Source of the DNA: a virus
Lineage: Duplodnaviria > Caudoviricetes
Length of the DNA: 64,000 bases
Strand: one strand, 5' to 3'
Virus record (IMG/VR): IMGVR_UViG_3300028591_000110
Coordinates: 1 to 64,000 of that record
Positions 1-64,000 of the stretch are shown piece after piece. Each line of letters begins with the position of its first letter. Within the stretch, counting starts at the first letter, position 1. Under the pieces are notes generated by a model, which worked only from the letters and a program-made list of their open reading frames with translations, ran no database searches and was not told the DNA's origin. The position numbers were made by a program, and so were the translations under genes.

Positions 1-221
1 CAGATGGACAGGTGCAGCGTGGGCCGGACGCCGACCTTGCGGAAGCCCTCTGTGACCTCACTGTAATACAGGCGAGCCTCCAGCTTTCTGCCGTCCGGCA
101 GGGGGATGTATTTGCTGATCTCCTTTTCACCGCGCATGAGGAAGCGGTTCAGGTCGAAGCGGAAGCCGTTGGAGCATTTCGCGTTCCATTTCGTGATCTG
201 TTCTCTCGTGATTTTCGGCAT
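1..221 (-). CDS. Hypothetical protein, truncated by window edge (MPKITREQITKWNAKCSNGFRFDLNRF...)
   Basis: ATG at 221 on the minus strand with a GAAAGGAG RBS. Open to position 1 and downstream of promoter-motif copy 1. Confidence 0.7.
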   Translation of the reverse strand, partial: MPKITREQITKWNAKCSNGFRFDLNRFLMRGEKEISKYIPLPDGRKLEARLYYSEVTEGFRKVGVRPTLHLSI

Positions 222-301
222 GGTGATTTCTCCTTTCAGGCGTTTGTGTTATATAAACAGAAAAAATCCGCCCGGTGCTAACCAGGCGGAGAAATATTTT
301 T

Positions 302-793
302 TCAGAGCTTGCTGTACCATTCCGGCTCGATCATGAGATAACCGTCCGGGTGATCCACGTCCGCGTAGAACGACAGCACGCAGTCGTCCGTCTTCATCAA
401 TGGCATATGCTGCAATGAATCGTCACACTTATAGATGATGCATTCTTCTCCGGAAATGGTTCTTTCCAATGCAGAGACGTAGATAACGCAGCGCGTGACA
501 GATCCGTTCGTGATGTACACCGGCAGCTTGTTTTTCATGGCATAGCAGATTCCGACACGCATATGAAACAGGAGCCGGGACTGATTGTAATAATGAATCG
601 CGGCAGCGTGACGCATCCGGCGACAGGTGCGCCAGAATTTTTCCGTGTCGGCCTCTTCCTCCCAGCGGCGGAGAATGTCGTCCAGCGCTTTGGCGTCAGC
701 CATTTCGATCGTGCGATCCTTCAGCTCGTCGAACGTGCCGTTCGGATCAAGCTGCTGCATCCAGTCCAGAACGTGGTTCAGTGTGAGTTTCAT
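302..793 (-). CDS. Hypothetical protein (163 aa)
   Basis: AGGAGGTG RBS, directly downstream of motif copy 2. Confidence 0.8.
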   Translation of the reverse strand: MKLTLNHVLDWMQQLDPNGTFDELKDRTIEMADAKALDDILRRWEEEADTEKFWRTCRRMRHAAAIHYYNQSRLLFHMRVGICYAMKNKLPVYITNGSVTRCVIYVSALERTISGEECIIYKCDDSLQHMPLMKTDDCVLSFYADVDHPDGYLMIEPEWYSKL

Positions 794-859
794 GTGTTTG
801 CACCTCCTGTTATAACTACAGAGAAAATCCCCGGCTTGCTAACCGGGGATTTGATTTTC

Positions 860-1195
860 TTATTTCGCTTTGATTCCGGTCTGCGAAGTATCGAACGCAA
901 CCTTCTCCCATCCCATTGTGTCGCAGAAATAGCATCCCGGCAAAATTGTGTTGCTGCCGTCATCCAGAATTTCCACGACATCGGAAACGGAAAGAGAATG
1001 GCCGGTAAAATCCACAGGATGCTTTAGATTGAACATCATGAAGATTCCATCCAGATCGGGCTCGTCTGTTTCACCGCTCCAAACCAGATCGTAGATAGAG
1101 CTGTCAAAATCAGCTTCCTGAAAATGACAGAGCGGCATAAACCTCAGACGATTGACATCCCGCTTGCTGTTGATTTGATAGATACAAATTTTCAT
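860..1195 (-). CDS. YodL-like domain protein
   Basis: Signature YDLVWSGE...LDGIFMMFNLKHPVDFTGHSLSVSDVV matches the YodL family. Confidence 0.8.
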   Translation of the reverse strand: MKICIYQINSKRDVNRLRFMPLCHFQEADFDSSIYDLVWSGETDEPDLDGIFMMFNLKHPVDFTGHSLSVSDVVEILDDGSNTILPGCYFCDTMGWEKVAFDTSQTGIKAK

Positions 1196-1245
1196 TGCGA
1201 TCCCTCCCGCTTTATTTACAGAATGATTTTCACCTTTGCTAACCT

Positions 1246-1560
1246 TCAGGCGGGAATTTCTTTCACCTGATAGCGCTGCGCCAGATACGTCCAGAGCGAC
1301 ATGGATTTATAGCGCCGCCAGTCCTCCGCGAAAGCCATGGCGGAATTTTGGAGCCAGTAGGGAACCGCAAGTTGATCCAGCAGCTCAAACGCGAGCCGGA
1401 TTGATCCGCGCGAGACCTCCGCATCCGGATCGTCCGCGCCGTAGCGTTCCCGGATGTAGGACAAATCCGCCGTCCAGCGGGCGAGATATTCCAGCTCTTT
1501 GATGCGTTTGTGATCCAGCAGGACGGTTATGTGTCCATTGGTGATTTCGTATTGTTTCAT
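1246..1560 (-). CDS. Hypothetical protein (104 aa)
   Basis: AGGAGG RBS before ATG 1560, with a motif copy upstream. Confidence 0.75.
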   Translation of the reverse strand: MKQYEITNGHITVLLDHKRIKELEYLARWTADLSYIRERYGADDPDAEVSRGSIRLAFELLDQLAVPYWLQNSAMAFAEDWRRYKSMSLWTYLAQRYQVKEIPA

Positions 1561-1623
1561 ATTATCGCCTCCTGTAATAATTACAGGAGCTTCTCCGGAT
1601 TTGCTAACCGTTCTGAAAAATAA

Positions 1624-1663
1624 AAAAACCGCCATCCGGCGAGCTTTTGACCCGCCGGATGGC
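1624..1663 (-). terminator. Intrinsic terminator
   Basis: GCCATCCGGCG/CGCCGGATGGC stem followed by a T-run on the minus strand. Confidence 0.75.
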
Positions 1664-1672
1664 GATCCCTGT

Positions 1673-1774
1673 TCATCGGAAGATTTCTTTGTCTACAGCC
1701 TCCATTTCATTCAAGATTTCTTCCGAGCTTGCATTCTTCAGCCATTCGATCATGGCGAGTTCTTCCTCTGTCAT
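1673..1774 (-). CDS. Small acidic peptide (33 aa, MTEEELAMIEWLKNASSEEILNEMEAVDKEIFR)
   Basis: ATGA overlap with the upstream gene, ending just before the terminator. Confidence 0.5.
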   Translation of the reverse strand: MTEEELAMIEWLKNASSEEILNEMEAVDKEIFR

Positions 1775-2145
1775 CGCTTCATCATCTCCTCTGCAAGCTG
1801 ATTCAGGTGTGCTTTATGAATTTTGTCCGTGTACAGGCCGAGCTTCATTGCGGCCTCCTCGTCCCAGGAGCTTTCCACCGTTTTCGCCCACTGCGCAGCG
1901 GCTTTGGAAATGCGTCCGTCCCATGCGGCGTGATTGATAAGCGTGGCGATCAGCGCCTCCGCTTTTTCTTTGCCGACGTCCGCGATATAGGCCTCCACCG
2001 TCTGCGCGGGCGTGTGATCCAGCATCATGTGCTGCATGTAGATCGATTCCAGCCTGTTCAGGTCGAAGCGCAGGTCGTCCCGCATTTTGAAGTAGTCCGC
2101 GCGATCCGCGTCCAGCATGGTTCTGATTTCGTTCATGGTTTTCAT
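1771..2145 (-). CDS. DUF3849-like protein
   Basis: LIATLIN..AWDGRISKAAAQWAK...HKAHLNQL resembles DUF3849. AGGAGG RBS. Confidence 0.6.
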   Translation of the reverse strand: MKTMNEIRTMLDADRADYFKMRDDLRFDLNRLESIYMQHMMLDHTPAQTVEAYIADVGKEKAEALIATLINHAAWDGRISKAAAQWAKTVESSWDEEAAMKLGLYTDKIHKAHLNQLAEEMMKR

Positions 2146-2200
2146 ATGATCGCCTCCTGTTATATCTTCAGAAAAGAATCCGTGTTTGCTAACCGGAAAT

Positions 2201-2449
2201 TTATTTTACATATTCAATTTCTTCCTGCCAGCAGATTTCATCGTTTCCGCGCGGCCCGTGCCAAACAGTCTGTTTTTTATATTCTTCCGCAACCTGCATG
2301 GCCTCCGCTTCAGATTTTACGAAACGTCCGATTCCGCAATAGTACCAGCGTGTTTTATCGAAGCTCGTCCAGACTGTTACATTGTGTGTAAATCCGTCAA
2401 CCGGAAAATCCACTTTGTAGATTATGATTTTTCTGAAGAACACCTTCAT
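2201..2449 (-). CDS. Hypothetical protein (82 aa)
   Basis: GGAGG RBS, same operon as 2464-3237. Confidence 0.7.
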   Translation of the reverse strand: MKVFFRKIIIYKVDFPVDGFTHNVTVWTSFDKTRWYYCGIGRFVKSEAEAMQVAEEYKKQTVWHGPRGNDEICWQEEIEYVK

Positions 2450-2463
2450 TTTTCCGCCTCCGT

Positions 2464-3237
2464 TTAATACCAGTCGTTTTCCATGGCGTCGCGCAGGAAC
2501 TGTTTCCGCGCGTCCCGGTAGGCGCGGCGGCGTTCTGCGCTGAAGGAGAGCTTGTCAAAATAGTCGTCCAGACCGGCAGAGTCGCCCAGCCATGGAACGT
2601 CCCCGAAAACGGACAGCACGTCCCAGTCGCCTTGAGCGTTGATGTGATACTCGTGGTTCCCCATCTCGTAGTAAAAGGCGCTTTTCCAGTAATCGTAGTC
2701 GTCCGCAATCTTCATCTTTGCAGCCTGCAGACGGGAGAAAAGCTCTTTATGATGCTCTACAAAATCCTCGTCCAGCGGGTCGTAAAAGGCGAAGCAGACG
2801 GGATTATAGATTTTTCCCGCTACAGACTTTTGATAGGCCTCCTCCTCGGCGTCGTTGTGCGTGATGCAGAATGCGGAAACATAATCCTCCTGCATTCCGT
2901 AATAGTTTGTAAGATAGCCTGATTTTCTCCGGTATTCGTCGTATGTTTTGATCGGCTCCGCGATCTCCGCCTCTGTGAAGAGCTTGTTTTCCAGCGTCCG
3001 CAGATACCAGTCGCGCAGCTCCTCGCGCGTCTTTCCGGCGTGATGCAGCTCGTAGTCGTTCGCGTGGTAGATGTGATGCGCGTTTTTGTAAACCAGAGCG
3101 CTGTAACCGAAATAGCCTCCGAAGTCCACCAGATATACCGTGTGATCCTTGATCGTGAGCGTTTCCAGCGCCATCGCGGCGGCCTCCGCCTCCGTGAGCG
3201 CCTCGATCATATGAATGTCAAAATTTTTCTGTTCCAT
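2464..3237 (-). CDS. Hypothetical protein (257 aa, acidic/aromatic, YEMGNHEY motif)
   Basis: Long ORF with a GAAAGGA RBS and a motif copy upstream. Confidence 0.85.
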   Translation of the reverse strand: MEQKNFDIHMIEALTEAEAAAMALETLTIKDHTVYLVDFGGYFGYSALVYKNAHHIYHANDYELHHAGKTREELRDWYLRTLENKLFTEAEIAEPIKTYDEYRRKSGYLTNYYGMQEDYVSAFCITHNDAEEEAYQKSVAGKIYNPVCFAFYDPLDEDFVEHHKELFSRLQAAKMKIADDYDYWKSAFYYEMGNHEYHINAQGDWDVLSVFGDVPWLGDSAGLDDYFDKLSFSAERRRAYRDARKQFLRDAMENDWY

Positions 3238-3351
3238 GGTTCCGTTCCTTTCCGGCTTGCGCCTGTTCTGTTATATCTACAGAAAGAATCCGTGTTTTGC
3301 TAACCGGTAAAAAAATAAAATAATCCGGGGACGGTGATCCGTCCCCGTGAT

Positions 3352-3519
3352 TCATCCGGCCAGTTTTTCCATGACCATGAAAATGTTCAGAGCGCTGTAA
3401 ACCGGGTCGGAGCCCAGGTTTTTGCATACGACCTCCAGAATGCTCAGCATCCACCATCCGCCGGACAGAATGCCGGCGATTTCCATGACGCTTATGCGCT
3501 TGCGCGTGTTCTTTTTCAT
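3352..3519 (-). CDS. Small putative membrane protein
   Basis: GGAGGT RBS, hydrophobic stretch, followed by a terminator at about 3310-3347. Confidence 0.6.
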   Translation of the reverse strand: MKKNTRKRISVMEIAGILSGGWWMLSILEVVCKNLGSDPVYSALNIFMVMEKLAG

Positions 3520-3686
3520 CAGATTTTGACCTCCGTTCCCGTGATGGTATAGGGCGTGCGGCTCGATCCATAATGCGCCGCGTCCTGCCGCTGGATATAC
3601 CAGCGGCTCGCGACGATCCATGACAGGACGGCCAGCGCCATCAGCAGCGCTGCCGTCCGGCGTTCCGTTTGCTTGCGTTTTTCCAT
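3519..3686 (-). CDS. Small putative membrane protein
   Basis: GGAGG RBS and hydrophobic AALLMALAVLSWIVA. Confidence 0.6.
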   Translation of the reverse strand: MEKRKQTERRTAALLMALAVLSWIVASRWYIQRQDAAHYGSSRTPYTITGTEVKI

Positions 3687-3688
3687 GT

Positions 3689-3982
3689 TCATCCCTCCGT
3701 GATCCATGTCCGGCTGTTGATATATTCGCAGACGTGCTCCGGGTAGCCGTTTTCCCGGACGTAGGCGCAGAGCTCGCGCTTTACGTCATCCTCCGTGCCG
3801 CTGTCCATCGCGCGGGTGATCCGCACGGCGTTTTCTCCGGCGCATCCGTCGATATAGCGGGCAACGTCACTGTAAAACTTTTCCGGTTTGTAGCGAATCT
3901 CCGACAACGTAAATCCGAATCCAAATCCGTTCGGAGCCATGTCGTCGTAAAACTTGCGATCCAGTATGCAATCAATAATCAT
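3689..3982 (-). CDS. Hypothetical protein (97 aa)
   Basis: GGAGG RBS, motif copy upstream. Confidence 0.75.
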   Translation of the reverse strand: MIIDCILDRKFYDDMAPNGFGFGFTLSEIRYKPEKFYSDVARYIDGCAGENAVRITRAMDSGTEDDVKRELCAYVRENGYPEHVCEYINSRTWITEG

Positions 3983-4065
3983 GGTGTTTTCCTCCGTGAA
4001 TTTTTTCCGGGATTGTGCTCCCGTCTATCTATCAGAACGTTTCCGGCGTTTGCTAACCAGTCTTT

Positions 4066-4467
4066 TTAATGGCCGAATTTTTCCATCAGAGCACGTTCGA
4101 TCCATTCATCGAACGACGTGTCGTCCGCTTTGCGATCCAGAAATGCGTCCACCGTGACTCCGCAAAACTCTGCAAGCCTGTTTTCGTCGTCCAGTGTTCC
4201 GCCGATTAAAATTTCTCCGGCGGCCTCCATGTGTCCGGCGCGGCTGCCCATCGTGACCAGCAGGTTATCCCGCAGCGGGCGATCCTGAAAACCGCCAATC
4301 ATCCGAATTGCCTCATCCGCCGAGATCATTTCCTTCTCCCGGTAATAAACCGCCAAATCGCACTGCCGCATTATTTCCATTTTCTGATCCGGCGTCAGCT
4401 TGTCGTCCGCCTCGATTGTGTCCATCCGCGCGTTTGCGTATTTGATAATGTACTGTTCCGTTTTCAT
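4066..4467 (-). CDS. Hypothetical protein (133 aa, acidic)
   Basis: GGAGGT RBS, motif copy upstream. Confidence 0.75.
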   Translation of the reverse strand: MKTEQYIIKYANARMDTIEADDKLTPDQKMEIMRQCDLAVYYREKEMISADEAIRMIGGFQDRPLRDNLLVTMGSRAGHMEAAGEILIGGTLDDENRLAEFCGVTVDAFLDRKADDTSFDEWIERALMEKFGH

Positions 4468-4618
4468 CCGAAATGACCTCCATGTTTTGATCCGGGATTG
4501 ATCCCTGTTATATCTTCAGAAGAAAAGTCCATCCTGCTAACCAGAAATTCAAAAAAATTATTCCGCAAAACAAAAAAACCGCCCGCCGGTTATCCGACGG
4601 GCGCGTCTGTTCCATTTT

Positions 4619-4909
4619 TCAGTCCATGAACGGCTCCTGCCGGGCGAGAATGCGGCCTTCCCAATAAAGCGCCTCCTCGTCGCTGTTCCGGCGCTGTTCC
4701 GGTTTTGACGGGCTGAAATTTTCCAGCCTGTACCCGTCCGGATCGTCCGCGAGCCAGACGATGCCGCTCTCCGCGCGGATATCCAGAAAACGCGGATTCC
4801 GGCCTTTGTCTTTGCCGACGGCCATCAGCCATGCGTAAATCGCTTCCACGTCCAGTCCGGACTCAGCGGCCAGTTTTTCCGCGAGCCCATAAACGTCCTT
4901 GCGTATCAT
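4619..4909 (-). CDS. Hypothetical protein (96 aa)
   Basis: GGAGG RBS, motif upstream, terminator at about 4572-4604 downstream. Confidence 0.75.
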   Translation of the reverse strand: MIRKDVYGLAEKLAAESGLDVEAIYAWLMAVGKDKGRNPRFLDIRAESGIVWLADDPDGYRLENFSPSKPEQRRNSDEEALYWEGRILARQEPFMD

Positions 4910-4984
4910 CGTGTTCCCTCCGTTCCGTTGTTCTGTTATATTTACAGAAGTTTTTCCGGATTTGCTAACCTGTTCCGGAATTTT

Positions 4985-5353
4985 TTATTCCTGCCGGTCG
5001 TGGATACAGAGCGGATAATACGTTCCGGTCTCCGCTCTGAATCGTGAGTCGCTCGTGTGCGCCAGATTCCCGCCGAACATCCACCATCCGGGACGGGCAA
5101 CGACAGCGCCGTTTTCGTCCACCGTGGCCGGGATGATTCGCGCGTGATCCTCCGTCACACCATAGACGAATCCGGACAGGTTGCGGTGTTCCACCATGCA
5201 GAAATTTTCCGGGATGCCGTCATCCGTATCGACCGTGATGTGTCCGTCCGGGCAGGCTACCAGCAGCTCGTTGAACCGGCTGGAGATTCCGCCGTTCGTG
5301 GCGTCCCATTTTCCATGGCGGTAAACGTCTACCGGCAAAGCTTTGATTTTCAT
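4985..5353 (-). CDS. Hypothetical phage protein (122 aa, MFGGN..TSDSRF motif)
   Basis: GGAGG RBS, motif copy upstream. Confidence 0.8.
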   Translation of the reverse strand: MKIKALPVDVYRHGKWDATNGGISSRFNELLVACPDGHITVDTDDGIPENFCMVEHRNLSGFVYGVTEDHARIIPATVDENGAVVARPGWWMFGGNLAHTSDSRFRAETGTYYPLCIHDRQE

Positions 5354-5497
5354 AGGTGATTCCCTCCATGATTGATTTTGTTCCGGGTTTTGTTCCCGTT
5401 ATATCTTCAGAAAGAATTTGATCCGTGCTAACCAGGAAAATAAAAAATCCGGCGGGCATTTTTCAGCCCGCCGTGATCCGTTCCGCGCCTCCCTCCG

Positions 5498-5683
5498 TTA
5501 TGCTGTCAGCGCTCGCCGCTGTGTCCAGCAGCGCACCTCCCGGACACAATAGACCTCCAGAATCATATGTCCGGCAGCGCGTACTTTCTTGACTGCATCC
5601 GTTATGGAATACGCCTTGACATATTCCGTCTTCAGGTAGTTTCCGCGCCCGTAAAACTGTACACAATAGGTTTGACGTTCCAT
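5498..5683 (-). CDS. Hypothetical protein (61 aa)
   Basis: GAGGAGG RBS, terminator at about 5442-5473. Confidence 0.65.
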   Translation of the reverse strand: MERQTYCVQFYGRGNYLKTEYVKAYSITDAVKKVRAAGHMILEVYCVREVRCWTQRRALTA

Positions 5684-5695
5684 GTTCGATCCTCC

Positions 5696-5980
5696 TCACT
5701 GATCCACGGAAGCAAAGCCCTGCTGACGCTCGGCCTCGTCCACCGCGTCATAAAACTTGTCGATCAAGCCGTCCGCCGTCCATTGCTCGCGCTGCACCTG
5801 CACGGCCTCCACCGTCCGGCGGGCGATCCGTCCGCGATTGCCGGACGCCTCCGCACGGCACACCGCGTCGCGTGCCTCCAGAATTTTGCGGCTCCGGTTC
5901 CCGTAGAACATCAGCAGCGCCTTTTCGAGTATGTCCTGCTCCTGCGCGTCGAGCGTCATCGTGATCGTGATTTTTTCCAT
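5696..5980 (-). CDS. Hypothetical protein (94 aa)
   Basis: GGAGGT RBS, motif copy upstream. Confidence 0.7.
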   Translation of the reverse strand: MEKITITMTLDAQEQDILEKALLMFYGNRSRKILEARDAVCRAEASGNRGRIARRTVEAVQVQREQWTADGLIDKFYDAVDEAERQQGFASVDQ

Positions 5981-6100
5981 GGTTCAAACCTCCATTGTTT
6001 TCTGTTCCGGGATTCCTCCCGGTTATATATCAGAAGTTTTTCCGTTCCTGCTAACCAGAAAATAAAAAAATCGCCGGGGATCTCTCCCCGGCGTGATTCC

Positions 6101-6232
6101 TCAATTCATCCAGTCCAGCGCCTCCGCGCCGTCGTCCAGATCGCCGCAGTACATGTCCGCAAAGCTCGTAAAGCCTCCGGATATCTCGTCCAGCGCCTCG
6201 CGCAGCTCGTAGCTGTCAAAGTAATCAAACAT
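6101..6232 (-). CDS. Very acidic 43-aa peptide (MFDYFDSYELREALDEISGGFTSFADMYCGDLDDGAEALDWMN)
   Basis: GAGGAGGT RBS, followed by a terminator at about 6064-6093. Below the ORF-track cutoff. Confidence 0.65.
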   Translation of the reverse strand: MFDYFDSYELREALDEISGGFTSFADMYCGDLDDGAEALDWMN

Positions 6233-6245
6233 GATTCAAACCTCC

Positions 6246-6443
6246 TCAAAGATACGGGTTGCCGATCGTGCACGGCTCCTCGTGCAGCGCCTCGCGCGTC
6301 GTGACCTTCCTGATCTCCGGCTGCTCGCCGTATTCCTCCGCGACCTCTGCGGCCAGCGCCCGCGCGGCCTTCAGGCCGTAGCATCCGCCGACGCCGTTCC
6401 AGCGCCCGGCATTGTCGAAACCGACGTTGTAAAAGTTTTTCAT
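6246..6443 (-). CDS. Hypothetical protein (65 aa)
   Basis: GGAGGT RBS before ATG 6443, motif copy upstream. Confidence 0.65.
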   Translation of the reverse strand: MKNFYNVGFDNAGRWNGVGGCYGLKAARALAAEVAEEYGEQPEIRKVTTREALHEEPCTIGNPYL

Positions 6444-6582
6444 GTGATGACCTCCCGTCATTCGTTCCGGCTGCCGTGGCCGCCGTTCTGTTATATCTAC
6501 AGGCAAAATGTGTTCTGTGCTAACCATGCCAGCAAAAAAAATTGCCCGGCGGGAAAAACCTGCCGGGCGTGTTCCGCGCTCC

Positions 6583-6942
6583 TCAAATAAAGTACATTTC
6601 CCCATTGACTTCCAGGGCGACGGCCTCCTGCTGCATGGAGCGCTTGAGCTCCTCGCAGTGATCGACGACCGCGCCGATGTGCTGCTGGAGATCGCTGTCG
6701 CTCGCGTAGGCGAAAACAACCGTGGTATTTTCGGCGACAAGGCCGGCAGCGGGGGAGAGCCAATAGCCGAGCGCGGGCGTGCTCGTGGCGCCGCCGAAAA
6801 GCCTGGACAGCAGCGCCGCCGTGCTCTTGACCTGTTCCGTGTTATCCGTGGCCGTGTCAACGCCGGACGTGGCCGGGACGTAAACCGTAACTTTACTGGA
6901 AAGCTTGATGCAAGCTTTCAGCCGTGCATTATTGATCGTCAT
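6583..6942 (-). CDS. Hypothetical protein, DUF3574/PII-like fold possible
   Basis: FGGAT...GYW...LVAE...QQEAVALE pattern and AGGAGGT RBS. Confidence 0.6.
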   Translation of the reverse strand: MTINNARLKACIKLSSKVTVYVPATSGVDTATDNTEQVKSTAALLSRLFGGATSTPALGYWLSPAAGLVAENTTVVFAYASDSDLQQHIGAVVDHCEELKRSMQQEAVALEVNGEMYFI

Positions 6943-7059
6943 GGTGTTTGACCTCCTGTCATGAGATGAGGCGCGAGCGGGACGGCCCGCGCCCGGTTCC
7001 GGTTATATATCAGAAGAAAATCCCGGCTTGCTAACCATGCCCGCCGGGATTTTTTCAGG

Positions 7060-7866
7060 TCAGGCCGCGAGCGCGTCAGCAACGGCCTTTTTCATTTTCG
7101 CGATTCGCTTGTGCACGGCGACGTTAGAAATCCCGACATACTGCGCGATCTCGCGTTCCGTCAGGCCGAGCCGGTTATAACTCCAGATCCGGCGGCCTGT
7201 CAGGTCAAACCGGGAAATGACCTGCTCCACAATCACGCGGGCGATGGCGCTCGATTCGGTATTGTCCCGGCGAGCGCTTGCCATGGTCTCGACATAGCTG
7301 TAAGTGTCGCCGTCAGCGTCGACGATCTCGCGGACGCAAGCACGACCGTGCTTGATATCGGCGTAATAGATCGCCGCGATGCTCGCGTGCGCGGAGTCGT
7401 AAACGAGCTTTTGCAGGGACAGCGGACGTTTACCGGAGGCCGCGCGCTTTTCGTTGACTCGCGCGAGCTTTGCGGGATCGGCGAGCTTGCCCGCAATGCG
7501 GAGCCACGTCTCATTTACAAACTCGTCAAACTCATGGCCGTGCAGCGCGAACGCAGGGACTTCAGTAAACTGAAGATAATGGTCTTCGGTCGAATAGCCG
7601 ATATCATTCTTCGCGGCCTTGCGAACGCAAGCCGTCATGAAGCGCATCTGTGCGGCAGTGTCGAGCGCAGCCCATTCAGCCGCGAGCGCGTCAGCATTTG
7701 CGGCGGCATACGGCGCTTCAGCTTCAGCCCACGCGAGCCGGAGGCATTCGCCCCAAATGACAGCGGACACGCTGCAGCCCATATCGGCAGCAGCAGCGCG
7801 ACGGATCGCCCACGCGCGGCGCATGATGGCGGAAAGATCGTACTTGTGGTTGATGGTGTTTTTCAT
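7060..7866 (-). CDS. Phage sigma-70/ECF-like sigma factor
   Basis: Region-2-like FDEFVNETWLRI and C-terminal region-4 HTH GLTEREIAQYVGISNVAVHKRIAKM. Confidence 0.75.
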   Translation of the reverse strand: MKNTINHKYDLSAIMRRAWAIRRAAAADMGCSVSAVIWGECLRLAWAEAEAPYAAANADALAAEWAALDTAAQMRFMTACVRKAAKNDIGYSTEDHYLQFTEVPAFALHGHEFDEFVNETWLRIAGKLADPAKLARVNEKRAASGKRPLSLQKLVYDSAHASIAAIYYADIKHGRACVREIVDADGDTYSYVETMASARRDNTESSAIARVIVEQVISRFDLTGRRIWSYNRLGLTEREIAQYVGISNVAVHKRIAKMKKAVADALAA

Positions 7867-7896
7867 GGTGACAGCTCCTTAAATTAGATAGTCTAC

Positions 7897-8090
7897 AATG
7901 ACGCGCTATGCGAGCAGCAGCGCAGCGGATGGAACCACGCCCGGCAGCCCGCACGGGCAGCCCTGTATCTAATGGTATTGTACCATATATGCGGCCAAAT
8001 GGCAAGCCTCTAATGACGCGCTTTAGATATCGGATCTGTAGAAAAACCAGGATCTATTTTGTGCAATATGCTAGATACTAATGACGCGCT
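7897..8090. repeat. Three direct repeats AATGACGCGCT flanking the sigma-gene promoter
   Basis: Exact copies at 7897-7907, 8012-8022 and 8080-8090. Confidence 0.8.
7977..8005 (-). promoter_or_regulatory. Sigma-A promoter for the sigma-like gene
   Basis: TTGCCA-17 bp-TACAAT with extended TG on the minus strand. Confidence 0.75.
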
Positions 8091-8099
8091 ATCAGAGCG

Positions 8100-8760
8100 C
8101 AGCAGAGGCCGCAGGACGCACGGCAGCAGAGCAGGAGCAGAGACAGAGGAAGAGGAGCAGGACAGCAGCAGAGCGCAAGCAGAGACGCGAGGAGCGCAGC
8201 AGGACGGCAGCAGCGCGGGCACGGCCTCGCCGGAGCCGGGAACCACCTGCACGACCTGCACGGCAGCCCGCACGGCCTCGCCTACGGCAGCGCAGCCGGA
8301 GACCGCCGCACGGCCTCGCCCACCATGCCCGGCAGCCCTGCGCGATCTGCGCGAGCACCTGCACCGCAGCAGCCCGGCACGGAATCCCGGCAGCCCTGCG
8401 CAGCGCCTACGGCAGCTGGAGCAGCCCGCGAGGAGTAAAGCAGAGAAAGCAGGGACGGACGGAAGGAAGGACGGGAAGGAGAAGACCGGACGCGCAACAG
8501 GCCGCCTGTAGCATCAGCAGCAGCCCGCCGCGCTCGCTTGCGAGCCCTTCACGCCCTGCGCGGCCTTGACGACCGCAGCAGCGCCGCAGAGACGCGAAAA
8601 CGCCCGGAAAAGCAATTCTGCACTTTGAGAGATTGCAGAACAGGCCGCCCGCGCGTTGATATCCGGCCATTTTTTCACGCTCCAGAGACCCGGGGAGCCT
8701 CCACATTTTGGCCGGCGACTAGCCAAAAAAATTTTGGCTCAGTACCTTCATCCCCACACC
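8100..8760. repeat. Low-complexity, purine-skewed repeat region at the strand switch
   Basis: CACGGCCTCGCC x3 (about 8220, 8271, 8309), CCCGGCAGCCCTGCGC x2 and GCAGCAG runs. Overlapping ORFs look spurious. Confidence 0.65.
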
Positions 8761-8870
8761 ATCCTCTTTTTCAGCCTTCCCGTCGATCATCGCCTTTCAG
8801 CTATTCGCAAAGCCAATCAACCGCAAAACGATCTTCAACGAAATAGCAAAACACAAAAACACCAAACAAA

Positions 8871-8904
8871 AGTTAGCAAAAACACATAATAATCTGATAT
8901 ATCC
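8871..8904 (+). promoter_or_regulatory. Rightward variant of the phage promoter motif (AGTTAGCA-N14-TCTG-ATA-TATCC)
   Basis: Same boxes and 14-bp spacing as the 13 leftward copies, pointing toward the recombinase. Confidence 0.6.
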
Positions 8905-8969
8905 CACCTGGTCTTACTGAAGATCAACGAGATATTCAGCGATTTTACCAAATAATATCAACATTTCTA

Positions 8970-8998
8970 TTGACAAATCACCATCCATACTATATAAT
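8970..8998 (+). promoter_or_regulatory. Consensus sigma-A promoter for the recombinase
   Basis: Perfect TTGACA-17 bp-TATAAT. Confidence 0.85.
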
Positions 8999-9064
8999 AA
9001 AGAGTGTGCAGAAGCACGTTTTTCATTGCATAAAGCAAAACACTAAAGACTGGAGGACTGCCCG

Positions 9065-9913
9065 ATGGACGAGCAAATCTGCCTTTTTGAAGAACCCATG
9101 CAGCCAGCAGCGCCGGAGCAGAAGGACGGGATCTTGATCCAATTCCCACTGGCTCAGGAAGACTCGAACGTAGTACATCTACCGGGAGTCTCCAAGAAGA
9201 AGGACAAGAGAACCCATAAGAAAGAATGGAAAACCAAAGACAATTTCATCAACAACGCCAGAGCCGGCCAGGAGCAGACGGTCTACGCCATCAAGTCTAT
9301 GGAAGACCGCAAGCGGATGGCAGCTTGGCTATTAGAGAACAAAGACCGGAAATACTTCCTGGCCTTTACGCTTGGCATCAACCTTGGGCTGAGAGCGAAT
9401 GAGCTGCTACAGCTTCGTCAATGCGACGTCTTCAACCCTGACGGATCTTTCCGATACAACGGAGGAGATTTAACAGACACGTCTGACAGGGTAATGGTAG
9501 ATCAGAGCAAGACCCATAAGAGACGCAGACTCTACCTGAACGAAGCATGCATCAACGCCCTTAGCTGGTATTTCCCCGTAAAGGGATCTCAGAACTACAG
9601 CCAAGCCTATCTGTTTAAGAGCAGAGAAGGAGGACACATTGAAGTTGGTACGTTCTGCAAGGTCTTAAAGGAAGCTGCTGCCGCATGTGGGATCAAGCTC
9701 AATGTTGGTACGCACACCCTGAGAAAGACATACGGATACGAACACTTCAAAAGAAACCATGATGTGGTTTATCTCCAGCAGCTCTTTGGTCATTCCAGTC
9801 CTCTGATCACCATGCGATACATTGGTGTTACGGAAGAAGATGAGAAAGCTGCTTTCCATGCAATGTCTATGGACTTCCTGAAGATGTTGAATGAGGAAGA
9901 GACGGGGGATTGA
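9065..9913 (+). CDS. Tyrosine recombinase (integrase/XerC family, catalytic domain intact)
   Basis: GLRANE (R), HTLRK (HxxR), FGHSS (H) and RYIG (Y). GGAGG RBS. Confidence 0.92.
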   Translation: MDEQICLFEEPMQPAAPEQKDGILIQFPLAQEDSNVVHLPGVSKKKDKRTHKKEWKTKDNFINNARAGQEQTVYAIKSMEDRKRMAAWLLENKDRKYFLAFTLGINLGLRANELLQLRQCDVFNPDGSFRYNGGDLTDTSDRVMVDQSKTHKRRRLYLNEACINALSWYFPVKGSQNYSQAYLFKSREGGHIEVGTFCKVLKEAAAACGIKLNVGTHTLRKTYGYEHFKRNHDVVYLQQLFGHSSPLITMRYIGVTEEDEKAAFHAMSMDFLKMLNEEETGD

Positions 9914-10320
9914 TTACATTGATTCCTTTTACGGTGTCTCCACATGATCCTTCTACTGTTACTGCGCAGTAGAGTTTAGCACCCTGCATTATTGATAGCT
10001 GGTTGCTAACCGTGTTTTAGAGGTCTTTCGTCAAGCACCCCCGGAGGGGCGCTCGAACGAAAGTGAGAGCAAGACTGTAGGTTCTGAATATTATGCATAA
10101 ATGACTGTATATTTTCTTTGCTTGCAAAAGTAGCAAGCTACGCTTAAGGGGCGATTTTTGAAAAGTGAGTGTTTTCAATGCCTTGAGGGGTGTAAAAAAA
10201 CGATTTTAGAACCTCGGAAGTTCTAAAATGCTTTTTGAGGCATCCGAAAATATTCATTCAATGCATAAATATACAGAATACAGTGTATATCAGTGAATAT
10301 AGCGTATAAAGGAGTTTTAC

Positions 10321-10542
10321 ATGATTCACGAACAATTTGGCTGCCCGCCGGACTACAATCCCGGCTTCTGTTACGAGCCTATGGATGATGAGTGCACCCG
10401 CTGCTGGCGCGGCTGGTTCCGGGAGAACGGATGGCAGCTTGACCAGGCACGCCGGATCGTTAAGGCGTACAACAGTTTGAAGGAGTCTCCGCAGGTGTGC
10501 GTGGTTCCGGATTTCTCAGAAGAAAGAGGTGACGACGAGTGA
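10321..10542 (+). CDS. Hypothetical Cys-containing protein
   Basis: AAGGAG RBS, first gene of the rightward operon. Confidence 0.65.
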   Translation: MIHEQFGCPPDYNPGFCYEPMDDECTRCWRGWFRENGWQLDQARRIVKAYNSLKESPQVCVVPDFSEERGDDE

Positions 10543-10823
10543 GATGGGAGAACCGCTTGTATAAGGTGGTCTTGCATGGTGACGACTGCGTGCTGTGCTC
10601 GGCGACAAGGATGAGCAACGGACACTGGCTTGCCTGCCTCACCATTGACGAGAATCCATATGAGCAGCAGCGGTGGTTTATCAGGAAAGAGACACCGGAA
10701 GACGTCATGAAGGAGCTGTCTACGCTGATTTATAATTACTGCATGAAAAAGGCGGCCCATTATTCCGGCATTGTCAATGGGCTGCCTGATATCGAGAATT
10801 TGACAGAGGAGGAGAAATCATAA
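10539..10823 (+). CDS. Hypothetical protein
   Basis: GAGGTG RBS, GTGA overlap. Confidence 0.65.
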   Translation: MRWENRLYKVVLHGDDCVLCSATRMSNGHWLACLTIDENPYEQQRWFIRKETPEDVMKELSTLIYNYCMKKAAHYSGIVNGLPDIENLTEEEKS

Positions 10824-11044
10824 TGGGCTGGATTATTGCAGCAGCGTATTTGCTGATCGGGTTTGTTACATCTGTGCTGTTCTGTAAGTATGGATGGAAT
10901 GACTACGATGTAGGGGATGTTGCGCTTCAGATTATCCTTTGGCCTGTGGCGGTTGTCCTTACGATCTTCTACTTTGCGGCATGGGCTGCGCACAAGCTTG
11001 CCGGTAAGAAGCTGGATAAAACATACAGAGAGTATATGGGGTGA
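10823..11044 (+). CDS. Small two-TM membrane protein
   Basis: Two hydrophobic helices with YLLIGF...ILWP, similar in pattern to 11886-12116. Confidence 0.7.
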   Translation: MGWIIAAAYLLIGFVTSVLFCKYGWNDYDVGDVALQIILWPVAVVLTIFYFAAWAAHKLAGKKLDKTYREYMG

Positions 11045-11057
11045 GGAGTAGGAAGGT

Positions 11058-11309
11058 ATGCATTATGCGTGCGAATATAGCGCAGCTTATCTGCGCGATC
11101 ATGGATATCAGGTAGTTCCGCCAACTGTCAGTCTTTGCTGGACATGCAAGCACCGCATTCGTGAGTGGGATTTCTTTAACGATTGTTGGAGGACGTGCGC
11201 AATGAATGGAAATCTTGTGATTGTAACGGCGGATGGGGTACGCAAAAGAGTGGAAAAACTGCCTGCGAAAATGAGATGCCATGAATATATCCCGGTTTGG
11301 GAGGAGTGA
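11058..11309 (+). CDS. Hypothetical Cys-rich protein
   Basis: RBS and CWTCKH motif. Confidence 0.6.
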   Translation: MHYACEYSAAYLRDHGYQVVPPTVSLCWTCKHRIREWDFFNDCWRTCAMNGNLVIVTADGVRKRVEKLPAKMRCHEYIPVWEE

Positions 11310-11313
11310 TGAT

Positions 11314-11697
11314 ATGGATGACGAGAGAATGAGATGGGTTGACGGCGCCTGCGGCAAACGGGCTATGCTTATGGAAGGCAATAAGATCATCGCCGTGTTG
11401 GAGCGGTATGATCTTGATGATTCTTGTCCTGATTTTATTTGGACGTGGGAAGTTCTGATGCGCGGCATCGATCTGCCCAGCCTTATCATGAATTATGAGA
11501 GTATGGCCGTGGCGGAGTTCAAGGCGACGCAGGAAATCGCCAAGATGTGTATCAGCAGGGAAGAATACTACAGACGGATCAGAGAACATCTTCCGGACTG
11601 GGATGATGTGTACCATAAGATGGCGTTTGAAAAGGCTTGCCAAAATGCCGTGGCGGAATATGAGAATATGAAAGCGAGGAGTGGTTGGACATCATGA
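11314..11697 (+). CDS. Hypothetical protein
   Basis: GGAGGAG RBS before ATG 11314. Confidence 0.7.
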   Translation: MDDERMRWVDGACGKRAMLMEGNKIIAVLERYDLDDSCPDFIWTWEVLMRGIDLPSLIMNYESMAVAEFKATQEIAKMCISREEYYRRIREHLPDWDDVYHKMAFEKACQNAVAEYENMKARSGWTS

Positions 11698-11873
11698 ACA
11701 ATGTGATTCTTAGAAATAACGAGCTGTACATCAATGGATTTAAGGCGCCGCTGCCGAATCCAAAGCGCAAATACCACAGGGTATATCAGAACAATGACCG
11801 GCTGTTTGTTGACGGCTACGAATGGAAGAACGGGACGTGGAAGTGGTCTCTGATCGCCTTCCTGTTCTACTAA
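11694..11873 (+). CDS. Hypothetical protein
   Basis: ATGA overlap with the upstream gene. Confidence 0.55.
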   Translation: MNNVILRNNELYINGFKAPLPNPKRKYHRVYQNNDRLFVDGYEWKNGTWKWSLIAFLFY

Positions 11874-11885
11874 AGGAGAAAAAAG

Positions 11886-12116
11886 ATGACTACTGTATTA
11901 TTTATTCTGGTATATCTGGCTGTCGGGATTTTGGTCACGTCTGTTGCGGTAAAAGTTACTCCTGGTGACTTTGATGTTGAAGATGTCTTCTTTTCAGTGA
12001 TTGTATGGCCTTTTGTGTTTTTCATCGGTGTGCTTGTAGGAACTGGATATGTTTTGTGCAAGGCGGTTGAAGCGATTACAGGAGAGTCTATTAGCTACAG
12101 AGGATGGTGGTATTGA
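11886..12116 (+). CDS. Small two-TM membrane protein
   Basis: AAGGAG RBS, YLAVG...VWP. Confidence 0.7.
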   Translation: MTTVLFILVYLAVGILVTSVAVKVTPGDFDVEDVFFSVIVWPFVFFIGVLVGTGYVLCKAVEAITGESISYRGWWY

Positions 12117-12520
12117 CGAGCGGCGCACTAATCAAAACCATTTTGCTGCTGACAATGCTGTATTTTCACATTATGGATGACTACAGACACCAGGGCATTC
12201 TAGCCTCTATGAAGCAAAAGAGCTGGTGGCAGCAAAACGCTCCGGACGGGATGTACCGGAATGACTATATCGTCGCTTTATTTGAGCACGCATTCTCATG
12301 GACGTTTGCGATCCATATTCCTGCTATCTTCTATAAGGCGGTTGTTGGTTGGGATATGGGGATTGGGCTTTTTCTATTCGTGTTCATCTTTATGTGGACA
12401 ATGCATGCGTTTGTCGATCATATGAAGGCGAACCTCCATATGCTGAATCTCGCGCAGGATCAGCTCGTTCACTTAGCTCAGGTTGTGTTTGTGTGGGGAT
12501 ATTACTGCTTTACGCGATAA
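12104..12520 (+). CDS. DUF3307-like membrane protein
   Basis: HIMDDYRHQ...EH...HAFVD..K...QDQLVH metal-binding membrane motif. Confidence 0.7.
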   Translation: MVVLTSGALIKTILLLTMLYFHIMDDYRHQGILASMKQKSWWQQNAPDGMYRNDYIVALFEHAFSWTFAIHIPAIFYKAVVGWDMGIGLFLFVFIFMWTMHAFVDHMKANLHMLNLAQDQLVHLAQVVFVWGYYCFTR

Positions 12521-12530
12521 GGAAAGAAAA

Positions 12531-12860
12531 ATGATTCTATGGGTAGATGACATCAGAGAGCCGCCGCAGCAGAAGGGATACCGCTGGGTTAAAAGCGTGA
12601 ACGAGGCCAAGGCTGCCATTGATGATTTTGAAAAGAAGATCGACAAGGGCGTTATGCATCCGTGGGCGGAGATCCGCTATATCGACATCGACCACGACGC
12701 CGGCGACTATGCCTGTGACGGCGGTGATTACATTAAGCTGCTGGACTGGCTGGAAGAGCGCGGTGCCTGCTATGATATTCGGATTCACTCTATGAATCCG
12801 GTTGGTGTTATACGAATGCGTTCAATTATTGAAAGAAATAAGTGGAGGGAAGTATTTTAG
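12531..12860 (+). CDS. Cyclic-phosphate-processing receiver (REC-like) domain protein
   Basis: LWVDDIR.PP...IDHDAGD...IHSMNPVG signature. Confidence 0.75.
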   Translation: MILWVDDIREPPQQKGYRWVKSVNEAKAAIDDFEKKIDKGVMHPWAEIRYIDIDHDAGDYACDGGDYIKLLDWLEERGACYDIRIHSMNPVGVIRMRSIIERNKWREVF

Positions 12861-13280
12861 ATGGATAGCTTCAACAATATGTCTGATACAAATACAGAAA
12901 CGGATTTTACATATATTACAGGGTCATGCAGTCTGCGACTTCCGTGTGGTGTTTGTATGATGACGAACAAAGTTTGTCCTATGCATGGTTCGTTTCCGCA
13001 AACGCCAATTTATGGCACGGGAGAATTTACCTGTTCAGCAAACAGCGGGAAAACGTCAAAAACTGTAAAAAATGTGTATACAAAAACAACAAGCACACCT
13101 GTCGTTACAAATTATGATTATTTGCAATCTCTTGGTTTGAAAGAGTTTGCAAAGGTTCTTGGTGATGGTTTGTGCCCAGGATTTGATGATAAGACGTGGG
13201 AATGCAGAACCAATGAGCATGGAGAAGCGGAATGCAAAGTTTGTGTTTTGGAGTGGCTGTCGAGTGAAGCCAGAGTTTAA
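12861..13280 (+). CDS. Cys-rich hypothetical protein
   Basis: CSLRLPCGVC..TNKVCP and a C-terminal TNYD...C..C..WL pattern. Confidence 0.65.
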   Translation: MDSFNNMSDTNTETDFTYITGSCSLRLPCGVCMMTNKVCPMHGSFPQTPIYGTGEFTCSANSGKTSKTVKNVYTKTTSTPVVTNYDYLQSLGLKEFAKVLGDGLCPGFDDKTWECRTNEHGEAECKVCVLEWLSSEARV

Positions 13281-13495
13281 GTTTGCAGGCCAACGCGCTT
13301 TGGTAGCTGCGCCTTGTGTGGATAATTCTGGAGGTGCTGCAAAAAGCGCGTTTATGAAGTGGTTTTACGATCACTATTATCCAGATCTGCCGGATAAGTG
13401 GAGGCAGATAATTGAGGATAGGCAGAAGCGCGTGTTAGATTCCGGAGCATCAGAAGGAGTCGGACGGGAAGATCGTGCCGGCGGAGACGTGTAGT

Positions 13496-13849
13496 ATGTT
13501 TAGAGTGATTATTGCAGGAAGCCGGGATTTTGACGACTACAGTCTGCTCAAAACCAAAATGGACTCTCTGCTGCGCAATAAGGATGACGACGTATGCGTT
13601 GTATGCGGAGAAGCAAGAGGGGCGGACACGCTCGGGAGGCGGTACGCGGAGGAGCGTGGGTATCAAATCATGTCATTTCCTGCGAAGTGGTCTGAGCATG
13701 GCAAACAGGCCGGGTATCTTCGCAATATCGAAATGGCGGAGAACGCGGATGCGCTTGTCGCGTTTTGGAACGGAGAAAGTCATGGGACGAAGCACATGAT
13801 CGATACTGCAAAAAGATACGGGCTTCAGATCCGGATTATAGAAGTATGA
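13496..13849 (+). CDS. SLOG-family (DUF2493/YspA-like) protein
   Basis: VIIAGSRDF, GEARGAD, AGYLRN.EM and S.GT.HMI motifs. Confidence 0.85.
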   Translation: MFRVIIAGSRDFDDYSLLKTKMDSLLRNKDDDVCVVCGEARGADTLGRRYAEERGYQIMSFPAKWSEHGKQAGYLRNIEMAENADALVAFWNGESHGTKHMIDTAKRYGLQIRIIEV

Positions 13850-13864
13850 AAGCAGGTTTTGATA

Positions 13865-14320
13865 ATGATCAAAATTGTTCAAGGAGATCTCTTATCGGCG
13901 AACGCTGATGTAATCTGCCAGCAAGTAAATTGCCAAGGTGTTATGGGTGCTGGGCTTGCAAAAGAAATCTATACTAAATGGCCGTGCGTCAAAAGGATGT
14001 ATCAATCATTTTGCAAAGCAGTCGGAGATCCGTATATGCTACTCGGTATGGTATATGTTATTCAGATACCAGATGTCCCATTTATCATTGCAAACGTATT
14101 TGGTCAATTGAATTATGGCAGACAGCGTGTGTGCTATACAAGCTACGATGCTCTCAGGACGGCGTTTACAAAAATCCATAATACATATCCGACAGATAAG
14201 ATAGTCGCGTTCCCGTATGGATTTGGCTGTGGGCTTGCAGGAGGAGATTGGAAGACTGTACTAAATATCATCGATGAATGCTTTGTTGGTCGTATGGTAC
14301 TTGTCTATAAAAAGGAATGA
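13865..14320 (+). CDS. Macrodomain protein (Poa1p/DarG/TARG1-like ADP-ribose hydrolase)
   Basis: GDLL, QVNCQGVMGAGLA and PYGFGCGLAGGDW. Confidence 0.88.
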   Translation: MIKIVQGDLLSANADVICQQVNCQGVMGAGLAKEIYTKWPCVKRMYQSFCKAVGDPYMLLGMVYVIQIPDVPFIIANVFGQLNYGRQRVCYTSYDALRTAFTKIHNTYPTDKIVAFPYGFGCGLAGGDWKTVLNIIDECFVGRMVLVYKKE

Positions 14321-14335
14321 AAGCAGGCTTTTATC

Positions 14336-14596
14336 ATGTTTGATTTTCGGAGAGCGTTTCATCCAACGCGAGAAGAACAAGAGGAAGACCGTCTCAGATA
14401 TATGGAAGTATGTCAGAAGGCCGTTGAAAGAAAAGCGTGCTGCACATGTGCCCATCACATTAGTGTGTCCGGTTATCATCCTGGTTTTGTTACAGGGGCA
14501 GATGAAGATTGTGAATTAGGACGATGCCCAATCGAAACGTGCGAAGATTATGAATTAGACTCAGCAGATTTTGTAAATGAAAGCAGGTTGTTATGA
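14336..14596 (+). CDS. Cys-rich hypothetical protein
   Basis: CCTCAH motif, operon context. Confidence 0.6.
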   Translation: MFDFRRAFHPTREEQEEDRLRYMEVCQKAVERKACCTCAHHISVSGYHPGFVTGADEDCELGRCPIETCEDYELDSADFVNESRLL

Positions 14597-14817
14597 GTTA
14601 CGATATCAATGTGGACGATCTGATTCGGTATTTTGAAGATCAGGGATGCATTATTACGAAGGCCAAGGAAGGGCAAGGCGGTTTTTTCATCGACGGCAAG
14701 CCGATCAATCTGGCAGAAGTATTTGAGCCGGACGTCTGCGCGAGCTGCGGCAACAACCCAAAGAACGGCGGCAGCGGAGTTTGCCATTGTGTACTTGGGC
14801 AAAGAACATTTTACTGA
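14593..14817 (+). CDS. Hypothetical protein (C..C.NNPKNGGSGVCHC)
   Basis: ATGA overlap and Zn-like motif. Confidence 0.65.
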   Translation: MSYDINVDDLIRYFEDQGCIITKAKEGQGGFFIDGKPINLAEVFEPDVCASCGNNPKNGGSGVCHCVLGQRTFY

Positions 14818-14835
14818 AAACGGAGTTTACTGAAT

Positions 14836-15186
14836 ATGGACGAGATCCCGAAGTATCGGAAGAAAGCAAAGAAAAAGACCCCGCCGAAGGCAAAGCACAA
14901 GCATGTCTATGAGGACTGTGTGATTGAGTATCCGCTGGAGATCCCGTGGAAGCCGGGTGAGACGCGCAGGAAAATTGAATCTTACTGCCCAATTTGCGGA
15001 AAGCGCGGATATATGATGAACAGGGAGAAGTGGACGGTAAACGGAAAGGGCAAATATGGCTATTTCGTAGAATTGAGTGATGCTGCGATTGCAGAGCTGA
15101 ACGAAGAGACGCGCACGCTTCCGCTTTTCTATGTGCCGGATTATGTATATACGAAATATTTTGATTTGGAGCAGAAGCAATGCTGA
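14836..15186 (+). CDS. Hypothetical protein (HKH.Y..C / CPICGK Zn motif)
   Basis: ORF track and operon context. Confidence 0.7.
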   Translation: MDEIPKYRKKAKKKTPPKAKHKHVYEDCVIEYPLEIPWKPGETRRKIESYCPICGKRGYMMNREKWTVNGKGKYGYFVELSDAAIAELNEETRTLPLFYVPDYVYTKYFDLEQKQC

Positions 15187-15455
15187 GAACCTATAAGATC
15201 GATCATATCGATGACATCACCATCTACTTTACGGATGAAGACGGCATGTATAAAAGGGCGACGGTGAAAATTGAGATCCCGGAGTGGTTTAAGTCTGTGG
15301 GAAGTATTTCGATCACTGAAAAATCCGCCTTGCGTAAGATTGACGGATTCACGGTGAAAGAAGAGCTTGGAGTGCTCTTTGAGCTGAATGCTTCTTGTGA
15401 CCGTGTGAGTTTACAGACTGAGGAGCTATATAAATCAGGAGGTGTGAATGTATGA
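15180..15455 (+). CDS. Hypothetical protein
   Basis: Operon context. Confidence 0.6.
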   Translation: MLRTYKIDHIDDITIYFTDEDGMYKRATVKIEIPEWFKSVGSISITEKSALRKIDGFTVKEELGVLFELNASCDRVSLQTEELYKSGGVNV

Positions 15456-15613
15456 TTTCTGCATGGCATTTGGCGTGGATTGCGCCGCTTTGCACGGTGT
15501 TCGGATTTGTCATCTGCGCGATGTTCAAGGTCGGCGCTGCTGCGGATCTGGCTATGCTGCCAATTGATTATGACGAGCGGCAGTTTTACTTTGACTGATA
15601 AGAAGGTGGTCAT

Positions 15614-15889
15614 ATGGTAGTGGGATCTGATTATGATGTCGCGATGAAGAAAGTTGACATGAGTGCAGAGTCGATTTTTGTGATCCAGTACGATCAAAGG
15701 AAGATCCGCTGTGAAGAAGCAAATAACATCTTCCAAGCCGCAAAGCGAATTGTGGGAGAACAAAAAGTGCTTATGATTCCTGATATTTGCGTCATTGCAA
15801 CGTGGGATAAGCGCACTCTTACGAAGCTGAGGGTTTACATCGATGGGCTTTTGGAAGCGACGCCAAACAAAGAGGAGGGTAATACATGA
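15614..15889 (+). CDS. Hypothetical protein
   Basis: AAGGTGG RBS, operon context. Confidence 0.6.
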   Translation: MVVGSDYDVAMKKVDMSAESIFVIQYDQRKIRCEEANNIFQAAKRIVGEQKVLMIPDICVIATWDKRTLTKLRVYIDGLLEATPNKEEGNT

Positions 15890-16161
15890 ATGAACAGGAT
15901 TTTTTGAAGCTGTGCAAGGAGCTTGTGCGTGATTACGCGAACGAGCATCTTGACAAGGCGGACGGTGTGCAGATCACTGTCGCAGATGTGTTTTGCGTCT
16001 GGGCGTGTAAAACACTTCAAAACAACAAAGCGATGCTGAGTACAACGCTGTTTGACGGTATGTACTATGAGCTGACTTATAACGGCGACAAGGATGAGCT
16101 TTATTTTGACGCTTATAAAAAGTTCGAGAACCGCCGAATCCCTCTGTATTCTCATTCGTGA
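15886..16161 (+). CDS. DUF6275-family phage protein
   Basis: VWACKTLQNNKAMLST..DGMYYELTYNGDK.ELYFDAYKK. Confidence 0.75.
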   Translation: MNEQDFLKLCKELVRDYANEHLDKADGVQITVADVFCVWACKTLQNNKAMLSTTLFDGMYYELTYNGDKDELYFDAYKKFENRRIPLYSHS

Positions 16162-16172
16162 TGAGGTGACAG

Positions 16173-16742
16173 ATGGGAAGAAAGCTGTATATCTCAGATC
16201 TTCATCTCGGTCATGCCAATGTCATCCGGTTTGACGGCAGGCCTTATGAAACGGTCGATGAAATGGATGCTGACATTATCCGCAGATGGAACAGTGCGGT
16301 GCAGACGGACGACACGGTGTATATCCTCGGAGACTTTTGCTGGGGTAAAGAGGAAGACTGGATTCGGTATCTGCGGCAGATGAAGGGCAGAAAAGTGCTG
16401 ATTCGCGGAAATCACGATCTCAGAACGATGTCTGTCAGGCTGCGAAACATGTTTCAGGACGTGAAGGACTATCTGGAGATTAAGGATGGAGATCTGAATG
16501 TGATTATGTGTCACTATCCGATCCCATTTTATAAGCGTTCGTATTTCGAGCGGACGTTTATGCTGTTCGGACACGTCCACAACACCAGAGAAGACGGATT
16601 CCTGACGCAATGGCGCAGGCTTCTGCAGGAGACCAGATGCTGCGCGGGAGACGCCAGAGGGCAGTTTTACAACGTCGGCTGCATGATGCCCTATATGGAC
16701 TACACACCAAGGACGCTGGACGAAATTTTGAGCCGCGTCTGA
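16173..16742 (+). CDS. Calcineurin-like metallophosphoesterase
   Basis: SDLHLGH, LGDF, GNHD, CHYP and GHVH. Confidence 0.9.
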   Translation: MGRKLYISDLHLGHANVIRFDGRPYETVDEMDADIIRRWNSAVQTDDTVYILGDFCWGKEEDWIRYLRQMKGRKVLIRGNHDLRTMSVRLRNMFQDVKDYLEIKDGDLNVIMCHYPIPFYKRSYFERTFMLFGHVHNTREDGFLTQWRRLLQETRCCAGDARGQFYNVGCMMPYMDYTPRTLDEILSRV

Positions 16743-16788
16743 TTAAAAGCGCAAAGCAAAACATTAAAGACCAGAAAAGGAAGATGAA

Positions 16789-17076
16789 ATGAGCGGATAT
16801 AAGATTGCAATCATTGCGGCGCTCGCAGCGCTTTTTGTTGAGTGGACAGTGGCGCTGATTCTGGCGCAGCGCGACGAGGATACTGCGCTGCGCTGGGCGA
16901 TGGGGCCGGTCTATCCGTTGGCATATCTGCTGACCTACCCGATCAGAATGTCGCGCAGATATGACAACAACCGCAAGCGATATGAGGACGCCGGCATTAC
17001 AAAATGGCAGTACATCTGCGGCAAGAAACCGGATTACAGCAAAATGGATTATCCGGACGGATGGGGCGGACTATGA
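16789..17076 (+). CDS. Putative membrane protein
   Basis: Hydrophobic N-terminus and RBS. Confidence 0.6.
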   Translation: MSGYKIAIIAALAALFVEWTVALILAQRDEDTALRWAMGPVYPLAYLLTYPIRMSRRYDNNRKRYEDAGITKWQYICGKKPDYSKMDYPDGWGGL

Positions 17077-17231
17077 ATGCTGAAACGAGTCTTTTGGTCA
17101 GAAGGCTCGACTCCGGCGGGTACACCGTCGTTCTGGATGACAAGGCATGGGAGTGCGCGGATCAGGAAGAATTGCTTGCGCTATTAAGACAAATCACCGC
17201 AGACAGCGGCGAATATGGAGGACAGCAATGA
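17073..17231 (+). CDS. Small hypothetical protein
   Basis: ATGA overlaps on both sides. Confidence 0.5.
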   Translation: MNAETSLLVRRLDSGGYTVVLDDKAWECADQEELLALLRQITADSGEYGGQQ

Positions 17232-17413
17232 ACGGCAGGATGATTTACTTCGCAGAGAAGAATATCCACGGCGGCTGGGCCGTCTACGGCGAGATCGGTG
17301 TGCATCAGTATTACGGCTGCACGAAGAAGGAGGCGCTGAATATGTATGCCTCTGAGTGCAAGCGGACGGTAATCCGCTGCCAGAAAAAAGATAAGGACAA
17401 ACAAAAATGCTGA
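17228..17413 (+). CDS. Small hypothetical protein
   Basis: GGAGG RBS before ATG 17228. Confidence 0.6.
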   Translation: MNGRMIYFAEKNIHGGWAVYGEIGVHQYYGCTKKEALNMYASECKRTVIRCQKKDKDKQKC

Positions 17414-17622
17414 CATGTGAAGGCTATAAGATGTTTTTCGGACGGGCAACTATTACGCCGGTTAATATGCGCGGATCATTCACGGTGGTCGGAACCTGGC
17501 TTTATAAGCCGGAGTATCGGTGCTGGTATGTGAACGGCGAAAGTTATCCGGAAGAAATTGTGTCCTCGCTTGTGGAGATGGAGCCGGAAGAAGATGATGG
17601 GGAGTTTGACATCCCGTTTTAA
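17407..17622 (+). CDS. Small protein with acidic SSB-like C-tail (EEDDGEFDIPF)
   Basis: AAGGA RBS and C-terminal DIPF. Confidence 0.6.
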   Translation: MLTCEGYKMFFGRATITPVNMRGSFTVVGTWLYKPEYRCWYVNGESYPEEIVSSLVEMEPEEDDGEFDIPF

Positions 17623-17894
17623 GGAGGCGAAACAGAATCGATATACCAGACGCGCCCTGGATTAGAGAGACTGAGCAAACAGGGTATTGCAGCAGCGGGT
17701 GGTGGAACAACCCGCCAAAGGACGCCGCAGCAGACGAGGAGCAGAAGTATTGCCACGAGTGCGTGCACTTCGGATGGCGAGACATTCTGAACCATACCGG
17801 GATCTGCAGCAAAAGAAAAGAAGGCAGGTACGCTTACGATTTTGTATGCGACTGCTTTATCGAAGAATATCCAATGGAAAGGAGCAACACAGAA

Positions 17895-18107
17895 ATGAAA
17901 GAACTGACGCTTGAATATACGCTGGAGGTTACGGAGATCGTAAAGATCCCGGACGAAGAGGAGTTTTCTCCGCTGTTGTATGACAAGGAGGCTATGAAGA
18001 AGTTTATTCAAGAAAGCGTGAAAGCGCGGCTTGACGTGGACGACGTTCTTGTGAAGAAATACAAGATCTTCGAGACCGGTAACGGCGATGCAGCCTCAGA
18101 CGAATAA
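17895..18107 (+). CDS. Hypothetical protein
   Basis: GAAAGGAG RBS before ATG 17895. Confidence 0.6.
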   Translation: MKELTLEYTLEVTEIVKIPDEEEFSPLLYDKEAMKKFIQESVKARLDVDDVLVKKYKIFETGNGDAASDE

Positions 18108-18477
18108 AAGCAGCGAATCGCTGCAGGTCATTGCTATGCATGGGTTGTTGAGAAAGATGAAGGAAACACAAGAAACAGTGATTTGCGATCTGAAGGCAAA
18201 GATTGATGAGCTTGAAGCTGAGGTTAGCGTATATCGGTCTGAGCTTGCAGAGTACGAACAGATGGCGGCATCGTATGGCATCGACGCAAAAACGATGTGT
18301 ACACTTGCAAAGAGCCAGATCAAAACATGCGCCGAGAACATCCGCCTGCGGGAAGAGAACGAATTGTACCGGCATATCTTCAGGTGTGTTGGAGCGATTT
18401 TTTCACATCAAAGAGATTTCGAAAAGCTTTCCAGTCAATTGGAAGGCATTGCGGAAGAGAGGGCTTCGTGGTTGTAA
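18088..18477 (+). CDS. Coiled-coil hypothetical protein
   Basis: Heptad-rich ORF. Confidence 0.6.
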   Translation: MQPQTNKSSESLQVIAMHGLLRKMKETQETVICDLKAKIDELEAEVSVYRSELAEYEQMAASYGIDAKTMCTLAKSQIKTCAENIRLREENELYRHIFRCVGAIFSHQRDFEKLSSQLEGIAEERASWL

Positions 18478-19682
18478 AGGTTTGTGACATGATCATGGGC
18501 GGTGGCAAGACACAGGCCGCCGTCACACAAATGAATACAGACTCAGAAAGCAAGTACATTTTCATCACGCCTTATCTGAAAGAGGTTGAGCGCATCAAGG
18601 AGAGCTGCGCGGACAGGCATTTTCTGGAGCCGATGAATCACGGCGAAGGGAAGCTGGAAGATCTGCACGCTCTTCTGAGCGACGCCTGCAATATCGCAAG
18701 CACGCACGCCCTGTTTTGCGCATACACCGAAGAAACGCTGCGGCTAATTCGTGAGGGACATTACAAGCTGATTCTGGACGAGGAGCTGCAGGTGCAGAAG
18801 CAGATCCCGATCACCAAGAGCGACTGGGACATGCTTTTGAATGAGAAAATGATCGTCATCAACGAGGACGGAGCCGTGAAGTGGCTCGAAGGCGACTATG
18901 AGGGCGAGTTCTCGGCGCTGAAGGCGATGTGCGAGACCGGAAACGTGACTTGGTATGACAACTATCTGATGGTCTGGACGTATCCGGTAGAGGTTTTTGA
19001 GGCGTTTGAAGATGTGATCATCCTGACGTATATGTTCGACGGCCAGTTTCAGAAGTATTACTTCGATATGAACGGCGTGGAAGTCCAGAAGATTGGCACT
19101 GAATACGTTGACGGAGAATATCGTTTTACGGAGCGCGTTACGACGCCGGCGTATGTTCGCGGTCTGAGAGACAAAATTCATATTGTTCAGGATCGTAAGC
19201 TCAATGAAATTGGAGAGGCCGGCGGTGCGCTGTCTGTTTCGTGGTATGACCGCGCTCGCCGCTCTCCGAGCCAAAAGAACCTGAAACAACTGAAAAAGAA
19301 TCTTGCCAACGTCTTTAAGAACAAGTTTTCCTCCCCGACGGACAAAAACCTCTGGACGACCTTTAAGGATTACAAGGACATCTTAAAAGGGAAAGGCTAC
19401 ACAAAGGGGTTCCTTCCGTTCAACGTCCGCGCAACCAACGCATACAGAGACCGAAACTGTCTCGCATACTGCGTCAATGTGTTTTATAACCCGGTTATGA
19501 AGCATTACTTCGAAGAGCATGGCGTAGAAGTCAAGGAGGACGACTTCGCACTGAGCGAGATGATCCAGTGGATTTGGAGATCCGCGATCCGCTGCGGCGA
19601 AGAGATCTGGGTTTATATCCCAAGCAAGCGGATGCGGATGCTTCTGGAAGGCTGGCTGAATGAGATGGCGAGATTGAGGTGA
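18468..19682 (+). CDS. P-loop NTPase, DEAD/SF2-like helicase
   Basis: Walker A MGGGKT, Walker B LILDEE and QWIWRSAIR. GTG start at 18468 after GAGAGG. Confidence 0.75.
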   Translation: MVVKVCDMIMGGGKTQAAVTQMNTDSESKYIFITPYLKEVERIKESCADRHFLEPMNHGEGKLEDLHALLSDACNIASTHALFCAYTEETLRLIREGHYKLILDEELQVQKQIPITKSDWDMLLNEKMIVINEDGAVKWLEGDYEGEFSALKAMCETGNVTWYDNYLMVWTYPVEVFEAFEDVIILTYMFDGQFQKYYFDMNGVEVQKIGTEYVDGEYRFTERVTTPAYVRGLRDKIHIVQDRKLNEIGEAGGALSVSWYDRARRSPSQKNLKQLKKNLANVFKNKFSSPTDKNLWTTFKDYKDILKGKGYTKGFLPFNVRATNAYRDRNCLAYCVNVFYNPVMKHYFEEHGVEVKEDDFALSEMIQWIWRSAIRCGEEIWVYIPSKRMRMLLEGWLNEMARLR

Positions 19683-19686
19683 ACAA

Positions 19687-20049
19687 ATGGCGGGAGACTG
19701 CAAAGAAACTGCGTGGGATCATGTATCCGGTGATCAAAGCGCAATGTTCTTTTCTTCTGAGAAGAAATATATTAAACGGATCTATGATCTGATGGCGGAA
19801 TATCCGGATGACGTCGAGATGGTTGCTGAGAATCAAGACGGCAGTATTTGCGTTCGGATTCCAATTGAATGGCTGAGGATTCGGCCAAAGAAGAAAACAA
19901 ATTTAACACCCGAGCAAAAGGCTGCGGCTGCGGAACGCTTGGCGAAATACAGATTGCAGAATCAGGCAGACGGCCCGGAGTGTGAGAAGGGAGAGGAGCC
20001 ATGTGTTTCTGGCGAGGAGATTGTCTCTGGGCGGATCAATGCGGGATGA
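19687..20049 (+). CDS. Hypothetical phage protein (AENQDGS motif)
   Basis: GAGGTG RBS. Confidence 0.7.
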   Translation: MAGDCKETAWDHVSGDQSAMFFSSEKKYIKRIYDLMAEYPDDVEMVAENQDGSICVRIPIEWLRIRPKKKTNLTPEQKAAAAERLAKYRLQNQADGPECEKGEEPCVSGEEIVSGRINAG

Positions 20050-20195
20050 CAGATCCTGATGTGTGCGACGATTACACGCCGGTTGATTTGTCAGAAAAAG
20101 ACGAGCGTTTTTATGACGAAACATTGAAAGAAAACCAGGAAGAATATCTGGAAATGATAAAAGACTACTCGGATGGTAGAGATTATGAATCGTGA
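20001..20195 (+). CDS. Small acidic Cys protein
   Basis: GAGGAG RBS. Confidence 0.55.
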   Translation: MCFWRGDCLWADQCGMTDPDVCDDYTPVDLSEKDERFYDETLKENQEEYLEMIKDYSDGRDYES

Positions 20196-20550
20196 AGAAA
20201 GAAGAAAAAACGCAAAGAAAGAAGCAGCGCTGAAAAAGCTATATGCCAATCTTTGGAAAAATCTGCGGGAGATGAATCTGGAGGAACTTGTAAAGGCGGC
20301 TGCGGAAGACGACGCGCTGAAGGACGGAGACCGCGTGAAGCTGGATCTGCAGCGGATTCAGGGCAGACAGGACTATCGGCGCATGCAGCGCGAGTATAAA
20401 ATCTTTGTTGAGACGCACAAGGACGATATTTTTACGGTGAAGCTGCTTCAGAATGAGCGTTATCCGGCGATCGTGACATTCTATGAGGATGACACTTGGC
20501 ATTTTTGGAGCGGCGATCTGAAAAGGATGCGGACGGAGGGATCGGAATAA
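20185..20550 (+). CDS. Hypothetical protein (MNREERR start)
   Basis: ORF track, operon context. Confidence 0.7.
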   Translation: MNREERRKNAKKEAALKKLYANLWKNLREMNLEELVKAAAEDDALKDGDRVKLDLQRIQGRQDYRRMQREYKIFVETHKDDIFTVKLLQNERYPAIVTFYEDDTWHFWSGDLKRMRTEGSE

Positions 20551-23339
20551 CGAATCGGTCAGTATGCATTGTGTCGGCGGACGCGAAGGATTTGTATTTG
20601 GCCTGCTATTCCGCGCCTTCCAGCACGGAATACAGCGTTCTATATCGCAAGGGTCAGAACGCCGGCGAGATCAACACAAGACGGTTTATCAACACACTGG
20701 ATTACAGTCTTGATCTGATCAAGCTGAGAGAAGTCTATGAAAAGGTGTACCGGCGTCTTGATTTCTCCTTTGAAAAGAGAGGCAGAGAGTATTGCAAAAG
20801 TGTCATCAATGTCACTTTCAAGTACAGTGTCAAGGAATACAACCTGTTTCACGACAAGACGTATGTCAAGCTCGGCTATGTGCCGGCGGATGTGGAGCTG
20901 CACGATAATATCTGCGTGAAAAACGGAGAACTGATTGCGATCCGCGTGGAGAATCCGGTCGAGGCTCCCGTTTCTGCGGATATTCTCGGGAAATACTTTA
21001 CATTTGACGATGGCGAATACCGTCTGAACAAGGCGCTGAAGGTTGTACATACCGTAGCAGATCTGAGAAGGATGCTGTATCAGAACGGATTTGTGTGCGA
21101 CGGCGTGCGATATCGACGCTTCAAGCGTTCCAGCGGCAGCAGCCGCGTCGGAAAGTGTCTCTTTATCGATGATCGCCTGTATGACCGGATGCATAAATGG
21201 GAAATGTGCGGGCTGAAAGTAAAGGAAGGGCAGGAAGTGGATCTTGCTGCCCTGGAAGCCTATATTGCTCTGACGCTGAGCAGCATTATCGGGACGATTC
21301 CGCTTCGGCCTGAAAACTTCCTTGTGATCGACGACTTCGAAAGTGTATTTCAGGATCGTGCGGTTGTATCTCGCATCGGAGACGACGGCTGGCTGGAGTC
21401 CAAGCCGGAGGATGTAGAGGTGAAAAACAGTATTTGGGACGGTCAGTCTCTGATCGACAAGTCTGCGATGGGAGAGTATCAGGATTTCGGTATGATCCTG
21501 CTGCGCAACCGCTTCTTCAAGTCTGCCTGCTTCAACACCAACATTCAGCAGTTTTTCGCGGATCACGGTATCACGGACATTTCGCAGCTCAACGGGTTCA
21601 CGCTCGCGGAAAAGCTGGAAGACGTTCTGATCATCACGACGCCGAGCAGCATCAAGTACCAGAAATTCGGCAGTCTTGAAACGTGGCTGCGGATGCTGGA
21701 TGAAGACGGCGAGTTCGGTATTGTGAAGCACGAGAAGAAAACACACTTTTTCGATGGCCGCATGGTCATGACGCATTATCAGTTGCTGAATACGCTGCAG
21801 ATGACGCAGGAAGAGGTAGACGAGTTCGTGAAGCCTTCACTGGATTATCTGCGCATGATTCACACAGATCCGGCTGTTTTAAGGTATCATATCAAGTTCT
21901 CCGGCTATGGTGAGCCGATCAACCCGGCGCAGTCCGCAAACGAGGTTGTATATCAAATGCTCGGGATCACGGACAAGTTCTTCTACACGAAGCTGTGCGA
22001 CGATTTCAAGCATGATGTGGTCAAGTCCTTCAAGAAGGCGCTGAGCCACGGGCATATCCTCGTAAACGGAAACTATTCAACCTTGCTTGGCAACCCGATT
22101 GAGATGCTGTATGCGTCTATCGGGGAGTTTGACGGAGAAAGTCAGATCGGCGTTGGGAATATCTACTGCAAGCGTTTCCCGTTCGGGCAGCGGCTGCTTG
22201 GATCAAGGTCGCCCCACGTCACTGCGGGCAACATTCTATTAACGAATAATGAAGACAACGCGGAGATCTCGAAGTACCTCAATCTCACAAATGAGATTGT
22301 TTGTATCAACAGCATCGGGGAAAACATTCTGATGCGTTTGTCGGGTGCAGATTTTGATTCGGACACGATGCTGCTGACAGACCACCCGTTGTTGATTATG
22401 GCGGCGGAGCGCAACTATCACCGTTTTCTGGTTCCAACCAGCATGGTTGAGGCAAAGAAGGTTGTCAGACATTATACGCGAGATGAGCAGTCTGATCTGG
22501 ATATCAAAACTTCGGTCAACAAGATCGGCGAGATCGTGAATCTGAGTCAGGAACTGAACACGATGATGTGGGATCGCATGAACAATGGCGAGCAGTTTGA
22601 AGATGTGGAGGAGCTTTATTGCGACATCGCGAAGCTGGATGTGCTCAGCGGCATTGAAATTGACAAGGCCAAGAAGGAGTTTGCGGTCAACAGCGTCGGA
22701 GAAATCAAGAGACTAAAGAAAAAATACAGCGCACTGGATGAGACCGGGCGACAAGTGAAACCGAATTTCTTTGGAAAGATCGCCAGAGGGAAGGGGTATT
22801 ACGACAGTAAGCGCAAAAACTATCAATTTCACGACACGACGATGGATTATTTGCAGCACACGCTGAATGCCTATCGCGCCGGCAAGGCCAAAGATGGCGT
22901 CATTCCGTTCTCGGATCTTCTCATTTCTTCGGATGATGTAAGCGCACACCGGGTTTGGCTGCCGCAGGTCAGCAGAATCATCGGATTGGTTCGCAACATG
23001 AGATCGCAAATTCAGGCGGTATGGAACAATACGGATGACGGTCTTGACAATGAGACGAAGACTGTTATCACAGCGGAGATCCGTGAGAACTGCTACAGTT
23101 ATATCAAGTCCATTCAGATCAGCAAGTCCACGGCATACCGTCTGTTGCTTGAGATTGAGGCGGCTGAAAACAAGGATATCGGAAGAAGTCTGTTCTACAC
23201 GCTGTTCTCGCTGCCGAACGAAAGTTTCTTGCGATTGATTGAGGCGCAAAGAGAGGATATCCCTGTCATTGAGGAAGTGCATGGTGATGATTATGACCTG
23301 CAGATTTACTCGTTCAAGTTCAGCAAAATTGCATCATAA
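20547..23339 (+). CDS. YonO-like single-subunit DNA-dependent RNA polymerase (eukaryotic RdRP-related double-psi fold)
   Basis: RSSGSSRVGK, WDGQSL, RSPH and catalytic GADFDSD. About 930 aa. Start uncertain (ATA 20547 after GGAGG, or TTG 20496). Confidence 0.85.
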   Translation: MTNRSVCIVSADAKDLYLACYSAPSSTEYSVLYRKGQNAGEINTRRFINTLDYSLDLIKLREVYEKVYRRLDFSFEKRGREYCKSVINVTFKYSVKEYNLFHDKTYVKLGYVPADVELHDNICVKNGELIAIRVENPVEAPVSADILGKYFTFDDGEYRLNKALKVVHTVADLRRMLYQNGFVCDGVRYRRFKRSSGSSRVGKCLFIDDRLYDRMHKWEMCGLKVKEGQEVDLAALEAYIALTLSSIIGTIPLRPENFLVIDDFESVFQDRAVVSRIGDDGWLESKPEDVEVKNSIWDGQSLIDKSAMGEYQDFGMILLRNRFFKSACFNTNIQQFFADHGITDISQLNGFTLAEKLEDVLIITTPSSIKYQKFGSLETWLRMLDEDGEFGIVKHEKKTHFFDGRMVMTHYQLLNTLQMTQEEVDEFVKPSLDYLRMIHTDPAVLRYHIKFSGYGEPINPAQSANEVVYQMLGITDKFFYTKLCDDFKHDVVKSFKKALSHGHILVNGNYSTLLGNPIEMLYASIGEFDGESQIGVGNIYCKRFPFGQRLLGSRSPHVTAGNILLTNNEDNAEISKYLNLTNEIVCINSIGENILMRLSGADFDSDTMLLTDHPLLIMAAERNYHRFLVPTSMVEAKKVVRHYTRDEQSDLDIKTSVNKIGEIVNLSQELNTMMWDRMNNGEQFEDVEELYCDIAKLDVLSGIEIDKAKKEFAVNSVGEIKRLKKKYSALDETGRQVKPNFFGKIARGKGYYDSKRKNYQFHDTTMDYLQHTLNAYRAGKAKDGVIPFSDLLISSDDVSAHRVWLPQVSRIIGLVRNMRSQIQAVWNNTDDGLDNETKTVITAEIRENCYSYIKSIQISKSTAYRLLLEIEAAENKDIGRSLFYTLFSLPNESFLRLIEAQREDIPVIEEVHGDDYDLQIYSFKFSKIAS

Positions 23340-23502
23340 TTATACTTCAAATTGTGCAAAATATACAATTTTCAATCAAAATCCTCGACGGAATTTTGCG
23401 GCATGGCCGATGATTAACGGGCGAGCCAGCGGATGAAAATTTGGTGATAAGGGTAGAACGAATCATTCTACCCGAAATTCATAAAAAAGGATGATGTAAT
23501 TA

Positions 23503-23736
23503 GTGATCCAAATCACCAAAGAAGAGAAGCAAAAGCTGGAGTTGCTGTACCCGAACTATCAGTATCCGAGAACGATGAAGCAGGACTCCAAGAGACACCA
23601 CTATTACTGCACGGAGTCTGAGGAGCTGATGCGTGCAATCGCGGATACGAACGACCGTGCCGCAGAGTGCGTGAAGGAGTTTGACCGGCAGCATGCGCTT
23701 CGTGCCGCGAGAAAGAAGAATCGCGGAGGTAAGTGA
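23503..23736 (+). CDS. Hypothetical protein
   Basis: AAAGGA RBS. Confidence 0.65.
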   Translation: MIQITKEEKQKLELLYPNYQYPRTMKQDSKRHHYYCTESEELMRAIADTNDRAAECVKEFDRQHALRAARKKNRGGK

Positions 23737-23737
23737 A

Positions 23738-23938
23738 ATGGCGAAGCAGAATTATGCGGAGGTTTTCTTCAATGCCAAGATTGATCTCTCTGATATGACG
23801 ATTACGGAGATATACGATGATGCTATTCTCGTGCATTCATTGACTGATTTGCTGAACCGGTGGAGCGGCGCCGATGGTGTGACGCTGGCGCTCTCGCGTG
23901 AGACAACGATTCAAGGGAAACGGGGTGATGCGACATGA
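23738..23938 (+). CDS. YonK-like small protein
   Basis: GGAGGT RBS. Size, sequence pattern and position before the phosphoesterase match SPbeta synteny. Confidence 0.55.
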   Translation: MAKQNYAEVFFNAKIDLSDMTITEIYDDAILVHSLTDLLNRWSGADGVTLALSRETTIQGKRGDAT

Positions 23939-25161
23939 ACCCCAAGTACGCCAGAAAAGAGGGAGAAGAACTCTATGAATACGGTCTTCGCCTGATTGAG
24001 ATCAAGGTGGAACAAAAGCCTGAAGATCTGGATTGGGAAGATATCGTGGAGGCTGCCGGACTGGACTGCCACAGAGACAGTCTGCGGAAGGCCGCTGCGG
24101 TGACGCCATACAGCGGATATGCAGTGGCGCAGTATTTCAAGCGGAAGCTCGCCTCACAGTATGCGGAGCGTCCGGATGAGTATCTGGACGAGGTTGACGT
24201 GAAGCTGGCCGAGCTTCGCAAGGAGAGCAAGAAGTTCTTTGATCAGCGGCGCGAGTTTAACAAGCTGCTGGATCAGCTCGGCAGGGAAGAGCATCTGGAA
24301 GATCGTCTTGTGGACGCGGCGATGGCTCTGAACGAGCTTCGACCACTGGAGGCTGACAAGGATATCGCTTTCTACCACAAGAACTGCGAGGCCGTGATTG
24401 TGTTTGCGGACTGGCACTATGGCATGAAGACAGACAACATCTGGCAGCACTATGACACAGAGGTGTGCCGGGAGCGCGTCGATCAACTGATTACGGAGTC
24501 GATCAAAAGAATCCGGCTGCATCATTGCGAAAAGCTGCATATTCTTCTGCTCGGCGATATGGCCCACGGCGCCATCCATGTAAGTGCCAGAGTGGCATCA
24601 GACGAGCTTGTTTGCAATCAGCTTATGCAGGTTTCTGAGATCATTGCAGAGGCAATCAGTACACTTGCAGACGTGGTGGAAGAAACCTATGTACATGCGA
24701 CATACGGGAATCATTTGCGGACGGTTCAAAATAAACAGGACAGTATTCACGCCGACAACATGGAGCGTCTGATCCCGTGGTGGCTGCAGCAGCGCCTTTC
24801 CGGAAGAGACGACGTGTTTTTCCCGGAAGCGGAATACTATGAGTTCCTTTACTTTGATGTATGCGGTCATCATATCTGCGCGACGCACGGCGATCTGGAC
24901 GGCCTGAAAGCCGCCGGCAAGACGCTGAACACGCTGTTTATGAAGAAATACGGAACCGGGATCGATTATGTGATTCTGGCCGACAAGCACCACAAGGAAG
25001 AGTTTGAGGAGCTTGGGATCGAGAGCATGATTGTCCGCAGTCTTTGCGGCACGGATGATTTCGCAAACGGAAAGCGGCTTTATTCCATGCCGGGTCAGCT
25101 CATGATGATTTTCAACCAGGAAGATGGCTGCGACGCATGCTATCAAATCAAATTTAAGTAA
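23935..25161 (+). CDS. Metallophosphoesterase with N-terminal coiled coil (SPbeta YonJ-like)
   Basis: ADWHYG, LGDM, GNH, THGD and ADKHH. Confidence 0.8.
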   Translation: MNPKYARKEGEELYEYGLRLIEIKVEQKPEDLDWEDIVEAAGLDCHRDSLRKAAAVTPYSGYAVAQYFKRKLASQYAERPDEYLDEVDVKLAELRKESKKFFDQRREFNKLLDQLGREEHLEDRLVDAAMALNELRPLEADKDIAFYHKNCEAVIVFADWHYGMKTDNIWQHYDTEVCRERVDQLITESIKRIRLHHCEKLHILLLGDMAHGAIHVSARVASDELVCNQLMQVSEIIAEAISTLADVVEETYVHATYGNHLRTVQNKQDSIHADNMERLIPWWLQQRLSGRDDVFFPEAEYYEFLYFDVCGHHICATHGDLDGLKAAGKTLNTLFMKKYGTGIDYVILADKHHKEEFEELGIESMIVRSLCGTDDFANGKRLYSMPGQLMMIFNQEDGCDACYQIKFK

Positions 25162-25172
25162 GGTTGTGTAGA

Positions 25173-25490
25173 ATGGTAAAAAAGAAAAGCGATCTCATTG
25201 ACGAGCTCGCAAGAATGGGATATGTGAAGAGTCAGGCCAAAGAGGTTGTCAACGACATCCTGATTGTGCTTTCCAAATGGATGGCGGCACATTACAGCGT
25301 TTCGCTGCACGGCTTCGGCGGATGGAGCGTACAGATGCACAAGGGGCATCCGATCCAGAACGCCAACACAAAGGAAATTGAGGTAATCCCGGATTATCCC
25401 GTGATCAAATTCACGCCGGGGAACAATCTGAAAGATGCGGTCAAGAGCGGAGACGCAAAGAAGATGACGGTTCTGCTGCAAGGGGACTAA
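25173..25490 (+). CDS. HU/IHF-family DNA-binding protein
   Basis: KKSDLI...VSLHGFG.W...NANTKEIEVIP...IKFTPG..LKDAV. Confidence 0.88.
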   Translation: MVKKKSDLIDELARMGYVKSQAKEVVNDILIVLSKWMAAHYSVSLHGFGGWSVQMHKGHPIQNANTKEIEVIPDYPVIKFTPGNNLKDAVKSGDAKKMTVLLQGD

Positions 25491-25508
25491 AAAAAATAAA
25501 ATATTCTC

Positions 25509-25537
25509 TTGACAAACCGGAATCTGTCTGATACAAT
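25509..25537 (+). promoter_or_regulatory. Sigma-A promoter of the tRNA cluster
   Basis: TTGACA-17 bp-TACAAT with extended TG. Confidence 0.85.
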
Positions 25538-25562
25538 GCATATAGCAAAACACAAAAGACGA

Positions 25563-25638
25563 GCCGGCGTAGCTCAGATGGCAGAGCAGGGCATTTGTAA
25601 TGCTCAGGCCGGGGGTTCGAGTCCGTCCGCCGGCTCCA
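25563..25638 (+). tRNA. tRNA-Thr(UGU)
   Basis: Cloverleaf, loop TT-TGT-AA, GTTCGA, CCA. Confidence 0.92.
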
Positions 25639-25639
25639 T

Positions 25640-25713
25640 GCTGGCGTAGCACAAAGGTAATGCGGCGGTTTCGTAAGCCGTTGATGGCGGTTCGATTCCG
25701 CCCGCCAGCTCCA
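25640..25713 (+). tRNA. tRNA-Thr(CGU)
   Basis: Loop TT-CGT-AA, CCA. Confidence 0.9.
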
Positions 25714-25777
25714 AAAGCGCAAACAGCAACCGTTGTGAATGTTTGGCGCCATTTTTGCCAAGTTTTCATTGCGCTTT
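25714..25777 (+). ncRNA. Stem-ACAGCAA element A (hairpin cargo)
   Basis: AAAGCGC-AA-ACAGCAA...GCGCTTT. Confidence 0.65.
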
Positions 25778-25809
25778 GATTTTTTTATTCATAGCAAGCC
25801 ATAAAAGAC

Positions 25810-25885
25810 GGGGCTGTAGCTCAGTTGGGAGAGCATCTGCTTTGCAAGCAGGGGGTCTGGGGTTCGAGTCCCCATAGCTCCACCA
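25810..25885 (+). tRNA. tRNA-Ala(UGC)
   Basis: Loop TT-TGC-AA, G3-U70, CCA. Confidence 0.93.
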
Positions 25886-25891
25886 TTCTTC

Positions 25892-25967
25892 GGGCGTGTA
25901 GCTCAGATGGAAGAGCAGCAGACCTTTAATCTGTTGGTCGCGGGTTCAAGTCCCTCCACGCCCACCA
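25892..25967 (+). tRNA. tRNA-Lys(UUU) with C33
   Basis: GCAGA-CCTTTAA-TCTGT, CCA. Confidence 0.88.
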
Positions 25968-25972
25968 AGCGA

Positions 25973-26048
25973 CTGGGCGTAACTCAGATGGAAGAGTGCG
26001 AGATTTGGGATCTCGAAGCCGCGAGTTCGAGTCTCGCCGCTCAGACCA
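25973..26048 (+). tRNA. tRNA-Pro(UGG)
   Basis: Loop TT-TGG-GA, CCA. Confidence 0.9.
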
Positions 26049-26065
26049 AATAATTACAGAAGGGT

Positions 26066-26275
26066 GTGAATGTGTTGAACGACAAGTCCAGCAAAGCATC
26101 GTCAAGCTCAGGGATCGGATTTTGCGGTCTTCTGACGATTGCGTTTATCGTGCTGAAATTGCTCCATGTGATCGAATGGTCATGGGTGTGGGTTTTGGCG
26201 CCGATGTGGATTGGCCTTTTGATCGGGATGATTATTCTTGCGGTCGTCGTGGTCATTGCGCTGAAAGTCGATTAG
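26066..26275 (+). CDS. Small two-TM membrane protein (GIGF.GLLTI.FIVLKL..VI.WSW.WVLAP family)
   Basis: Recurrent phage membrane-protein pattern. Exact start uncertain. Confidence 0.75.
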   Translation: MNVLNDKSSKASSSSGIGFCGLLTIAFIVLKLLHVIEWSWVWVLAPMWIGLLIGMIILAVVVVIALKVD

Positions 26276-26294
26276 GGAGTGTCCTGGAGGATTC

Positions 26295-26474
26295 ATGAGT
26301 ATGAAACAGACAGATGTTCAGGAATGCACCGTGCGATGTGCGGAGTGTTCAAATCATGACATGACATTCACGTTCTCTGACGGGTATGAAGTAACGTGCG
26401 GATATCTGCTGCGGCATGGTAAAGCCAGAGGATGCCCTGCTGGTGATGAATGCAAGAGGTTTGAAGAAGGATAA
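26295..26474 (+). CDS. 59-aa Cys-rich protein
   Basis: GGAGG RBS and CAEC...CGY...GCPAGDEC. Below the ORF-track cutoff. Confidence 0.55.
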   Translation: MSMKQTDVQECTVRCAECSNHDMTFTFSDGYEVTCGYLLRHGKARGCPAGDECKRFEEG

Positions 26475-26574
26475 GCGAATTGAGTAGTGAGTAAAGATCC
26501 TCACAAAGCGTGCCGCAATGTACACCCATTCATAACAGAGACCGTACAACTCTTTGGATGGTGCGGCAGGGACT

Positions 26575-26651
26575 AGACGTATGGTGTAGCGGGAGCAAGC
26601 CCGATGGAGTGCCACGGGAGGGTGTAAGTTCGATTCTTACATGCGTTGACC
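26575..26651 (+). ncRNA. tRNA-like RNA with aberrant anticodon arm
   Basis: T-arm GTAAG-TTCGATT-CTTAC and acceptor GACGTA/TGCGTT. The CCCG/CGGG stem closes an 11-nt loop. Confidence 0.55.
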
Positions 26652-26850
26652 GAAAAGAAAATCTCTTAAAAGCGTGATGTGTGAAGTAACTGAGAAACGG
26701 CTTCGATGACTGAAGATTAAAAATGCCACTTGGTTGGGTTGCGCAGCCCGGTCAAGGCTCAGTTCCCATAGGTGTGAGACCTGTGGCTCAATTCCAAAAA
26801 GATCTGATCGTAGGACGCGATCATGATAATCAAAAGAATGTTCAAAGATC

Positions 26851-26905
26851 AGACGCGAACAGCAACTTTATGATGCAGGATATAGGATTTGCGTTTTTAG
26901 CGTCT
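26851..26905 (+). ncRNA. Stem-ACAGCAA element B (hairpin cargo)
   Basis: AGACGC-GA-ACAGCAA...GCGTCT. Confidence 0.65.
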
Positions 26906-26918
26906 AGCATTACACAAA

Positions 26919-27087
26919 AAGGCACGCACAGCAATCTTTTTAAAAAGAAGATATGTTTTGAACAATGAACGAACGAGATCAGGATCTGATCTGAGATGAC
27001 GGTGCCTGCACCGGAGCCTTTTATTCGATTCCGCGCGTAGCCCCGATTTGGCCGCGTGACGGTATCGCAACTTTCCTTTTGTGCCTT
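26919..27087 (+). ncRNA. Stem-ACAGCAA element C (about 145-nt multi-hairpin cargo)
   Basis: AAGGCAC-GC-ACAGCAA...GTGCCTT. Confidence 0.6.
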
Positions 27088-27095
27088 GATAATAA

Positions 27096-27171
27096 TGGTG
27101 GGTAGCTCAGTCGGTAGAGCCCCGGCCTGTTAAGTCGGTTGTCGTGGGTTCGAGTCCCACCCCATCAGCCA
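27096..27171 (+). tRNA. tRNA-Asn(GUU)
   Basis: Loop CT-GTT-AA, GCCA end. Confidence 0.92.
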
Positions 27172-27238
27172 AACCACATTTTAAGCGAAAAAGCTCGGCG
27201 GGCAGCTTCCAAACATGGTTTTACAACCGCCACGATAT

Positions 27239-27313
27239 TGCGGAGTGGAGGAGCGGTTTCCTTGTCGGCCTCATAAGCCGAAGACACGGGTTCGAATCCC
27301 GTCTCCGCAACCA
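27239..27313 (+). tRNA. tRNA-Met(CAU), initiator-like
   Basis: Loop CT-CAT-AA with fMet-like acceptor and D arm. Anticodon stem is TCGGC/GCCGA rather than three G-C pairs. Confidence 0.85.
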
Positions 27314-27435
27314 GGGGAGTGCGTGCGCTACACTTCAAAGCGACCCCGAAAACGGAAAAAGAAGTGTGACTTTTCGGAATAGGCGAGACCGATGACGCAA
27401 TGTGATAACAGCGCACAGCCGATAGACGGCTGTAT

Positions 27436-27512
27436 GGCCGGTTAGCTCAGCCGGTTAGAGCACTTGCCTTACAAGCAAGGGGGCGCAGGTTCGAGCCCTG
27501 CACCGGCCACCA
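27436..27512 (+). tRNA. tRNA-Val(UAC)
   Basis: Loop CT-TAC-AA, CCA. Confidence 0.93.
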
Positions 27513-27521
27513 ACTGAATAA

Positions 27522-27597
27522 GCGGGCGTGGTGTTTAATGGTAACATCCCGGCCTTCCAAGCCGGTGTTGCGGGTTCAAGTCCCGTTGCCCGTTCCA
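27522..27597 (+). tRNA. tRNA-Gly(UCC)
   Basis: Loop CT-TCC-AA, TCCA end. Confidence 0.92.
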
Positions 27598-27600
27598 CCA

Positions 27601-27683
27601 GGGCGAGTGATGAAATTGGCAGACATGTCGGATTTAGGTTCCGGTGCTTCGGCGTGCGGGTTCAAATCCCGCCTCGCCTACCA
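27601..27683 (+). tRNA. tRNA-Leu(UAG)
   Basis: Loop TT-TAG-GT, long variable arm, CCA. Confidence 0.92.
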
Positions 27684-27704
27684 AACACTTTTGCAATGAA
27701 AATG

Positions 27705-27765
27705 AGAGCGCTTGCAGCAACTTTTCTTGGAATAGACTTTTAATCTATAAACCCAAAGGCGCTCT
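27705..27765 (+). ncRNA. Stem-GCAGCAA element D carrying a Lys(UUU) anticodon stem-loop
   Basis: AGAGCGC-TT-GCAGCAA...ATAGA-CTTTTAA-TCTAT...GCGCTCT. Confidence 0.7.
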
Positions 27766-27772
27766 GGATTAT

Positions 27773-27857
27773 GGCGATGTGATGGAATCGGCAGACGTGT
27801 CTGACTCAAAATCAGATGCCGCAAGGCGTGTGGGTTCAAGTCCCACCATCGCCACCA
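27773..27857 (+). tRNA. tRNA-Leu(CAA)
   Basis: Loop CT-CAA-AA, long variable arm, CCA. Confidence 0.92.
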
Positions 27858-27879
27858 ATACTGCAAAGTAAGGAATTTT

Positions 27880-28296
27880 ATGACAAGGTTTCAGCAAAAC
27901 GGGCATGATTGCCGCGTGAAGGAGAAGCTTTCCACCGGGCAGACGATAGACATGTTTTTCGAGTGTATTGATGAATATAAAGGCACTCTCTATTACAATA
28001 TCTCTTTGTCTGTTTACTCGAAGCGAAAGCACGCTTACAAAAACGAAGACGAGAAGAAGATCACCGGGAAGAACCCGGTTGAAACCGTGTTGGCTGCCAG
28101 AAGGATCTTTTATGAAATTGAGGATCATATCATCGCCGAATGCAAAGCCGCAGGTCTGGATGTAGTGTTCGAGGTATTCTGGACAGACAAGCGAAGAAGA
28201 GATGCGTACTATAAGGCATTATCCAAGGATGGATATCGGTATGGTATGCGCGATGATGTGAAGTGCCTGGAAAAACGGGTATTTCATGATGAATGA
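27880..28296 (+). CDS. Hypothetical protein within the tRNA cluster
   Basis: AAGGA RBS, 138 aa. Confidence 0.7.
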   Translation: MTRFQQNGHDCRVKEKLSTGQTIDMFFECIDEYKGTLYYNISLSVYSKRKHAYKNEDEKKITGKNPVETVLAARRIFYEIEDHIIAECKAAGLDVVFEVFWTDKRRRDAYYKALSKDGYRYGMRDDVKCLEKRVFHDE

Positions 28297-28305
28297 ATCG
28301 ACGAT

Positions 28306-28384
28306 AAGTCTCACACAGCAATTTTCTTGGTAAAAACAAATGACTGCAAATCATATGTCGTGGTTCAAATCCACATTGAGGCTT
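28306..28384 (+). ncRNA. Stem-ACAGCAA element E carrying a Cys(GCA) tRNA body
   Basis: AAGTCTC-AC-ACAGCAA, ATGA-CTGCAAA-TCAT, T-arm GTGG-TTCAAAT-CCAC, closing GAGGCTT. No CCA. Confidence 0.7.
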
Positions 28385-28408
28385 GCTTGAAACATTTTTA
28401 TTCCTCCA

Positions 28409-28521
28409 AAGTCGCTGACAGCAATGATTTACTCCGGCCTCCGGAGAGTAGTTCAAGGGTAGAATATGCGCCTGATAATCGCAAGCTGCGGGTTCGAATC
28501 CCGCCTTAATAAATGCGACTT
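28409..28521 (+). ncRNA. Stem-ACAGCAA element F carrying an Ile(GAU) tRNA body
   Basis: AAGTCGC-TG-ACAGCAA, D arm TAGTTCAAGGGTAGAAT, loop CT-GAT-AA, T-arm GCGGG-TTCGAAT-CCCGC, closing GCGACTT. Confidence 0.7.
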
Positions 28522-28529
28522 GTTTATAT

Positions 28530-28606
28530 AGTTCGGTAGCGAAGATGGTTATCGCGCTGGCCTGTCACGCCAGAGATCGCGGGTTCGATCCCCGTCCGGA
28601 CTGCCA
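28530..28606 (+). tRNA. tRNA-Asp(GUC)
   Basis: Loop CT-GTC-AC, GCCA end. Confidence 0.92.
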
Positions 28607-28611
28607 AAAGT

Positions 28612-28898
28612 CAATCGGCGCGGCGATTAAGCTTGGTAAGCGAGGCAAAGTCTTTATATCATCTACTGTGGGGAGAATGTTAAATCCCGCCGAGTCGCGC
28701 CGATATGAACAGAGAGATTGCCGCAGAGTGGATGATGCGGGATAAAAATATCGACCATCCTCTATGGGTAGGGAGGCTGAAATGTTGTCGGCCACATAGA
28801 GTGAGTCCTAGGCCCCATGGCGCTAATGGAGCATGCGTGAATGGAGAAACTCGTTAATCGATGACACTCCTAAAAAGTGCCTGAAACGCTAGGCATTA
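28612..28898 (+). ncRNA. Unidentified structured RNA with probable pseudoknot
   Basis: ATCGGCGCGGC/GTCGCGCCGAT stem. Loop ATCATCTACTGTGG is complementary to the downstream CCGCAGAGTGGATGAT. Confidence 0.45.
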
Positions 28899-28901
28899 TA
28901 A

Positions 28902-28976
28902 TGGGGCGTCGCCAAGCGGTAAGGCACAGGACTTTGACTCCTGCATCCGCTGGTTCAAATCCAGCCGCCCCAGCCA
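28902..28976 (+). tRNA. tRNA-Gln(UUG)
   Basis: Loop CT-TTG-AC, GCCA end. Confidence 0.93.
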
Positions 28977-29081
28977 AAGGACAAGGCAAAGTCGGTAAAA
29001 CCCCTCGTGGGCGGTCTGTAGTGGTTAAGCGTCTTGCGGTAGTTTTCTGTTGATTCCGCAACGAAGCACAAAGAACAGATA

Positions 29082-29257
29082 GATGCGGTGGCGGAATAGA
29101 CCGGGTAAGACGCCGGGTGCTGAGATAGTCAGCGCCGCTGTATAGCGGAGGAATAGTAGACGCTTCAGGTGCTTGATGTCGCAAGGGTGCACACTTGAAA
29201 TAGCACAAGGGGTACAAAAATCGACATCCTGTAAGGTGCAAATCCTTACCCGCATTG
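29082..29257 (+). ncRNA. Oversized tRNA-like RNA (176 nt)
   Basis: Acceptor GATGCGG/CCGCATT, split D arm GGCGGAATA...GTAGACGC and T-arm GTAAGG-TGCAAAT-CCTTAC. Confidence 0.6.
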
Positions 29258-29262
29258 AATAT

Positions 29263-29338
29263 ATACCTCTGGTGTAATTGGAAACATACCGGTCTCCAAA
29301 ACCGGGAGATCGGGGTTCGAGTCCTCGGGGGTGTGCCA
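29263..29338 (+). tRNA. tRNA-Trp(CCA)
   Basis: Loop CT-CCA-AA, GCCA end. Confidence 0.88.
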
Positions 29339-29342
29339 ATAT

Positions 29343-29419
29343 GCTGCTCTCTTCTAACCGGCATAGGAAACCGGCCTCTCAAGCCGGAAATACGAGTTCG
29401 AGTCTCGTGAGCAGTACCA
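29343..29419 (+). tRNA. tRNA-Glu(CUC)
   Basis: Loop CT-CTC-AA, CCA. Confidence 0.88.
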
Positions 29420-29423
29420 CTAT

Positions 29424-29499
29424 GGCGCTGTAGTCGAGAGGGCTAAGACGCCGGCCCTTCAAGCCGGAGACGCGGGTTCGATTCCCGCCAGCGCTGCCA
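29424..29499 (+). tRNA. tRNA-Glu(UUC) with C33
   Basis: CCGGC-CCTTCAA-GCCGG, GCCA end. Confidence 0.88.
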
Positions 29500-29511
29500 A
29501 AGGAGATTTTT

Positions 29512-29715
29512 ATGGCTGACAGAATTGCAAGAAAGATTCCGGCAAGCGAGAGCGGCGCAGGGAATACGATTCATACAAAGAGCGGCAGAGTTTATCGGAT
29601 TACGATGAATCCGGACAAGCGGGTTCATACAATCTGGGAGGTCGTAGAAGGCGGCTTCCGGAAGATCGCAAGCGCGGATTCGCCGCTGAAGCTGCATAAG
29701 CATGTGCAGGAATAA
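29512..29715 (+). CDS. Small basic hypothetical protein
   Basis: AAAGGAG RBS. Confidence 0.65.
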   Translation: MADRIARKIPASESGAGNTIHTKSGRVYRITMNPDKRVHTIWEVVEGGFRKIASADSPLKLHKHVQE

Positions 29716-29718
29716 CAT

Positions 29719-29805
29719 GGGGGAGCGCCGGAGTTGGTGAGCCGGGGCGGTCTGTAAAACCGTTGCCGTTTGGCTGAGATGGTTCGAATCCATCCTCCCT
29801 CACCA
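29719..29805 (+). tRNA. tRNA-Tyr(GUA)
   Basis: Loop CT-GTA-AA, long variable arm, CCA. Confidence 0.9.
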
Positions 29806-29814
29806 TTGATATAT

Positions 29815-29899
29815 GCCGAGTGACGCAATCCGGCGATTGCACCGGTCTTGAAAACCGTGGGTACGAGAGTATGGGGATCGACACCTCCGCTCGGCGCCA
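29815..29899 (+). tRNA. tRNA-Ser(UGA), atypical T-loop ATCGACA
   Basis: Loop CT-TGA-AA, variable arm, GCCA end. Confidence 0.8.
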
Positions 29900-29904
29900 A
29901 TTAT

Positions 29905-29981
29905 GGGCGGTTAGCTCAGTTGGTAGAGCGCTTGGTTGAAGCCCAAGGCTTGCGGCGGTTCGATTCCGTCACTGCCCACCA
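29905..29981 (+). tRNA. tRNA-Phe(GAA) with G37
   Basis: CTTGG-TTGAAGC-CCAAG, CCA. Confidence 0.88.
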
Positions 29982-30154
29982 AACGGACATGCAGTCCGTG
30001 AGAATGCAGGATTGCAACCTTCCGTGAAAGCCGGACGGAGGCAAAACCCGATAGAAAACCTGAACGCTGTAAGCAAAGCGGCAAGCCGATCAGGAGCGCG
30101 GCGGCGCGGTGCATGCCAACGGAACTTCGAGAGTCTGAAAATTTGCACACTTTT

Positions 30155-30180
30155 GACCAGAGTAACGCTCTGGTCTTTTT
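30155..30180 (+). terminator. Intrinsic terminator ending the RNA cluster
   Basis: GACCAGAG-TAACG-CTCTGGTC-TTTTT. Confidence 0.8.
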
Positions 30181-30208
30181 CATTTGCTTTTGAACGGAGG
30201 TGCAGAGT

Positions 30209-31165
30209 GTGGCGAAAAAGCAAATCAAGAAGGTTGTCAAGGTCAATAAGGCAGCGTTGTTGAATGAAGAAAAGCTGAAAATTGAAAATGACGAAGAGTA
30301 TCGCTGCACATGCTGCGGGCATAAATACAAAAAACAGGACGGAAACTTCTACCGTTCGAGATCCCCGATTTACAAGGGGAACAACGGATATCTTTCTATT
30401 TGCAAGCCCTGCGTGACGGAGTTGTACAACAAGTTCGTGCAGTTCTATGACAAAAACGAGGATGAGGCCGCAGAACGGATGTGTCAGCTTACGGATATGT
30501 TCTTTGAAGAAACGGCGTGGGGCGCGACACGAAAGAGCAATAACCGGATTGCCGCCTATGTTCCGCAGTTAAATCTTGCGCAGGCAAAAGGGAAGACCTA
30601 TTCCGACACGCTGGTGCGGAGATGGGAGGAGCAGGAGGCGGAGGGGATTCGTCCGGAGGATCTGGAAGAGGACGACTCCATTGATCAAGAGGTTGTAAAA
30701 CGGTTTGGCTTTGGATTCGCGTCTGAGGAATATGACGCGATGAAGTATGAATACGAAAACTGGGTGAGCCGCTATGGTGAGCCTATGGATAAAAGACAGG
30801 AAGAGCTATACGTTTCCATCTGCTATTTGAAGCTGAATCTCCAAAAAAGCATTCGGGCAGACGCCAGCAGCGGCGTCGGCGCAATTGCGAACGCTTACAA
30901 AAACTTCATCGAAGCGGCTACGACAGAGATTGAAGATCGAAAGCGCAAGGCAGAGGCGGAGCGCGTACTAACCCCTCTTGGCGTACTCACCAGAGATATG
31001 GAGATGTACACGCCGGCTGAATTTTACAAGGATAAAAAGATCTACAAGGATCACGCGCAGTTGGGAAAGTATTACAACAATGTTCTTGTACGAGCGCTGA
31101 TTAACTTGCTGTCCGGCTCAAAGGATCTCGACCCTGAGTATAGTCTTTCCGACACGGAGGAATGA
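30209..31165 (+). CDS. Putative terminase small subunit/packaging protein with Zn finger
   Basis: CTCCG...ICKPC, directly before the large terminase. GGAGGTG RBS. Confidence 0.6.
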   Translation: MAKKQIKKVVKVNKAALLNEEKLKIENDEEYRCTCCGHKYKKQDGNFYRSRSPIYKGNNGYLSICKPCVTELYNKFVQFYDKNEDEAAERMCQLTDMFFEETAWGATRKSNNRIAAYVPQLNLAQAKGKTYSDTLVRRWEEQEAEGIRPEDLEEDDSIDQEVVKRFGFGFASEEYDAMKYEYENWVSRYGEPMDKRQEELYVSICYLKLNLQKSIRADASSGVGAIANAYKNFIEAATTEIEDRKRKAEAERVLTPLGVLTRDMEMYTPAEFYKDKKIYKDHAQLGKYYNNVLVRALINLLSGSKDLDPEYSLSDTEE

Positions 31166-32985
31166 GTATGGACTATCGGCGGGTTATGGACGAAAAGCAG
31201 CTTCATTTGCATGAGCACTTTCCGTCAACGCATTATTTGAGCGATCCGGAGCATGTAAAGCGGACAATGGAATGGGTGACTTTCTGGAGACGCAATATCA
31301 ATTTGTTCATTGAGTATTACTTCAACATGAAGCTGCATCTGTTCCAGCACATTATTTTATATCTCATGACTTGGTTCCCGAGCATCTGCATTGTTGCTGC
31401 TCGAAGCGCATCCAAGTCATTTATTATTGCCGCGTATGCCTGCGCGGAGGCTATTTTGCGGCCAGGATCAAAGATCGTGATCGCCTCGGCAACCAAAAAG
31501 CAGGCAAGGCTGATTGTGACGGAGAAGATCAAAAAGGAGATCATGCCGAACGCGCCGCTGCTTGCGGCTGAAATTGAAGACTTCCGAACGAATCAGAATG
31601 AGATTGAGGTTGTATTCAAAAACGGCAGCTCCATCATCGTGGTTACTGCGGACGATAACTCCCGTGGTTATCGCGCAACGATCATGATCTATGAAGAGTT
31701 CCGAATGATCAAGAAATACATCGTTGACTCTGTTTTGTCTCCGTTTCTGGTGATCCGGCAGGCTCCGTTTCTGAATGATGAACAATATGGGCATCTTCAG
31801 GAAGAGTCAAAAGAGATTTATATCAGCTCCGCATGGTACAAGAACCATTGGATGTGGAAGGACATTATTGTTCCGTTTTCGGAAAAGATGGTGCAGCATC
31901 CGATGGGCGGAGATCAGTCTTCGCTGGTGATTGCAATGGACTACAGCGTTGCGCTGCGGCACAGGATCAAGACAAGGAATTTCCTTTTGAAAGAGAAACG
32001 AAAGCTGGACGCGGTTGCATGGGCGATTGAGTATGAGAACCAGATGATCGCGGAAAATGCCAACGCATACTTCACATATGAGATGCTGAACAAGAACAGG
32101 ACGCTGAAAAAGGCTTTCTTCCCGCGCAAACCGCTGGAGCAAGCGTCCAAGTGGAAGGCGAGATCCGTCACGCAGAAGCAGCCCGGAGAGATCCGGATTG
32201 TATCTTGCGATATCGCAACCGCCGGCGGCAACGACAACGATAACTCTGTGTTTTCCTGCATTCGGCTGCTGCCGGAAAGCAAGGAGTACAAGGCAACCGG
32301 GAAAGACGGAGAACACATTGAGGTCAAGCAGGGATATCGACGGCAAGTCCAGTATATGGAGGCCAGAAACGGCGGAGAGACGTCAAAGCAGGCAATTCGA
32401 ATCAAACAGTTGTTCAATGACTTTGACGCTGATTACTGCGTGCTTGATATTCAGAACGCCGGTCGTTCGATTTACGACGCGCTGGCAAAGGTTTTGTATG
32501 ACGAGGAGCGCAATTGCGAATATGTGCCATGGAAGGCCATGAACAATGACGACATGGCGGGGCGTATTGTTGTGTCCGGTCAGATCCCGGTTATTTTTAC
32601 GGTGTCCGCAACCGGCGCCATGAACAGTGATATTGCCGTGGCGATGAGAAAGACGCTGGAGGACGGCATGATTGATCTGCTTGTGAATCATCAGGAGGGC
32701 GTCGAATACATTCAGCAGCTCATCCCGGAATACGCAACGGCAGATCCGGAGGATCAGCTATTCTATGAGCGTCCGTATCTGGAAACGGTTGCTCTGATCA
32801 ATGAGATGATCTCCCTTGAATACTCCGTGTCTGCACAGACCGGATATATCAAGGTGGAGGAAAAGGGCAAGAAGCGAAAAGACCGATATACTTCCGTGGC
32901 TTACGGAAATTATTTTGCATCGATGCTGGAGCAGGATCTTCTGTCTGACAGCTCGGAATATGAATATCTAACGATTATTGATTAA
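31162..32985 (+). CDS. Terminase large subunit
   Basis: Walker A AARSASKS, Walker B IYEEFR, YISSA, nuclease CDIA...ND.S and KDRY. Confidence 0.88.
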   Translation: MSMDYRRVMDEKQLHLHEHFPSTHYLSDPEHVKRTMEWVTFWRRNINLFIEYYFNMKLHLFQHIILYLMTWFPSICIVAARSASKSFIIAAYACAEAILRPGSKIVIASATKKQARLIVTEKIKKEIMPNAPLLAAEIEDFRTNQNEIEVVFKNGSSIIVVTADDNSRGYRATIMIYEEFRMIKKYIVDSVLSPFLVIRQAPFLNDEQYGHLQEESKEIYISSAWYKNHWMWKDIIVPFSEKMVQHPMGGDQSSLVIAMDYSVALRHRIKTRNFLLKEKRKLDAVAWAIEYENQMIAENANAYFTYEMLNKNRTLKKAFFPRKPLEQASKWKARSVTQKQPGEIRIVSCDIATAGGNDNDNSVFSCIRLLPESKEYKATGKDGEHIEVKQGYRRQVQYMEARNGGETSKQAIRIKQLFNDFDADYCVLDIQNAGRSIYDALAKVLYDEERNCEYVPWKAMNNDDMAGRIVVSGQIPVIFTVSATGAMNSDIAVAMRKTLEDGMIDLLVNHQEGVEYIQQLIPEYATADPEDQLFYERPYLETVALINEMISLEYSVSAQTGYIKVEEKGKKRKDRYTSVAYGNYFASMLEQDLLSDSSEYEYLTIID

Positions 32986-32998
32986 GGAGGTGAGGCGA

Positions 32999-34681
32999 TT
33001 GGCAACAGAATCACGGTTCCGCTTGTGGGGGAGCCGAGAGCAGACGCACGACGAAAAGCGAGCCGACATTGGCGACAAAGAGAAGGTCGCAGAAAGCAAT
33101 TCGGATGCGGGTGAGCAGAATGCGTGGAATGTACCGACGCCATCCTTTGTGAATCTATTCAATGAAGACGCACTGAAAGGTGCGCCTTTTTCTGTACACA
33201 GGCTGTCTGAGATGGCGAGGAGTCCGATGCGAAACATCAGAGATCTCCGGCGTTGGGCGCGTTGGGCATACAACGCGAACGGAACGGTGTCCACTGCGGT
33301 GGACGCACTGACCTACATCTATTCTCTGGATCATTTTGTCGTGGCGAAACCGAAACGCCGCAATGCGGACAAGTCTGTGCGCAATGAGAAAATTGCGCAA
33401 ATGAATAAGGCGCTTTCCGGCATGCGGGTCAAAGAAGTGATTCGCGACGCGCTGTTTTATGACATGCGCGACGGCATGTACGTCGGGTACTTTGAGACGC
33501 GCAATGCGCAGGCTTCCAGCAAAAAGGCTTTCACGGACTATGATCTGGATTTCTATACAGAGATCAATGACCGCAGCGAACATGCAACCGTTATTTCGCT
33601 CCCAATCGACTATGTAAGAATCGTCGGGAGACGCAACAGTTGTTATGAGGCCGCATTTGACTTGAGATACTTTGAGGCCATGACGGATGATCAGCGGGGC
33701 AGAACGCTCAAGGGTATGCCGAGGCAAATTCAGGAAGGCTGGGAGAAGTACAGTAAGGGTGACTTCAAAAACGGAGAATGCTGGATTCTCCTGGATTGGC
33801 GAAAAACCATTATCCACAAAATCAAGAGCGGAAGCAGAGATCCCTTTGGTGTGCCGTTTGTGATTGCGGCGCTCGACGACATTGAATACGCAAAGTATTT
33901 CACAAATACCAAGCGAAACGTGCTGGACAGCGTAAACAACCAGATCTACTACGAGACGTTCCCGGAGGGCAAGGAAAAGGGCACTTCCGCGCTGACGCAA
34001 AAGCAGCAAAAGGAGCAGCACGAAAACGTGAAGTCTGCGCTGACGACGCGGAAGAACAAGAACGGCGTATCGTTCTTCAGCTTAGCTGCCGGAACGAAAA
34101 TGGATCGCCTGCCGGTCGATATCTCTCTTCTTGACGAGGATAACGAAAATGCGATCAAGGAAAACGTGAACAAGGGCATTGGCGTTTCTGCTGCGGTGCT
34201 GAACGGCAGCGCATCCGGAACCTATGCAACCGCAGCGCTGAATCTGCAATTGGTTGCATCGGACGTCTATGCGTGGATTGAGGCACTGACGGAGGAAATC
34301 AACAAGTGCGTCAACCTGAATCTGATCAAGAGCGCGGATTACAGAGTGAACATGTGTATGCTTCCGACATTTTTTGTGAACAGAGCTGAATTTGTGAAGC
34401 AGTTCGCAGATCTTTATGCGAGAGGCAAGGGCAGTCTGATCGCGTGGATTGCAGCTACCGGCGTAAACGCCGATGACTATATTACACTTATGGACTACGA
34501 GCTTGATGAAGACTTTGAGAACAAGTATCCGGTACATAAGACGAGTTTCACTGTAACGGGTAAGGACGCACCGGAACACGAGGATGTTGATGATAACAAC
34601 GGCGGCTTGGAATCCAATCCAAGCACTGAATCGACGGTAGCGAACAACGGGAATGCAAGCCCGGCCCCATCTGACAATTGA
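32999..34681 (+). CDS. Portal protein
   Basis: Follows the terminase, about 560 aa. TTG start after AGGAGGTG. Confidence 0.78.
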   Translation: MATESRFRLWGSREQTHDEKRADIGDKEKVAESNSDAGEQNAWNVPTPSFVNLFNEDALKGAPFSVHRLSEMARSPMRNIRDLRRWARWAYNANGTVSTAVDALTYIYSLDHFVVAKPKRRNADKSVRNEKIAQMNKALSGMRVKEVIRDALFYDMRDGMYVGYFETRNAQASSKKAFTDYDLDFYTEINDRSEHATVISLPIDYVRIVGRRNSCYEAAFDLRYFEAMTDDQRGRTLKGMPRQIQEGWEKYSKGDFKNGECWILLDWRKTIIHKIKSGSRDPFGVPFVIAALDDIEYAKYFTNTKRNVLDSVNNQIYYETFPEGKEKGTSALTQKQQKEQHENVKSALTTRKNKNGVSFFSLAAGTKMDRLPVDISLLDEDNENAIKENVNKGIGVSAAVLNGSASGTYATAALNLQLVASDVYAWIEALTEEINKCVNLNLIKSADYRVNMCMLPTFFVNRAEFVKQFADLYARGKGSLIAWIAATGVNADDYITLMDYELDEDFENKYPVHKTSFTVTGKDAPEHEDVDDNNGGLESNPSTESTVANNGNASPAPSDN

Positions 34682-34699
34682 AATAGGAGGTGAATCAGT

Positions 34700-35851
34700 T
34701 TGAACAAGAATGCAAATGGATACTTTCCTATTTACGAAATTGCGGCAGAGTCCGCAGTCAATGGGCGGAGACATATCAAGGTGATTCTGCACGAGATTCA
34801 CGCAGATGAAACTCACTACCAGAAAAACGGCATCTCCTGGAACGAGGAGTATACAAGGGCAAATCTGCACACGGTTGAGGGAATGTCGATCGTGGCGGAG
34901 TTTGTAGACGATGAAAGAACCATGCCTTACGGGCATGGTCTTACTTCTATTCGGGACAATCTGCCTTTGTTTGAAGACGCAACGGTGGTCGGCCATTTCG
35001 ACAAGGCGTACATCGATGACGTTGAGCTTGGCGGTGAGAAAAAGCGTGTGCTTGTAGCGGAAGGCACGTTAGATGAGATGCGTTACCCGAATTTTGTACA
35101 GTGGATTCAAGAACAAAAAGAGAAACGAGCTGTAGAAGGGTCTGTAGAGATTGTCGGCAAAAAGGATCACGAAGGCGTGATTGTGTACAAGGACGGCTGG
35201 AAAGAGACCGGACGTGTGCCGATGCTCTATGACTACAGCGGATACGCAATCCTGAACGTCGCACCGGCAGACGCCGCTGCGGTTGTGATGGAGCTGAACA
35301 ACAAGCATGGAATGCCGAAGGAGGAAGAGTATATGGATGAGAAGCAATTGGAGGCTCTGAAAGAGGCTTTGACTCAGACCGTGACTGAGACCAATTCCAA
35401 AAATGCGGAATATGAGACTCAGATCGCAGAGCTGAACGCAAAGATCGAGCAGCTTCAGAACGATGTTGCTGCAAAGGACGCAGAGATCGCAGAGCTGAAC
35501 AGCGCTGTTGAGACGGCAAAGAACGAGTCCGCCGAGAAGGACAGCAAGATCAGCGAAGTCAATGCCGAGCTGGACAAGGTTCGGAATGAAAAGGCAATTA
35601 GCGAGCTGAACGCCGCGCTCGAAGGCTACACCGACGAGCAGAAGGCGATTGCCGCTGATGACATTAAGGCTTTCAACGAGAATCCGGGCAGCGTGGAGAT
35701 CAACAGCATTGTTGGCAAGATCTGCACCGAGATCGTGAAGAAGGCCAAGGAGGCCGCTGCTGGCGAACCCACTCAGGTGGACGTTTTTGGCATGGTCGAG
35801 ATCAACGAGGAAGAGCCCAAAGAGGGCGAAGACCCCGTTGAAGTATTTTGA
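34700..35851 (+). CDS. Prohead protease/scaffold fusion
   Basis: N-terminal protease-like domain (NGISW, GHG, GSVEI) plus acidic coiled coil with AELN repeats. Confidence 0.72.
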   Translation: MNKNANGYFPIYEIAAESAVNGRRHIKVILHEIHADETHYQKNGISWNEEYTRANLHTVEGMSIVAEFVDDERTMPYGHGLTSIRDNLPLFEDATVVGHFDKAYIDDVELGGEKKRVLVAEGTLDEMRYPNFVQWIQEQKEKRAVEGSVEIVGKKDHEGVIVYKDGWKETGRVPMLYDYSGYAILNVAPADAAAVVMELNNKHGMPKEEEYMDEKQLEALKEALTQTVTETNSKNAEYETQIAELNAKIEQLQNDVAAKDAEIAELNSAVETAKNESAEKDSKISEVNAELDKVRNEKAISELNAALEGYTDEQKAIAADDIKAFNENPGSVEINSIVGKICTEIVKKAKEAAAGEPTQVDVFGMVEINEEEPKEGEDPVEVF

Positions 35852-35860
35852 TAAGGGAGA

Positions 35861-36352
35861 GTGAAAAAGATGAAGGGTAAGACACTTGGATACATCAAGG
35901 GCGTACAGAACGTCCCTTACTGCAAGGCTGATGCTGACCTGAAGGTCGGTATGGGCGTCATTCTGGATCGCGTGAACAAGCTGGCAAAGCTGCCTGACAG
36001 CGCCGACGAGGCAAAGGCCTGCCACTACATCGTGAGCAACATCAACGACAAGCCGGAGCTTCACAACTTCAGCGAGACGCTGGATGTGAAGGAAGGCGAA
36101 TATGTCCGCGCAGACGATCTGACTTCCGTTGCAAACCTTGAGATGGAGTTTGCCGATTATGAAATCGACGACGATGTTGATGATCTCGCAGTCGGTGACG
36201 TTCTCGGCTTTGGCACTTCCGGTCTGCTTGAGAAGCTGGAGGCCGCTAAGGAAGGCGACGATCCCGCAGAGGGCTACAAGGTTTCCTTTGAGGTGATCCG
36301 CAAGACCGGCTACATGGGCAAGGGCGTTGACGTTCTCGTCCATGCGGACTAA
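35861..36352 (+). CDS. Head decoration/capsid-associated protein
   Basis: Position between scaffold and capsid genes. Confidence 0.55.
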   Translation: MKKMKGKTLGYIKGVQNVPYCKADADLKVGMGVILDRVNKLAKLPDSADEAKACHYIVSNINDKPELHNFSETLDVKEGEYVRADDLTSVANLEMEFADYEIDDDVDDLAVGDVLGFGTSGLLEKLEAAKEGDDPAEGYKVSFEVIRKTGYMGKGVDVLVHAD

Positions 36353-36379
36353 TGAGAGAAATAGAGGAGGGAGAAGAAG

Positions 36380-37486
36380 ATGAACAACATCTATGAAATC
36401 AACATGCTGAATGCTCAGCGTGACGTAGATACAGGTCGGGTAAAGCAGGAGTCTCCTGTTGTCGAGGTTTTCTCTGCCCTGACCTCCGGTGTTGCGCCCA
36501 AGGTGGACGCAAAGACCAAAGACGCCGCTGTCAAGACCCTAAAGGATCTTGGCGCCAAGGCGCACGAGGGCGACAAGGAAGCCCGCAGCGAGGTAAACTC
36601 TATCGTTCGCTTCGCGATTCAGCCCAAGCTGCTCAAGCAAATTGAGCTCTATCGTTTCCTCGGCAGCCACAAAAAGCTCGACTGGAACGAAGCTGCCTAC
36701 ATGAAGACCTACAACTACGAAAGCATTGACTCTCGCTTCCAGGCCAGCAGCGGCGACGTGCCGTTTGGCTTTGTGAATTGGCGCGAGTATCCCATTGCAA
36801 CCCAGACCATTTCCGGCGGCATTGCAGTGGACTACCGCGAGATTGCAACCGGCAACTTTGACGGCAATCTTGCAGAGGCTATGAATCAGGTCAAGATTGA
36901 CATGCAGAACAAGATCGGCTACTACACGATCAATACGCTCTACAATGCAATCAAGTATGCAAAGGGCGTCAAGCACTTCTCTGAGGCTGCCGGCGTGTCC
37001 AAGCTGGCGGTGGACGACATGCTGAAGGTTATGCGTCGTTACGGCAAGGTCAACATCTGCGGCGACTACTCTGTGGTTTCTCAGATCAATGAGTTTGAGG
37101 GCTTCAAGACGATTGGCGCTGTTACCATTCCGTTCGGCGACGCCACTGTTGCTGAGGAAATTCGCAAGACCGGCCTCGTGAACTGGTATAACGGAGCATT
37201 CGTGACCGAGCTTCAGAACCAGATCAACTTTACGAAGCTCAATGCAACCGGCGACGATTACGAGCTTTATATGCCGCAAGGTCTGCTGTTCTTCCTGCCG
37301 GAAGGCGCAGTATCCCCGGTGCAGAGCTTTGTGCGCGGAAACCTCACCACGATGAGCGGCGACGACATCGTGACCCGTCAGCACATGATCCGTCTCGACC
37401 TCGAATTTGGCGTCGGCGTCGCAGAGGGTATGGAGCATCAGATCGGCCTGATCTCCGACAGCAACTACGATCTTCCCACCGTTTAA
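36380..37486 (+). CDS. Major capsid protein
   Basis: 368 aa, strong RBS, biased codons, expected position, terminator downstream. Confidence 0.78.
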   Translation: MNNIYEINMLNAQRDVDTGRVKQESPVVEVFSALTSGVAPKVDAKTKDAAVKTLKDLGAKAHEGDKEARSEVNSIVRFAIQPKLLKQIELYRFLGSHKKLDWNEAAYMKTYNYESIDSRFQASSGDVPFGFVNWREYPIATQTISGGIAVDYREIATGNFDGNLAEAMNQVKIDMQNKIGYYTINTLYNAIKYAKGVKHFSEAAGVSKLAVDDMLKVMRRYGKVNICGDYSVVSQINEFEGFKTIGAVTIPFGDATVAEEIRKTGLVNWYNGAFVTELQNQINFTKLNATGDDYELYMPQGLLFFLPEGAVSPVQSFVRGNLTTMSGDDIVTRQHMIRLDLEFGVGVAEGMEHQIGLISDSNYDLPTV

Positions 37487-37507
37487 TCGGCGGGCTTTTT
37501 CTATTTC

Positions 37508-37536
37508 AGGGAGCGGATAACACCGCTCCCTAATTT
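37508..37536 (+). terminator. Hairpin/terminator after the capsid gene
   Basis: AGGGAGCGG/CCGCTCCCT stem. Confidence 0.65.
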
Positions 37537-37560
37537 CAACTAAAAGGAGTCTTTTATTTT

Positions 37561-38019
37561 ATGGCGAACAACAATGTGAAGCTGAACAATTTGTGTGCAT
37601 GGCCTCTGTACTTCAACCGCGCAAGCGGCATGGGTTCCGTAAAGGTTCCTGCGAGTGCGAAGGGATATTCTATGCTGGATTTTGACGAGGTTCGGGCGCA
37701 GATTCAGCTTAACAACAAGTTTTTTGTTGGTGAGGACGGCATGGGCAACCATGCGCGGCTGCAGATTGTGGACGAAAAACAGCGCAATGAGCTGTTTGGA
37801 CTGGCAGAGGATGAGGTGGACGAGCCTGTGCTGCTTAATGACGAGAGCATCCGCGCACTGCTGGCGATCAAGTCCAAAGCCAAGTTTAACGACAAGCTGA
37901 ACAGTCTCGTGAAGACGAGCGCCGAGAAGAAAATGCTGGTACAGCTCGCATTTGCTGCCGGCGCGGAAGAGTGCGAAGCGTGGAAGGTTGACGCTCTTCG
38001 AGCAATGGCGGACGCCTGA
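37561..38019 (+). CDS. Hypothetical virion-region protein
   Basis: AAAAGGAG RBS, synteny. Confidence 0.7.
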   Translation: MANNNVKLNNLCAWPLYFNRASGMGSVKVPASAKGYSMLDFDEVRAQIQLNNKFFVGEDGMGNHARLQIVDEKQRNELFGLAEDEVDEPVLLNDESIRALLAIKSKAKFNDKLNSLVKTSAEKKMLVQLAFAAGAEECEAWKVDALRAMADA

Positions 38020-38043
38020 TAAATGATAAAGGAGGCGTGGTAA

Positions 38044-38436
38044 ATGGCTACGCAATTTCAGGAAATTCAGACCCGATTCCATTCCATGCCCCGAACAAAA
38101 TATGAAATTCCGGAGGCGCTGGAGGCGGAGTGGCTGAAAACCGCTGTTGCAGATTATGAGCTCAGCATTGGGTGCAATTTGGATTATGACGAGGACAATC
38201 AGGCGTTTTATGACACGCTTGATAATCAGGTCATCAGAACGCTTGCGCAAATGATGTATGTTTCCTATCTGCAAAGAGAGCTGAGCAGGGTAATGGCCTT
38301 GAATGGGATCTACGGAAAGGACATTCAGATTACCGGGCAGGACGCCACCAAGCGCGTGACAAAACAGGAGCTGGACACTCAGATCGGTCTTGTGGAAACG
38401 CTGCTGCACAGACAGAAAAAGCACGCCTTTGAGTGA
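38044..38436 (+). CDS. Putative head-tail adaptor
   Basis: Size and position. Confidence 0.55.
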   Translation: MATQFQEIQTRFHSMPRTKYEIPEALEAEWLKTAVADYELSIGCNLDYDEDNQAFYDTLDNQVIRTLAQMMYVSYLQRELSRVMALNGIYGKDIQITGQDATKRVTKQELDTQIGLVETLLHRQKKHAFE

Positions 38437-38447
38437 GGTGATACCAG

Positions 38448-39494
38448 ATGTCGGAAGAATCTAAACAGTGGTATCTCATGGACAGGCCGCTTTTTAACAG
38501 CGGGGATGAGAGCGAGGAGTTTTACCGCTTTGCGCAGGATGGATTTCAGGAGGTCTTGGAGTCTTTCATCGCAAAGACGGTTCGCGTTTATGACAAGACG
38601 ATCCATAAAAAGCCAACCGAGATCCGCGCGATCATCCAGAATGTGACCGCTGACACGCACAGCGGAACTTACACCCGGCAGATTTTGTGCGAAATCGGGA
38701 ATCTGCATTGCGGTCAGTACATCGAGTGCGACGGCGTGATGTGGATGGTTGCGTCCATGCCGGACAACAACCAAGTCTACGAGAAGGCTGTGCTTTGGAA
38801 GTGCAAGCAGAGTATCCGGTTTATCTCTCCGCTGACGGGCGAAATGGTGGAGTATCCGGTTTACAGCATCAACAGCACGCAGTACGGCACGGGCGAGAGC
38901 ACGCGGCAGTATATCACAGTCGGAGACGCGCAGCATCTGATTTACATTCCGTACAACGAAGAAACCATCCTCATGGATGACAGAGCGCGGTTTTTGATCG
39001 ACCGCAACCCGGAGCGCGTGACGGCTTTCCGCATTACGCAGGTAGACACGATGTCTTATGCCGTCGGCGACGAGTTTGCTGACGATGGTTTACTGCAATG
39101 GACTGTGATCGAGACGCAGTACAACGCCGAGACAGACGACATGGAGCTGGAAATCGCGGATCTTCACAAGAAGGACGAGCCCGGTTCTGTCGCCGTTGAT
39201 ACGGACGGGAAGACCATCATTCTTCAGGATCAGGACGGAGACAGAATGATTGCGATCGGCGAATCCAAGACGATTCATGTGTCGGTCGGATGGAATGTGC
39301 AGGACGGCGACGCGCCTGCGATTGAAGCAGAAATGACAGACGGTGCGCAATATGTGCAGATCGAAGCGGTTGACGGTACGGATGTTACCATTCGCGCTGC
39401 AGATGATTTTTCTGCCGTTGGAAAAACCGCGAGAATTGCGGTGAGAGCCGGCGGCGCGGAGGCGCATATGACGCTGAAAATTGTCGGATGGTAA
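38448..39494 (+). CDS. Putative head-closure/neck protein with C-terminal Ig-like domain
   Basis: Position and beta-rich C-terminus. Confidence 0.5.
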   Translation: MSEESKQWYLMDRPLFNSGDESEEFYRFAQDGFQEVLESFIAKTVRVYDKTIHKKPTEIRAIIQNVTADTHSGTYTRQILCEIGNLHCGQYIECDGVMWMVASMPDNNQVYEKAVLWKCKQSIRFISPLTGEMVEYPVYSINSTQYGTGESTRQYITVGDAQHLIYIPYNEETILMDDRARFLIDRNPERVTAFRITQVDTMSYAVGDEFADDGLLQWTVIETQYNAETDDMELEIADLHKKDEPGSVAVDTDGKTIILQDQDGDRMIAIGESKTIHVSVGWNVQDGDAPAIEAEMTDGAQYVQIEAVDGTDVTIRAADDFSAVGKTARIAVRAGGAEAHMTLKIVGW

Positions 39495-39506
39495 GGAGGG
39501 GATGAT

Positions 39507-40004
39507 TTGACACATTTTCTTTCGATGACGCACGAGAAGCAAAAGCTTCGCAGAGCGCTTTTGAATAACCAAAAGGTTGTAAATCTCCTCGTAAACACCG
39601 GCGACAATGAAGAGAGCTTTTCCAACGTCCCGATCGGCAGCAAGAGTCCGGCGTCAGAGCTTGTCAAGGCGCACTTCTATGTTCCAGGCACAGAACAGGA
39701 GGGGCGCAATTATATCACGATGCGCAATCGCGTTGTGTACTCTGCGTCCACTCACATTAAACAAGTGCAGCTTGTTGTATATATCATCTGCAATGAAGAT
39801 CAGATTGACATGCTGCAGGGATCTCGTGCAGATCTGATCGCAGACGAGCTAGATCAAATTTTGAATAACTTCCAAGATCCCCTGTTTGGGCTTGGAGGCA
39901 TTGATATATCCAGCGCAGAAGAGGTTCAGTTTAACAACGGGTACTCAGGCTGGGAGATCGCATACGCGACATTTGAGCGAAACCGGAGGCCGGAGATTTC
40001 ATGA
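39507..40004 (+). CDS. Putative tail terminator
   Basis: Position and R.DLIADELD motif. Confidence 0.5.
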   Translation: MTHFLSMTHEKQKLRRALLNNQKVVNLLVNTGDNEESFSNVPIGSKSPASELVKAHFYVPGTEQEGRNYITMRNRVVYSASTHIKQVQLVVYIICNEDQIDMLQGSRADLIADELDQILNNFQDPLFGLGGIDISSAEEVQFNNGYSGWEIAYATFERNRRPEIS

Positions 40005-40714
40005 CTGATACCCTGAAGGCGTTTCGAGGAGCGCCGTATCAAATCAGCGAAGGCGTGGTTGTGCATCAGCCGACGCTGGATCAGATTGCGGAATATGGCG
40101 AGCAGAAGTATTTCAATTTGATCTACTTTTTGTGCGCAACACCTGCGGACAGAAAAGTGGAGCTTTGGGATACTCTTCATATTTTTTGGGAGGAAATGGA
40201 CGAGTATCAATTGTTTGTTTCATCTCTTGGCGCTTTTACGCAAGACGATACAAAGATTATTCTTCCGGATTTGGATCTCGCATCCTTCTCTATTTACATC
40301 GCTCCGGACAGCGGAGATATCATTCTGCGGAATAAAGAGGGGGTTACGCTGGATCGAAAAGGTTATCTGGATCTCACAGACTATCTGCGAAGCGTTCATC
40401 TGATGACGAAGAACGTAGACATCGGAGCGGACAACACCACTCGAAAAGTGATGATTGATGTGTCTCGCTCTGACCAGGAGGCGGCGGCGAGGAAGCAGTA
40501 TGAATCTGTCATTATCCCGTTTGCTTCCGTTATGATGATGCAACAGCCGTTGAATCAGATTTTTGAGCTGCCTATCGGAGCATTTATGCACGGAATGGGC
40601 AGGGCATTGAAGGTCAAGGACTATGACCACATGATGCAGGGAATCTACAGTGGCTGCATTGATATTAAGAAAATAAATAAAAAGGATCTGAACTGGTTAG
40701 GGAAGCTGAAATAA
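40001..40714 (+). CDS. Tail-region hypothetical protein
   Basis: HQPTL..I ... GIYSGCID..KI...LNW pattern. GGAG RBS. Confidence 0.65.
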   Translation: MTDTLKAFRGAPYQISEGVVVHQPTLDQIAEYGEQKYFNLIYFLCATPADRKVELWDTLHIFWEEMDEYQLFVSSLGAFTQDDTKIILPDLDLASFSIYIAPDSGDIILRNKEGVTLDRKGYLDLTDYLRSVHLMTKNVDIGADNTTRKVMIDVSRSDQEAAARKQYESVIIPFASVMMMQQPLNQIFELPIGAFMHGMGRALKVKDYDHMMQGIYSGCIDIKKINKKDLNWLGKLK

Positions 40715-40755
40715 GCTTCTCTTTTTGTTTGGAGAAAGAAAGGAATGAAAGCAAT

Positions 40756-41562
40756 ATGAAGCAAGTTGATTATCTGATTGACCGTGCGTTGAGCCTGAGC
40801 CGAATCGATTTGACTTCCGGTGATCTGACGTGGGTTGCAAAGAATATCGAAAACCCTCAGCTTGAGTTCACCGGAGAGACCACGGAGAAGAGAGACGCAC
40901 AGGGCACTCTGATTGCGCAGTTCGACACCGCGAAGGGCGCTACGCTGTCCGGCGAGCTGTCTCTGCTCAATATGATGGTGCTGGCCTCTCAGCTCGGTAC
41001 TGAGGTACAGTTTGGCGCTCAGAATGCCGCTATCGAGGTTGACTATGTTGACGAGATGGTCGCAGAAAAGGGTGAGAACGAGACTCAGTTTAAGTGCAAG
41101 ACCAAGTATAAGCCCAAGACTTCTCCTACCGCTATCTATGCACTGAATGCGGACGGCAGCATGGGAACCAAGTACACGATCGCCACCGGCGAGAATGTTG
41201 CTACTTACGCAGCGGGAACCGGAGACGACGCCGGCATCGGCATCATCACGCTCCCCGCTTCGGTTACTACCGGCGGCAAGTTTGTCGTGGCGTATAAGTA
41301 TGACAGCGAAACGGCTGTTATGGTCGAAGACAACGCTGAGGAGTTCGCGGTTCCTGCAAAGTACGTCCTGAAGATTCTGGGCGCAGACGTTTGCAACCCC
41401 GCTCTCAAGCGTTCCGGCGCAATCGTCTTCCCGAAGGCAAAGCTGGACAACAACTTCAGCCTGAACCTGACCACGGACGGCACGCATCCGTTCAGCCTGA
41501 CTGCTCTGAAGGATTACTGCGACGAAGCCGGCAAACTGTGCTACGTCGTCTGGGATGAATAA
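40756..41562 (+). CDS. Major tail tube protein
   Basis: Highly biased codons, beta-rich sequence, expected position. Confidence 0.68.
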   Translation: MKQVDYLIDRALSLSRIDLTSGDLTWVAKNIENPQLEFTGETTEKRDAQGTLIAQFDTAKGATLSGELSLLNMMVLASQLGTEVQFGAQNAAIEVDYVDEMVAEKGENETQFKCKTKYKPKTSPTAIYALNADGSMGTKYTIATGENVATYAAGTGDDAGIGIITLPASVTTGGKFVVAYKYDSETAVMVEDNAEEFAVPAKYVLKILGADVCNPALKRSGAIVFPKAKLDNNFSLNLTTDGTHPFSLTALKDYCDEAGKLCYVVWDE

Positions 41563-41567
41563 TCTCT

Positions 41568-41945
41568 GTGAGTGATCAGAAAAAAATGCTTCGCTGCAAG
41601 GTGTGTGGCGCTGAATATGAAAGCTGCTATTCCTGTGAAAAGGATCGCGGCTGGCGCATGCACACCGACACGGCAGAGCATTATCAAATTCTTTGCGCCC
41701 TGATGGAGTATCAAACCTACAAGGATGCAAAGAGCGCGTATCGTGCGCTGAGAAAACTCGGCGTCGATATGCAAAATACAGACGGGTACGTTGAAAGCGT
41801 ATCCGGATTGCTCCGCGAAATTGCCGGAGTACGGCGTGAAAACAGTAACGTCGAAGGCGGCAGCGACGCTGAGCCTGAAAAGGCTCAGCGCAAAGCTGCT
41901 GGAAAGCGTGCAGAGGCATTTGCCAAGAGCAGAAAGGATAACTGA
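41568..41945 (+). CDS. Zn-finger hypothetical protein
   Basis: CKVCG..Y..CYSC...WR. Confidence 0.65.
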   Translation: MSDQKKMLRCKVCGAEYESCYSCEKDRGWRMHTDTAEHYQILCALMEYQTYKDAKSAYRALRKLGVDMQNTDGYVESVSGLLREIAGVRRENSNVEGGSDAEPEKAQRKAAGKRAEAFAKSRKDN

Positions 41946-41946
41946 T

Positions 41947-41973
41947 AAGGAGGGCTGAACGCCCTCCTTTTTT
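41947..41973 (+). terminator. Intrinsic terminator
   Basis: AAGGAGGGC/GCCCTCCTT plus a T-run. Confidence 0.8.
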
Positions 41974-41990
41974 CAGTCGTGTGAAAAACT

Positions 41991-42524
41991 ATGAAAATTA
42001 TATCTGTTGACCAGGCGAGACATGGCGCGTGGGCGCTGTTTGACTATGAGTCAAAGACGCTGCTGGATCACGGCACATTTGATTTTGACAACAGAAACTA
42101 CCGCTTTGAGGAGGCGGTTATGAAGATCGAGGCTTTGATCGATGAGGTGATAAACATCCACGGGGCTGACGCGGTTTTCTTTGAGGATATTCAGCTTCGG
42201 AGAAATCCGAGCTCTTTCAAAAAGCTGGCGCAGTTACAGGGTGTACTCGTGAATCTTTGCGAGAAGAACGAATACCTATATGGGTTAATCTCCCCATCAC
42301 AATGGCAGGAATACTGCAAGGCGAGAGGCAGGACTGCCAAGGAGCAGGACAGCGGCGCGAAGGAAGTGACTACAAAATCCGGAAAGCCCGCATCAAAAGT
42401 GCTGTCGATTCAATATGTAAAGGAGCACTTTGGAATCGACACGGAGAACGACAACCTGGCAGACGCGATCTGCATGGGATATTACGCAGCGAATAATATT
42501 CGCATCAGAAAAACCAATACATAA
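41991..42524 (+). CDS. RuvC-like Holliday junction resolvase
   Basis: ISVDQ, FEDIQ, PSQW and DNLADAI acidic tetrad. Confidence 0.85.
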   Translation: MKIISVDQARHGAWALFDYESKTLLDHGTFDFDNRNYRFEEAVMKIEALIDEVINIHGADAVFFEDIQLRRNPSSFKKLAQLQGVLVNLCEKNEYLYGLISPSQWQEYCKARGRTAKEQDSGAKEVTTKSGKPASKVLSIQYVKEHFGIDTENDNLADAICMGYYAANNIRIRKTNT

Positions 42525-42541
42525 GAGAATGGAGAACCGCA

Positions 42542-43192
42542 ATGATGAAAACACCGAAAAAGGGCGAATTTGACTTCTTTGATATTGAACTTGTTGGCAT
42601 GGGAGATCTTGCGAATTTGAAGCTTCCAGATCCTGCATTGCTTGCATATTATCAGAATCTTGATCAGCGGACAATCTACTGGAACTGCACCGTGGACGAA
42701 ACGATCACGGAGATCGGAAATTATATCAGAAAGTGGAACGCAGAAGATACCGGAGTCCCGGTTGAACAGCGGATGCCGATTCGGATCTTTATCAATACGG
42801 ATGGCGGAGATCTGATTTCGACGATGTATGTAGTGGACGTGATCAAGGCGTCGAAGACCCCGGTTTATACCATCGGCATGGGCAAGACGTACAGCGCCGG
42901 CGGTCTGCTGCTGATGGCCGGACACAAGCGATTTATTTTCGAGAACACCTCCTGCCTGATTCATGACGGACAGACCGGAGCCTATGGCAGCACAGGAAAG
43001 GTACTGGACAACGCGAAGTTTACAGAGGAGATGGAGGCGCGGCAAAAAAAATACATCCTCGGTCAGACAAAAATTACGCCGGAGCAGTACGATCAGCAGT
43101 ATCGGCGCGACTGGTTTATGTTCGCGGAGGATATGGTGAAATACGGCATTGCAGATAAGATTATCCACGATCTCAGTGAAATCGAGATTTGA
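42542..43192 (+). CDS. clpP: ClpP-family serine protease
   Basis: INTDGGD, YSAG (Ser), LIHDG (His), RDWF (Asp) and YGIADKI. Confidence 0.85.
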   Translation: MMKTPKKGEFDFFDIELVGMGDLANLKLPDPALLAYYQNLDQRTIYWNCTVDETITEIGNYIRKWNAEDTGVPVEQRMPIRIFINTDGGDLISTMYVVDVIKASKTPVYTIGMGKTYSAGGLLLMAGHKRFIFENTSCLIHDGQTGAYGSTGKVLDNAKFTEEMEARQKKYILGQTKITPEQYDQQYRRDWFMFAEDMVKYGIADKIIHDLSEIEI

Positions 43193-43200
43193 GGTATGCC

Positions 43201-43938
43201 ATGGCAAAGAAGAAGACGGTGGATTTTAAGGATGAGATGCCGTCCACTTTGGACGATCATCCGTTTTATGGCTTGGAACTGGACGAGTATCAGAAGGCGT
43301 TTCGAGACGCGATCTGGAATGAGAATAAAAGAATTGTCTTTTGCAACGCAAAGGCCGGAACCGGAAAAACGCTGATTGCGACGGCAACAGCAAATCTGCT
43401 TTGCAGATATGAGGCTTATGACGGAATTGTGTATATCGCCTCTCCGACGCAGGAGCAAAAGCAAGGGTACTTGAAGGGGACGATTGAAGAAAAGTCGGAG
43501 CCCTATTTTGAGCCATTTTATCAGGCGCTCAGAAAAATCGGTGTGAATATGAACACGGCATTCTATGATAAGCCGGAGAATGAAAAGTACGCAATGGCAT
43601 ATATCGAATGCGTAACACACACGTTTTTGCGAGGCGTCAATTTTGAGAACAAGGTTATTATCATTGACGAGGCGCAGAACTTCTATTTCGACGAGCTGAA
43701 AAAAGTTTTGACCCGCATCCACGACAACTGCAAGGTAATCGTGATCGGTCATGACGGACAGAATGACTTGCTTGTAAACACGGAGAGATCCGGGTTTATC
43801 CCTTATTGCAAGTGGTTTGAGCCGAACGAGGAAGTGGTTGCGGTCTGCAAACTGGAAAAGAATTACAGAGGCTGGATCAGTCAGATGGCGGACAACCTGA
43901 CGCCGGAAGTGGCGAAGCATCTTAGAAAGGATTTGTAA
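43201..43938 (+). CDS. phoH: PhoH-family ATPase
   Basis: AGTGKT, FLRGVNF, IIDEAQN, LTR and GHDGQND. Confidence 0.9.
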   Translation: MAKKKTVDFKDEMPSTLDDHPFYGLELDEYQKAFRDAIWNENKRIVFCNAKAGTGKTLIATATANLLCRYEAYDGIVYIASPTQEQKQGYLKGTIEEKSEPYFEPFYQALRKIGVNMNTAFYDKPENEKYAMAYIECVTHTFLRGVNFENKVIIIDEAQNFYFDELKKVLTRIHDNCKVIVIGHDGQNDLLVNTERSGFIPYCKWFEPNEEVVAVCKLEKNYRGWISQMADNLTPEVAKHLRKDL

Positions 43939-43940
43939 GA

Positions 43941-44594
43941 ATGAAGAAAATCGCTGTAGGTACAATCAAAAACTACATGAAGGAACAGCGTGAAAAGGAT
44001 ACGAAGCGGTTTACCGCAAACTATAAGATCGGTGATTCTGCGTTCGAGGTAGAGTTTCGATATGATCTGAGTGTGGACGAACGGGATCAGTTTATCCGCC
44101 GTGTGGTACAGGGCAGCTTTGATGGTCTCGGTCAGTATCATCAGGCGTTTTTTGTTGCGATGCGAAACGCGACTCTGCTGCAGATGTGCAGCAACGTGCC
44201 GGCGCTTGCCGTGAGCGGAGAGCGTGCGGACGACGGCAGCGCACTTCTGGACGTAAACGCAATGGACGAGTTGTGCCGGATGCTGATGGACAACAAGGCT
44301 GTGCTCGAAAACGCAGAATTTCAGGCGTTTGTAAATGACATCTATCAGGATTGCTTCGGCGCAATGCTGGATCGCAAGGAAGAGCTTGAGCGCATCAACT
44401 CCGCGTCCTATGCGGTGCGGGATCTTGTGTTCACCTTGAAAGATCTGATTGAGCGGATCGGCAACATGGTCGGCGACGTGAATCCGGAGGAACTGATGAA
44501 GTACGCCGGAGCGCTGGCACAGAACACGGAGGGGCTGAATCGTGACGAGCTTGCGGACAAGGTGATTCAGCTTCATCAGGAAAACGATCAGTAA
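43941..44594 (+). CDS. Hypothetical protein (possible tail assembly chaperone)
   Basis: Position upstream of the tape measure gene. Confidence 0.55.
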   Translation: MKKIAVGTIKNYMKEQREKDTKRFTANYKIGDSAFEVEFRYDLSVDERDQFIRRVVQGSFDGLGQYHQAFFVAMRNATLLQMCSNVPALAVSGERADDGSALLDVNAMDELCRMLMDNKAVLENAEFQAFVNDIYQDCFGAMLDRKEELERINSASYAVRDLVFTLKDLIERIGNMVGDVNPEELMKYAGALAQNTEGLNRDELADKVIQLHQENDQ

Positions 44595-44610
44595 AAAAGG
44601 AGATGACGGG

Positions 44611-45102
44611 ATGACGATTGCAGAGGCATTAAAACAGGCCAATGAAAAATTGAAGCCGAAGATCGACAACGCTCTTACCAAAGAGGTATTCGAAGCGGTG
44701 AGAGAGACGGAAGCTGCTGTCATCCCGGACGTGGTGTATGGGGCGTATCAGCCGATAATTTATCAACGAAGAGGCCAATATGAAGGTCTCGGCGATCCAT
44801 ACAACATTGAGATTGCTGGCGGCGCTGCGACGGGCGGAGTTCTGACCGTGGTAAACACGACTGAGCCGAATCCCGGCGGCGTGATGGACAGGGGCAGAGT
44901 GACCACGGACAAGAACCTGCCGCTATTGGTGGAAAAGGGTCATGGCGCCGGCGGCGCTTATGACTTCCCAAGAAGAGGACGCGGCTATATGAAGCCGCGT
45001 CCATTTACTGAAAAGACAATTGAAGCCCTGATGGTCAGCAATGAGCATGTGGAAGCGCTCAAAGCAGGCTTGAGACGACAGGGCGTGAAAATCATCAAAT
45101 AA
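44611..45102 (+). CDS. HK97-gp10-like tail completion protein
   Basis: VY..Y.P..Y.RR and PRPF motif just before the tape measure gene. Confidence 0.6.
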   Translation: MTIAEALKQANEKLKPKIDNALTKEVFEAVRETEAAVIPDVVYGAYQPIIYQRRGQYEGLGDPYNIEIAGGAATGGVLTVVNTTEPNPGGVMDRGRVTTDKNLPLLVEKGHGAGGAYDFPRRGRGYMKPRPFTEKTIEALMVSNEHVEALKAGLRRQGVKIIK

Positions 45103-45123
45103 CAGAGAAAACAAGGTGGTGAG

Positions 45124-47856
45124 ATGATGGATGAAGAGCTGAAAGTAGTAGTAACCAGCGTACTGGAAGCGGATGAAGCTGCTTCAGCACAACGAATCAC
45201 AGGGCAGCTCCCGGCAATCTCTCAGCGCATCAATTCAAGCGGTAAGATTAAGGTGCAGGTTGAGCTTGACGACTCTACGGCCACTTCAAACGCAAAATCA
45301 TACGCACAAAAAGTAAGTCAGGCTGCAAAGTCTCAGCGCATCGGGCTTCCGATTGAGTTGGATCACTCATCAATTAACAAGATAAGATCGGAGCTAAAAA
45401 AACTTGGCGTTGATACCAACATCTCACAAGCTATGGTAAAAGAGCTTGACCAGATGTTTGCCAAGGTCAACCAAGTGAAGGGAACTTGGGGAGAGATCGC
45501 GAGCGAGGAAGAACATCTACTAAGCGTTTTGGTCGACGGTGTTGACCAGTTTGGCAGAAATGTTTCTGTTTTGCAGAGATATAATGCCGAAACGGGTGAT
45601 CTTGATAATAAAGTTACAAGCGTGACTTTGAATCTTGAAAAGATGCGTCAAGAGGACGAGCGAGCATCAAAAGCTGCAAAAACTGCGAATGACAATCGTA
45701 TTGCGGCTCTGCAAAAGCAGCTTGATATGCTGGAAAAGCTAAAGGCAAATTATTCCGGCAACGGAAAAGGCGATGCTGTAACCGGAACAGATCATCTGGA
45801 AACGCTATCAGCAAAATACCATGAAATCAAGCGGCAGATTCAGGATTTACAAAATGCGTCCGGCGCTTATGACAAGACCAGAAAGGTTGGAATTGACTCT
45901 GAGATTCGTGCACTTGAGCGCCTGATTACAGAGTACCAAAAAGCAGAACGAACGGCCACGGATCTTAGATCCAAAGATGTTACGACTGTAAAGACGGAGC
46001 AAGAGTTTAAGCTAAACGAGTTTGAATCGAAGCTGAAAACAGCAGGTATTCTTACTGATGAGCTAAAAGGAAAAATTACTTCTCTACGCAATGAGCTCGC
46101 TGGTGTTGGCGACTCTCAGGGAATGACGAAGTTCCTTGACAACTTCGGTGCAGCAAAGGCGCAGGCTTCGGCTACTGCGGCGGCAGAACAGTTCCGACAG
46201 AGCGTTGCCAGTGCAAATGCAGAGATGGCAGCAATGCCGTCTAACATCTCAGCGATGGAAGGGCGGATGCGTCAGCTATCAGCGCCGACAGACAACCTCA
46301 AAGCAAATGTTGCTGAGGTGCATCGCCTGATGGCGGAGTGGAATAAAGATCCGTCAGACGAAAAGAAGATTCAGATTTATGAGCAGATCAATGAAAAGCT
46401 GAAGCTGTGCAATTCTGAGATCACTCGTTTGAACCAAGCGCAAAACGCAGGTGTCAGAGACGTTAAGCTGATCCAAGGGCTCGACAAAGCGAAGGCCGAT
46501 CTGGCGACGATCCGCAGACAGTGGAGCGCGTTTACGAATGACAAGAGCTTGGAGCAAAAGTTCCAAGTTCTATCCAGGGGTTTGAACAACATCCGCAATC
46601 AAGCGGATTTGACGAAGTGGAATGCGCAGTTTGCAACGCTGAAATCGGAAATCAAGGCCGCAGGTCTGAATATGCAGTCGCTCGGCGATGTCATTAAGAA
46701 CAACCTCGCAAAAGTCGGACAATGGCTTGGCGCGACGACGATTATCTTCCGTGCAATCTCTACGATTAAATCAGCCGTAAATACGGTTATCGATATGGAC
46801 ACGGCGATGATCGATCTGCGGAAGGTTACGACCGGCACGGCAGCAGACTACGATAATTTCTATAAGTCTGCAAATGAGACCGCAAAGGCGCTCGGCGCTA
46901 CGACGGAAGAAGTTATCTCTCAAACTGCCGAGTGGGCCCGTTTGGGATACGCCATGAAAGACGCAGCAGAGCTCGCGAAGAACTCTGCTATTTTTGCGGC
47001 TGTATCCCCCGGCATGGGTCAAGAACTCGCAACAGATGGCTTGGTAAGTATTATCAAGGCGTTCGATGTTGACGTTGAAGACTCTATGGATGGGATTATT
47101 TCAAAGGTAAATGCGGTTGGTAACGCATTCGCCGTCAGCAACGCAGATATCGTGAACGCTCTCACGCGCTCATCTTCTGCGATGGCGGCAGCAAATAATA
47201 CCTTTGATGAAACCGTGGCGCTTGCTACGGCGGCAATTGAGATCACAAGAGACGCTGAGAGTGTGGGACAGGGCTTAAAGACCTTATCCATGAGAATCAG
47301 AGGCTATGACGAGGAGACTGAAGAATACTCCGAAGACGTGGCCATGCTTACTGGTAAGATCGCAGATCTTACCAAAACAGCAAAAACCCCCGGCGGCATC
47401 AGCCTATTTGAGCCGGGAGATCCCGACACTTATAAATCAACTTATGACATCCTGAAAGAAATCAGCGAGATCTGGGAAGATCTGACGGACAAGAACAGAG
47501 CAAGCCTCTTGGAAGCGCTGTTCGGAAAGCGTCAGGCTCAGATCGGCGCAGCGATCCTCTCCAACTTCGATCAGGCCAAGGCGTCCATCGAGACGATGGC
47601 GAACAGCGCCGGCAGCGCTGAGCGCGAGATGGAGAAGATCACGCAGAGCCTGGAATACCGCATCAATGCGCTCGGCCAGACATGGGTTGGCGTTGCGCAG
47701 AACCTATTCCAGACCGGCGATCTAAAGGGTGTAATATCTGTGCTTCAAGTTTTCTCCTCTGCTATTCAGGAGATTACCGATAAAGCCGGATTACTTGGAA
47801 CGATTGCAATTGGCGGCGGAATTACGTCGCTTGTGCAGGCGTTCAAAACTGTGGGT
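45124..47856 (+). CDS. Tape measure protein, exon 1 (911 codons)
   Basis: TP901-type core (IDMDTAMIDLRKVT, EWARLGY, GLKTLSMRIRG). Ends at the proposed 5' splice site. The unspliced ORF stops at 47931. Confidence 0.85.
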
Positions 47857-48211
47857 AGACCCAAAATGAGGGGTTTCATAAATGTGCCCACATACGCTCC
47901 GGTGGCGACACGGAACGAGCTTGCAGCGTAAGCGTGCTGCGGGCAAGGGAGCGTTGGCAAAATCACCGAACATGGCCTTTGCAGGCGATGGGTTTGAATC
48001 ATTCCCATCCGGGAACCCGAAAGGGAATCCGCAGCCAAGCTCGTTGTAAAAACTATATAGTTTTTCTAACGAGACGGTTCAGAGAGCATAATGGTGACGC
48101 GGCAGACCAGACGATACCGGTATCTGTCGTGATGGGGTGCTCCACATCGACGCAAAGCGATTTGCGAAAAATGATTATGCGGTTTGCCGCCGCACCCAAC
48201 AAAGGCAAAGA

Positions 48212-48238
48212 AAATGACGCCCAAGGCGGGCGCCATTT
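48212..48238 (-). terminator. Hairpin, probable terminator of the intron cargo gene
   Basis: AAATGACGCCC/GGGCGCCATTT with a T-run on the minus strand, 11 nt after the stop codon. Confidence 0.55.
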
Positions 48239-48249
48239 GTCAAGTAAAA

Positions 48250-48957
48250 TTAAAATTTACTGCCGCAGTTTTCACACTGCCAAGTCTTGCCGAGATCCCC
48301 GGCTCCGTATATTCCAAACAATGAAATTTTAGATGCTTTCTTTACGGTGGAAATCTTTTTTAGTTTTGTGGAATTACAGATCGGGCAATGAGGAATGTTC
48401 TTAGCGACATCTGCTTTTATTGGTTTTGGCTGCGCGGATCGTGGCACTTCATAAACAGGATGATTATAATCTTGAGGATTTGGCTTGACTTCTTTAACCG
48501 GTCTGTTTGGAAACGCAGCATTGCACTCTTCGATTCTGCTGAATAGTTCATTGACTGTATCTGTGTATTCCTTTGATTCTTTATCTCCAATATTGTATGG
48601 AATAACAAAGTGATTCAGAATGTATAGGTGCGCTCCAACTGTATAGTATCTGCCTCCGTTTGCGTAGTTTACTTCAACGCCAGGGTATTTTTCTCCATGG
48701 AACTGACATCCACAATCGGGGACGTATTCGTTTTTAGACAGATCAAAAGAAAAAGGCTTTGCGCATTTGATACAGACTTTCACTCTAGGGTTTGGAAGAG
48801 ACAGAGAATAGGGTTTAATTTGCCTTGTTAGTCTCGAAAATTCCTTAGATACTTCTTCCTTATCTACATAGTCTGATATCGGGAAACCGCATTTTGGGCA
48901 AGTTGAAGCTCGTGATGATACTTGGTTGTTGCATTCCGGGCAAGTGATCAGCGCCAT
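48250..48957 (-). CDS. Zinc-ribbon protein (intron cargo, AT-rich)
   Basis: CPEC..CPKC, CIKC, CPIC and CENC. GAGGTG RBS. No LAGLIDADG, GIY-YIG or HNH motif seen. Confidence 0.8.
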   Translation of the reverse strand: MALITCPECNNQVSSRASTCPKCGFPISDYVDKEEVSKEFSRLTRQIKPYSLSLPNPRVKVCIKCAKPFSFDLSKNEYVPDCGCQFHGEKYPGVEVNYANGGRYYTVGAHLYILNHFVIPYNIGDKESKEYTDTVNELFSRIEECNAAFPNRPVKEVKPNPQDYNHPVYEVPRSAQPKPIKADVAKNIPHCPICNSTKLKKISTVKKASKISLFGIYGAGDLGKTWQCENCGSKF

Positions 48958-48975
48958 ATTATCACCTCACATAAT

Positions 48976-49004
48976 ATTATACATTCATTTTAAGCTATGG
49001 GCAA
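48976..49004 (-). promoter_or_regulatory. Sigma-A promoter for the cargo gene
   Basis: TTGCCC-17 bp-TATAAT on the minus strand. Confidence 0.65.
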
Positions 49005-49027
49005 GCTTAAGTTGAATACCAGATGGG

Positions 49028-52000
49028 ACATTAAAAATTGGCGATTTTGTTGCATCGATGCAACAACTTAGCAACGTGTCGTTCTATGGCACAACACAAG
49101 ACACACTAAAATATATTTCCACTTTAAGCGGAATGACGCAGGCGCAACAGGCGGCTATTATTTCCTCGCACGGATATACTGCTGCTCAGGAGCAGGAAAT
49201 TCTTACAATGGTTCGCGCAATCGCTTCTTTGGAAGCTTATACGGTTGCCGAGATGGAGTCTGCTCTTGGAATCAAGAACGGAGAGCTGGCTAAAAAGCTT
49301 AATGTAGCTGCAACAGAGCAGCTAACACAGGCAAACATCAGACTGCTTTTGGCGGACACCAGTTTGTCTGCTGAGCAAAGAGCAGTTCTGCTAGGCATGG
49401 TTCAGGACAGCGCGGCAAAGCTGACCGCTGCTGCTGCAACTGACACTGCGACTGTCGCAAATGTCGGGTTTGCCGCATCTCTAAAAGCAGTATGGGTCGC
49501 TATGAAGGCGAATCCGATTGGCCTTCTTCTGACAGCGCTGCCGCTTCTTGTTATTGCAGTTAAGGCGTTTGTCAAAGCTATGAACGACGCGCATCCGTCT
49601 TTGGATACGCTGAAAGATGATCTTCAAGGTTTGAAGACAGAAGAGGAAGATCTTGAAACACAATCTTCCGAGCTCAACGATCGGATTAAGGAACTGCAAG
49701 ATCTGAAAAACGCCGGCACGATTACTCTTACAGAAGAGGAGGAGCTTGGAAGGCTCGAAAGAGAAAACGAACTGCTCAGGCAGCAAATCGAGCTCCAGAA
49801 AGAGCGTATTGCAGCACAGGAAGAAAAGGTTCAAGACAAGGCGGAAAGCAATGCGTCGGACTTTTTCAACCCGAACAAAGGCGGAAACGGTGTTTATAAT
49901 AACAACGCAACCGGTCTGAAGAATCTAATCGACAGATACAATCAGGCAAAAGAAGAGTTTAGCAAGGCAGTGAATGAAAAAGATACGGACAGCATGGAGA
50001 AGTGGCAGGATGTCATGGATTCCGCCAGAGAACGTATTGCAAGCATTCATTCACAGTTGGTCTCTATGCGAGGAGATCTCGGAGAGGATTCAGAATACCT
50101 CCCCAAAATTGACGAGCTTTTGGACAGCATTGCGGAGACGCTTGGACTATCGTCTGATGGGCTTCCGGACAGCTTAAAGGAAGCATACGAAGCGTACCAA
50201 AAGCTAAAGGATGCTGTTGGAGAAGAAGGCGCAAAGGGTTCAGATGAGTTCAAGACGCTTGAAGAGGAAGCAGGCAAGGCCGGTCTTACCGTCGAGCAGG
50301 TCACGGAGCGTATGGGCGAAAACAGCGCCGCTGCCGCTGCGGAGGCGGAAGAGCTTGAAAAGCTGAAAGCAAGCGCGACAAAGGCGACGGAAGCACTTGC
50401 AGGATTGCAGTCTCAGCAAAGCCTTGTTTCCGGCGCGGCCAAAGAACAGACTGAATCCGGATATCTGTCCGTTGAAACGTATGACAAGCTGATTGCCGCA
50501 TCTGCGGATTATGCATCCTGCATTGAGTACGAGAACGGCTCCATGCAGCTCAACACCGAAAAAGCGAAAGAGTTGACGGACGCAAAGTATGAGCTTCAGC
50601 TTCAGGAGATTGAGCTTGCAAAGGCGCAGGACGTTGCGAAGTGGAAAGAGAACGCTGCGGACATTGCAGATCTGGAGAGCAGATATGCGTCTCTGTCTGA
50701 TACGGAGCTTGCGCATTTAGCAAGCCTGCAAAGCGAAAATGGCGTTCTGGAGCAGAACATCCAGAAATACAACGTCATGAAGAGCGAGATCATCGAGCTA
50801 ACCGGCGCATACAAAGAATGGCTGGACGCGCAGAGCGGGCCGGAATCCGGCGACATGTATGATTCTCTGAAGACGGCGCAAAAGGCGATTGAGGAGGGGC
50901 TGGAGTCCGGCAAGACCGGAACGGCGAAATACAAGTCTGCTTTGAAGCTGCTTGTGCCGGAGGATGCGAGAGCGGATGCTGCTGCTTATATGCAGAACCT
51001 GCAGCGCTATATCTCAGACGATTCTGCCGGCGTAACCAACTTCATTCACGACATGGTAGCTGCCGGTCTGATGATCGAGGATGGCGACAATGTGCAGCTA
51101 GTGCCAGATACGGCGATCCAGGATATTTGCGAGAAGCTTCATATTACGCCGGAGATGGCAAAGGCGATTTTCGGAGAGCTTGAAGAATACGACTTCCATT
51201 TTGACTGGGAAGACGAGGACTTTGAGTTTAATACAAACACGAAGTCTTTGGATGAGATCAACGCCAAGATCGCGGAGACGAAGCAAAAGATTGAAGAGAT
51301 CAAGGCTTCCACGGTTGATCCGCAGGTCAAGCTGGAGCAGATTAACGAGGCTAAGCAGGAAATGCAGCAGCTCCTGCAGGACAAGGCTGCATTGGAAACG
51401 CCGACGGAAGCGGACGTTACGACGAACTCGGAGACCGCGAAGACGCAGCTGTCCGAGATCACAGGAACGCTGGATGAGATTGCGAAAAAGATTGACGAGG
51501 TTGCTGCAAAGCAAATCGGAGATCTCGGCGCAAGCTCGACCATTACGGCGCTGCAGAATGTGCTCAATAAGCTGAACGGAATCAACAGCATTAAGCTGAG
51601 AGACAAGACGTTCACGGTCACACAGATCACCAAAACAGATCCTGCCGGCGCCTATGGATTCCCGGCTGCCGGTGGTACACGCGGCGCACCCGGCGGCTTG
51701 ACGCTAGTTGGTGAGCTCGGGCCGGAGCTGGTTGTGTCCGGCAATCATTATTACACGGTAGGCGATCTCGGCGCTGAGTTTGTAAATCTCAAAGCCGGGG
51801 ATATCGTCTTTAATCATAGAGATACCGAAAAACTCTTGAAGGGCTTGACTGGCGTTCGTGGCACTGCGCTTGCGCAAGGCACGGCTATGGCCGGAAAGAT
51901 CAGCGGCGGCGGCAGTCTCAGCAACTTGCCGGGTTATAAAGTAACCAGCGCGAGCACGGTGCAATCGCAGACCACGGCGACGGTTAATGTCAATGTGAAA

Positions 52001-54682
52001 ACCGGCGCGAAGGATCTTGGTGAGGCGCTGGAAGATCAGCTAAAGACGCTGAAAGAAGAGCTGGACGACATTCTCGGCCAGTTTGATTTCAAGATCTTTA
52101 TGGCAGAGAAGCACAACGCATCTGCCAAGGAGATTATTGAAATCTATCGCAAAATGCAGGAAGCGGTTCATGCTCAGGCTGAGAAGTACCGCTCAATGGG
52201 CGTTGACGAGAACAACGAATACATCCGGGATCTGAAAAAGCAGTGGTGGGAATACGAAGAAGCGATCAAGGACGCTCGCAAGGACGAGTTTGATGAATGG
52301 ATGAAGGATTCCAAGTTTGCAATTGAAGCGATGGATCGCGATCACACCGGAACGGACAAGATGTTGGAATCCTGGCGGACGGTGCTGAGATCCATCAATG
52401 ATGAGATCGCATATTATACCGCTCGCGGATATGACATGGCTTCGGATGAGATTCAGGATCTGCTGAAAGAGGCGTGGGACGCCGAGAGCGAGATCGAGTC
52501 GATTCTTGAGCATACGTTGGATGCGGTCAACGACAGCATTGACAACATTCAGGATCTCTATAAGACATTAAAGGACGCTGCGGAAGAGTTTGCGGAAACC
52601 GGATACATCTCACTAGATGCGTATCAGGAAATCGTGAACATGGGCGTGGAATACATGGCGTATTTGCGCGACGAAAACGGTTATCTGCACATCAACCGCG
52701 AGCGCGTGGAAGCGGTGCTGACAGCGAAGACGCAGCAGATGGCGGTAGAGTCTGCTTTGAACTATGTTCGCCAGATCGGATTGGCGCTTGCCAACAACGA
52801 GACGGAGGAACTGAAGCGGCTGCTGGACGCTACGGAGCAGACGTCGGACGCAACATGGGGGCTCGTCTACGCGAACCTTGCGTTCCTGAATCTGACGGAC
52901 AAGCAGAGAGCTGCGGCGAGAAAGAACATTGACAGCCTGCGGGCGATTGCGGACAACGTATCTGCAAACATCTCCAAGAATCTGGATGACGAGGAAGGCG
53001 CCGAGTCGGTAACGGACACGAAGGATGCACTGGAAGACATTTTGGAGTTGACCAAGGATCTGATCAAGCATGAGCATGATCAGATGCTGGACGCTCTGGA
53101 CGATCAGCTTGACAAGTATAGAGAGATCATCGACGCGAAGAAGGAATCTTTGGCGTTGACTAAATCCGAATTGAGCTACAATAAGGATGTTCAGGACAGA
53201 ACGAAAGAGATCTCCCAGATTCAGGCGCGGATTGCGGCGCTTGAGCTGGATGACAGCAGGGAAGCGGCAATCGAACGCGCGAAGCTGATGGAAGAGCTCG
53301 CCGAAAAGCAGGCAGAGCTGGAAGAGAAGCAGCGCGATCATGCGTATGATCTGCAGATGGATTCTCTGGACAAGATGGCAGAGGCGCAGGAGAAGTCTGT
53401 GAACGAGCGCAAGGAGCAGATCGAGAACGAAACCAGCTCCGAGCAGAAGCTGTATGACCTCGCGATCAAAAAGATCTCCGAGGAATGGGATACGCTGGAA
53501 GATCAGCTTTTGGCCTGGAACACCGAATATGGCCGCAGCCTGAACAAAGACGTCATCGAAAAGTGGGACGCAGCCCGTGAAGCAGCGGAGCGTTACGGTA
53601 GCTTTGTGGAGGCGCTGAATCAGATGGGCATCGCCCCGGCTGAGGATGGCGAGAAGCCAACCTCCGATATTGTCGGCAAGGTGGAAGTTTATGACGACGC
53701 GGAGCGCATTCAGGAGATCGCGGAGCAGATGCAGAAGAACTCTCTGGAATGGTTCGGGGCGACAGATGATCGCCGCAGAGAACTGGAACGCGAGAACGAG
53801 AGCCTCAGCGCCGAGCTTGAGCAATACACCAATTACGGCATCTACAAAGAGAAGGGCACATGGTATCGAGCAGACGGAAGCACACTGTATTCACTTAATC
53901 CAGATGTAAAAGACGCCGCTATTACTGCCGCGATGAAACAGAACTCCATTGCATGGTGGACTGCCTCTCCAGAGGATCAGGCGAAGCTTGCAAAGAGGAA
54001 TGAGGATCTTGCCAGCTATTCAGACGGACGCATTACGAAGCAGAATAACCAGTGGGTTGGCGTGGATGGTAATCCGCTGTATGCCATTTCCAAGGAGGAA
54101 AAGGATGCGATTGCACATCAGCTTGTGGCGATGATGAAAGCCAACAGCGCGGCATGGTCTTCTGCAACCGATTCCGGGAAGCAGAATCTTTCCAACGAGA
54201 ATACAAGGCTGGCAAAGCTGCTGGAACAGCTTCTTGGGTCAAAGGTTACACGAGACAATGGCACTGGCACTTGGTACATTGACGGGAAGCCTCTTTATGA
54301 TGTTTACCACAAGGGCGGCGTCGTCGGCGGCGGAAATCTTCGCAGCCAGGAACGATTTGCGCTGCTGGAAGAGGGCGAGATGGTTCTTGCGGAAAAGCAC
54401 TTCAAGGCAATCGACCAGATGATTGAAATGATGAAGTTCATGAAATCGCGGTCTGCGGATTTGTCCAAGGTGTATTCTGAGACGAACCAAGTCAACGCCA
54501 TGAAGGAGCGCAGCGAGAAGATCAACAGCATCCTTCAAACCAGAACGTCAAAGTCTGAGGAGAGCGTTGTCAACGTGGACGCCTCCATTTCTGTAAGCGG
54601 AATCGTGGACGAGCACGTTCTGCAGGCGATCCGGAGACATCCTCGCGCAGTGGCAGAGGAAGTTGCCAAACAATTCGTATAA
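49028..54682 (+). CDS. Tape measure protein, exon 2 (1884 aa)
   Basis: Long coiled coil with ANPIG, LVGELGPELVV and YHKGGVV. No RBS before ATG 49058, and the frame is open from 49016. Confidence 0.85.
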   Translation, partial: TLKIGDFVASMQQLSNVSFYGTTQDTLKYISTLSGMTQAQQAAIISSHGYTAAQEQEILTMVRAIASLEAYTVAEMESALGIKNGELAKKLNVAATEQLTQANIRLLLADTSLSAEQRAVLLGMVQDSAAKLTAAAATDTATVANVGFAASLKAVWVAMKANPIGLLLTALPLLVIAVKAFVKAMNDAHPSLDTLKDDLQGLKTEEEDLETQSSELNDRIKELQDLKNAGTITLTEEEELGRLERENELLRQQIELQKERIAAQEEKVQDKAESNASDFFNPNKGGNGVYNNNATGLKNLIDRYNQAKEEFSKAVNEKDTDSMEKWQDVMDSARERIASIHSQLVSMRGDLGEDSEYLPKIDELLDSIAETLGLSSDGLPDSLKEAYEAYQKLKDAVGEEGAKGSDEFKTLEEEAGKAGLTVEQVTERMGENSAAAAAEAEELEKLKASATKATEALAGLQSQQSLVSGAAKEQTESGYLSVETYDKLIAASADYASCIEYENGSMQLNTEKAKELTDAKYELQLQEIELAKAQDVAKWKENAADIADLESRYASLSDTELAHLASLQSENGVLEQNIQKYNVMKSEIIELTGAYKEWLDAQSGPESGDMYDSLKTAQKAIEEGLESGKTGTAKYKSALKLLVPEDARADAAAYMQNLQRYISDDSAGVTNFIHDMVAAGLMIEDGDNVQLVPDTAIQDICEKLHITPEMAKAIFGELEEYDFHFDWEDEDFEFNTNTKSLDEINAKIAETKQKIEEIKASTVDPQVKLEQINEAKQEMQQLLQDKAALETPTEADVTTNSETAKTQLSEITGTLDEIAKKIDEVAAKQIGDLGASSTITALQNVLNKLNGINSIKLRDKTFTVTQITKTDPAGAYGFPAAGGTRGAPGGLTLVGELGPELVVSGNHYYTVGDLGAEFVNLKAGDIVFNHRDTEKLLKGLTGVRGTALAQGTAMAGKISGGGSLSNLPGYKVTSASTVQSQTTATVNVNVKTGAKDLGEALEDQLKTLKEELDDILGQFDFKIFMAEKHNASAKEIIEIYRKMQEAVHAQAEKYRSMGVDENNEYIRDLKKQWWEYEEAIKDARKDEFDEWMKDSKFAIEAMDRDHTGTDKMLESWRTVLRSINDEIAYYTARGYDMASDEIQDLLKEAWDAESEIESILEHTLDAVNDSIDNIQDLYKTLKDAAEEFAETGYISLDAYQEIVNMGVEYMAYLRDENGYLHINRERVEAVLTAKTQQMAVESALNYVRQIGLALANNETEELKRLLDATEQTSDATWGLVYANLAFLNLTDKQRAAARKNIDSLRAIADNVSANISKNLDDEEGAESVTDTKDALEDILELTKDLIKHEHDQMLDALDDQLDKYREIIDAKKESLALTKSELSYNKDVQDRTKEISQIQARIAALELDDSREAAIERAKLMEELAEKQAELEEKQRDHAYDLQMDSLDKMAEAQEKSVNERKEQIENETSSEQKLYDLAIKKISEEWDTLEDQLLAWNTEYGRSLNKDVIEKWDAAREAAERYGSFVEALNQMGIAPAEDGEKPTSDIVGKVEVYDDAERIQEIAEQMQKNSLEWFGATDDRRRELERENESLSAELEQYTNYGIYKEKGTWYRADGSTLYSLNPDVKDAAITAAMKQNSIAWWTASPEDQAKLAKRNEDLASYSDGRITKQNNQWVGVDGNPLYAISKEEKDAIAHQLVAMMKANSAAWSSATDSGKQNLSNENTRLAKLLEQLLGSKVTRDNGTGTWYIDGKPLYDVYHKGGVVGGGNLRSQERFALLEEGEMVLAEKHFKAIDQMIEMMKFMKSRSADLSKVYSETNQVNAMKERSEKINSILQTRTSKSEESVVNVDASISVSGIVDEHVLQAIRRHPRAVAEEVAKQFV

Positions 54683-54697
54683 CAGGAGGTGCTGTTT

Positions 54698-55516
54698 ATG
54701 GCGTTTTATGCATGCACATTTCGTTACGATGGCATCTCAAGCGAAGAGTTTGGGCTGACATTGTGTGAGATCGCAAGTAACAAGCAAAACGGAGGGGCTA
54801 TCAATGATGGCTTCTCCGTTTTATCAGACCACATGGCAAGGAGATCGCAGCCGATTCACTACGGCGTGCAGAAGAGCGATCACCTTGAATTTGATCTTAT
54901 TTTCGGCGCCGATGAATATCTGGACAGGACTGTGGTTGCAGATATTGCAAAATGGCTGCTCGGAAGATCGAAATTCGCACCGCTTGTCATTGAGCAGGAG
55001 GATATGAAGGGATTTCAGTATAAGGCAATTATTACAACGATGAAGATTATTCCCGTCGGCGGGAAGACGATCGGCTTCAGCGCACACGTTGTTTGCGACG
55101 GGCCGTTTGCCTACACTGAAAGAATCATTTCGTCCTATAAATGCGAAGGGGTGAAAAGTTTCTATTTCAGAAACTTGTCCAATGTTCCGGAGCTGTATGC
55201 GCCGGATGTTGCAATTATTCTTGACGCAAATTCCGATTTCAAAATGGTGAACAACACGACCGGAGAAACCGTGTCGTTTGAGTTTGATGGGGCGAACACA
55301 TCCAACATTGCCATTTCCATTCACGGAAAGACGAAGGTAATGACCTATGCGGAAATCGGAGAGAGCGTCACCTTGAACTTGTATGAGTGCATGACGCTGA
55401 ACGGTGAGCGGCATTTTGTTTTCCCGCGATTTGCTCAGGGGGATAATCTGATCACCGTAACCGGCAACTGCACTTTGAAAATAGAATCTGAATTTCCTAT
55501 GGCGATAGGAACATAA
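54698..55516 (+). CDS. Distal tail protein (Dit)
   Basis: F.YDGISSEEFG, CDGPFAY and FPRF..GDN. Follows the tape measure gene. Confidence 0.75.
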   Translation: MAFYACTFRYDGISSEEFGLTLCEIASNKQNGGAINDGFSVLSDHMARRSQPIHYGVQKSDHLEFDLIFGADEYLDRTVVADIAKWLLGRSKFAPLVIEQEDMKGFQYKAIITTMKIIPVGGKTIGFSAHVVCDGPFAYTERIISSYKCEGVKSFYFRNLSNVPELYAPDVAIILDANSDFKMVNNTTGETVSFEFDGANTSNIAISIHGKTKVMTYAEIGESVTLNLYECMTLNGERHFVFPRFAQGDNLITVTGNCTLKIESEFPMAIGT

Positions 55517-55538
55517 AAGAGAAGGGAGGTAAGGCATA

Positions 55539-58500
55539 TTGAATGTTAATTTGAGTGCGCTGCATGCGGCAGCGAACGGCGGGATTGAGCCGGCGTATCT
55601 GATTTTGAAGACCATGCACGGGAAAACAATCGGGCTGATTACGCAGCACATTGATTTGCAGCTTGAGCTCAAATTTATTGACGACTCAAAAATCTCATTC
55701 AAGATCCCTGCTTATGACGGAGAAGAGCCAACGGCGCTCTATGACGAGCTGATCTCCATGCGCAAGATTGAAGTTCCAACCATCGGAACCTTTGTTTTGG
55801 ACGAACCAAAGACGGAAGGGGATGGGCTGAAGGAGGTCAAGGAAATTACCGGATACTCCGAAGAGCGCGTGTTTGCGAACAGGGATATCTTGCTGGAGCA
55901 GGGGACGTATAGACTGTACTCCGCAGATGACCTTGCCTCCGAAACCCCGACAACGATCATGGGCATCGCGCATCGGCTGATGCCCAAATGGTCGATCTGG
56001 GTGGACGAGAGCCTGTATAACAAATACAGGACGTTTGACAATACGAAAACCGGGCTTCTGGGATGGCTGCGCGGGACTGCTGCAAAAGCGTATGGATGCC
56101 TGTTCAATTTTGATTCTGCAACCAAAACGCTTTATGTGCTGGACGCGAACAAGGAGTACAGGACGAATCCGATTTACCTGTCTTATGATAATCTTTTGAA
56201 AAAGGGAGTACGGACAGAGTACACGAAAGAGTTTCTGACGGTGTTGAATGTTTACGGCGCAGATCCCGTGAACATCCGCGAGGTAAACCCGATCGGCAGC
56301 AACAAGATCTACAATCTGGATTACTTTATCGAGATCGGAGACATCCCGGAAGATTTAAGCAATAAATGGAGAGCATGGCAGGCAGAGATTGTGCTTGCTC
56401 AAAACAACTATACTACAATGCAGCTTCTGCGCAATGCGGAGATGATGCGCAGGGAGACTCTGAATGCGTCAAAGCGCGATCTGGAAGGGGAAGCGACAGA
56501 CATTGAAAACCGGATCAGTGTTGTGACGCAGGAATTGGCGCTGACGGAGGACGAGGAAGACAAAGAAGAACTGCAGGATACGCTGGAAGGTCTTGTCGAT
56601 CAGAAAGCGGCAAAGCAGGGAGAGATCGACGACGTTCAGGATGAGATTGACGCTTCGCAGGACACGATCGACGAACACAATGCGGCGCTATCCGATATCG
56701 TTGCGGAGCTGTCTTACAACTCCTACTTCACGGCGGAAGAGCGGTCGATCCTTGACGATTACTTTATTGAGGGCGACTTCACCGACGAGACGTTTGCTGT
56801 GTTCGATGTGGATATTTCAGGCGAACAGGATTACTACGAGAAGGCGGAGACGTGCACGATCTCTGTAGAAACAGACGAGGACGAGCAGGTTGAAGAGCTG
56901 GATTTGTCTGAGGTAGATCCCGGCAACATCATCAACAAACGAGTCATCCGTGTGAGCGGCGGCGTTTTGACGGCTGAGATCGGCAACACCGAGATTGAGG
57001 CAAAGATCCTATCCGGCACGGTGGAGCGCGACAGCGACACCGGAAGAACGGTGTGTTCTTTCTACACCGGCGCAGGAAATCTCACAAAATCGAATAGCGT
57101 GACGACGTTTGTGAACGCAAACGTCAACTTTATCAGCTCCGATTCAACGCTGCAAAACGGCGACAATCCGCTGAGTAATGCTGTGCTTTCTGAATGCAGT
57201 GCATATTTCACGAAAAACAAGACGCAGTTTGAGTCTTACGCGGTGCAGCAGCAACTGTTTGATCACGCCGCAGAACAGCACCGCGCGATCGCGTATCCGA
57301 CGTGTGAGTTCGACATCGAATCCGGCAACGTCATTTACGCGGAAGAGTTTGAGCCGTTCAAGGATGTGCTTCGTCTTGGCGAAGGTGTGTATCTTGATTT
57401 TGGCGACGGCACGGTTTTGACGCCGCTGCTTTTGGAGATGCATTTCAGTTTTGACGACCCATCCAAATTCGACCTGATCTTTTCAAACAGCTATTCGCGT
57501 TCCGGCAGCGTGAAAACGATGAAGGATCTGCTTGCAGAAAGCCACGTCAGCGCGAGAACACTGGAAATGTCGAAGTATAACTACGGAGCGTTTACCAGAT
57601 CCGGTGCGGAGAGCGAAGTGTCGAAGCTGTTCACGCAGGGACTTGACGCGGCGACGAAACAAATTCTGGCCGGTGTGAACAACAGCGTCGTGATCGACGG
57701 CTCCGGCATTACGATCCGGAATCCAGATGATGAGACGGTCTATCTGAAAATGAACAACGGCATGTTTGCTTTCATGGATGGATCTGACACGGCGAAGCTG
57801 GCGATCGGTAAGTTTTATGATACGGGTATGGGTCAGGTGATGTACGGCATTGTGGCGCCGAATATTGTCGGCACGCTGCTGGCCGGCGAGAATCTGATTA
57901 TCCAAAGCCCGAAATTTGACGGTACAAATATGTATTTCTCTGTGGATGCAGACGGCGTTCGGTTGGCGAACGGTCAGTTTGATATCTACAAGATTTCCAG
58001 CCAAGAGGGCTTGAGTGTTTCTGAAAAGTCAATCTCCATTGATCCGAACCTCGGTATTCTCGGCGGCGATCTTGATAATGCGATTGCGTATGATCAGAAC
58101 GGTGCTGTTACGGGCGTGAAGATCATGAACGGCAATACGCTTATCGGAACTGTGACAAGTATTGCTGACGCAAAAGCAAATTACACCAATTCAATTCAGC
58201 ATTTGACTCCAAACTTCTGGCTTGATCTGAATGGCGATGCGTTTTTCCGTGGTACGATCTATGCGACGGACGGTTATTTCTCAGGTACGGTTCACGCAAC
58301 AGACGGCGAGTTTAGCGGAACTCTGAATGCCCCAACACTGACCGGAACAATGGTTGCCGGCAGCGGCGGTGTGATTCGCGGCGCTCGGATTGAGGTTGGC
58401 GGTGCGAATTACGATAAATTCGTCGTAACAAGCAGCGGTGATGTGTATCTTGACGGCAATATCCACATGACCGGTCAGATTGACTGGGGCGATAATACCG

Positions 58501-61229
58501 GGCCGGACAGCGGCGACGACAGCGAATTTGTTGACAGTGTTAATGCATATATGAGTGCCAATGATGCTGCGCTGCTGCTGATGCAAAGACAGCTTGACGG
58601 CCAGATTATGACGTACTTTGAAACATATGCCCCGACACTTGCAAATGAGCCGGCGTCAGCGTGGACAACCGATGCGCTGAAGGATGAGCACCTTGGCGAT
58701 ATGTTTTACAACAGCACAACCGGATATGCATATCGGTTTGTCAAAAACGGTGATACATATGAATGGGAGCGCATCGGCGATAACTCTGTCATTCAAGCGC
58801 TTGCGCTTGCTGCGAAAGCGCAGGATACGGCAGACAGGAAGCGGCGTAACTTTATTGTGCAGCCATACCCGCCGTATGATGTCGGAGATATCTGGATGAA
58901 CGGGACGAAAATCCTTGTCTGTGTTCACGCACAGACAATCAGCGGAGCATTCGATGAGGATGACTGGGAAGAGCGTGTTGCATATACCGACGATTCTGTG
59001 GCATTGGCAATTGCACAAGGCACATACACCGGCGGCGCGTTTATTGATGGTAAAATACTTCATATGCCTATTGTTTCAGGCGGAAGGCTGTATGGGGCAA
59101 TCAGCTTGCAAGTCGGCGCGAACAACAATAATTTTACAGCGGACAATATGCTGGAATACAATTACAATTTTGCTGTGTCGCAAAACGGAGCGCTTGGAAT
59201 CGGTTATAACGCTGGAGCTCAGAGCTCAAACTATCGTAACTTCTACGTTGATCCAACCGGCAATGTGTGGCTGATGGGCAATATCCACATGATTGGTGCT
59301 ATTGACTGGGGGAGCAACACAGCGCCGACAGGCGATGCTGATTACGACGCTCTTTCTTCAAGAGTGAGCAATCTTGATATTATGCTTCGGCAATACATCC
59401 AGTCAAACGGCGCTGAGGTTTCCGGGTTGAGAGACCGCATGGTTGAAACATATTATTTTAATTATGCTCCTACATTAAATAATATCCCAGCATCAGAGTG
59501 GACTGAAGATTACCAAAAGGCGGAACATGTAGGCGATTTGTTTTTTGACAAATCTACAGGTTATACATATCGTTTCAATGATGCCACGACTACGGTTAAT
59601 GGTGAAGAAGTTACGACTTATAGCTGGGATCGAATCGAAGACAGCGATATTACCGAGGCTTTAAGCGCAGCCTCTGAATTGGAGGCAGCCATCGACGGAC
59701 ACATCAGGCATTTTGTAACAACACAAGAACATCCTACTCCGTATCCGCCTTATGACGAAGGTGATCTCTGGACGGATGGCGTCACGATGTATACATGCAT
59801 TCGAGCGAGGACAAGTAATGAGTCATATAGCAGATCTGACTGGGCTAATGCAACTGCGCTGCAAAAAATAGTAGGCGGCGATTACGATGGGCATTCCTAT
59901 ATTGATGGCGTAATGCTTCAAATGCCTATTATCAGCGGTGGCGATATTTATGGTGCAGTCAGTCTTAATATCGGAGCAAGAGGGAATAATCAAGGCTACA
60001 ATTTCGTTGTCGATCAATATGGAAGTGTGACAACCGCTGGAGACGTTACGCTTGGCGGCAACATTACTCTGAGCGGCAACATTACTTGGGGAACCGGGAC
60101 GAGCCCGACGCAGGTCGTGTACGCAGAAACACAACTTTCAAAACCGATTGATGGGACAGCGTATAGTACAGATAATTTCCCGCTTACAAGCAGCTCGACA
60201 TGGCATAGGAGAATGTCTGCTTCTGATATGTATGCTTCTTATACATATGACGGAGGCACAACATGGACGATGGCAGTTAAGATCAAGGGAACCGATGGTG
60301 ATCCTGCAACGGTAACAAGGGATTCTATTGTTTCTGCACTTCGGAATGCAACAAGCGGGCTGCCTGACGGCATTTATCCATATTCGTATACTGATAGTGG
60401 TACAACCAAATACGCTATCGGCATCAACGCTACTTATATTAAAGCTGGTACTATTGATGCAAATGGTATTCGTTTTTATGGAACTAATACATTAAATAAT
60501 GTTACCGGCGGCGGTGGCTTCCATGTTGGCACTGGTCATGACGGCAACAGCACGACATATGGCGCGAAGATGTATGGTTATAACGCAGAAAATACGAACT
60601 ATATTATCGCAACCAATGCTGGTGTTAGAATGACGTCCGGTGGTGGAACTACAGAAATGTGGTGCATCAACGATCAAATTAGCATTGGATATTATAAGAG
60701 TGCAACAAACCATGGATCTGGACAGCATTATGGAAAAATCTATATTAAAAAGGACGCAAATAATAATGGTCAGGTAAATATAGAGTGTAATGATTTCAGC
60801 GTCGGTGCTGGCAGTGTTCATTTTAATCTTGGTGGCGGAGTCGTATACTATGGCGATACGCCGGTACATGGTTCTGACGCAAGTTTAAAATATGATATTC
60901 GATATGATTATGATAAGTATGAAGACTTCTTTATGAAGCTCAAGCCGTCTGTTTATAAGCTTTACACAGGGAACAGTGGAAGGGATCATACTGGGTTTAT
61001 TGCGAATGATATTCAGAATGCGTTATCAGAAACGAATATATCCACAAATGAATTTGCGGCATATGTCGAAGAGAAAATGTATGACGAAGAAGGCTTGTTT
61101 ACTGGAATAAAACGAGGGTTGCGGTATACAGAGTTTGTATCTCTGAACACCTATATGATCCAAAAACTATACGCTCGAATTGAAGAGCTTGAAAACAGGG
61201 TTGCACTTTTATCTGGAGGAAATGAATGA
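55539..61229 (+). CDS. Tail-associated (Tal/tail spike) protein with C-terminal peptidase S74 intramolecular chaperone
   Basis: Follows Dit. C-terminal SDASLKYDI...LKP..YK...HTGFIAND...LRYTEF plus coiled coil. Internal duplication. Confidence 0.8.
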   Translation: MNVNLSALHAAANGGIEPAYLILKTMHGKTIGLITQHIDLQLELKFIDDSKISFKIPAYDGEEPTALYDELISMRKIEVPTIGTFVLDEPKTEGDGLKEVKEITGYSEERVFANRDILLEQGTYRLYSADDLASETPTTIMGIAHRLMPKWSIWVDESLYNKYRTFDNTKTGLLGWLRGTAAKAYGCLFNFDSATKTLYVLDANKEYRTNPIYLSYDNLLKKGVRTEYTKEFLTVLNVYGADPVNIREVNPIGSNKIYNLDYFIEIGDIPEDLSNKWRAWQAEIVLAQNNYTTMQLLRNAEMMRRETLNASKRDLEGEATDIENRISVVTQELALTEDEEDKEELQDTLEGLVDQKAAKQGEIDDVQDEIDASQDTIDEHNAALSDIVAELSYNSYFTAEERSILDDYFIEGDFTDETFAVFDVDISGEQDYYEKAETCTISVETDEDEQVEELDLSEVDPGNIINKRVIRVSGGVLTAEIGNTEIEAKILSGTVERDSDTGRTVCSFYTGAGNLTKSNSVTTFVNANVNFISSDSTLQNGDNPLSNAVLSECSAYFTKNKTQFESYAVQQQLFDHAAEQHRAIAYPTCEFDIESGNVIYAEEFEPFKDVLRLGEGVYLDFGDGTVLTPLLLEMHFSFDDPSKFDLIFSNSYSRSGSVKTMKDLLAESHVSARTLEMSKYNYGAFTRSGAESEVSKLFTQGLDAATKQILAGVNNSVVIDGSGITIRNPDDETVYLKMNNGMFAFMDGSDTAKLAIGKFYDTGMGQVMYGIVAPNIVGTLLAGENLIIQSPKFDGTNMYFSVDADGVRLANGQFDIYKISSQEGLSVSEKSISIDPNLGILGGDLDNAIAYDQNGAVTGVKIMNGNTLIGTVTSIADAKANYTNSIQHLTPNFWLDLNGDAFFRGTIYATDGYFSGTVHATDGEFSGTLNAPTLTGTMVAGSGGVIRGARIEVGGANYDKFVVTSSGDVYLDGNIHMTGQIDWGDNTGPDSGDDSEFVDSVNAYMSANDAALLLMQRQLDGQIMTYFETYAPTLANEPASAWTTDALKDEHLGDMFYNSTTGYAYRFVKNGDTYEWERIGDNSVIQALALAAKAQDTADRKRRNFIVQPYPPYDVGDIWMNGTKILVCVHAQTISGAFDEDDWEERVAYTDDSVALAIAQGTYTGGAFIDGKILHMPIVSGGRLYGAISLQVGANNNNFTADNMLEYNYNFAVSQNGALGIGYNAGAQSSNYRNFYVDPTGNVWLMGNIHMIGAIDWGSNTAPTGDADYDALSSRVSNLDIMLRQYIQSNGAEVSGLRDRMVETYYFNYAPTLNNIPASEWTEDYQKAEHVGDLFFDKSTGYTYRFNDATTTVNGEEVTTYSWDRIEDSDITEALSAASELEAAIDGHIRHFVTTQEHPTPYPPYDEGDLWTDGVTMYTCIRARTSNESYSRSDWANATALQKIVGGDYDGHSYIDGVMLQMPIISGGDIYGAVSLNIGARGNNQGYNFVVDQYGSVTTAGDVTLGGNITLSGNITWGTGTSPTQVVYAETQLSKPIDGTAYSTDNFPLTSSSTWHRRMSASDMYASYTYDGGTTWTMAVKIKGTDGDPATVTRDSIVSALRNATSGLPDGIYPYSYTDSGTTKYAIGINATYIKAGTIDANGIRFYGTNTLNNVTGGGGFHVGTGHDGNSTTYGAKMYGYNAENTNYIIATNAGVRMTSGGGTTEMWCINDQISIGYYKSATNHGSGQHYGKIYIKKDANNNGQVNIECNDFSVGAGSVHFNLGGGVVYYGDTPVHGSDASLKYDIRYDYDKYEDFFMKLKPSVYKLYTGNSGRDHTGFIANDIQNALSETNISTNEFAAYVEEKMYDEEGLFTGIKRGLRYTEFVSLNTYMIQKLYARIEELENRVALLSGGNE

Positions 61230-61609
61230 AAGTATCTGTAAAAGATGTGTTGGCGGCGAGTGTCGCAATTCAGTTTATGGAAATCACCGGCACGGTTCCG
61301 TTCAAGACGGTGCGCGGTCTGAGCAAGATCAGAACGTCTTTGGCGGAAGAGGCGCAGATTGCGAACAAAGAGCAGGAGCGCCTGCTTGGTGAATATGAAG
61401 GCAAGGTGCTTGGGAACGGATCAATCTCATTCCCAAGCGCAGAGAAGAGAAAAGAGTTTGAAGCGGCCTGGATCGGCATCCTCAATTCAGAGGTGGAGTT
61501 CGATCAAGACCGCTTTGATCTATCAGCGCTGGTAGATCAAATTGTATTTCATAACGCGAACGTGGACGTGGATGCACTGTCCACGTTCTTTGATTTTGAT
61601 GGGGATTAA
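61226..61609 (+). CDS. Hypothetical protein
   Basis: GGAGG RBS, ATGA overlap. Confidence 0.7.
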   Translation: MKVSVKDVLAASVAIQFMEITGTVPFKTVRGLSKIRTSLAEEAQIANKEQERLLGEYEGKVLGNGSISFPSAEKRKEFEAAWIGILNSEVEFDQDRFDLSALVDQIVFHNANVDVDALSTFFDFDGD

Positions 61610-61626
61610 AAAAGAGAGGTGATCTT

Positions 61627-64000
61627 TTGATTCAGAGAATCAATGTTTCAGACCCTCCGAGACGGAAGATTAAAATCGGATACTACGAGGAGAACGAGTT
61701 CCGCAAGGTCGTGTTTGACGTATCCGATTGGAGGGAGGCGTACCCGAACGGCACGGCGTCTATCATCTTCAAGCGTGCTGACGGCGAGGTATATCCGATT
61801 GTGCCGAGAACTGACAGCGACGGCAATCCGGTATTTGTGCCGACGACCACGGAGACATGCAAGGTAGGCGACTGCGAGTTCCAGCTTCAGTGGAAGTCCG
61901 GAAGTGTGGTCGGCAAGACCTGCAATCTCCAAATGTGCGTGGAATCGGCGATTGGCGAATACGGAGACGTGCCGACGGATACAACCGACGACTGGATCGC
62001 ACAGATTGTTGCCGCGACGAGTGAGATTGTCGGACAGGCGCAGCAGGCGCAGAGAGCCGCTGAGACGGCTGCATCTCAGGCGCAGAGCGCAGCGCAGGCA
62101 GCTTCGCAGAGTGCTTCTTCGGCGAATGCAAGCGTCGGCAATCTCTCGGAGCTGCAGACGACGAACAAAGGCACTGTTGTCGCCGCCGTGAATGAAGTTC
62201 ACGGCGAGGCTGCTGCGGCACAGTCTGCCGCTGCTTCTGCAGCTTCGGACGCCAGCAGCGCAAACGCAGGAGTAAACACACTGAACGGCAAGGTTGGAGA
62301 TCTGAGCAATCTTACTACGGATGCGAAAAACAATCTTGTTGCTGCCGTCAATGAGGTGGATGCTCATGCGGACGCAGCACAGACTGCTGCGAATCAGGCG
62401 GCGTCTGCTGCTGCGCAAGCTGCAACGGCTGCAAGTCAGGCTGCTTCCAGCGCAGACGCGGCAAGCGGAAAAGTTGGAGATCTCAGCTCGCTGCAAACGC
62501 AATCAAAGAATAATGTAGTTGCGGCGTTGAATGAGGTGCTTCAGCGAATCGGAAGTTCGCTTAATCTTGATCTTCAAATGGATACAACAAACGGCAAACT
62601 GTATATCATGCAAGAAGGTGTTAAGGTTGGCCTAGGCGCGACAATTGCAGCAGAATCCGGTCTGTTGTTTGACAGCGGATTTGTTTCAAAGGTTGATGAC
62701 AATGGAATGCCTTCTGAGAATTATTACTTGCATCTCACTAAAGAGGGTGTAGAGCTGTCTTTGGACGATTTTGTTCCGTTTGTTGTACACGGAGACGGAG
62801 GCGGCGGTGGTGGTGGTCTCGTTTTTGACAGCGGCGCTTTTGAAAAAATTGACGAGGACGGCAACGCTTCCGACAGCTATTATCTGCATCTGAAGAGTGG
62901 GGACGAGGATATTACCGGCTTTACTCCAATTGAAGTACCGGCTGAGATGGGAAGCGGAGGCGGAGGCGCCGCAGCAGGCGGATCAACACTTATTCTGCGG
63001 TCAAGAATGGACTCCAAGACGTTTTCAATTATGGATGCGCAGACGGAGCTTCAGATGCTGTTTACATGGTCAAGCATTGACAACGCGACAGAAGAACCAA
63101 CCGGGGACGGCACTGCAAGCTGGTATGTCAACGGCACTCGCGTTGCAACAACGACCGTTGAGCAAGGTGACGGATCTTTTAACATCCGCCCATACCTTAC
63201 AACCGGACAGGCTAACTCTGTTAAGTTGTCAATTGAGGATAACTATGGCGTTGTCCGTCCATACACATGGAACGTCACGGTAACTGCTTATACCCTGACA
63301 TGGAATGCTCCTGCTTTGGAGAACCATGGTGAATCTTCAGACTATCAGCTTCGACTTGTAGCAAGCGGCGTTGGGAATAAGACGCTTGTTGTAAAGGTCG
63401 ATAACACGGAAGTGTCACGGCAGAATGTGGCTACAAGCGGCAGAACTACTACCGTTACAATTCCTGCAAATAATCTCGGACATGGAGCACACACTATTAC
63501 TGCATGGCTTGAGGTTACAATTGATGGTGATGTGATTTCAACGAATCCGCTTCGTCACGTCGGTATTTGGAAGAGATCTTCTTCCGTTACGCCGATTGTT
63601 GCAATTTACGACAGCGAGATTACGATGAAACAGCTTGCCACATACGGCATTAGATACATGGTATATGATCCTGCGTACTCTCCTGTTAATACAGAGCTTA
63701 TCGTAGACGGGGATACTGTGGCTAATGTAAGTGTTGGCCGTGACATTCAGACTTGGGCATACCGCGCAACTGAGGTCGGACAGAAAACGCTTTCAGTGAA
63801 ATGCGGTGTCACTACGGCTTCTGTCAGCGTGACGGTCGAGGATCTTGGATATGATATTGCCCCTGTAACGGATGGTCTTGTTGTTGACTTTGATCCTTCC
63901 GGACACAGCAATTCGGAGTCAAACAGAACCAGCTTTGGCTACAAGGATGCAAACGACACTGTGCATCCGCTCATTTATTCTGACGGAACAACGCAGAACC
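61627..64000 (+). CDS. Tail fibre/baseplate-upper-like protein, truncated by window edge (absent from ORF track)
   Basis: GAGAGGTG RBS, TTG 61627, open frame to 64000. BppU-like N-terminus and three (V)GDLS.L.T..K..VVAA.NEV repeats. Confidence 0.75.
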   Translation, partial: MIQRINVSDPPRRKIKIGYYEENEFRKVVFDVSDWREAYPNGTASIIFKRADGEVYPIVPRTDSDGNPVFVPTTTETCKVGDCEFQLQWKSGSVVGKTCNLQMCVESAIGEYGDVPTDTTDDWIAQIVAATSEIVGQAQQAQRAAETAASQAQSAAQAASQSASSANASVGNLSELQTTNKGTVVAAVNEVHGEAAAAQSAAASAASDASSANAGVNTLNGKVGDLSNLTTDAKNNLVAAVNEVDAHADAAQTAANQAASAAAQAATAASQAASSADAASGKVGDLSSLQTQSKNNVVAALNEVLQRIGSSLNLDLQMDTTNGKLYIMQEGVKVGLGATIAAESGLLFDSGFVSKVDDNGMPSENYYLHLTKEGVELSLDDFVPFVVHGDGGGGGGGLVFDSGAFEKIDEDGNASDSYYLHLKSGDEDITGFTPIEVPAEMGSGGGGAAAGGSTLILRSRMDSKTFSIMDAQTELQMLFTWSSIDNATEEPTGDGTASWYVNGTRVATTTVEQGDGSFNIRPYLTTGQANSVKLSIEDNYGVVRPYTWNVTVTAYTLTWNAPALENHGESSDYQLRLVASGVGNKTLVVKVDNTEVSRQNVATSGRTTTVTIPANNLGHGAHTITAWLEVTIDGDVISTNPLRHVGIWKRSSSVTPIVAIYDSEITMKQLATYGIRYMVYDPAYSPVNTELIVDGDTVANVSVGRDIQTWAYRATEVGQKTLSVKCGVTTASVSVTVEDLGYDIAPVTDGLVVDFDPSGHSNSESNRTSFGYKDANDTVHPLIYSDGTTQN

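Follow-up and report, generated by a model that had tools for sequence, protein, structure and literature searches.

A probable divergent group I intron with a cargo-carrying loop in the tape-measure gene of an SPbeta-like gut phage

In a 135.6-kb SPbeta-like phage of the ruminant gut, the tape-measure protein (TMP) gene very probably contains a divergent group I intron, in which a ribozyme core at the 5′ end is followed by a cargo-bay loop holding a constant zinc-ribbon gene and, in relatives, variable neighbors. We reached this conclusion by comparing sequences. The intron occupies 1171 nt (47857-49027, forward strand) of the 64,000-nt stretch of DNA that was analyzed, here called the window. 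In the arrangement that we propose, the catalytic core would lie in the first ~350 nt (47857..48209, forward strand), the peripheral "cargo bay" loop would come next and a short 3′ hairpin would come last. The late TMP transcript would then self-splice, losing the 1171 nt and giving a 2795-aa protein. Because splicing would remove the whole intron, DNA carried in the loop would spare the essential virion gene.

Exon 1 of the TMP gene (45124..47856, forward strand) encodes 911 aa and matched PF10145 (E 5.7e-22) and phrog_4211 (E 1.3e-64). Exon 2 (49028..54682, forward strand) encodes 1884 aa and matched phrog_4211 (E 2.9e-31), so that the exons are collinear, and in order, on one TMP profile of the PHROGs collection. 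The open reading frame called for exon 1 runs on to 47931, which adds a 24-aa intron-encoded tail (RPKMRGF...NELAA) for a total of 935 aa, and 92 clusters of truncated TMP N-terminal fragments share this intron-encoded end (..VG|RPKM..TRNELAA). Removal of the intron brought the exon ends together in frame as GTGGGT|ACATT, with a predicted exon-exon joint of ...AAAACTGTGGGT to ACATTAAAAATT and a protein that reads ...KTVG|TLKIGDF. A first-pass annotation, made from the letters of the window, had proposed an intron of this length with these exon ends and an in-frame product of about 2795 aa; each element was found in place and the computed product is exactly 2795 aa. This product was collinear with >100 uninterrupted TMP homologs, with at most one gap across the junction, and intron-less TMP alleles are present in IMG/VR.

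The two exon ends would be aligned by a single guide, AAUGU-GCCCAC, through helices P1 and P10. P1 and the internal guide (47851..47891, forward strand) pair GTGGGT (47851-47856) with GCCCAC (47886-47891), which places U47856-G47886 at the 5′ splice site, and this U-G pair was retained in all copies. An inner hairpin of the P1 region lies at 47857-47876 on the same strand. The P10 part of the guide, AATGT (47881-47885, forward strand), pairs with ACATT of exon 2 (49028-49032), and the 3′ splice site (49027..49032, forward strand) consists of the terminal G49027 followed by these exon bases. The guide with its pairing to both exon ends, the wobble pair and the terminal G had all been read by the first-pass annotation as we found them. 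Among relatives, P1 covaried as GUGCGU/GCGCAC (L021), GCGGGU/GCCCGC (L022 and L042) and CACGGGU/GCCCGUG (L059). P10 covaried as AAUGU/GCAUU, AUUGC/GCAAU, AUUGU/ACAAU and AUUGU/ACAGU, and also as GAUGU/GCAUC, GCUGU/ACAGC, ACUGC/GCAGU and AAUUGC/GCAAUU. The 8 other guide/exon combinations in relatives were all complementary and the introns all ended in G, and across 12 same-site copies P1 and P10 tracked the local exon ends.

Downstream of the guide, the forward strand can be folded into P2 (47894-47900 with 47948-47954), P2.1 (47919-47927 with 47936-47944), P3 (47963-47967 with 48093-48097), P4/P5 (48010-48031), P6 (48033-48079), P7 (48082-48088 with 48138-48143), P8 (48098-48131), a P9 hairpin with a GCGA loop (48151-48166) and a P9.1-like pseudoknot (48178-48209). 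The P4-P6 and P3-P8 domains, the P3/P7 pseudoknot and the bulged P7 were thus all present. Two extra forward-strand hairpins (47975-47986 and 47987-48009) are inserted in the interval between P3 and P4, which is unusual for the group I class. In P7, G48084 and A48085-A48088 pair with U48138-C48142, G48082 pairs with C48143 and A48083 is bulged. P3 and the variant P7 (GAGCA/TGCTC) had both been picked out beforehand, and P7 covaried in relatives (C-G to U-A), whilst 4/5 pairs of P3 were compensatory. Structure was counted on an alignment of same-site copies (A2), with support from 12 same-site relatives. In this alignment 98.2% of cells in the P1-P8 model were paired, compared with 38-46% in a slid-partner control, and 26/76 pairs had compensatory changes. 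Covariation was seen in P1, P2, P3, P6, P7, P8 and P10; the core was 98-99% identical to that of one relative (L003). The covariation of the helices, together with a P1 and P10 that track the exons, argues for a group I intron with the splice sites given above.

At the gathering score, Rfam recognized an intron neither in the window nor at the loci of nine relatives. When run in E-value mode, RF00028 gave 16.8 bits (E 0.24) at 48008-48085, a partial match to model positions 60-145 only that spans P4-P6/J6-7 only. The gathering threshold of RF00028 is 50 bits, which serves for detection and is no criterion of structure, and none of the same-site relatives reached it. The search with Infernal group I models that had been suggested as a check therefore fell below the cut-off, but did return part of the core. 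A blastn search against the phage collection gave no match. Seven group I-like IMG/VR loci retrieved with a loose core pattern were discarded as unrelated, having only the P4-P7 motif in common. We also placed contigs from four RNA-labelled runs on 46500-50500. Both exons, the ribozyme and the cargo were each covered in part by short exact pieces, of which one crossed the unspliced 3′ junction; the exon-exon joint was absent among the contigs of the four runs. As DNA carry-over is possible, we treat these contigs as neutral on splicing. The missing joint and the sub-threshold Rfam score are what a dead ribozyme might leave, with a defective phage or a TMP synthesized in two pieces. This is very improbable given the compensatory evolution in all core helices and the way that P1 and P10 follow the exon sequences. 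Moreover, the 5′ end of exon 2 lacks a start codon and an RBS, its first ATG (49058) being without a Shine-Dalgarno sequence, and hundreds of gene clusters, as well as complete phage genomes of ~130 kb, retain the split arrangement.

The intron would be closed at its far end by a 3′-terminal hairpin (48989..49011, forward strand), and in 11/11 complete introns such a hairpin lies 12-25 nt 5′ of the 3′ splice site. The loop sequence UGGG (48998-49001) is probably the partner of CCCA in the core (48195-48198), a pairing that would close the cargo loop. Loop and core linker change together among the copies (UGGUC/GACCA, UGGG/CCCA, UGAUC/GAUCG), and the pairing shows two compensatory changes. A crude shuffle test of loop-core complementarity gave a mean of 6 bp for a copy's own partner and 4.9 for shuffled ones, which is not significant; because this test is not discriminating, it is position-specific covariation by itself that carries the proposed closing helix.

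In this phage the bay would hold one complete unit on the opposite strand. Read along the reverse strand, it comprises a candidate sigma-A-type promoter (-35 TTGCCC at 49004..48999, -10 TATAAT at 48981..48976, 17-nt spacer), a good RBS (GAGGTGA, 48968..48962), a zinc-ribbon gene (48957..48250) for a 235-aa protein with three zinc-binding modules (P0001), and an intrinsic terminator (48238..48212) with a 12-bp stem followed by a T-run. The terminator also appeared as a weak suhB/mmgR-like terminator match in Rfam E-value mode. The GC content of the unit is 40.8%, compared with ~50% in the flanks, and the AT-rich opposite-strand unit of the first-pass annotation was in this way recovered with all four of its parts. 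The sigma-A promoter is a consensus match only. Because a scan of the region gave 6 promoter-like sites against 2.5 expected, the call rests on the position of the promoter and on its conservation in relatives, where comparable promoters lie upstream of 7/10 homologous intron genes. An extended -10 of the TGnTATAAT form was rejected, as the TG directly abuts TATAAT. The unit has what is looked for in a moron, namely its own promoter and terminator and a composition unlike that of its flanks, and could be expressed independently of late transcription.

It had also been suggested that the antisense transcript regulates splicing, and hence tail assembly, a role that could equally be given to its protein. 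Transcription of the cargo does converge on late transcription of the TMP gene, and in this phage the loop of the 3′ hairpin shares bases with the -35 hexamer. However, the predicted transcript (~48970 to 48212) is complementary to the cargo loop only and overlaps neither the core, the 3′ hairpin nor either splice site, and in most relatives the -35 hexamer and the hairpin are separate. We consider regulation of this kind unlikely.

Comparison of the 18 intron copies that we examined suggests that the bay has a fixed and a variable part. The zinc-ribbon gene was present at all 12 TMP loci, as well as in the 6 copies from MAG prophages, always antisense and always adjoining the 3′ splice site, whilst the variable space lies between the core and this gene, and the introns reach 4.4 kb or more. 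The 4.35-kb intron of relative L024 carries Septu PtuA (E 1e-135) and PtuB (E 6e-47), that of L022 carries two Panacea-domain genes, and the stretch from the core to the 3′ splice site contains other ORFs in L019, L020, L023 and L042. Relative L020 also contains an IStron-like unit (Rfam group I 71.9 bits, TnpB, RAGATH-18). The intron of L021 was considered as a cargo-less copy and rejected, because the zinc-ribbon gene of that scaffold is broken by a stretch of N, which accounts for the gap. The zinc-ribbon gene is thus a constant resident, and the space up to the core a bay open to Septu, Panacea and other ORFs. The first-pass annotation had seen the ribozyme as a landing pad for exchangeable moron or defense genes and had proposed to compare cargo among related phages. 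Same-site introns with different neighbors bear this out for the variable space, but not for the zinc-ribbon gene itself, which stays constant.

The intron family is abundant among SPbeta-like gut phages and also among the prophages of Oscillospirales-type MAGs. Copies of it are dispersed over the TMP tree, which requires no fewer than 8 well-supported gains or losses; presence and absence change at least 8-11 times, sometimes between near-identical TMP alleles. Intron-bearing alleles have their last ~8 exon bases in common (CTGTGGGT or close variants), and intron-less alleles differ there. A distribution scattered in this way calls for some means of spread, and it is here that the description of the cargo as a non-endonuclease has to be qualified: no nuclease family or fold was found, but a means of spread is needed all the same. 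Profile searches of P0001 against Pfam, PHROGs, NCBIfam and PDB sequences returned zinc ribbons only, the N-terminal one just under Pfam cut-offs, and none of the LAGLIDADG, GIY-YIG, HNH, His-Cys box, PD-(D/E)xK or EDxHD signatures. The AlphaFold model of the protein (mean pLDDT 82.8) had no Foldseek match in PDB or BFVD at E<=0.001, and VIA-align (wide) gave a best Z of 3.1, to zinc ribbons only and to no nuclease fold. There was nothing beyond zinc ribbons in the ESM Atlas, no match in PADLOC and nothing in an IMG/VR search with the cargo protein. Pfam and PHROGs showed no transposase domain, and the TnpA/TnpB that is the 3′ cargo of IStrons is lacking.

One reading of these observations is that the zinc-ribbon protein is an intron mobility factor, either a homing endonuclease or a DNA-targeting protein of a new kind, acting on intron-less TMP alleles, so that cut or marked alleles would receive the intron and its cargo by copying during co-infection. 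We hold this as a tentative possibility. The zinc-ribbon gene is the sole gene present in all copies, with its position and orientation fixed across deep divergence, and the repeated gains and losses, some between near-identical alleles, fit such a role. In addition, the common ~8 exon bases resemble co-conversion. The segment 48228-48969 is a free-standing gene in L005-L007 (91% nucleotide identity), where the adjoining gene is only 69% identical, and free-standing copies were found elsewhere in the genomes of related phages, as is the case for free-standing homing endonuclease genes. A 48-aa C-terminal module is conserved whilst other parts of the protein vary, as in modular homing enzymes. 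Against this, the profile and fold searches gave no known homing endonuclease signature and no nuclease fold, the family lacks an invariant His and has few acidic residues that are invariant, the same C-terminal module is found elsewhere behind unrelated N-termini, some of them membrane-spanning, and mosaic-phage recombination could equally scatter the intron. A Walker A reading of G-x4-GKT in the module was dismissed as a coincidence within the 48-aa zinc ribbon.

The zinc-ribbon gene could also be a moron-type accessory gene, for host takeover, exclusion, defense or counter-defense, with no role in mobility; its constancy would come from its having been the first passenger, inherited with the intron. 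We regard this as quite possible, although short of probable. Its own promoter and terminator, its GC content and its predicted expression independent of the late operon are in keeping with such a gene, as are its neighbors in the same bay of relatives, which are defense or toxin-antitoxin-type genes. Many small phage proteins have the C-terminal module behind N-termini of different kinds, and the free-standing copies lie in other genome regions. However, PADLOC gave no match, and all 18 copies have the gene, whereas one would expect some of them to have lost a passenger that is dispensable. A wider proposal would make the intron a mobile safe harbor, a ribozyme joined to a zinc-ribbon mobility protein of a new class, which together let multi-kilobase defense or accessory cassettes (Septu, Panacea toxin-antitoxin and others) settle in an essential tail gene of gut phages, spread through it and leave it unharmed; as a whole this is rather doubtful.

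Group I introns of phages, those in TMP genes included, are already known, and are usually either carriers of sense-strand homing endonuclease genes or empty relics. The T4 nrdD (sunY) and td introns have looped-out ORFs with their own expression signals, which encode GIY-YIG or HNH homing endonucleases on the sense strand. As in the intron described here, a long, ORF-bearing peripheral loop parts the core from the 3′ splice site, and P10 with peripheral pairings selects that distant site. In contrast, the present ORF is antisense and without a nuclease signature, and its loop is co-occupied by unrelated genes in relatives. IStrons (CdISt1, BcISt1) are group I ribozymes fused to an IS200/605 element. 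They share with our intron a 5′ ribozyme, kilobases of non-endonuclease 3′ cargo and splicing that masks the insertion, but the present intron has no transposase, its cargo is antisense and self-promoted, and its site is fixed at one TMP codon.

TMP genes of Bacillus cereus-group prophages contain the group I introns TMP-IVS1, IVS2 and IVS3, of IA1 or IA2 types, some of them with homing endonuclease gene remnants (Tourasse and Kolsto, 2008; PMC2504315). These resemble the present family in their location in prophage TMP genes, their exon-adapted guides and their patchy distribution, whereas neither an opposite-strand gene nor multi-gene cargo is reported for TMP-IVS1-3 (PMC2504315). The present family further differs from them in its two extra P3-P4 hairpins, its sub-cut-off Rfam scores and its constant antisense zinc-ribbon gene. 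Protein genes opposite to the intron RNA strand are found in eukaryotic nuclear rDNA group I introns, as antisense His-Cys box homing endonuclease genes (PMC9548176); unlike these, our intron lies in a bacterial virus, in a protein-coding host gene, and its cargo has no His-Cys box. Temperate phages have hotspots for defense genes and morons, for example those of P2/P4 (bioRxiv 10.1101/2021.01.21.427644), and like the bay they offer a fixed slot with conserved flanks in which related phages keep differing, self-promoted defense or accessory genes. The present slot, however, lies inside a self-splicing-type intron of an essential structural gene and is not intergenic.

What sets the family apart is its abundance, its constant, antisense and self-promoted zinc-ribbon gene, and a variable slot that in relatives holds other genes amounting to as much as >4 kb, a complete Septu system among them. 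For annotation it carries a warning, as gene callers split such TMPs into two genes and Rfam misses the intron. The zinc-ribbon protein is a candidate new mobility or host-interaction protein. If splicing is confirmed, ribozymes would tolerate very large inserts with transcription in both directions, and an essential virion gene would serve as a protected parking place for defense genes.

Within the window, two plus-strand ORFs (45124-47931 and 49058-54682) flank an ORF on the opposite strand (48957-48250). Both plus-strand ORFs matched tape-measure protein (TMP) profiles, including phrog_4211 in collinear order, and over 100 uninterrupted homologues, 2500-3000 aa long and ~74% identical in residues 560-911 of exon 1, crossed the junction with at most one gap. 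Joining 47856 to 49028 gave an in-frame ...KTVG/TLKIGDF... (slash at the junction) and a protein of 2795 aa. The guide AATGT-GCCCAC (47881-47891) is complementary to GTGGGT, with a U-G at the splice site, and to ACATT, and the last intron base is G49027. Each item that the first-pass annotation listed is therefore present. As for an RNA sign of splicing, no exon-exon joint was obtained from contigs of RNA-labelled runs.

Scanning with covariance models had been proposed as a check. Rfam returned no intron match at gathering score, and in E-value mode nothing more than a partial match to P4-P6/J6-7 (16.8 bits, 48008-48085); introns at the same site in relatives were therefore sought. A structure comprising P1, P2, P2.1, P3, two P3-P4 hairpins, P4, P5, P6, P7 and P8 was written on an alignment of six sequences, in which 98.2% of cells were paired and 26 of 76 pairs had compensatory changes; in a control with the partners shifted by 1-3 columns, 38-46% remained paired. 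Four of the five pairs of P3 (pseudoknotted with P7) were compensatory, P6 alternated between CC/GG, GG/CC and CG/CG, and P7 from C-G to U-A. P1, constant in this set, showed compensatory changes outside it (GUGCGU/GCGCAC in L021, GCGGGU/GCCCGC in L022 and L042, CACGGGU/GCCCGUG in L059; L numbers denote relatives' loci), and the splice-site U-G was retained in every variant. P10 tracked the exon, with nine guide/exon combinations, all complementary, all in frame and each with a preceding G. The comparison argues strongly for a functional ribozyme using exactly these splice sites, and we regard the element as a real, if divergent, group I intron. Rfam probably misses it because of its two P3-P4 hairpins.

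Searching with the truncated exon-1 ORF mostly returned TMP fragments of ~1023 aa, and the intron-encoded tail ..VG/RPKM..PTY..TRNELAA ends 92 of the 212 TMP clusters classified. Same-site introns were found in contigs of TMP fragments (L003, L015, L017-L024), in IMG/VR (L042) and in MAG prophages (L057-L066). One of these prophages has a further ~1.7-kb interruption of TMP exon 1 near residue 718 (L057:3929-5662), which may be a second intron or an insertion. A different group I-like element (L052:8609-9876) occupies the corresponding ..KNIG/ codon in a distant TMP; it shares the GAGCA/UGCUC P7, is otherwise dissimilar, and comes with a small antisense membrane-protein gene. Further truncated TMPs end in ..KN(V/I)G/R.K.., so introns may occupy the KN(V/I)G codon recurrently. 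Directly upstream of the L020 TMP gene, a canonical group I intron (L020:8050-9790; RF00028, 71.9 bits) precedes a gene of TnpB type (OrfB_IS605) and a RAGATH-18 RNA; together they form an IStron-like unit in place of the usual YomN-family gene call.

The ribozyme core of the window copy extends to ~48209, its last elements being a P9 hairpin capped by a GNRA loop and a small pseudoknot. It is followed by an antisense unit, all on the minus strand, of 40.8% GC (surroundings ~50%): a predicted promoter (TTGCCC-17-TATAAT, 49004..48976), an RBS (GAGGTGA) upstream of the CDS, the CDS itself (48957..48250) and a terminator (48238..48212). Core and splice sites both lie outside the predicted antisense RNA, and the suggestion that this RNA controls splicing is not supported. 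A hairpin lies 12-25 nt upstream of the 3' splice site in all 11 complete introns, and the bases of its loop complement those of the single-stranded linker in the core pseudoknot (loop/linker UGGUC/GACCA in most copies, UGGG/CCCA in the window and L003, UGAUC/GAUCG in L042), with two positions altered on both sides. A crude shuffle test of this closing helix was not significant, so we grade it as no more than probable. If real, it would be a long-range helix with the cargo in its loop, returning the remote 3' splice site to the core.

The product of the antisense CDS (P0001, 235 aa) has a zinc ribbon at either end, the N-terminal one scoring slightly under the Pfam cut-off, together with a second Cys4 site, helices and a disordered linker. 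Its structure model was confident (mean pLDDT 82.8); only zinc ribbons matched in PDB and BFVD (Foldseek, VIA-align; best Z 3.1), and PHROGs, PADLOC, NCBIfam, PDB profiles and ESM Atlas gave zinc ribbons at most. The C-terminal 48-aa module (48253-48396; CPIC.S..L.KIS..KKA.K...FG.FGAGD.GKTW.C..CGSKF) is 70-80% identical among proteins with unrelated N-termini, some membrane-spanning; many phage proteins carry such fusions of this hyper-conserved module. Its G-x4-GKT (FGAGDLGKT) is Walker A-like and sits in a low-confidence loop.

A gene ending in this module was present in every intron copy with enough sequence (12 TMP loci and six MAG prophages, at least eight of these loci chosen without regard to the gene), always antisense and always adjoining the 3' splice site. 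The zinc-ribbon gene is therefore a constant resident of the intron, not the exchangeable passenger first proposed. The landing-pad idea is supported for the family as a whole: comparing related phages for the same intron with different cargo, another proposed check, located the difference in the bay between core and zinc-ribbon gene. The bay is empty in the window, L003 and L017. L015 and L042 each have a small ORF there, on the antisense strand; L020 has three in sense orientation (84, 335 and 84 aa), and in L019 ORFs of 171 and 335 aa were called. A retropepsin-like aspartyl-protease gene (PF13650/PF13975) occurs at L019:14005-14520, L022:11933-12442, L023:8519-8941 and L024:11047-11517; this small gene adjoins the zinc-ribbon gene, on either strand. 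L022 also has two Panacea-domain genes, and L024 a complete Septu system (PtuA, E 1e-135; PtuB, E 6e-47) in an intron of 4.35 kb with P1, P10 and closing-helix elements intact. The window intron is the minimal form of the family.

Window and L003 are 92-99% identical in exon 1, falling to 68% in the 150 nt before the junction. Identity is 98-99% across the junction, ribozyme, terminator and last ~50 cargo codons, only 37-64% (mostly 45-50%) over the remaining cargo, promoter, 3' splice site and first 1.1 kb of exon 2, and 88-95% beyond. This pattern indicates a mosaic with breakpoints within the cargo gene. The TMP flanks at 47700-47845 and 49028-50165 are 68% and ~45% identical (nt) to the closest relative, the rest of the gene 88-99%, which places the intron, on this alignment, within a hypervariable TMP island. 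A related phage has segment 48228-48969 as a free-standing gene (91% nt identity); the gene beside it shares only 69% identity with the corresponding gene of the present genome. Another family member stands free near a YonO-type polymerase gene. On a quick IQ-TREE tree of an exon-1 segment (82 rows, 59 intron-less and 23 intron-bearing), the intron label needed 11 changes, at least eight of them forced by well-supported branches. In alleles with the intron the last exon codons read CTGTGGGT or a variant compatible with P1; they differ in intron-less alleles. Gain or loss of the intron is frequent. Such turnover could be promoted by the resident zinc-ribbon protein, acting as a mobility factor, or come from ordinary recombination, the protein being an accessory gene product; we give these two readings similar weight.

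The window is the leading 64 kb of a 135,563-bp IMG/VR record rated complete by CheckV. It contains 18 clustered tRNA genes (25563-29978) and, with them, a 6A RNA match (RF02925, 26800-26848), and relatives' tail genes include the SPbeta-type Pfam families YomN, YomU, YomW, YomX, YonB and YonD. Sequencing runs containing the DNA were sheep and bovine gut metagenomes. The most conserved ribozyme 21-mer was present in MAGs labelled Oscillospiraceae, Acutalibacteraceae, Oscillibacter and Ca. Pelethomonas, so by MAG binning the host is probably a gut member of the Oscillospirales.

Group I introns have been described in tape-measure genes of Bacillus cereus-group prophages (PMC2504315), and antisense endonuclease genes in nuclear rDNA introns (PMC9548176). 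Our literature searches found no paper on defence cargo, or on zinc-ribbon genes of the P0001 kind, in group I introns, an absence that is no proof of novelty. What makes the element interesting is the ribozyme family, together with the antisense zinc-ribbon gene that it always carries and a cargo bay of variable content.
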